A stretch of DNA of 27,016 bases from a bacterium (GTDB taxonomy: Bacteria > BMS3Abin14): positions 1,806,165 to 1,833,180 of the forward strand of contig CP070698.1 in NCBI GenBank assembly GCA_020349685.1, read 5' to 3'. Numbering within the stretch: the first letter of the stretch is position 1; each line of letters starts with the position of its first letter. Position numbers and translations under genes: made by a program. A model generated the notes under the pieces. It worked only from the letters and a program-made list of their open reading frames with translations. It searched no databases and was not told the origin of the DNA. Shown here in pieces: positions 1-27,016 of the stretch.

Positions 1-283
1 GCACACGAAGTTCAAGGCGGAGGTTTATGTATTGACGAAGGAGGAGGGCGGCCGCCACACGCCGTTCTTTGATGGCTATCGTCCTCAGTTTTATTTCCGC
101 ACGACGGACGTGACGGGTGTGACGACGCTTCCTTCTGAGGTGAAGATGGTGATGCCTGGCGACAACGTGTCGATAGAGGTTGAGCTGATCACTCCCATCG
201 CGATGGAGAAGGAGCTTCGCTTCGCCATCCGTGAGGGCGGCCGCACGGTCGGCGCCGGGGTCGTCAGCGAGATCATCGAGTAA
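1..283 (+). CDS. tuf: Elongation factor Tu, 3' part (truncated by window start)
   Basis: Frame from position 2 reads [23 protein letters not shown]...[21 protein letters not shown], the EF-Tu C-terminus. Protein is identical to the copy at 16349-17548 over the shared part. Confidence 0.99.
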
Positions 284-333
284 AATAGATCCGAACGGCA
301 GGTTTGACACCCCTTTTGTGGAGATAAAGTGAG

Positions 334-483
334 ATGCGTGTGATCATTACGCTGGAATGCACGGAATGCAAACAGCGGAACTATACGACAACCAAGAACA
401 AGAAGAACACCACCGAGAGGCTGGAAATCAAAAAATACTGTCGTTTCTGCGGGGGGCACAGGCCTCACAAGGAAACGAAGTAA
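334..483 (+). CDS. rpmG: 50S ribosomal protein L33 (bL33), Zn-ribbon C+ type, 49 aa
   Basis: Hand translation (below ORF-track cutoff): [49 protein letters not shown]. Two CxxC motifs, GGAG upstream, canonical tuf-rpmG-tRNA-Trp-secE order. Confidence 0.97.
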
Positions 484-509
484 ACCGAGTTCCGTCGCTT
501 TTAAGGGGA

Positions 510-586
510 AGGCCAGTAGCTCTAACGGTTAGAGCACCGGTCTCCAAAACCGGGTGATGGGGGTTCGAATCCCTCCTGGCCTGCCA
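510..586 (+). tRNA. tRNA-Trp (CCA)
   Basis: Cloverleaf: acceptor AGGCCAG/CTGGCCT, D stem GCTC/GAGC, anticodon stem CCGGT/ACCGG with loop CTCCAAA (CCA at 544-546), T loop TTCGAAT, discriminator G, encoded CCA end. Confidence 0.98.
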
Positions 587-646
587 TCAACCCTTTCAGG
601 CGATGGAGGGGATTTTTGCGTTGTTATCGACCGGGGATACCTTCAT

Positions 647-832
647 ATGCTGAAAAGGACACGCAGCTTTCTGACCGATGTCAGAGTTGAGCTGAAAAAG
701 GTCTCATGGCCCTCCAGGCAGGACACCATCGCCTCCACCGGTGTCGTCCTGGTGGTGGTTTTCATTATTTCATTCTACCTCGGGTTCATCGACATCCTCC
801 TGAGCAGAATGGTCACCTCGCTCTTCGGATAG
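647..832 (+). CDS. secE: Preprotein translocase subunit SecE (single TM, 61 aa)
   Basis: ELKKVSWPSR motif followed by one hydrophobic helix. Start moved to ATG647 because the track's 554 start overlaps the tRNA. Confidence 0.95.
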   Translation: MLKRTRSFLTDVRVELKKVSWPSRQDTIASTGVVLVVVFIISFYLGFIDILLSRMVTSLFG

Positions 833-856
833 CGGATCATGACTGGAGCAAAAGAT

Positions 857-1378
857 ATGAATTGGTTCGTGGTCCACACCCACACCGGGTTCGAGAGCCA
901 GGTGCGCGAGGCGATATTGCAGAAGTTCCGCGAAAAGGGGAAGGAAGAGGATCTCGGCGATGTCATGATCCCCTCAGAGGAGGTAGTGGAGCTCAAAAAG
1001 GGTAAAAAGAAGATCTCCTCGAGGAAGTTCTTCCCGGGCTACATCATGGTGCAGATGGTCATGAACGATGAGACCTGGCACCTGGTCAACAGCCTGCCCA
1101 AGGTCACAGGATTCGTGGGCGGATCGAACCCCGCGGCCCTGTCACCGGACGAGGTCGTCAAGATCCAGCAGCAGGTTGTGGAGGGGGCCGAACGGCCCAC
1201 ACCGAAGGTGGTCTTCTCGGTGGGTGAGAGTGTGAGGGTTGTGGACGGACCCTTTACCAACTTCAACGGTATGGTGAAAGAGGTCAACGAGGAGAAGGGC
1301 AAACTCAAGGTCCTGGTCACCATATTCGGTCGTGCTACATCGGTTGAGTTGGAGTTCCTCCAGGTGGAGAAGAACTAG
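857..1378 (+). CDS. nusG: Transcription termination/antitermination factor NusG
   Basis: [23 protein letters not shown] and KOW motif [13 protein letters not shown]...IFGR. GGAG at 845-848 favours ATG857 over 839. Confidence 0.98.
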
Positions 1379-1411
1379 CTGGAAGCTGCTAGCTGACGGC
1401 TATTGGCGAAA
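1377..1411. repeat. Degenerate heptanucleotide tandem repeat (AGCTGNN)
   Basis: AGCTGGA AGCTGCT AGCTGAC GGCTATT GGCGAAA, period 7, starting in the nusG stop codon. Confidence 0.55.
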
Positions 1412-1422
1412 AAGCAACAACC

Positions 1423-1630
1423 CGCGCCTGGGAAAGGCGCCCGGATCGCTGACCATCGCGCCTGGGAAGGGTGCCCGGATAAGTGACGGGAATAATATCA
1501 CTTTTCCGTAGAGCTAAAGTTTCACGAGAACTTTTGCGATTAACAGTAGTACCGTTAGGAAACCGAAAACCACGCTTTTCGGTTTCCGAGGAGCAGGAAG
1601 TCCCGCAAGGACTTTCTGCGACCCTAACAA
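1423..1630 (+). repeat. Multi-hairpin dispersed element, copy A (upstream of rplK)
   Basis: Hairpins at 1424-1440 (duplicated at 1458-1474), 1476-1508, 1558-1587 and 1593-1619. Homologous to 3810-3967; about 59/78 identical over the 3' half by hand alignment. Confidence 0.85.
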
Positions 1631-1645
1631 TGGAAGGAATTGCAG

Positions 1646-2068
1646 ATGGCTAAGAAGGTTATAGGTCTCATAAAACTTCAGATCCCGGCCGGGCAGGCCA
1701 ACCCCTCTCCCCCAGTGGGACCTGCGCTTGGACAGCATGGTGTCAACATCATGGAGTTCTGCAAGGCGTTCAACGCCCAGACCCAGGAGCAGGGCGGAAT
1801 GATCATCCCGGTGGTGATCACGGTCTACGCTGACCGGTCCTTCAGTTTTATCACCAAGACGCCTCCCGCCGCCGTGCTTCTCAGAAAAGCGGCCGGTATC
1901 GACAAAGGCTCCGGTGAACCCAACAGGCTCAAGGTGGGCAAGGTCACCAAAGCACAGGTTGAGGAGATCGCCCGTACCAAAATGCCGGATCTGAATGCCT
2001 ACAGCATTGAAGAAGCCATGAAGATGGTGGAAGGCACGGCACGCAGTATGGGGATCGTTGTAGAGTGA
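1646..2068 (+). CDS. rplK: 50S ribosomal protein L11 (uL11)
   Basis: [44 protein letters not shown]...[20 protein letters not shown] at 1632-1638 supports ATG1646. Confidence 0.99.
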
Positions 2069-2073
2069 TAGAT

Positions 2074-2155
2074 CGGAAAATGGAGATTAGAGATTAGAAA
2101 TTAGAGATTAATGTGCTCTTTATTCTAATTTCCAATTTCCAATATCTAATTTCCG
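2074..2155. repeat. Inverted array of heptamer repeats forming an imperfect ~32-bp hairpin
   Basis: (GAGATTA/GAAATTA)x4 at 2083-2110, then complementary (TCTAATT/TCCAATT/TCCAATA)x4 at 2124-2151. Confidence 0.85.
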
Positions 2156-2171
2156 TTTCAGGAGATCGAAT

Positions 2172-2873
2172 ATGAAAGCAGGAAAAAGATTTGCGGCTGC
2201 GGCCGAGAAGGTGGATCGCACTAAGGCCTACGATTTCGAGACGGCTATCGGGATCGTCAAGGAGACGGCTGTCGCCAAGTTCGATGAGACCATCGAATGC
2301 GCCGTCAGACTGGGTGTCGACCCCCGAAAGAGCGACCAGATGGTCCGCGGAGCCACGGTCCTGCCCCACGGCCTGGGCAAGGTGGAGCGCGTCCTCGTCT
2401 TTGCCAAGGGCGAGAAGGACAAGGAAGCCAGGGACGCCGGCGCGGACTATGTAGGTGCGGACGACCTGGCCGAAAAGATCCAGGGTGGATGGTTGGAGTT
2501 CGACAGGATCGTGGCCACACCGGACATGATGGGAGCCGTCGGCAAGCTGGGCAAGATCCTCGGCCCACGCGGTTTGATGCCCAACCCCAAGCTGGGGACC
2601 GTGACCTTCGAAATCACCAAGGCTATTCAGGAGATCAAGGCAGGAAAAGCGGAGTTCAAGACCGAAAAGAACGGAATCGTCCACTCCTCCATAGGGAAGG
2701 CAAGTTTCAGCTCCCAGCAGCTGACGGAAAACCTGACGGCTTTCCTGGATACTCTGCTCAAGCTCAAACCGGCTGCCAGCAAGGGGCGTTATTTCAGAAG
2801 CATCACGGTCTCCTCCACTATGGGGCCGGGGGTTAAGATCGATCCTGTCTGGGCGGTTAACGCACTGAGATAA
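2172..2873 (+). CDS. rplA: 50S ribosomal protein L1 (uL1)
   Basis: [45 protein letters not shown] motifs. Confidence 0.99.
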
Positions 2874-3033
2874 ATCAGGACCGGCCTGATAGGCCCGTCC
2901 AATGAAACTATTTCCGAGGTAGTTCGGATCCATGCAAGATGACCGGGTGGCTCTCCTCCCGGGGAGAGCGGTCGGATCGCGTCACGCGAGGCGCGTGACG
3001 CATTGCCCGTTGACGACATTGTTCACTGCAGGC

Positions 3034-3139
3034 CACACCGGAAGTTCCATGACAGCCGGGACCGCCGTAGCCCTGAGATTCCTCAAGGGCGAAGGTGGTT
3101 TAAACGCTCTTTATGAGCACCCTGCCGAGACGCGGTGTG
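3034..3139 (+). promoter_or_regulatory. Ribosomal protein L10 leader (L10-L7/L12 autoregulatory RNA)
   Basis: Outer stem CACACCG/CGGTGTG. Core GACAGCCGGG...ACCGCC/GGTGGT...TTAA...GCTC/GAGC hairpin...CCTGCCGAGAC resembles the L10-leader consensus as I recall it. Expected position between rplA and rplJ. Confidence 0.75.
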
Positions 3140-3262
3140 AATCTAAAGCATTCCATGGGGCGATCCTGGAAGGCTGCGGACCACTTCTAGTCTCATCCTG
3201 TCATAAGTCTGGCCGGCGTACTGAACGTCACGTCAGGAAACCGAAGGAAAGGAGGAGACGAA

Positions 3263-3784
3263 TTGGGACGAGCTGATAGAGAAAAACAGGTCCAGGAGCT
3301 TCACGAACTGTTCTCCGGGATCGAGATGGCCGTGCTCACTGATTACAGGGGGCTCACGGTCGAGGAGATCTCCGACCTCAGGACGAAGCTACGTGATGCC
3401 GAGGCCCGCTTTCGCGTCGTAAAGAACACGCTGTCCATCCGCGCGGCAGACGGGACACCTCTCGAGGCCGTGAAGGAGTATTTCACGGGGCCCGTCGCGA
3501 TCCTTTATACAGCAGGGGATCCGGTGGGTCCGGCCAAGGCCCTGATGGATTTCATCAAGGGCAACGATAAGCTCGAGGCCAAAGTAGGGATCTTGGCAGG
3601 CATCGCCATCGAGACCGCCGACATCAAGCGGCTCGCCGAAATGCCGAGCAAGGATGTCATGATCGCGCAGGCCTTGGGTTCAATGAACGCTCCCGTAACC
3701 AACTTCGTGCGAACGCTGTCCGAGATACCAGCCAGCTTCGTGAGGGTACTCGGTTCCATTCAACGCCAGAAAGAGGCCGCCTAG
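3263..3784 (+). CDS. rplJ: 50S ribosomal protein L10 (uL10)
   Basis: DYRGLTV, LR, VVKNTL, FTGP motifs. TTG start after AGGAGG SD. Confidence 0.98.
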   Translation: MGRADREKQVQELHELFSGIEMAVLTDYRGLTVEEISDLRTKLRDAEARFRVVKNTLSIRAADGTPLEAVKEYFTGPVAILYTAGDPVGPAKALMDFIKGNDKLEAKVGILAGIAIETADIKRLAEMPSKDVMIAQALGSMNAPVTNFVRTLSEIPASFVRVLGSIQRQKEAA

Positions 3785-3809
3785 GCCCTTTCAGATAATT
3801 GGAATCAAT

Positions 3810-3967
3810 TTTGATGGACTCACAAAAGCCATCAACGCGCCTGTAAGAGGCGCCCAGATCAATGACCCTTGATTCAAGTTATTGATCTGTGAGGAAAGCG
3901 GAAACGACGCTTTTCGCTTTTCGGTGGAACAAAAAGCCGCGAATGGACTTTTTGTGACCCTGTCAAA
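3810..3967 (+). repeat. Multi-hairpin dispersed element, copy B (upstream of rplL), MITE-like with imperfect terminal inverted repeats
   Basis: Ends TTTGATGGACTCACAAAAGCC / GGACTTTTTGTGACCCTGTCAAA. Internal hairpins at 3837-3853, 3855-3889, 3893-3922 and 3929-3955. Homologous to 1423-1630. Confidence 0.85.
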
Positions 3968-3993
3968 GGTTTCGTATCAGGAGGAAAAATACG

Positions 3994-4377
3994 ATGGCAG
4001 ATATTAAGAAGGAAGATGTTGTCCAGTTTATCGAGAACATGAGCGTTCTCGAGATGGCCGAGTTCGTCAAGGAGCTCGAGGAGAAGTTCGGCGTGTCGGC
4101 CGCCGCTCCGGTGGCCATTGCAGCCGTTCCCGGCGCCGCCCCGGGTGCCGCTGCCGAGGAGGAGAAAACCGAGTTTGACGTTGTCCTTGCCGAAGTGGGA
4201 GCGGAGAAGATCAAGGTCATCAAGGTTGTCCGCAGCCTTACGGGCCTGGGCCTGAAGGAGGCCAAGGACCTCGTCGACGGTGCCCCCGGCAACGTCAAGG
4301 AGGGCGTCTCCAAGGAAGAGGCCGAAGAGGCCAAGAAACAGCTTGAGGAGGCCGGTGCCAAGGTGGAGATCAAGTAA
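3994..4377 (+). CDS. rplL: 50S ribosomal protein L7/L12 (bL12)
   Basis: [44 protein letters not shown] motifs. AGGAGG SD. Confidence 0.99.
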
Positions 4378-4400
4378 CCCGGCGCTTCCCTGATTTTGAA

Positions 4401-4428
4401 GGGAGGAGGCCTGTGAAGGCCTCCTCCC
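4401..4428 (+). promoter_or_regulatory. Strong hairpin in rplL-rpoB spacer (possible attenuator, processing or stability element)
   Basis: Perfect 12-bp stem GGGAGGAGGCCT/AGGCCTCCTCCC with GNRA loop GTGA. The U-tract is delayed (ATACCTGCTTTT), so it is not a strong terminator. Confidence 0.55.
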
Positions 4429-4483
4429 ATACCTGCTTTTAAAGCACAAATGTTTTTTTGCCGTATCCACGTGAGGTGAGACG

Positions 4484-7400
4484 ATGGCACAAGCCGCAAA
4501 ACCCCACATACCGCTGCGTAGAGACTTTTCCAGGTTGCCCTCCATCATCGGTATGCCCAATCTGATCGAGGTTCAGAAGGAATCCTACGAAAAGTTTCTG
4601 CAGATGAACGTTGACCCGGAGCAGCGGGAAGAGATTGGTCTCCACGCCGTCTTCAAGGGTATTTTCCCCATCGAGGATTACTCGCGGACGACCCTTCTCG
4701 ATTACGTCAAGTACGACATTCTGGAGTCAAAATTCGACGTACAGGAATGTCAGGACAGGGGCATGACCTTCGCGGCCCCTCTTAATGTCACTATTCGCCT
4801 GATCCACCTTGAGGTCGATGAGGACACCAAGTCCAAGAAGGTTCGCGAGGTCAAGGAACAGGAAGTCTACCTGGGAGAAATACCTCTCATGACCGCCAAC
4901 GGGACCTTTATCATCAACGGGACCGAGCGGGTCATCGTCAGTCAGCTGCACCGGAGCCCGGGTGTCTTCTACGAACTGGACAAGAGCAAGTCCATGATCG
5001 GGGGCCGCCCTCTCTATTCGGCGCGTGTCATCCCGTATCGCGGATCCTGGCTTGATTTCGAATACGACGCCAAGGGGCTTATCAATGTGCGCATCGACAG
5101 GCGCCGCAAGATCCCCGCTACGATCCTGCTCAGAGCCCTCGGCTATAACCCGGAACAGATCATCCGCCTCTTCTACCCCATTGACCATATACGCCTGGAG
5201 GGGGGAAAGGCTTACAAAAAATATCAGCGGAAAACCGTCGAGATGCAGAACGTTTCCAGGGACATCGTCGACCCGGCCACGGGTGACGTTCTCGTCAGGG
5301 AAGGACGCAAAGTCTTCGCCTCTTCGGCAAGGAAGATCGAAACGGCCGGTATTACCGAGTTCGAGATCGACCTTGCCACCGACCTTCTCGGCCGGCACCT
5401 GGCGACTCCCGTGGTGGATACCTCCTCGGGTGAGATCATAGGGGACTGCAACGACGAGATCACGGAAGAGATGCTCGGACAGATCACCAGCGCCGGCGTG
5501 ATGGAACTGGAGGTACTCTTCATCGACAACAACCGCTACGAGAGTTCCCTCAGGGACACCCTGGCCACCGACAAGGTCCTGAATGAGGAAGACGCCCTTC
5601 TGGAGATCTACAGAAAGCTTCGTCCCGGTGACCCCCCCACCCTGGAAACGGCCAAGGCCCACTTCGACAGGCTTTTCTTTTCGGACGACCGCTACGACCT
5701 CTCCCGGGTGGGACGCCTGAAGATCAACATCAAGCTCGAGGAGGAGCTCAAGGAGGTTTTCGGCGGCGAGGTGCCGCCCCTCGAGGCCCGTGTCCTCATG
5801 AGGGAGGACATCGTGGCCATCATGAAATACCTCGTCAAGCTCAGGAGCGGAACCAAGGAAGCGCTCGCCGACGATATAGATCATCTGGGAAATCGCCGCG
5901 TCCGCAGTGTAGGCGAACTCCTCGAAAACCAGTTCAGGATAGGCCTCGTTCGCATGGAACGCGCCATCAAGGAGCGCATGAGCATCCAGGAGATGGAAAC
6001 GGTCATGCCCCACGACCTCATCAATGCCAAGCCGGTGTCGGCCGTGGTGAAGGAGTTCTTCGGTTCCAGCCAATTGTCCCAGTTCATGGACCAGACCAAC
6101 CCCCTTTCCGAGATCACGCACAAGAGGCGCCTTTCGGCCCTCGGTCCCGGCGGGTTGACAAGGGAAAGAGCCGGTTTCGAGGTCAGGGACGTTCATCCCA
6201 CGCACTATGGAAGGATCTGCCCCATCGAGACCCCCGAAGGTCCCAACATCGGGCTTATCTCCTCACTGAGCACCTATGCCCAGATCAACGAGTTCGGTTT
6301 CATCGAGACGCCCTATCGCAAGGTGGAGGATGGCAAGGTAACCAGCGAGATCATCTACCTGTCGGCTCTGGAGGAGGACAAGTATTCCATTGCCCAGGCC
6401 AACGCCCCCCTGGACGGCAAAAACCGCTTCCTGGACGACTTCGTTGCCGCCCGCGTCGGCGGCGAACCCACCATGGTTCCCAAGGAGGATGTCCAGCTCA
6501 TGGACGTTTCCCCCAGGCAGCTGGTTTCCGTTGCGGCCTCCCTGATCCCCTTCCTCGAGAACGATGACGCCAACCGCGCGCTCATGGGATCCAACATGCA
6601 GCGGCAGGCCGTGCCCCTTCTCACCACGATGGCTCCCCTCGTCGGGACAGGGATGGAAGCGGTTTCGGCCAGGGATTCAGGCGCCGTGGTCATCGCAAAG
6701 CGCAGTGGACGGGTGGAGAGCGTCGACGCGGGTCGCATAGTCATCCAGGTTGATGAATCCGAGGAGGAGAAGGAAGGCGTGGAGGGATCCTCCAACGTTG
6801 ATATCTATCACCTGACCAAGTTCATGCGGTCGAACCAGAACACCTGCATCAACCAGGTGCCCATCGTCCAGCCCGGCCAGCACGTGGCTGCCCGTGAGGT
6901 TATAGCGGACGGTCCCGCCACAAGCATGGGGGAACTGGCGCTGGGCAAAAACATCCTCGTGGCCTTCATGCCATGGAACGGGTACAACTTCGAGGACTCC
7001 ATACTCGTCAGCGAGAGGCTTGTCGAGGATGACGTTTTCACCTCCATCCACATCGAGGAGTTCGAGGTGATGGCCCGGGACACCAAACTGGGCAAGGAGG
7101 AGATCACCAGGGATATCCCCAACGTGGGAGAGGAGGCTCTAAAGGATCTGGACGAGTCGGGGATCGTGCGCATCGGGGCGGAGGTCAAATCCGGAGATAT
7201 CCTCGTCGGCAAGGTAACCCCCAAAGGTGAGACACAGCTCACGCCGGAGGAGAAGCTCCTCAGGGCCATTTTCGGAGAGAAGGCGGGTGATGTCCGCGAC
7301 ACATCCCTGCGTGTGCCGCCCGGAGTCGAAGGCGTCGTCATCGACGTCAAGGTCTTCTCCAGGAGAGGCATGGACAAGGACACCCGGGCTCAGACAATCG

Positions 7401-8662
7401 AGGACGATCAGGTCGCCCGCTACATCAAGGACAGGGATGACGAGATCAGGATCGTGCGAAACTCGATGTATGAGAAGATCCGTTCCACAATTCTCGGCAG
7501 GAAGCTCGCCGCGGACCTCAAGGGGCCCGACGGCAGCGCCCTGGGAAAGAAAGAAGGTAAGGTGACGGCCAAGATCCTGGATGAACTGCCGAAGGTCAAA
7601 TGGTTCGACATCCCCCTTGCCGATGCCAAGGCCCTCGAGCGCATGATGAGCCTGCGCCGGCGGTCCGAAAACCAGGAGCAGATGATCCGCAAGCTTTTTG
7701 ACGGAAAGATCGAAAAACTTCGGAAGGGTGATGAGCTTCCGCCGGGTGTCATCAAGATGGTCAAGGTTTACCTGGCGATCAAGCGCCAGCTGGCTGTCGG
7801 GGATAAAATGGCCGGACGCCACGGCAACAAGGGTGTCCTCTCGAAGATCGTTCCCATCGAGGATATGCCCTACATGGAAGACGGAACCCCCGTCGATATG
7901 GTTCTGAACCCCCTGGGCGTTCCCAGCCGTATGAACGTGGGCCAGATCCTCGAAACCATGCTCGGTTGGGCTGCCAAGGGTATCGGGCAGAAGGTCGGGC
8001 GGATGCTCGATGAAAGCGTCTCCATAACCAAGCTCAGGGGTATTCTCAAGGATGTTTACGGCGCTGACAAGACCACCGAAGCCGGCAAAAGGCTTAAAGC
8101 GGCCATCGACGAACTGGATGATGATGATGTCCGGACCCTGGCTCAGGACCTGAAAGAGGGGGTCCTCGTCGCCTCCCCGGTCTTCGACGGAGCCAACGAG
8201 GATGAGATCAAGGATCTCCTCAAGATCTCCGATCTGCCCCTGCGGGGGCAGGCCAGGCTCTACGATGGAAAGAGCGGAGATCCCTTCCACCGCACCGTGA
8301 CAGTCGGCTTCATCTACATGATGAAGCTCCACCATCTCGTGGACGACAAGATCCACGCCCGTTCCATAGGGCCTTATTCCCTCGTGACCCAGCAGCCTCT
8401 GGGTGGTAAGGCCCAGTTCGGCGGACAGCGGTTCGGCGAGATGGAGGTCTGGGCCCTGGAAGGCTACGGAGCTGCCCACACGCTGCAGGAGATGCTCACC
8501 GTGAAATCGGACGACGTCGCTGGAAGGACCAAAATGTACGAGGCCATCGTCAAGGGTCACAACAACATGGACGCCGGCCTGCCCGAATCATTCAACGTCC
8601 TGGTCAAGGAGCTTCAGAGCTTCTGCCTGGATGTGGAACTTTTGGAAGAAGAGGAAGTTTAG
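4484..8662 (+). CDS. rpoB: DNA-directed RNA polymerase subunit beta
   Basis: 1392 aa. [71 protein letters not shown]. Confidence 0.99.
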
Positions 8663-8686
8663 AAGGACCGTATACAGCCACGTTTT

Positions 8687-8717
8687 CTGAGTACTGGGTA
8701 CTGTGTACTGGGTACTG
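8687..8717. repeat. Heptanucleotide tandem repeat (CTGNGTA)x4.4
   Basis: CTGAGTA CTGGGTA CTGTGTA CTGGGTA CTG in the rpoB-rpoC spacer. Confidence 0.9.
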
Positions 8718-8734
8718 TTTCCTGGAGGTATTAA

Positions 8735-12850
<4,116 letters not shown>

Positions 12851-12880
12851 GTTCCCTGAAATGAAAAAATCCAGACGGTT

Positions 12881-12914
12881 AGCGGGCGGTCCCGGGGCCG
12901 CCCGCTTCATTTTT
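12881..12914 (+). terminator. Probable intrinsic terminator after rpoC
   Basis: Stem AGCGGGCGGTC/GGCCGCCCGCT (one G-U), loop CCGG, followed by TCATTTTT. Confidence 0.75.
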
Positions 12915-13082
12915 CCGGGAAATTTGCGGGTTTCAGCTGAGAGCCGTGAGCCGGAAGGCACTGCATTTGTCAGTTTTTTTGTGATGAATTGTGATCTGAC
13001 ACCTGGGACCGGGGAGCTTCCTGCTTGTTTGACAATGATTTAGCCCAAAGCTGACAGGTGACAGTCCATAGCTCATAAAAGC

Positions 13083-13111
13083 TTGACAAATATCTTTTTC
13101 ACCTATAGTAT
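13083..13111 (+). promoter_or_regulatory. Sigma70-type promoter of the str-S10-spc transcription unit
   Basis: TTGACA (13083-13088), 17-nt spacer, TAGTAT (13106-13111). AT-rich context, downstream of the rpoC terminator. Confidence 0.85.
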
Positions 13112-13335
13112 CACCGAGTTTTTCCCTGAGCGGATATCTGCCTTTTCTGAGGACAGATCCGTAAAGAATTACCGGTTCTTTTCAATGGGTTACGTATTTA
13201 TGAACCGGTGGACGGGGAGCTGGCACGGGTCCCAAGAAGGGTGGAATGTGCCGCTACAGGCTCCTTATGCCCTTTAGGGGGCATTTTGGGCAGGATCAGG
13301 CCTGGTCGAACAGGCCAAAGCTGAGGAGTTAAAGC

Positions 13336-13707
13336 ATGCCGACATTGAACCAGTTGGTGAGAAAAAGCCGGAAGAAGATCGTCAAAAAATCAAAGACTCC
13401 GGCGATGCAGCAGTGCCCGCAGAAACGCGGTGTCTGCACGCGCGTCTATACCACGACACCCAAGAAGCCGAACTCGGCGCTTCGAAAAGTTGCCCGTGTG
13501 AGGCTTACCAACGGGATCGAGGTTACCTCCTATATTCCCGGTGTGGGTCACAATCTGCAGGAACACTCGGTGGTCCTCATCCGGGGAGGCAGGGTCAAGG
13601 ACCTGCCTGGCGTCCGGTACCACATCGTGCGTGGGACGCTGGATACAGCTGGTGTGGCCGACAGGCGGCAGGGTCGGTCGAAATACGGGGCCAAAAGGCC
13701 CAAGTAA
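13336..13707 (+). CDS. rpsL: 30S ribosomal protein S12 (uS12)
   Basis: [32 protein letters not shown] motifs. Confidence 0.99.
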
Positions 13708-14193
<486 letters not shown>

Positions 14194-14228
14194 AGGAGGC
14201 GGCATACGCGCAGCGTTGCTGAAAAATC

Positions 14229-16310
<2,082 letters not shown>

Positions 16311-16348
16311 AGGATCCTTTTAGGAGCTGACCACTCAAGGAGGAGACG

Positions 16349-17547
<1,199 letters not shown>

Positions 17548-17548
<1 letters not shown>

Positions 17549-17571
17549 CACGATCCGCCCCCGGATCGTGC
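17548..17571 (+). other. Hairpin in tuf-rpsJ spacer (no U-tract)
   Basis: GCACGATCCG-CCCC-CGGATCGTGC, perfect 10-bp stem. Confidence 0.6.
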
Positions 17572-17601
17572 ATTGAAAAGAGCAAGCAGAGGAGCGGCAA
17601 G

Positions 17602-17916
17602 GTGATGGATCAGCAGAAAATACGGATTAAGCTCAAGGCGTACGACTACAGGGTCCTGGATACCTCGGTCACCGAGATCGTCGAGACCGCCAGGCGCACA
17701 GGGGCCAGGGTCTGCGGTCCCATCCCGCTGCCGACGAGGCGGAGTATCTACACGGTCCTCAAGGGACCGCATATCGACAAGAAATCCAGGGAGCAGTTCG
17801 AGATCCGCATCCACAAGCGCATGCTGGACATCGTCGAACCCACTCCCCAGACGGTGGATGCCCTCATGAAACTGGATCTTTCCGCAGGCGTAGACGTGGA
17901 GATCAAGCTCTCATAA
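17602..17916 (+). CDS. rpsJ: 30S ribosomal protein S10 (uS10/NusE)
   Basis: [37 protein letters not shown]. Start is GTG17602 or ATG17605. Confidence 0.99.
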
Positions 17917-17928
17917 GGGGAAAAGGAC

Positions 17929-18549
17929 ATGTCTCAGATGGAAGTTCTCAACATAAAGAATGAAGTCGTGGGCAAGGTGAACCTGGCTCCCTGGTGGAGT
18001 GAAAGGCCCAATACCCCCCTCATTCATCAGGCGGTCGTCACGGCCAGGGCCGGCGCCAGAAGGGGGACCCACTCCACGAAGGGCCGGACCGATGTCAGCG
18101 GCGGCGGAGCCAAACCCTTCCGGCAGAAGGGCACGGGCCGTGCGCGCCAGGGGACGATCCGCGCCCCGCAGATGCGCGGCGACGGGATCGTTTTCGGGCC
18201 CCAGCCGAGGGACTACTCCAAATCCCTCAACAAGAAGATGTCCCGGAAGGCCCTGCAGAGCGCTCTGGCCTACAAAGCGGCCTCCGAGAGCCTCCTTGTC
18301 GTCGACGATATCACCCTTGAGGCCCCCAAGACCAGGGAACTGGTTGCCGTCATGGACCGTTTCGACATCATTAGTGCTGTCATCGTCGTCAAGGACATAT
18401 CGGAAGAGATTGAGAGGGCTTCTGGGAACCTGACCTGGGTCAAAGTGGTCACTCCGGAGAGGGTCAACACCTACGACGTGCTCGCCTTTGACACACTCAT
18501 CGTCACTTCGGACGCCCTCGAGGTGCTGGAAGGAGCGTTGTCCCAATGA
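17929..18549 (+). CDS. rplD: 50S ribosomal protein L4 (uL4)
   Basis: [32 protein letters not shown] and FGPQPRDY motifs. Starts 12 nt after the rpsJ stop. Confidence 0.98.
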
Positions 18550-18836
18550 GACCCTACAGCAAAGTGATCATCAGGCCCCTCCTGACCGAGAAGAACGCCA
18601 CCTTGAAGGAAGTCCACAACAGGGTTGCTTTTGAAGTTGCCCCGGACGCCAACAAGATAGAGATCAAAAAGGCAGTGGAAGAGGCCTTTCAGGTTTCGGT
18701 CCAGTCGGTCAACGTGCTCAACGTGCGCGGCAAGGTCAAGAGGCTCGGGCGGAATATGGGCCGCCGACGTAACTGGAAAAAAGCCATCGTCACCCTCAGG
18801 GAGGGGAGCACGATAGAGTTCTTCGAGGGAGTATAA
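18546..18836 (+). CDS. rplW: 50S ribosomal protein L23 (uL23)
   Basis: [29 protein letters not shown] overlap with rplD. Confidence 0.98.
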
Positions 18837-18904
18837 AAGCCTGTCGTTGAGAACCCGTCAGACTTTTATCCTGAATTTCAGGAACCAAAGCAGGAGCGTA
18901 TAGA

Positions 18905-19729
18905 ATGGCAATCAGGAACTTAAAACCGACATCGCCCGGAAGGCGCTTCATGACCGTCAACGACTTCGCGGAGGTCACGACGGACAAGCCCGAGAAAAGC
19001 CTTCTCATGCCTCTCAAGAGGAAAGGCGGGAGGAACAACGCCGGTCGCATCACGGCATGGCAGCGCGGAGGAGGCCACAAGAGGCGTTACCGGATCATCG
19101 ACTTCAAGAGGAATAAGCCCGATATCCCCGCCCGGGTCAAAAGCATCGAGTACGATCCTAACCGCAGCGCCTATATCGCCCTCCTGGCCTACGTGGATGG
19201 TGAGAAAAGATACATCCTCGCACCCCAGAACCTCAATGTCGGGGACGAGGTTGTCAGCGGTGAAAAGACCGACATAAGACCCGGAAACGCCATGAGGCTT
19301 CGCAACGTCCCCCTTGGAACCCTCGTCCACAACGTGGAGCTCAAGGCCGGCAAGGGCGGACAGATGGTTCGCAGCGCGGGAAACTATGCCCAGCTCATGG
19401 CGAAAGAGGGCGATCACGCGACCCTCAGGCTTCCGTCCGGCGAGATCAGGATGGTGCGCCTGGAGTGCATGGCCACCGTGGGCCAGCTGAGCAACCCGCA
19501 GCACGAAATTATCTCTATCGGTAAGGCCGGGCGGTCGAGATGGCTCGGCAAAAGGCCCAACGTCAGGGGCGTCGCCATGAACCCGGTCGACCACCCCATG
19601 GGGGGCGGAGAAGGCAAGAGCTCCGGAGGACGTCATCCCTGCACGCCGTGGGGGAAACCCACCAAGGGTTTCAAGACGAGGAAGAGAAACAAGAATTCCG
19701 ATCGCTACATCGTCAAGAAGCGATCCTAG
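18905..19729 (+). CDS. rplB: 50S ribosomal protein L2 (uL2)
   Basis: [40 protein letters not shown] motifs. Confidence 0.99.
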
Positions 19730-19744
19730 AACGGGAGGGTAGCG

Positions 19745-20026
19745 TTGGCCAGGTCCATTAAAAAAGGTCCCTTCGTGGATGACCACCTTTTGAGCAAGGT
19801 GAGGTCCATGCAGGAGAAGGGTGACAAGAAGGTCATCAAAACATGGTCCAGAAGGTCCATGATCATCCCCGAGATGGTGGGTTACACCTTCGCTGTCCAC
19901 AACGGGAAGAACTTTATCCCTGTTTTCGTGACCGAAAATATGGTCGGTCAGAGGCTCGGTGAGTTTTCACCTACGAGGACGTACAAGGGGCACACATCCA
20001 AGGCCGACAGAAGAGGCAAGAAGTAG
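19745..20026 (+). CDS. rpsS: 30S ribosomal protein S19 (uS19)
   Basis: [29 protein letters not shown] start after GGGAGG. Confidence 0.98.
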
Positions 20027-20062
20027 TTTTGCCCTGAAAAACCTGAATATTGAGGAATAGTC

Positions 20063-20395
20063 ATGGAATCGACAGCAAAAGCAAGGCATGTCCGGATAGC
20101 GCCGCGGAAGGTGAGGCTTGTCATGGACATGGTCCGGGGCAAGCCGGTGGAGGAGGCGCTTCAGACTCTCGGTCTGGACAGGAAAGCCGCGTCCCCCATC
20201 ATCGCCAAGGTGATCAGGTCCGCCATGGCAAATGCTGAGAACAATCACGACATGAGCACGGACGGCCTCGTCATCACCAGGGCTTTTGTGGATGAGGGGC
20301 CGACTTTGAAAAGGTTCATGCCACGAGCCATGGGTCGTGCCACCATGATCCGAAAGAGGACGAGTCACATTACCGTTGTCCTCTCTGAGAAGTAA
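20063..20395 (+). CDS. rplV: 50S ribosomal protein L22 (uL22)
   Basis: [41 protein letters not shown]. Confidence 0.98.
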
Positions 20396-20406
20396 GGAGG
20401 CAAGTT

Positions 20407-21063
20407 TTGGGCCAGAAAGTTCACCCGAAGGGTTTCCGCCTGGGCGTGATCAAGGACTGGGATTCGCGCTGGTACGCGGAAAAGGACTACGCCAAGCTGC
20501 TGCACGAAGATATCCGCATTCGCGGTTATATCAAGGAGCGGCTCTTTAACGCCGGTGTGTCGAACATCATCATCGAGAGAACAGCCAAACGGGCAAGGAT
20601 CAATATCCACGCCGCCAGGCCCGGGATCATCATCGGAAAGAAAGGTGCCGAGGTCGAGGGGCTGCGCCGCGAGATCCAGAAGATGACCGAAAAGGACATC
20701 TTCATCAACATCGTCGAGGTGCGCAAGCCGGAGGTTGAGGCGCAGCTCGTCGCCGAAAATATCGCCGGCCAGCTCGAAAGGCGTGTTGCTTTCCGGCGCG
20801 CCCTCAAGAGAAGCGTCTCTTCGGCCCTCCGCTTCGGTGCTGAAGGTATCAAGGTCATGGTCGCGGGACGTCTCAACGGTGCGGAAATGTCGCGCCGCGA
20901 GTGGTACCGGGAGGGCCGCGTTCCTCTCCAGACCCTTCGTGCGGATATCGATTACGGTTTCGCGGAGGCCAGGACCACCTACGGGATCATTGGTGTGAAG
21001 GTATGGGTCTTCAAGGGGGAGATCACAGGAAACGAGTCGGCCGGAGACGAGCTCAAGGCCTGA
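20407..21063 (+). CDS. rpsC: 30S ribosomal protein S3 (uS3)
   Basis: [40 protein letters not shown] start. Confidence 0.99.
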
Positions 21064-21115
21064 TCAAACGATGTAACACGGGGCCCTCACCAGGTTCCCG
21101 TCGGGAGACTGCGTC

Positions 21116-21529
21116 ATGTTAATGCCCAAGAAGGTCAAGTTCAGAAAACAGATGCGCGGACGCATGAAAGGTGCCGCCACGCGCGGCAATAAACTCAATT
21201 TCGGCGATTTCGGCCTCCAGGCCCAGACACCCGGATGGATCACCTCACGCCAGATCGAGTCCGCACGTATCGCTATAACGAGGCACGTCAAAAGGGGGGG
21301 GAAGGTATGGATCCGGATCTTTCCCGACAAGCCGGTCACCAAGAAACCCGCTGAGACCAGAATGGGTAAGGGTAAGGGTTCCCCTGAGGCCTGGGTAGCT
21401 GTTGTCAAACCCGGCCGCATCCTCTACGAGCTGGAGGGCGTGCCGGAGTCCGTTGCCAAGGAGGCCATGAGGCTCGCCTCACACAAGCTTCCCATCAAAA
21501 CCAAGATCCTGATCAGGGAGGAACTGTGA
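21116..21529 (+). CDS. rplP: 50S ribosomal protein L16 (uL16)
   Basis: [27 protein letters not shown]. Confidence 0.99.
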
Positions 21530-21735
21530 TGAAGGCAAGTGAACTCAGGGATCTGACGCTGGACGAGCTGCGCCAAAAAGAAAGCGACCTGAGCGCGGAG
21601 CTCTTCAACCTGCGTTTTCAAATAGCTACCAACCAGCTGGAGAACCCCATGAGACTTCCGCTGGCAAAGAAAAATCTTGCGCGGGTCAAGACAGTGATCG
21701 CTCAGAAGGAGCGGTCCGCCGAGAGGACTGAGTGA
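21529..21735 (+). CDS. rpmC: 50S ribosomal protein L29 (uL29)
   Basis: [25 protein letters not shown]. Start is ATG21529 (TGATG overlap) or GTG21526. Confidence 0.97.
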
Positions 21736-22004
21736 TGTCGGACAACCAGAGCAGCCAAAGGAAAATAATCAGCGGTACTGTGGTGAGCAACCGCATGGAC
21801 AAGACAGCTGTTGTCCAGGTCCAGCGCCGTTTCGCGCATCCGGTATTCAAAAAGTATGTGAGCAAGCGGGTCAAATACAAGGTCCACGACGAAAAGAACG
21901 ATCTGAACGTGGGCGACACCGTGAGGATCATCGAGACGCGGCCGCTGTCCAAGGAAAAGAGATGGCGTCTTCTGGATATCCTCGAGCGGGGTCCGCAGGA
22001 CTGA
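21735..22004 (+). CDS. rpsQ: 30S ribosomal protein S17 (uS17)
   Basis: [34 protein letters not shown]. Start is ATG21735 or GTG21732. Confidence 0.98.
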
Positions 22005-22032
22005 AACCCGCATCGTTGAGAGGGACTGAGAA

Positions 22033-22401
22033 ATGATCAAGGTTGAAACCATGCTCGACGTTGCCGATAACAGCGGCGCCAAGAAGGTCCTCTGTTTCAG
22101 GATCCTGGGCGGCTCGAGGCGCAAATCGGCCAGCGTCGGCGACATCATAGTCGTCTCCATCAAGGAGGCCGCGCCTGAATCGAAGGTGAAAAAGGGGGAT
22201 GTCCACAGGGCGGTCATCGTCCGGACCAAGAAAGAGGTCCGCAGACCTGACGGATCCTACATCCGTTTCGACAACAACGCCGCGGTCATCATCAACGAGG
22301 CGCGGGAGCCCATAGGTACGCGTATCTTCGGCCCCATTGCCCGGGAGCTGAGGGGGAAAAACTTCATGAAGATCGTCTCCCTCGCACCTGAGGTCCTTTA
22401 G
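22033..22401 (+). CDS. rplN: 50S ribosomal protein L14 (uL14)
   Basis: [37 protein letters not shown]. Confidence 0.99.
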
Positions 22402-22410
22402 GAGGGCGCC

Positions 22411-22731
22411 ATGGCTAACATCGCTATCAAGAGAAATGATGTCGTTGTCGTAACGGCAGGGAAAGAAAAAGGGAAAAGAGGCAAGGTTCTCCGTGTCCTG
22501 AGGGACAAGGACAGGGTGATCGTTGAGAAGGTGAATTTCATCAAACGCCATCAGAAACCAACCAGTGCCCAGAAACAGGGTGGCATCATCGAGAGGGAAG
22601 GACCGGTTCATCTTTCCAATGTCATGCTGTTCTGCCAGAAATGCGGAAAAGGCGTCCGGACCCGCAGACAGCGGCTGGATGACGGAAATGTCGTCCGCCT
22701 CTGCGCCGGCTGCGGTGAGTCCTTTGACTGA
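22411..22731 (+). CDS. rplX: 50S ribosomal protein L24 (uL24)
   Basis: KOW motif [33 protein letters not shown]-terminal CxxC...CxxC. Confidence 0.98.
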
Positions 22732-22745
22732 TCGGGAGTGTTCGG

Positions 22746-23285
22746 ATGAGTGACATTTTAAAAAGGTACAGAGAAGAGATCGTGCCTGCCATGATGAAGA
22801 CCTTCAACTACGGTAACGTCATGGAAGTGCCGAAACTGGAAAAGATAGTGGTCAATATGGGACTGGGTGAGGCTCTTGAAAACGCCAGGATCCTGGATAC
22901 CTCCATGGAGGAACTCTCCCGCATTACGGGGCAGAGGCCGGTCCTGACCAGGGCCAGGAAGTCCATCGCCAACTTCAAGCTCCGCGAGGGCAACCCCATC
23001 GGATGCCGCGTGACCCTGAGAAGAAAGAGGATGTACGATTTCATCTACAGGCTTCTCAACATCGCCCTGCCGAGAGTACGGGATTTCAAAGGCGTGTCTA
23101 CGAGGGGCTTCGATGGGCGTGGCAACTACACCCTCGGTATCCGGGAACAGCTCATATTCCCCGAGGTCAATTACGATGATGTCGAGAAGATCAAGGGCAT
23201 GAACATCACCATTGTGACGAGTGCCAAGACCGACGAGGAAGCCAGGGAGCTCCTGGATCTAATCGGTCTGCCGTTCAGAAAGTAG
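22746..23285 (+). CDS. rplE: 50S ribosomal protein L5 (uL5)
   Basis: [39 protein letters not shown]. Confidence 0.99.
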
Positions 23286-23298
23286 GACTGGAGGAGAG

Positions 23299-23484
23299 AT
23301 GGCTAAGAAAGCCCTAGTTAACAAGGCCAGACGAAAACCCAAATACGCTGTCCGCGCCTACAACAGATGTCCCATCTGTGGCCGGTCCCGTGCGTACCTG
23401 AGACGCTTTGCCATGTGCAGGATCTGTTTCAGGACCCGGGCCCTCGCCGGAGAGATCCCGGGCGTCGTCAAGGCCAGCTGGTAG
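23299..23484 (+). CDS. rpsN: 30S ribosomal protein S14 type Z (61 aa, Zn-binding)
   Basis: YNRCPICGR...MCRICFR...[11 protein letters not shown]. Confidence 0.98.
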
Positions 23485-23497
23485 GAGGATTGTTGAT

Positions 23498-23896
23498 ATG
23501 TCCATGACAGATCCCATTGCTGACATGCTTACGAGGATCCGTAACGCCCTCATGGCCGGCAAGGAGAAGGTTGATGTTCCCGCTTCCTCGCTCAAGGAAG
23601 GTATCGCCAGGATTCTGAGAGATGAAGGTTACATCATCAACTACAGGATGATCGAGGATACCAAGCAGGGTGTCATCCGGATAACCCTCAAGTACGGAGA
23701 CCCGGACACACCGGCCATCGAGAACCTGCAGAGGGTAAGCAAACCGGGACGACGTGTTTATGTCGGTGCCAGAGAGGTGCCGAGAGTCCTCAACGGACTC
23801 GGCATAGCCATCCTGTCCACCTCCAAGGGGATCCTGACCGACAGGGAGTCGAAGATCCAGAACGTCGGTGGAGAGGTGCTCTGTTACATCTGGTGA
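23498..23896 (+). CDS. rpsH: 30S ribosomal protein S8 (uS8)
   Basis: [38 protein letters not shown]. Start reset to ATG23498 after AGGAGG. Confidence 0.99.
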
Positions 23897-23957
23897 GAAG
23901 CGTGCGTTCGCTGCCTGCCTGCGGGCGGTACAGAAAGAGAAATCTGGAGAAACAGCC

Positions 23958-24494
23958 ATGTCGAGAATAGGAAAACAGCCGGTTCACCTGCCCAAAGGGG
24001 TTGAGGTCAAACTTGACGGCCGCAGGGCCACGGTAAAGGGCCCCAAAGGTCTTCTAAGCCGTGACCTCCCGCAGGGGGTCAAGATCGAGGTCGGCAGTGA
24101 CAGCCTGCAGGTCCTGCCACCGGCCAGGCCGAAGGAAAAGACCTCCTTCCAGGGCCTGACGCGCACCCTTTTGAACAACATGGTTGTGGGTGTGTCGGAG
24201 GGATACAAGAAGGAACTGGACATGGTCGGCGTTGGATACAGGGCCATGTCCAAGGGCAAAGCTCTCGAGATCCACGTGGGCTTTTCCCACCCGGTGGAGT
24301 TCGCCCTTCCCGAGGGCATTTCCGCCGAGGTGGACAAATCCAACCGAATAACCATCAGCGGTATCGACAAGGAAAAGGTCGGCCAGACAGCGGCTGATAT
24401 CCGTGCCATCAGACCCCCGGAACCCTACAAGGGCAAGGGGATCATGTACACAGGGGAAAAGATCAGGCGCAAGGCCGGTAAAACAGGCGTTTAG
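23958..24494 (+). CDS. rplF: 50S ribosomal protein L6 (uL6)
   Basis: MSRIGKQP, GVGYRA, RPPEPYKGKG. Start reset to ATG23958. Confidence 0.99.
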   Translation: MSRIGKQPVHLPKGVEVKLDGRRATVKGPKGLLSRDLPQGVKIEVGSDSLQVLPPARPKEKTSFQGLTRTLLNNMVVGVSEGYKKELDMVGVGYRAMSKGKALEIHVGFSHPVEFALPEGISAEVDKSNRITISGIDKEKVGQTAADIRAIRPPEPYKGKGIMYTGEKIRRKAGKTGV

Positions 24495-24518
24495 AAGCTG
24501 TTTTGGAGGATCACTCAA

Positions 24519-24887
24519 GTGGGCAGGATCGAGGATAAAAAAAGAACCCGCGTACAAAGGCGGAAGCGCATCAGGGATAAGGTCTACGGGACTGCCGAAA
24601 GGCCGAGACTCTCGGTCTTCAGGAGCACCCGCCACATATACGCCCAGATCATCGACGATGACATGGGGTCCGTCCTCGCGAGCGCATCGACCATGGATGC
24701 GCAGCTGCGCGGATCGAAGAAGTACGGCGGAAATGTTGATGCGGCTCGCGAGGTTGGAAAGCTCCTGGCCGAGCGCGCGGCGACGAAGAAAATAGAGGTG
24801 GTTTCCTTTGACCGCGGTGGTTTCAAGTATCACGGTCGCGTCAAAGCGCTTGCGGAAGCCGCCAGGGACGGGGGCCTGAAGTTCTAG
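24519..24887 (+). CDS. rplR: 50S ribosomal protein L18 (uL18)
   Basis: [36 protein letters not shown] start. Confidence 0.99.
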
Positions 24888-24932
24888 AACGGCAGGATCC
24901 CAGACACGAGACAGGACGATAGGTGCATAAGT

Positions 24933-25460
24933 ATGAAGAGAGCCTTGAAGCAACCTCTTAGGGACGTGACCATCGATGAGACGGAACTCATCGACAAGGT
25001 CGTATTTATCAACCGTGTAGCCAAGGTCGTCAAGGGTGGGCGGAGATTCCGGTTCAGTGCCCTTGTGGTTGTTGGTGACGGCAAGGGCCTGGTTGGCGTC
25101 GGTTACGGGAAGGCCAACGAGGTACCCGAAGCTATCCGCAAGGGGATCGAGAACGCCAAGAAAAGCCTTTACAGGATCCCCCTGAAAGGCGCGACTCTCC
25201 ATCACCAGGTCATCGGTCGGTGGGGAGCTGCCAAAGTCCTCCTCAAGCCCGCGAGTCCGGGTACCGGCGTTATCGCCGGTGGACCCGTTAGGGCGATGAT
25301 GGAGGCCCTCGGCGTCAAGGACATCCTCACCAAGTGCCTCGGGACCAACAACCCCAACAACGTCCTTAAAGCCGCCCTGCAGGGCCTCCTTGCCATCAGG
25401 AGCCCCGAGGACATAGCCAACGTCCGCGGCAAGAAGGTCAGCGAAATCCTGCACGGCTAG
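24933..25460 (+). CDS. rpsE: 30S ribosomal protein S5 (uS5)
   Basis: [24 protein letters not shown] and [12 protein letters not shown]. Exact start uncertain. Confidence 0.98.
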
Positions 25461-25680
25461 GAGTATGTCTAAGAACACTACACATACTCCTAGATAGAAT
25501 TTGTCGGCCCATGGAACTACAGGTTTATGAAATATAAAGCGAAATTAAATGGTTATATCGGAACCGATCCAGATTCTTTCAAAGGGTGGGTCCCGGAAAG
25601 CTGGACCAAGGCCTTTAGAAGGCAAGCAGCCGACAAATCAGCTAGCAGCGTGATGAAGTTCCACGGCACGCTGCTAGATA
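25457..25680. repeat. Inverted-repeat-rich insert between rpsE and rpmD (possible MITE remnants or structured RNA)
   Basis: Perfect IRs: CTAGGAGTATGT 25457-25468 / 25482-25493; ATTTGTCGGC 25499-25508 / 25629-25638; CTAGCAGCGTG 25642-25652 / 25667-25677. CTAGATAG occurs twice. Confidence 0.7.
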
Positions 25681-25693
25681 GGGAGACAACGTG

Positions 25694-25882
25694 ATGTCCA
25701 AGATCGATGTGACACTGGTGAAAAGCACCATAGGCAGGCCAGGAAAGCACCACAAGGTCGTGCGCAGCCTGGGATTGAGAAAACTCAATCAGACGGTCCG
25801 GCATGAGGATAATCCCTGCATAAGAGGGATGGTCGAGAAGGTATCCCATCTCGTCAGGGTTGAGACCGTGGAGGAAGAGTAG
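25694..25882 (+). CDS. rpmD: 50S ribosomal protein L30 (uL30)
   Basis: [33 protein letters not shown]. Start is ATG25694 or GTG25691. Confidence 0.98.
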
Positions 25883-26317
25883 ATGCTAGACAGACTGAAG
25901 CCTGCAAAGGGTGCGGTCCAGAGCCGCAAGCGTGTCGGTCGCGGTCCGGGCAGCGGCCTGGGCAAGACCAGCGGCCGGGGCCACAACGGGCAGTTATCGC
26001 GGTCCGGCGGAAAGGTGAAGGCCGGATTCGAGGGTGGACAGATGCCTCTTCAAAGGCGCCTTCCCAAGCGCGGTTTTACCAACACCTTCCGCACTGAATA
26101 CACGGTGGTCAACCTTCGGGACCTGGCCCGGGTCGAGGATGTGGATGTCATCGATCCCGATCTGATGGTCAAGCTCAGGCTTGCCCGCAAGGGGATGCCG
26201 GTCAAGGTTCTGGCACAGGGAGATCTTTCCCGTGCCGTCACCATCAAGGCCCATAAAATAAGCGCATCGGCGGCCGCCAAGATCGAAAAGGCCGGCGGAA
26301 AAGTAGAGCTCATCTGA
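25883..26317 (+). CDS. rplO: 50S ribosomal protein L15 (uL15)
   Basis: [19 protein letters not shown] and [18 protein letters not shown]. Confidence 0.99.
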
Positions 26318-26327
26318 GGGGGAGCCA

Positions 26328-27016
26328 TTGATTTCCAGCCTGATGAACATCTTCAAGATCCCTGAGCTGAAAAGGCGTATCTTTTTCACTCTCGGCCTGC
26401 TGGCCATCTTCAGGGTGGGGGCTCACATCCCCACGCCTGGCATCGACGGCATAGCCCTGGGTGAGTTTTTCAGGCAGGCGGCAGGGACCCTGCTCGGCTT
26501 TTTCGACATGTTCGCGGGCGGTGCCCTGGAGAGGATGGCCATTTTCGCCCTCGGGATCATGCCCTACATCTCGGCCAGCATCATCATCCAGCTTCTGACC
26601 GTCGTTATCCCCCACCTTGAGAGGCTCTCCAAGGAAGGGGAGGCGGGAAGGCGCACGATCATCCGTTACACGCGATACGGGACCGTCGGCCTGGCCGCTT
26701 TCCAGAGCTTCGGGATCTCCATCGGTCTCGAGCAGATGACGAGCCCCGGTGGCGCAGCCATCGTTCCCGTTCCCGGTTGGGGTTTCCGGTTCATGACCGG
26801 TCTCACCATGACCGCCGGAACAGCCTTCATCATGTGGCTCGGCGAGCAGATAACAGAGCGAGGCATCGGGAACGGGATCTCCCTCATCATCTTCGCCGGT
26901 ATCGTAGCCAGGATGCCCACTGCCACAGGACAGACCTTCACTCTCCTGCGCACGGGTGAGATCTCGGCATTCATCATGCTCTTCGTCCTTGTCCTCATGG
27001 TGGCCGCGGTCGCCTT
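26328..27016 (+). CDS. secY: Preprotein translocase subunit SecY, 5' part (runs off window end)
   Basis: Hand translation from TTG26328: MISSLMNIFKIPELKRRIFFTLGLLAIFRVGAHIPTPGID...IFALGIMPYISASIIIQLL...WLGEQITERGIGNGISLIIFAGI. Absent from the ORF track because there is no stop in the window. Confidence 0.98.
   Translation, partial: MISSLMNIFKIPELKRRIFFTLGLLAIFRVGAHIPTPGIDGIALGEFFRQAAGTLLGFFDMFAGGALERMAIFALGIMPYISASIIIQLLTVVIPHLERLSKEGEAGRRTIIRYTRYGTVGLAAFQSFGISIGLEQMTSPGGAAIVPVPGWGFRFMTGLTMTAGTAFIMWLGEQITERGIGNGISLIIFAGIVARMPTATGQTFTLLRTGEISAFIMLFVLVLMVAAVA

Follow-up and report, generated by a model that had tools for sequence, protein, structure and literature searches.

The nusG-rplK and rplJ-rplL spacers in the window (the whole 27,016-nt stretch of DNA analysed here) each contain a series of hairpins that ends just short of a Shine-Dalgarno sequence, which raises the question of whether two ribosomal protein genes share a regulatory RNA or whether both spacers have received copies of a mobile element. 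The original prediction left both readings open. Here we present evidence that the element is, with a probability of about 0.8, a MITE, or miniature inverted-repeat transposable element, of ~152–165 nt.

Results

Homologous hairpin arrays in two spacers of a ribosomal protein operon

The gene names proposed around the two spacers were backed by Pfam matches to NusG, L11, L1, L10 and L7/L12. The genes concerned, all on the + strand, are the upstream neighbour nusG (839–1378; Pfam NusG and KOW), rplK for L11 (1646–2068; Ribosomal_L11_N and Ribosomal_L11), rplJ for L10 (3263–3784; Ribosomal_L10), and rplL for L7/L12 (3994–4377; Ribosomal_L12 and Ribosomal_L12_N). A MAFFT alignment of both spacers confirmed that they are homologous and co-oriented, with 59 identical positions over 78/79 in their 3′ halves (window 1553–1630 and 3889–3967), and the four hairpins quoted in the original prediction, the tail GACCCTnnCAA, and the compensatory stem changes between the two copies were all found in the sequence as claimed. 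The H1 module occurs three times (1423–1453, 1457–1487 and 3836–3866), at 81–84% identity.

Both stretches are predicted to fold strongly, the rplL copy at −62.5 kcal/mol (z −5.5) and the rplK stretch at −84.5 kcal/mol (z −5.1), and 0 of 200 shuffles were as stable in either case. The strength of the fold, and the fact that each copy closely precedes, in sense orientation, the Shine-Dalgarno sequence of a ribosomal protein gene, speak for a dedicated cis-regulatory RNA (a leader or attenuator) for rplK and rplL that would be bound by L11, L1 or L10-L12. The suggested Rfam check gave no family match to the element: a search of window positions 1–9000 with Rfam 15 at E ≤ 1 returned only a tRNA and two weak miRNA look-alikes at 2069–2159, and a search of positions 3790–3990 at E ≤ 10 returned only two chance-level matches (14.2 and 6.8 bits).

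A complete copy upstream of rplL and a composite copy upstream of rplK

The rplJ-rplL spacer holds a complete copy of 152 nt (3813–3964, + strand), which was matched by the R1 covariance model at 122.3 bits (genome positions 1809997–1810125) and the termini of which were set from 54 aligned complete elements and from a comparison of filled and empty sites with the related genomes G001 and G002. As in other complete elements, there are five local hairpins, all given here on the + strand: H0 (about 3811–3835), which is made by the 5′ terminal inverted repeat (TIR) region and precedes the first unit in most complete copies; H1 (GCGCC ... GGCGC; 3837–3853); H2 (3855–3889); H3 (3893–3922); and H4 (3929–3955), which contains the 3′ TIR, with the core of this TIR as its 3′ arm, and is followed by the tail. 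The predicted extent of the element held for the four hairpins, but the rplL copy begins further 5′ than had been claimed, and the fifth hairpin, H0, had been overlooked.

The H1 stem is almost invariant, with the same pair in 110–113 of 121 distinct alignment rows at each of its 5 pairs, and changes on both sides were found at 8 of 12 pairs in H2, 5 of 12 in H3 and 5 of 8 in H4. The second pair of H2 is G-C in the window's genome and A-T in the G002 copy of the same site. The local arms of H4 covary in a subfamily with the 3′ end TTTTTACGA, and the 5′ TIR mostly does not follow.

The hexamers that flank the rplL copy on the + strand, AATTTT on the left (3807–3812) and AAAGGT on the right (3965–3970, placed by the sequence and the comparison of filled and empty sites), match at 3 of 6 positions and represent a decayed target site duplication (TSD); exact AATGTT hexamers bound, on either side, the copy that G002 has in this spacer. 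The Shine-Dalgarno sequence and start codon (3994) of rplL lie intact beyond the right hexamer, with the start codon 29 nt past the end of the copy. The rplJ-rplL copy is an old yet intact insertion, present also in two of the five relatives examined.

The nusG-rplK spacer holds a degenerate composite (1423–1628, + strand), for which the R1 match of 92.1 bits spans genome positions 1807618–1807789 (window 1454–1625) and which nhmmer breaks into two partial matches. As read from the sequence, its modules on the + strand are H1 (1424–1440), a second H1 (1458–1474), H2 (1476–1508), a degenerate H4-like remnant (~1511–1546) between H2 and H3, H3 (1558–1587), H4 (1593–1619), and the tail GACCCTAAC (1620–1628); the 5′ TIR and H0 are absent. 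The claim that the same element precedes rplK was thus right as to homology, but this copy is a degenerate composite with a duplicated H1 rather than a plain four-hairpin unit. The rplK start codon is 17 nt past its end. It is a decayed, rearranged insertion found in the window's genome only. Because both insertions end just short of the Shine-Dalgarno sequence, they are probably co-transcribed with the rpl genes, carried in the operon transcript and not needed for it.

Terminal inverted repeats and target site duplications

The element has imperfect TIRs of ~19 nt, with the 5′ end GATGACTTCGCAAAAAGTC and the 3′ end, as reverse complement, GATAGGGTCGCAAAAAGTC. It was found by manual count in the consensus of 54 complete copies that 15 of the 19 terminal positions agree between the two, with the common core TCGCAAAAAGTC. 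The element terminates in TCAA, and 59 of 71 paired 5′ and 3′ ends are 150–199 nt apart.

The flanks of the 54 complete copies gave a TSD of 6–7 bp with the consensus AAnGTT. Of 48 complete non-redundant copies, 9 had the same hexamer on both sides, compared to 1.2 expected from shuffled pairings, and 16 had direct repeats 5 nt or more in length, compared to 2.44 expected, a number that 0 of 1000 shuffles reached. Non-canonical hexamers such as AAGGAT and ATTAAT also agree on both sides, and therefore the match of the flanks is not a mere extension of the TIRs. No flanking direct repeat was found in 21 of the 48 copies under the scoring used, which could be explained by old age, variable TSD length or abutting copies. 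Heptamer tandem repeats were considered as a separate rule for insertion sites and rejected, with just 2 of 116 left flanks passing the strict test.

Dispersed copies, empty sites and random orientation

Iterated nhmmer searches found 28 matches, on both strands, in the window's own 2.03-Mb draft genome (G000), some of them in tandem (for example, four units at genome positions 692067–692586); the matches outside the two spacers sit between apparently unrelated ORFs. Three matches adjoin gaps of the draft assembly. With the R1 model, 14 of the 15 further family f1 genomes matched (15 of 16 counting G000), compared to 0 of the 26 genomes sampled outside this family; family f1 is the entire phylum as sampled, and the element is present in all nine genera sampled. 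There were at least 150 R1 matches each in G001, G006 and G007, 138 in G014 and 108 in G013. Many copies are truncated, rearranged or TIR-only, and there are tandem arrays of H1–H4 units that lack H0 and the 5′ end, as well as H1-only repeats. Among 137 copies in sampled relatives, those between co-directional ORFs were divided into 23 sense and 22 antisense, an equality that weighs against a cis-regulatory RNA.

Comparison of orthologous sites revealed both filled and empty states. At one locus (H), the element in G000 is bracketed by AAAGTT on either side, whereas G002 has a single AAAGGTT, and at another (R), G000 is filled and both G001 and G002 are empty. The rplJ-rplL spacer is filled in G000, G002 and G006 and empty in G001, G003 and G007, and the composite in the nusG-rplK spacer is present in G000 alone, with G001, G002 and G003 empty; G006 has in this spacer a TIR-only mini element of ~50 nt with flanks AACCT, and additional copies in other spacers of the same ribosomal operon. 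The retention of the rplJ-rplL copy in three genomes, with compensatory changes between G000 and G002, favours a regulatory role, whereas the empty spacers and the further G006 copies argue against it. The proposed search for scattered copies and empty sites in the genome and its relatives found both, which is the outcome foreseen for a MITE; the restriction to ribosomal protein leaders foreseen for a regulatory RNA was not seen, as the copies are dispersed genome-wide.

On a tree built from 121 copies, 36 switches of genome label were counted, compared to 66–75 in ten shuffles, and the element thus amplified after the lineages split. The copies in G000 have a median pairwise identity of 0.70 and a maximum of 0.94; given this low identity, we consider them old and do not infer present-day activity in this genome. 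Distant blastn searches of plasmid and phage collections with a canonical copy gave no match, and a pattern scan of IMG/VR gave 0 stretches. A search of sequencing runs gave 18 DNA runs from sediment or estuary in which half or more of the sampled words occur, and in 2 metatranscriptome runs the share of these words was small; the numbers are not read as evidence of habitat or expression.

A fold conserved on one strand of the element

The covariation set comprised 123 copies (121 distinct rows) and 37 stem pairs. Stem cells were paired in 97.1% of cases, compared to 90.7% in shuffles, and changes on both sides were found at 21 of the 37 pairs and in 296 cells, compared to 9.8 pairs and 88.5 cells in shuffles, 0 of 500 of which reached this level. 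On one strand of the element, G-U exceeded A-C by 144 to 31. When copies were divided by host orientation, the 19 in sense gave a ratio of 25 to 7 and the 16 in antisense one of 15 to 1, so that the excess stays on the same element strand whichever direction the neighbouring genes run. The claim that a single-stranded fold is under selection, with G-U pairs valid on the + strand, is therefore well supported in this alignment. Conservation covers the whole 128-nt core and not the TIRs alone, there is hardly any variation in the unpaired linkers or in the sequence of the H1 stem, and copies from other genera reach the same bit scores as those of G000.

Judging by this alignment, selection maintains the hairpins, and it acts on one strand of the element itself; our guess would be that the top strand, when folded, contributes to propagation or retention, either as single-stranded DNA or as an RNA of the element. 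Conserved internal hairpins and a strand-specific G-U excess are not predicted by cut-and-paste transposition of double-stranded DNA, and they count against the account of the element as a MITE moved by a DDE transposase. In metagenomes, many further elements with hairpin cores begin with the same 19-nt end; under a reading that we hold improbable, one transposase clade would carry interchangeable structured "cargo" modules through many lineages.

A candidate autonomous partner

A metagenome contig (L302) contains a 1.87-kb insertion sequence (IS), the TIRs of which match at 18 of 20 positions and the ORF of which encodes 578 aa with the domains DUF772, DDE_Tnp_1_6 and DDE_Tnp_1. By manual count, its 5′ TIR agrees with that of the MITE at 19 of 20 positions. 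A homologue of this protein in G007 (57% identity, 520 aa, DUF772 and DDE_Tnp_1) belongs to an IS that terminates in GATGGACCCGCAATTAGTC at one side and in GACGGCATCGCAAAAAGTA, given as reverse complement, at the opposite side, and its right end agrees with the MITE end at 15 of 19 positions (two IS copies were compared in all, neither of them in G000). The G007 IS adjoins a MITE copy. Weighing against it as a partner, its two ends agree with each other at just 12 of 19 positions (manual count), and its flanks, AACCTT and AATATT, although of AAnnTT type, agree at 4 of 6 positions.

IS1182 was the best NCBIfam match for both transposases (116.3 and 169.3 bits), and because neither reaches the curated cut-off of 270 bits for NF033551 (IS1182), we term them IS1182-like and not members of IS1182. 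Of 16 genomes searched, just 4 gave an IS1182-like protein (full length in one, partial in two and distant in one), none of them G000; insertion sequences may be hidden by the fragmentation of the draft genomes. No transposase family scanned tracks the element, with rve in 6, DDE_Tnp_1 in 6 and Y1_Tnp in 10 of the 16 genomes and, in further Pfam scans, IS110 in 3, ISL3 in 1, IS256-type in 3 and TnpB in 0. A long version of the element, with 5′ and 3′ halves 0.3–4 kb apart, was not present among 184 matches.

Several other candidates were rejected. Two transposases near copies in G001 belong to an unrelated IS beside host genes (contig C79) and to an IS3-type element (contig C157), both without MITE ends. 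Five long TIR pairs, of 1.8–7.2 kb, were inspected in metagenome loci, and Pfam searches of four of them (all except L204) gave ordinary host genes only, so that such pairs are read as two separate small elements in inverted orientation. The L302 element is the sole IS among the long TIR pairs in metagenome loci.

In the mechanism that we propose, a DDE transposase acting in trans would bind the MITE TIRs and cut with a stagger at AAnGTT-like intergenic sites, and the element would be inserted in either orientation. The best candidate for this enzyme would be the IS1182-like protein, which has the same TIR core and comes from a related genome and a metagenome contig. We infer that the MITE may be mobilised in trans by such an enzyme.

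Discussion

Both spacers most probably hold insertions of one MITE family endemic to a small uncultured sediment-dwelling lineage. MITEs are generally <200 bp, and up to ~400 bp, and have no transposase gene, as defined in an excerpt of PMC3184786. The element described here is small, has no transposase gene, has TIRs and a TSD, is dispersed on both strands with filled and empty orthologous sites, and has TIRs like those of a candidate transposase-bearing partner in a related organism. That part of the original prediction which proposed a non-autonomous mobile element is supported by these properties.

The conserved interior calls for other explanations to be weighed. It is possible, though doubtful, that the five-hairpin core is a strand-specific functional fold kept across the candidate phylum, either as the single-stranded DNA substrate of a transposition that leaves a 6-bp duplication or as an element-encoded structured RNA needed by the recombinase or the host.

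Less likely is a REP/BIME-like or IS200/IS605-derived (PATE-like) element that an HUH tyrosine transposase (RAYT/TnpA) would mobilise in the form of folded single-stranded DNA, with the hairpins as recognition sites. The presence of five local hairpins rather than one long TIR-to-TIR stem, a G-U excess that is independent of host transcription, the modular build and the TCAA end would all fit such an element, and two of the Y1_Tnp genes are in G000, one with HUH-like and Y motifs. However, the element is absent from G003, which has two Y1_Tnp genes, and present in G005 and G010, which are both 98% complete and gave no Y1_Tnp match, and a comparison of coordinates showed that no copy adjoins the Y1_Tnp genes of G000. 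The TIRs and target duplications also count against it: to our knowledge, IS200/IS605 and REP elements make no target duplications, and IS200/IS605 elements have no TIRs. REP/BIME sequences with RAYT are palindromes of 20–40 nt without target duplication, and the RAYT gene is flanked by the repeats, whereas the unit here is ~128–160 nt with five hairpins and a target duplication, and the presence of Y1_Tnp does not follow it. PATEs derived from IS200/IS605 insert 3′ of a fixed tetra- or pentanucleotide, with TnpA/TnpB present; here, a variable hexamer is duplicated on both sides, and the TnpB zinc ribbon (PF07282), which a TnpB guide-RNA scaffold would also call for, was found in 0 of 16 genomes.

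We consider it slightly more improbable still that the element is a mobile gene for a structured non-coding RNA, with its own transcription signals and a functional five-hairpin RNA that acts as a recombinase cofactor or benefits the host. Such a gene would explain retention across nine genera, and the conservation of the entire core at equal bit scores, the near invariance of linkers and H1 stem, and a G-U excess on one strand in both host-gene orientations agree with it. So does the sharing across genera, which is unusual given that 97.4% of MITEs were genus-specific in a survey of 183,232 genomes, according to the part of PMC11602168 available to us. On the other hand, a consensus scan of window positions 1300–4500 found no sigma-70-like promoter (0 compared to 1.2 expected), no Rfam family matched, and the many truncated, rearranged and TIR-only copies are as expected of decaying transposons. 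The same scan was not informative as to terminators, with 3 terminator-like sites compared to 4.0 expected.

A dedicated cis-regulatory RNA common to the stalk genes has next to no probability and is already refuted, as both insertions are absent from the same spacers of close relatives, other copies in G000 lie between apparently unrelated ORFs, orientation in the sampled relatives is random, and TIRs and target duplications are present; the element does not act as a control element reserved for ribosomal protein genes.

Reading the two spacers as MITE insertions has several consequences. In annotation, both should be marked as repeat insertions and not as regulatory leaders, and, as the covariation is very strong, screens for structured RNAs in this lineage would otherwise come upon the family again and again and take it for a "novel riboswitch-like motif". 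The insertions are tolerated within one of the most highly expressed operons, 17–29 nt from start codons, and the family also breaks assemblies, as at the three gaps in the G000 draft. The interior of the element, beyond its ends, is under structural selection on one strand that standard DDE transposition does not explain, and the occurrence of one MITE family in all nine sampled genera of an uncultured sediment lineage differs from the genus-bound habit of most MITEs in the portion of the survey cited above. A text search of the literature for the TIR strings gave no paper, or unrelated insect primer matches only, and no description of this family was found among the general MITE papers listed; the supplementary tables of PMC11602168, which were outside this search, might list it.

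Among known systems, ribosomal protein leaders (the L10 leader and others in Rfam) resemble the element in their position in ribosomal protein operon spacers and in being structured RNA if transcribed; unlike them, it matches no Rfam family, is dispersed genome-wide instead of being confined to such leaders, and is not conserved at orthologous sites. BOX of Streptococcus pneumoniae and the BIME/REP sequences of enterobacteria are composed of variable numbers of modules with strong local hairpins and lie in transcribed intergenic regions in either orientation, with REPs being far shorter. The element is like both in its modular build, local hairpins, transcribed intergenic sites and free orientation and unlike them in having no sequence relation, a target that is clearly duplicated, and a candidate partner of the DDE type.

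Bacterial MITEs such as Nezha (Anabaena/Nostoc), Chunjie (Geobacter uraniireducens) and ERIC (enterobacteria), as described in the excerpt of PMC3184786, are likewise <200 bp and intergenic, with TIRs, flanking direct repeats, stable predicted folds and no transposase gene; further features in common, from the same excerpt, are sites that are filled in one species and empty in a related one, and TIRs that resemble those of an IS of a relative. Compared to bacterial MITEs in general, as far as that source describes them, the element differs in having five separate hairpins with many compensatory changes and a G-U bias on one strand instead of one long TIR-to-TIR stem, in being common to nine genera, and in its tandem H1–H4 arrays without a 5′ end; its duplication is of 6–7 bp at AAnGTT, in contrast to TA in ERIC and 9 bp in Chunjie (PMC3184786, excerpt). 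It is also like the MITEs of the archaeon Methanosarcina acetivorans (160 bp and 169 bp; partner ISMac2), which, in the portion of PMC3852290 that describes them, are linked to an IS1182-family partner by shared inverted repeats. In that portion of PMC3852290, the inverted repeats of the archaeal MITEs measure 25–26 bp and their direct repeats 4 or 0 bp, whereas the element described here, at ~160 bp, has imperfect TIRs of ~19 nt, a 6–7 bp duplication, and a candidate transposase that scores below the NCBI cut-off for IS1182.

Distribution of the Element in the Window and Its Genome

The window corresponds to positions 1806165 to 1833180 of G000, a 2.03-Mb draft genome of 57.9% G+C whose pieces are joined across 343 runs of N. 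It starts with the 3′ end of tuf, followed by a short ORF (334–483), a tRNA (510–583) and the Pfam-identified genes nusG (839–1378), rplK (1646–2068), rplA (2172–2873), rplJ (3263–3784) and rplL (3994–4377), with two very long ORFs 3′ of rplL. Two 281-nt tuf segments (2–282 and 17267–17547) are 98% identical, as is usual for the two tuf gene copies, which seem to be maintained as near-identical sequences.

Alignment bore out the original prediction that the nusG-rplK and rplJ-rplL spacers are homologous and co-oriented, with 59 identical positions of 78/79 in their 3′ halves, and both stretches fold much better than shuffled sequences (z of −5.1 for rplK and −5.5 for rplL). The four hairpins described (H1 to H4) were confirmed, but the rplL copy (3813–3964) starts earlier than had been thought, with a fifth hairpin, H0, at approximately 3811–3835. 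The rplK copy (approximately 1423–1628), although homologous, is not the same intact element but a rearranged remnant in which H1 is doubled, the 5′ end is absent and an H4-like remnant lies between H2 and H3. The H1 module occurs three times in the window, at 1423, 1457 and 3836.

It was found that the element is scattered through G000, with 17 matches in a DNA search, 23 hits per query in single-sequence nhmmer searches, and 28 hits on both strands when iterated nhmmer searches had settled. These 28 include tandem arrays (for example, four units at 692067–692586) and stretches in which only the H1 module is repeated; because three hits abut assembly gaps, the true copy number is probably higher. 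The copies are old, with a median identity of 0.70 and a maximum of 0.94. Arrays lie just upstream of each of two near-identical DUF503 genes (Pfam; 272169–272477 and 1632618–1632926), with an assembly gap close to each; these are probably one locus assembled twice from strain variants, which implies some redundancy in the draft. Near position 1152500, the 3′ end of a minus-strand copy was seen by eye to lie about 8 nt from a tRNA-start-like sequence on the same strand.

A covariance model, R1, was built from the 19 near-full-length hits, excluding the 9 partial ones, and gave 28 matches in G000 (23 strong, and 5 weak ones antiparallel to known copies). Within the same family, 14 of the 15 other genomes, from nine genera, had matches, with at least 150 each in G001, G006 and G007 (150 candidates were scored per genome), 138 in G014, 108 in G013 and 82 in G015. 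The element is absent from G003, a complete genome, in this search, and there were no R1 matches in 26 genomes of other families; a phylum-wide search comprised the same 16 genomes, as family and phylum coincide in this collection. When the genomes of 185,579 species were scanned for the element pattern, at least 114 stretches matched, and all of the matches listed were in drafts titled only "Proteobacteria/Pseudomonadota bacterium" or "bacterium", bar two very short contigs binned elsewhere. Plasmid, phage and viral collections contained no element match, and no Rfam family matches the element. A rapidly built tree of the copies has 36 changes of genome label, compared to 66–75 in ten shuffles; the copies therefore cluster by genome, indicating that amplification continued after the lineages split.

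Ends and Target Duplications

Flanks from 125 full copies of other genomes (116 non-redundant) and an alignment of 54 complete elements agreed that the unit starts with GATGACTTCGCAAAAAGTC, which together with the following ATCAAC forms the H0 hairpin, and terminates in GACTTTTTGCGACCCTATC. The two termini form imperfect inverted repeats (TIRs) around the core TCGCAAAAAGTC, with 15 of 19 positions in agreement by our own count, and paired ends are 150–199 nt apart in 59 of 71 cases.

The flank consensus is AAnGTT on the left and AAnRWT on the right. Among 48 copies with both termini recognised by patterns, flanking hexamers were identical in 9 (1.2 expected from shuffled pairings) and differed at a single position in 10 (6.4 expected). 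When repeats of 5–9 nt with small offsets were allowed, 16 of the 48 were flanked by exact direct repeats 5 nt or longer (2.44 expected; reached by none of 1000 shuffles), and 21 had no repeat by this scoring. Hexamers that depart from the AAnnTT pattern (for example, AAGGAT and ATTAAT) recur on the opposite side of the element, and so the flanks are duplications and not extensions of the TIRs.

Filled and Empty Sites

The rplJ-rplL spacer is filled in G000, G002 and G006 and empty in G001, G003 and G007; the G002 copy has a perfect AATGTT on either side in two contigs. In the nusG-rplK spacer, compared among G000–G003 and G006 (the G007 contig ends short of it), G000 alone is filled; G001, G002 and G003 are empty, and in G006 the spacer contains a mini element of about 50 nt that consists of TIRs only and has AACCT at its flanks. 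G006 also has an insertion in the rplK-rplA spacer. Elsewhere, Locus R is filled in G000 and empty in G001 and G002, and Locus H reads AAAGTT[element]AAAGTT in G000 and a single AAAGGTT in G002. The G000 copy at Locus H (813345–813508) is complete but very diverged. In G001, a truncated H3-H4 copy of a different subfamily occupies the same spot, and the AAAGTT site at this locus may thus be a hot spot for insertion.

The original prediction allowed two readings, a non-autonomous mobile element or a regulatory RNA common to rplK and rplL. Dispersed copies on both strands, inverted-repeat ends, flanking duplications and filled and empty sites support the former. A dedicated regulatory role in the operon is contradicted by the same spacers being filled in some relatives and empty in others, and therefore the copies in the ribosomal operon are chance insertions of a mobile element and not part of operon design.

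Counting a second dispersed repeat, unrelated to this element, repeat insertions are present in all but one of the four spacers in this ribosomal protein operon. The second repeat lies in the rplK-rplA spacer (2069–2171) and is an AT-rich long palindrome whose units resemble heptamers, of GAGATTA type in one arm and complementary to it in the other. It has 46 further blastn matches in G000, and Rfam returned only spurious plant miRNA look-alikes there. The 389-nt rplA-rplJ spacer upstream of rplJ (2874–3262) is conserved in G001 and G002 (identity about 80%); it had no Rfam match even at E ≤ 10, the L10 leader included, and may be a divergent leader.

Hairpin Structure and Strand Bias

RNAalifold on the 19-copy G000 alignment gave four hairpins with 37 pairs, 20 of which had compensatory changes. 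The covariation anticipated for a larger alignment was evaluated in 123 copies (cmsearch matches at E ≤ 1e-10 over 99 loci of other genomes, 503,673 bases), and it was far above that of shuffles: 97.1% of cells were paired (90.7% shuffled), 21 of the 37 pairs had changes on both sides (9.8 shuffled), as did 296 cells (88.5 shuffled), and none of 500 shuffles reached any of these values. Pairing fell to 38–56% when partners were slid by 1–3 columns. This alignment was fitted to the covariance model and so leans towards structure, but independent MAFFT and RNAalifold analysis of the G000 copies agrees with it. The rplL copies of G000 and G002 differ at two pairs, in each of which both bases have changed and pairing is kept (H2, G-C to A-T; H4, A-T to G-C). 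The covarying unit is the local H4 hairpin and not a long TIR-TIR stem: in the 54-element alignment, the subfamily with the 3′ end TTTTTACGA has the H4 5′ arm GTAAAAAG, while the 5′ TIR mostly keeps CGCAA.

On the top strand of the element, the 123-copy alignment contained 144 G-U/U-G and 31 A-C/C-A pair cells, and eleven pair positions had at least four G-U, compared to none with at least four A-C. With ORFs called crudely, as the longest ones, copies are oriented at random with respect to their neighbours (23 sense and 22 antisense between co-directional ORFs, among 137 copies). The G-U excess over A-C was present in both orientations (25 to 7 in 19 sense copies, 15 to 1 in 16 antisense copies), and therefore selection is on one strand of the element itself and not on host messenger RNA. 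A double-stranded cut-and-paste mechanism does not account for this one-strand excess.

A Candidate Transposase Partner

None of seven transposase families across the 16 genomes follows the presence of the element, and two transposases near element copies were examined and found to be unrelated to it. Genes with a Y1_Tnp domain (IS200-like, RAYT-like; frames of 230–345 aa) are present in 10 of the 16 genomes, including the element-free G003; those of G000 are at 128191–128514 and 1984779–1985033.

A metagenome scan for the 5′ TIR without a following H1 yielded at least 120 stretches. Among the matches listed, the 19-nt end GATGGCTTCGCAAAAAGTC heads many other small elements of about 115–170 nt with different hairpin cores, several of which recur on many contigs, and the inverted core lies downstream in 47 of 129 5′ TIR occurrences, mostly at 97–155 nt. 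These elements look like a MITE superfamily on the ends of one transposase across taxa.

Contig L302 was identified as an insertion sequence of 1.87 kb; its TIRs agree at 18 of 20 positions, and its 578-aa ORF contains DUF772, DDE_Tnp_1_6 and DDE_Tnp_1. A homologue of its protein (57% identity) is present in G007, which had more first-look candidates than any other genome; homologues in G010 and G012 are partial, and those in G001 are distant. The G007 gene (520 aa, DUF772 and DDE_Tnp_1) lies in an insertion sequence of about 1.67 kb that is flanked by AACCTT and AATATT, has TCGCAAAAAGT in its right end, and touches with its left end the right duplication of a MITE copy. The best NCBIfam model for both proteins is IS1182, with a score below the cut-off.

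Relation to Known Elements

By the criteria of PMC3184786, the element has all of the MITE-defining features that are open to in silico testing. Our literature search found no paper containing the end motifs within its reach, and the supplements of a large MITE census (PMC11602168) might list the family. Two of its traits are uncommon, the sharing across nine genera of a family and the five-hairpin core with its strand-specific compensation, and they leave a modest probability that it is more than an ordinary MITE. MITEs about 160 bp long with an IS1182-family partner have been recorded in Methanosarcina acetivorans (PMC3852290).

Follow-up and report, generated by a model that had tools for sequence, protein, structure and literature searches.

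The window analysed here is a stretch of 27,016 nucleotides that makes up one entire contig (G000:C1:1806165-1833180) of a metagenome-assembled genome (MAG), and from nusG through to a partial secY its genes follow the canonical order. Pfam matches confirmed 28 ORFs; putative rplJ, rplL, rpoB and rpoC were named from ORF size and position. The gene tuf, encoding EF-Tu (16349..17548, forward strand; Pfam GTP_EFTU at 2.3e-64 plus domains 2 and 3), precedes a full-length rpsJ (uS10; 17602..17916, forward strand) that matches PF00338 at 3.7e-37 over profile positions 1-98 of 98 and NF001861 at 165.3 bits (cut-off 85). The rpsJ stop codon, TAA at 17914-17916, is followed by a spacer of 12 nt (GGGGAAAAGGAC; 17917..17928, forward strand) and then by the ATG (17929) of rplD (uL4; 17929..18549, forward strand), itself full length with 206 codons (PF00573, 4.8e-63; TIGR03953, 224.3 bits, cut-off 130.1). 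The spacer lies at the canonical site of rplC and holds the Shine-Dalgarno-like AAGGA of rplD. Each ORF in the stretch after rplD (18546..27014, forward strand) has a Pfam match, and rplD to rpsQ are contiguous and in canonical order by the same evidence. The cluster departs from the canonical S10 order at one defining feature, the presence of rplC between rpsJ and rplD, and since 12 nt is too short for any rplC remnant, the gene is wholly gone from the junction. A whole-genome scan with PF00297, the uL3 profile, found no uL3 remnant in the window, its sole match lying elsewhere. These searches bear out an earlier note, made from the sequence alone, which had described rplC as missing between two full-length genes (a description that now has Pfam and NCBIfam matches behind it), had seen no uL3-like ORF in the window, and had read the other S10/spc genes as canonical through secY, as their Pfam matches confirm.

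A tRNA gene (window 510-583; Rfam RF00005, 65 bits) precedes nusG where the cluster begins. The spacer between rpsE and rpmD (window 25461-25690) is 230 nt long, AT-richer and strongly structured (MFE -75.6 kcal/mol, z -4.4); it is missing in the same-genus genomes G001 and G002, where both genes abut, and 37-76-nt pieces of it recur at several further sites in G001 and G007. A small, MITE-like repeat has apparently been inserted here into the spc cluster. In RNA run X17, a 151-nt contig spans 17891-18041 with 26 letters on the rpsJ side of the stop codon; given so few letters, and possible DNA carry-over, we make no claim of rpsJ-rplD co-transcription from it.

The genome record, G000:C1, consists of 343 contigs joined by 100-N spacers (2.03 Mb; 81.9% complete), so that a distance measured from one contig to another carries no meaning. 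A six-frame PF00297 scan of the 2.03-Mb bin returned a single uL3 match, on a contig other than that of the window: a 297-codon rplC ORF (G000:C1:1856640-1857533; L001:1219-2112) that begins 349 nt into a 20.6-kb contig. Its product is a full-length bacterial uL3, with residues 5-204 aligned to positions 2-201 of the 202-position model TIGR03625 (286.4 bits, cut-off 142.9) and a PF00297 score of 67.6 bits (cut-off 22). Downstream of rplC lie tatA (PF02416) and then an ArsR-type HTH gene; the rplC-tatA interval is free of a terminator, and a strong 10-bp terminator stands behind tatA. The tetranucleotide composition of this contig is typical of the bin (r 0.986, rank 56 from the lowest among the 57 contigs of at least 8 kb), and the contig shows synteny with rplC loci in other genomes of its genus, to which G000 is 75-76% identical in uL3 (87% over the 208 kept tree columns) versus 80-82% in uL4. 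In the relatives, too, uL3 is encoded at one locus per genome (15/15, counting as one locus the G011 rplC, which is split across two contig ends). The expectation that rplC had been relocated rather than lost is thus confirmed by a single full-length copy on another contig, in a unit of its own with tatA and arsR-type neighbours.

The uL3 core of G000 is normal, and after about residue 210 it continues into an 87-residue tail rich in glutamate, alanine and proline (29 E, 18 A, 10 P; L001:1849-2109, G000:C1:1857270-1857530), with a net charge of -26 as against +16 for the core. Acidic tails of 40-110 residues occur in 9/12 genomes of the phylum, the tails of G003, G006 and G012 measuring some 20 residues, and are absent from all 24 solitary uL3 proteins compared from outside the phylum. 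We found no added domain in the tail, only low-complexity acidic sequence, and the suggestion in the earlier note that the relocated gene might be fused is not supported.

The split between rplC and its former neighbours extends throughout the phylum, as sampled by 16 species of 9 genera in one family. We found rplC in 16/16 of these genomes and rplD in 15/16, and the two genes are non-adjacent in all 14 relatives that have both. They occupy separate contigs in 12; the remaining two are single-record genomes, possibly concatenated, in which the genes lie far apart, and because of N runs in a G003 locus the coordinate distances in G003 and G004 were not taken as physical. By tblastn, the order tuf-rpsJ-rplD-rplW recurs in 11/11 of the relatives' rplD loci (rpsJ or tuf being cut by a contig end in three), so the same junction is present in every relative in which we looked for it. 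The rpsJ-rplD spacer measures 12-15 nt in the 12 genomes compared, G000 included, and contains a GGGG motif in 11 of them and GG in G003. At the other end of the split, the order rplC-tatA-arsR was found by tblastn in 10/11 of the relatives' rplC loci, with G007 as the exception; a MoxR (AAA_3)/DUF58/VWA cluster upstream of rplC is common to G001, G003 and G007, and uvrA takes that place in G009. The uL3 proteins of the phylum are monophyletic (100/99), with the same internal branching as in a tree of S10+L4+L23+L2. This agreement, together with the occurrence of the split throughout the phylum, points to an old, vertically inherited relocation; on these sequence comparisons, the relocation predates the radiation of the phylum and has been vertical since.

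Other features of these loci vary among the relatives. A stand-alone receiver ORF of about 140 residues (PF00072, reverse strand) directly follows rplC in G003, G006 and G007 (L106:9273-9695, L110:8557-8970 and L108:8254-8673) and is absent in G000 and G001. Many of the relatives' rplD contigs (G007:C22, G008:C140, G012:C9, G013:C9, G014:C172 and G011:C90) end 430-650 nt ahead of rplD, within tuf or just past it, a pattern that hints at another, nearly identical copy of tuf which could not be resolved in assembly.

DNA upstream of rplC could be aligned for 13 genomes, rplC being cut by a contig end in the other three. All 13 share a TTGACG box, a 17-nt interval and a TAnnnA box, from which we infer that rplC has its own sigma-70-type promoter; a consensus promoter scan did not list it, because its -10 box ends in A rather than T. 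The start of the transcript was placed by its spacing from this putative promoter. Between promoter and gene lies a leader of 65-105 nt with 24 invariant columns in 13/13 genomes, and this conserved element stands directly before rplC in all 13 as well as, among the matches listed, in 8/8 metagenome matches with downstream DNA. In the RNAalifold consensus of 14 pairs, an outer helix (P1) forms between UUCUCC and the Shine-Dalgarno sequence GGAGGA. Inside it come a CUA/UAG helix and a 4x4 internal loop (AA(A/C)C opposite AAGA), both invariant, followed by a covarying helix (P2) in which AUYCRYY pairs with RRYGGAU, beneath an apical part that varies from 5 to about 70 nt. P1 appears in 5/6 single-sequence minimum-energy folds, the GGAGG of G003 pairing elsewhere. 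The predicted fold covers the ribosome-binding site.

The alignments support this predicted structure. Standard pairs fill 96.1% of the cells at the proposed pairings versus 40-52% when partners are slid by 1-3 columns; 5/14 pairs show double-sided changes (G-C, A-U and G-U at one P2 position, for example); and the covariation score exceeded that of 500/500 shuffles both for the 13 sequences and for an alignment of 22, fitted to the model, to which nine metagenome sequences had been added. Covariation support is strongest for P2, and that for P1 consists mostly of one-sided changes because the Shine-Dalgarno sequence is invariant; single-sequence fold z-scores are modest (-2.2 to +0.1). A covariance model of the leader scored 60-78 bits once per genome, always abutting rplC, in the 13 genomes that were also its training set, and the next best match anywhere in the 16 phylum genomes reached at most 21 bits. 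In 135 genomes of other families, it had no match at E<=0.1. A pattern scan of metagenome contigs covered at least 80 loci (at least 117 stretches); among the matches listed, nine loci scored 52-76 bits, and the eight with downstream DNA run into uL3 genes 70-90% identical to that of G000. These sequences are 89-100% identical to training sequences and do not, for that reason, count as independent lineages. Five weaker matches among those listed (20-29 bits), without uL3 behind them, look like chance products of the pattern. A search of the window and L001 against 4227 Rfam families at gathering score found only the tRNA at window 510-583, the leader remaining unmatched. Judged by sequence-level criteria, the leader qualifies as a candidate ribosomal-protein leader (r-leader) that matches no described family.

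Mimicry of the rRNA site of the protein is common, though not universal, among r-leaders. We looked for it here and found no persuasive case: a motif search of same-genus 23S rRNA with the invariant strands of the leader gave partial matches in domain I with 1-2 mismatches, about as many as chance would produce, and it is the paired positions that are mismatched. The 23S rRNA match in one same-genus genome (L117:954-4743, G001:C126) is 3790 nt long against a model of 2925 positions, and the roughly 865 nt of extra sequence inside the gene might be an intervening sequence or intron.

Taken as a whole, these data are very probably explained by an ancestral relocation of rplC into a unit of its own with a promoter and conserved leader. 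In the common ancestor of the phylum, rplC left the rpsJ-rplD interval cleanly and settled at a distant site, where it is now the first gene of a unit comprising rplC and tatA, with the arsR-type gene beyond the terminator. This unit is preceded by the conserved 5' leader and probably driven by its own sigma-70-type promoter. The S10 cluster continues without rplC, and rplD is translated from the Shine-Dalgarno-like sequence in the 12-nt spacer. Separate regulation of the moved gene, one of the options raised in the earlier note, is probable given this putative promoter and leader.

How the leader would act is a more tentative matter. In the model that we propose, and to which we give slightly less than an even chance, the leader would serve as an operator through which uL3 controls its own synthesis. 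Free uL3 would attach to the invariant internal loop and stabilise the helix that hides the Shine-Dalgarno sequence, access of the 30S subunit would be blocked by the stabilised P1, and uL3 synthesis would be feedback-controlled independently of the S10 cluster. We favour uL3 as the ligand because it is the sole ribosomal protein encoded by the unit, because it is a primary rRNA-binding protein, and because the loop, with invariant unpaired bases between covarying helices, looks like a protein-binding site. The first of these properties corresponds to the 'Only' criterion in Table 1 of Eckert and Weinberg (2020; PMC7247131).

It is quite possible, on the other hand, that the leader is real and has another function, as an mRNA-stabilising structure, as the site of a different protein (e.g. 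uL4, whose binding would coordinate rplC with the S10 cluster), or as a constitutive damper of translation. The failure to find rRNA mimicry is compatible with such functions, as is the control by L4 of the E. coli S10 operon, rplC included, described by Fu et al. (2013; PMC3616713). In addition, the promoter of solitary rplC genes in delta-proteobacterial MAGs lies immediately ahead of the Shine-Dalgarno sequence, leaving no room for a long leader, which indicates that a leader is not obligatory for a solitary rplC. However, invariant unpaired loop nucleotides between covarying helices typify a protein-binding site rather than a stability hairpin, and uL3, as the one ribosomal protein that the unit encodes, fits the 'Only' criterion (PMC7247131). 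Moreover, most of the E. coli ribosomal-protein regulatory RNAs treated by Fu et al. are narrowly distributed to Gammaproteobacteria, and the L4-binding RNA is described there as lost in enterobacterial endosymbionts (PMC3616713).

The uL3 operator model would, if correct, describe a private feedback loop for rplC, acquired after its exit from the S10 transcription unit and acting on an early 50S assembly protein. In the main text of Eckert and Weinberg, 'rplC' appears a single time, in the Table 1 row for archaeal L4, and none of the listed rows of that table names a leader with uL3 as its ligand (PMC7247131). Nor did the literature searched, covering main texts, yield a described uL3-binding leader or an S10 cluster lacking rplC.

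The relocation is not peculiar to this phylum. Among 135 genomes from 135 other families scanned for uL3 and uL4, 133 contained both; the two genes are adjacent on one contig in 118/133 and lie on different contigs in 15. In 14 of those 15 (G033, G044, G050, G053, G055, G063, G069, G081, G086, G097, G112, G115, G125 and G141), rplD starts less than 180 nt after rpsJ and rplC is on another contig (near a contig end in G044); the fifteenth, G110, has an undecidable contig break. Forty operonic control loci were all canonical, with rpsJ seen in 39. Solitary rplC genes, with approximately 2.7-4 kb of flanking DNA devoid of rpsJ and rplD, also account for nine of 79 named uL3 loci of other phyla, in records labelled Myxococcota, Syntrophobacterales, delta proteobacterium (2), Proteobacteria and uncultured Rickettsiales (4); for these named records the comparison covered the rplC loci. 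The search of genome contigs that supplied them gave a single close relative, the G002 record, its other uL3 genes being distant. The split thus recurs in roughly a tenth of the sampled families, and the rarity implied by the earlier note was overstated, the same rpsJ-rplD junction being present in 14/133.

In the four MAGs labelled 'uncultured Rickettsiales', the solitary rplC is preceded by another conserved leader, unlike that of the phylum and some 75 nt long (L039:3921-4006, L060:3921-4006, L074:3921-4006 and L081:2669-2754). Its consensus fold, drawn from four sequences that form two close pairs, has a 5' CUUCC pairing with the Shine-Dalgarno sequence around an inner hairpin, an architecture analogous to that of the rplC leader of the phylum studied here.

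A foreign origin of rplC had been among the options in the earlier note. On that view, rplC would have been acquired horizontally, the operonic copy would have been deleted afterwards, and the solitary genes of different phyla would share one origin. Most solitary genes do fall in one region of the uL3 trees, and when all 26 solitary and phylum uL3 sequences are constrained to form a single clade, the log-likelihood drops by no more than about 10 units (-19687.4 vs -19677.1 for the careful tree). An identical constraint is rejected for S10+L4+L23+L2 (delta lnL 188, p-AU 1.7e-5). A more favourable uL3 result (p-AU 0.84) was discarded, its reference having been a poor quick tree that the careful tree supersedes, standing some 10 log units above the constrained one. 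With the careful tree better by that amount, the one-clade test neither supports nor rejects a single origin, and the non-rejection is in any case weak evidence, as the alignment comprises only 208 columns. Against horizontal displacement, the single clade appeared in 0/200 bootstrap trees, and the uL3 region that contains most of the solitary genes is weakly supported and also holds four operonic genes (G021, G024, G037 and G123). The grouping may instead be species signal, since 12/14 solitary genomes likewise come together in a single part of the neighbour-gene tree, again with weak support; across the S10+L4+L23+L2 tree as a whole, solitary-rplC genomes are interleaved with operonic ones. 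The loci, neighbours and leaders also differ between lineages, tatA and arsR adjoining rplC only in this phylum. Inside the phylum, the monophyly of uL3 and the congruence of its tree with those of the other genes run counter to the xenologous option. We therefore consider a shared foreign origin improbable; the uL3 trees, the neighbour-gene trees and the comparison of loci gave no positive evidence that the phylum's rplC is foreign.

The junction itself was recovered outside this MAG. Three Logan contigs bridge it with one mismatch each and no indels (X1 record 8, 17518-18400; X6 record 32, 17728-18400; X10 record 16, 17791-18400), and they come from three DNA runs of three studies, one of which may be the MAG's own sample, leaving at least two independent assemblies. 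An assembly or binning artefact, in which rplC was dropped from between rpsJ and rplD or its contig came into the bin from another organism, is what one might fear of a fragmented MAG of 343 contigs, 81.9% complete, with rplC beginning just 349 nt from a contig end, but that idea is largely refuted and hardly credible, given the crossing of the junction in three studies, its presence in 11/11 relatives, the typical composition and conserved synteny of the rplC contig, and the single uL3 in the bin. The contention of the earlier note that the tidy junction was no assembly deletion holds on the same grounds.

Binning checks, marker concatenation and operon models widely treat the order of the S10 genes as a fixed landmark. 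A clean junction between rpsJ and rplD is nonetheless inherited throughout an entire candidate phylum, and because it is heritable and present in about a tenth of the other families sampled, an rplC 'missing' from beside rpsJ is no sign of an incomplete genome. The change in gene order is itself recurrent and easily explained; it is the leader and the acidic tail that merit experiment, the former as a testable candidate for a new ribosomal-protein regulatory RNA and the latter as a further lineage-specific feature of the ribosome. A broader reading, which we consider rather doubtful, is that the leader is the first uL3-responsive translational operator, and that the recurrent escape of rplC (in roughly one family in ten), the analogous leader in at least one other lineage and the weak grouping of solitary uL3 proteins would together mark uL3 as the single protein of the S10 cluster whose dosage is repeatedly set independently.

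The rplC leader shares several properties with known r-leaders, namely the E. coli set (PMC3616713) and the 20 candidates of Eckert and Weinberg (PMC7247131). Like these, it occupies the 5' UTR of a gene for a ribosomal protein, has a covarying structure, places the Shine-Dalgarno sequence inside a helix and is restricted to one lineage; unlike them, it matches no Rfam family, and binding by uL3 is a prediction. The other families with a solitary rplC share the same type of rpsJ-rplD junction, but they lack tatA and arsR beside rplC, do not match the leader model and have no acidic uL3 tail.

Compared with a canonical S10 cluster, the cluster in the window retains all genes except rplC in their usual order, fused to the str and spc clusters; it differs in that rplC is transcribed elsewhere and in that no Rfam leader is present in the window. 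It is, in other words, an ordinary S10/spc cluster minus rplC, accompanied by a relocated, self-contained rplC unit. In cyanobacteria and chlamydiae, it is rpsJ and not rplC that is detached from the S10 cluster. Both there and in the phylum described here the cluster is broken at its 5' end, but here rpsJ stays attached and an internal gene, rplC, has left.
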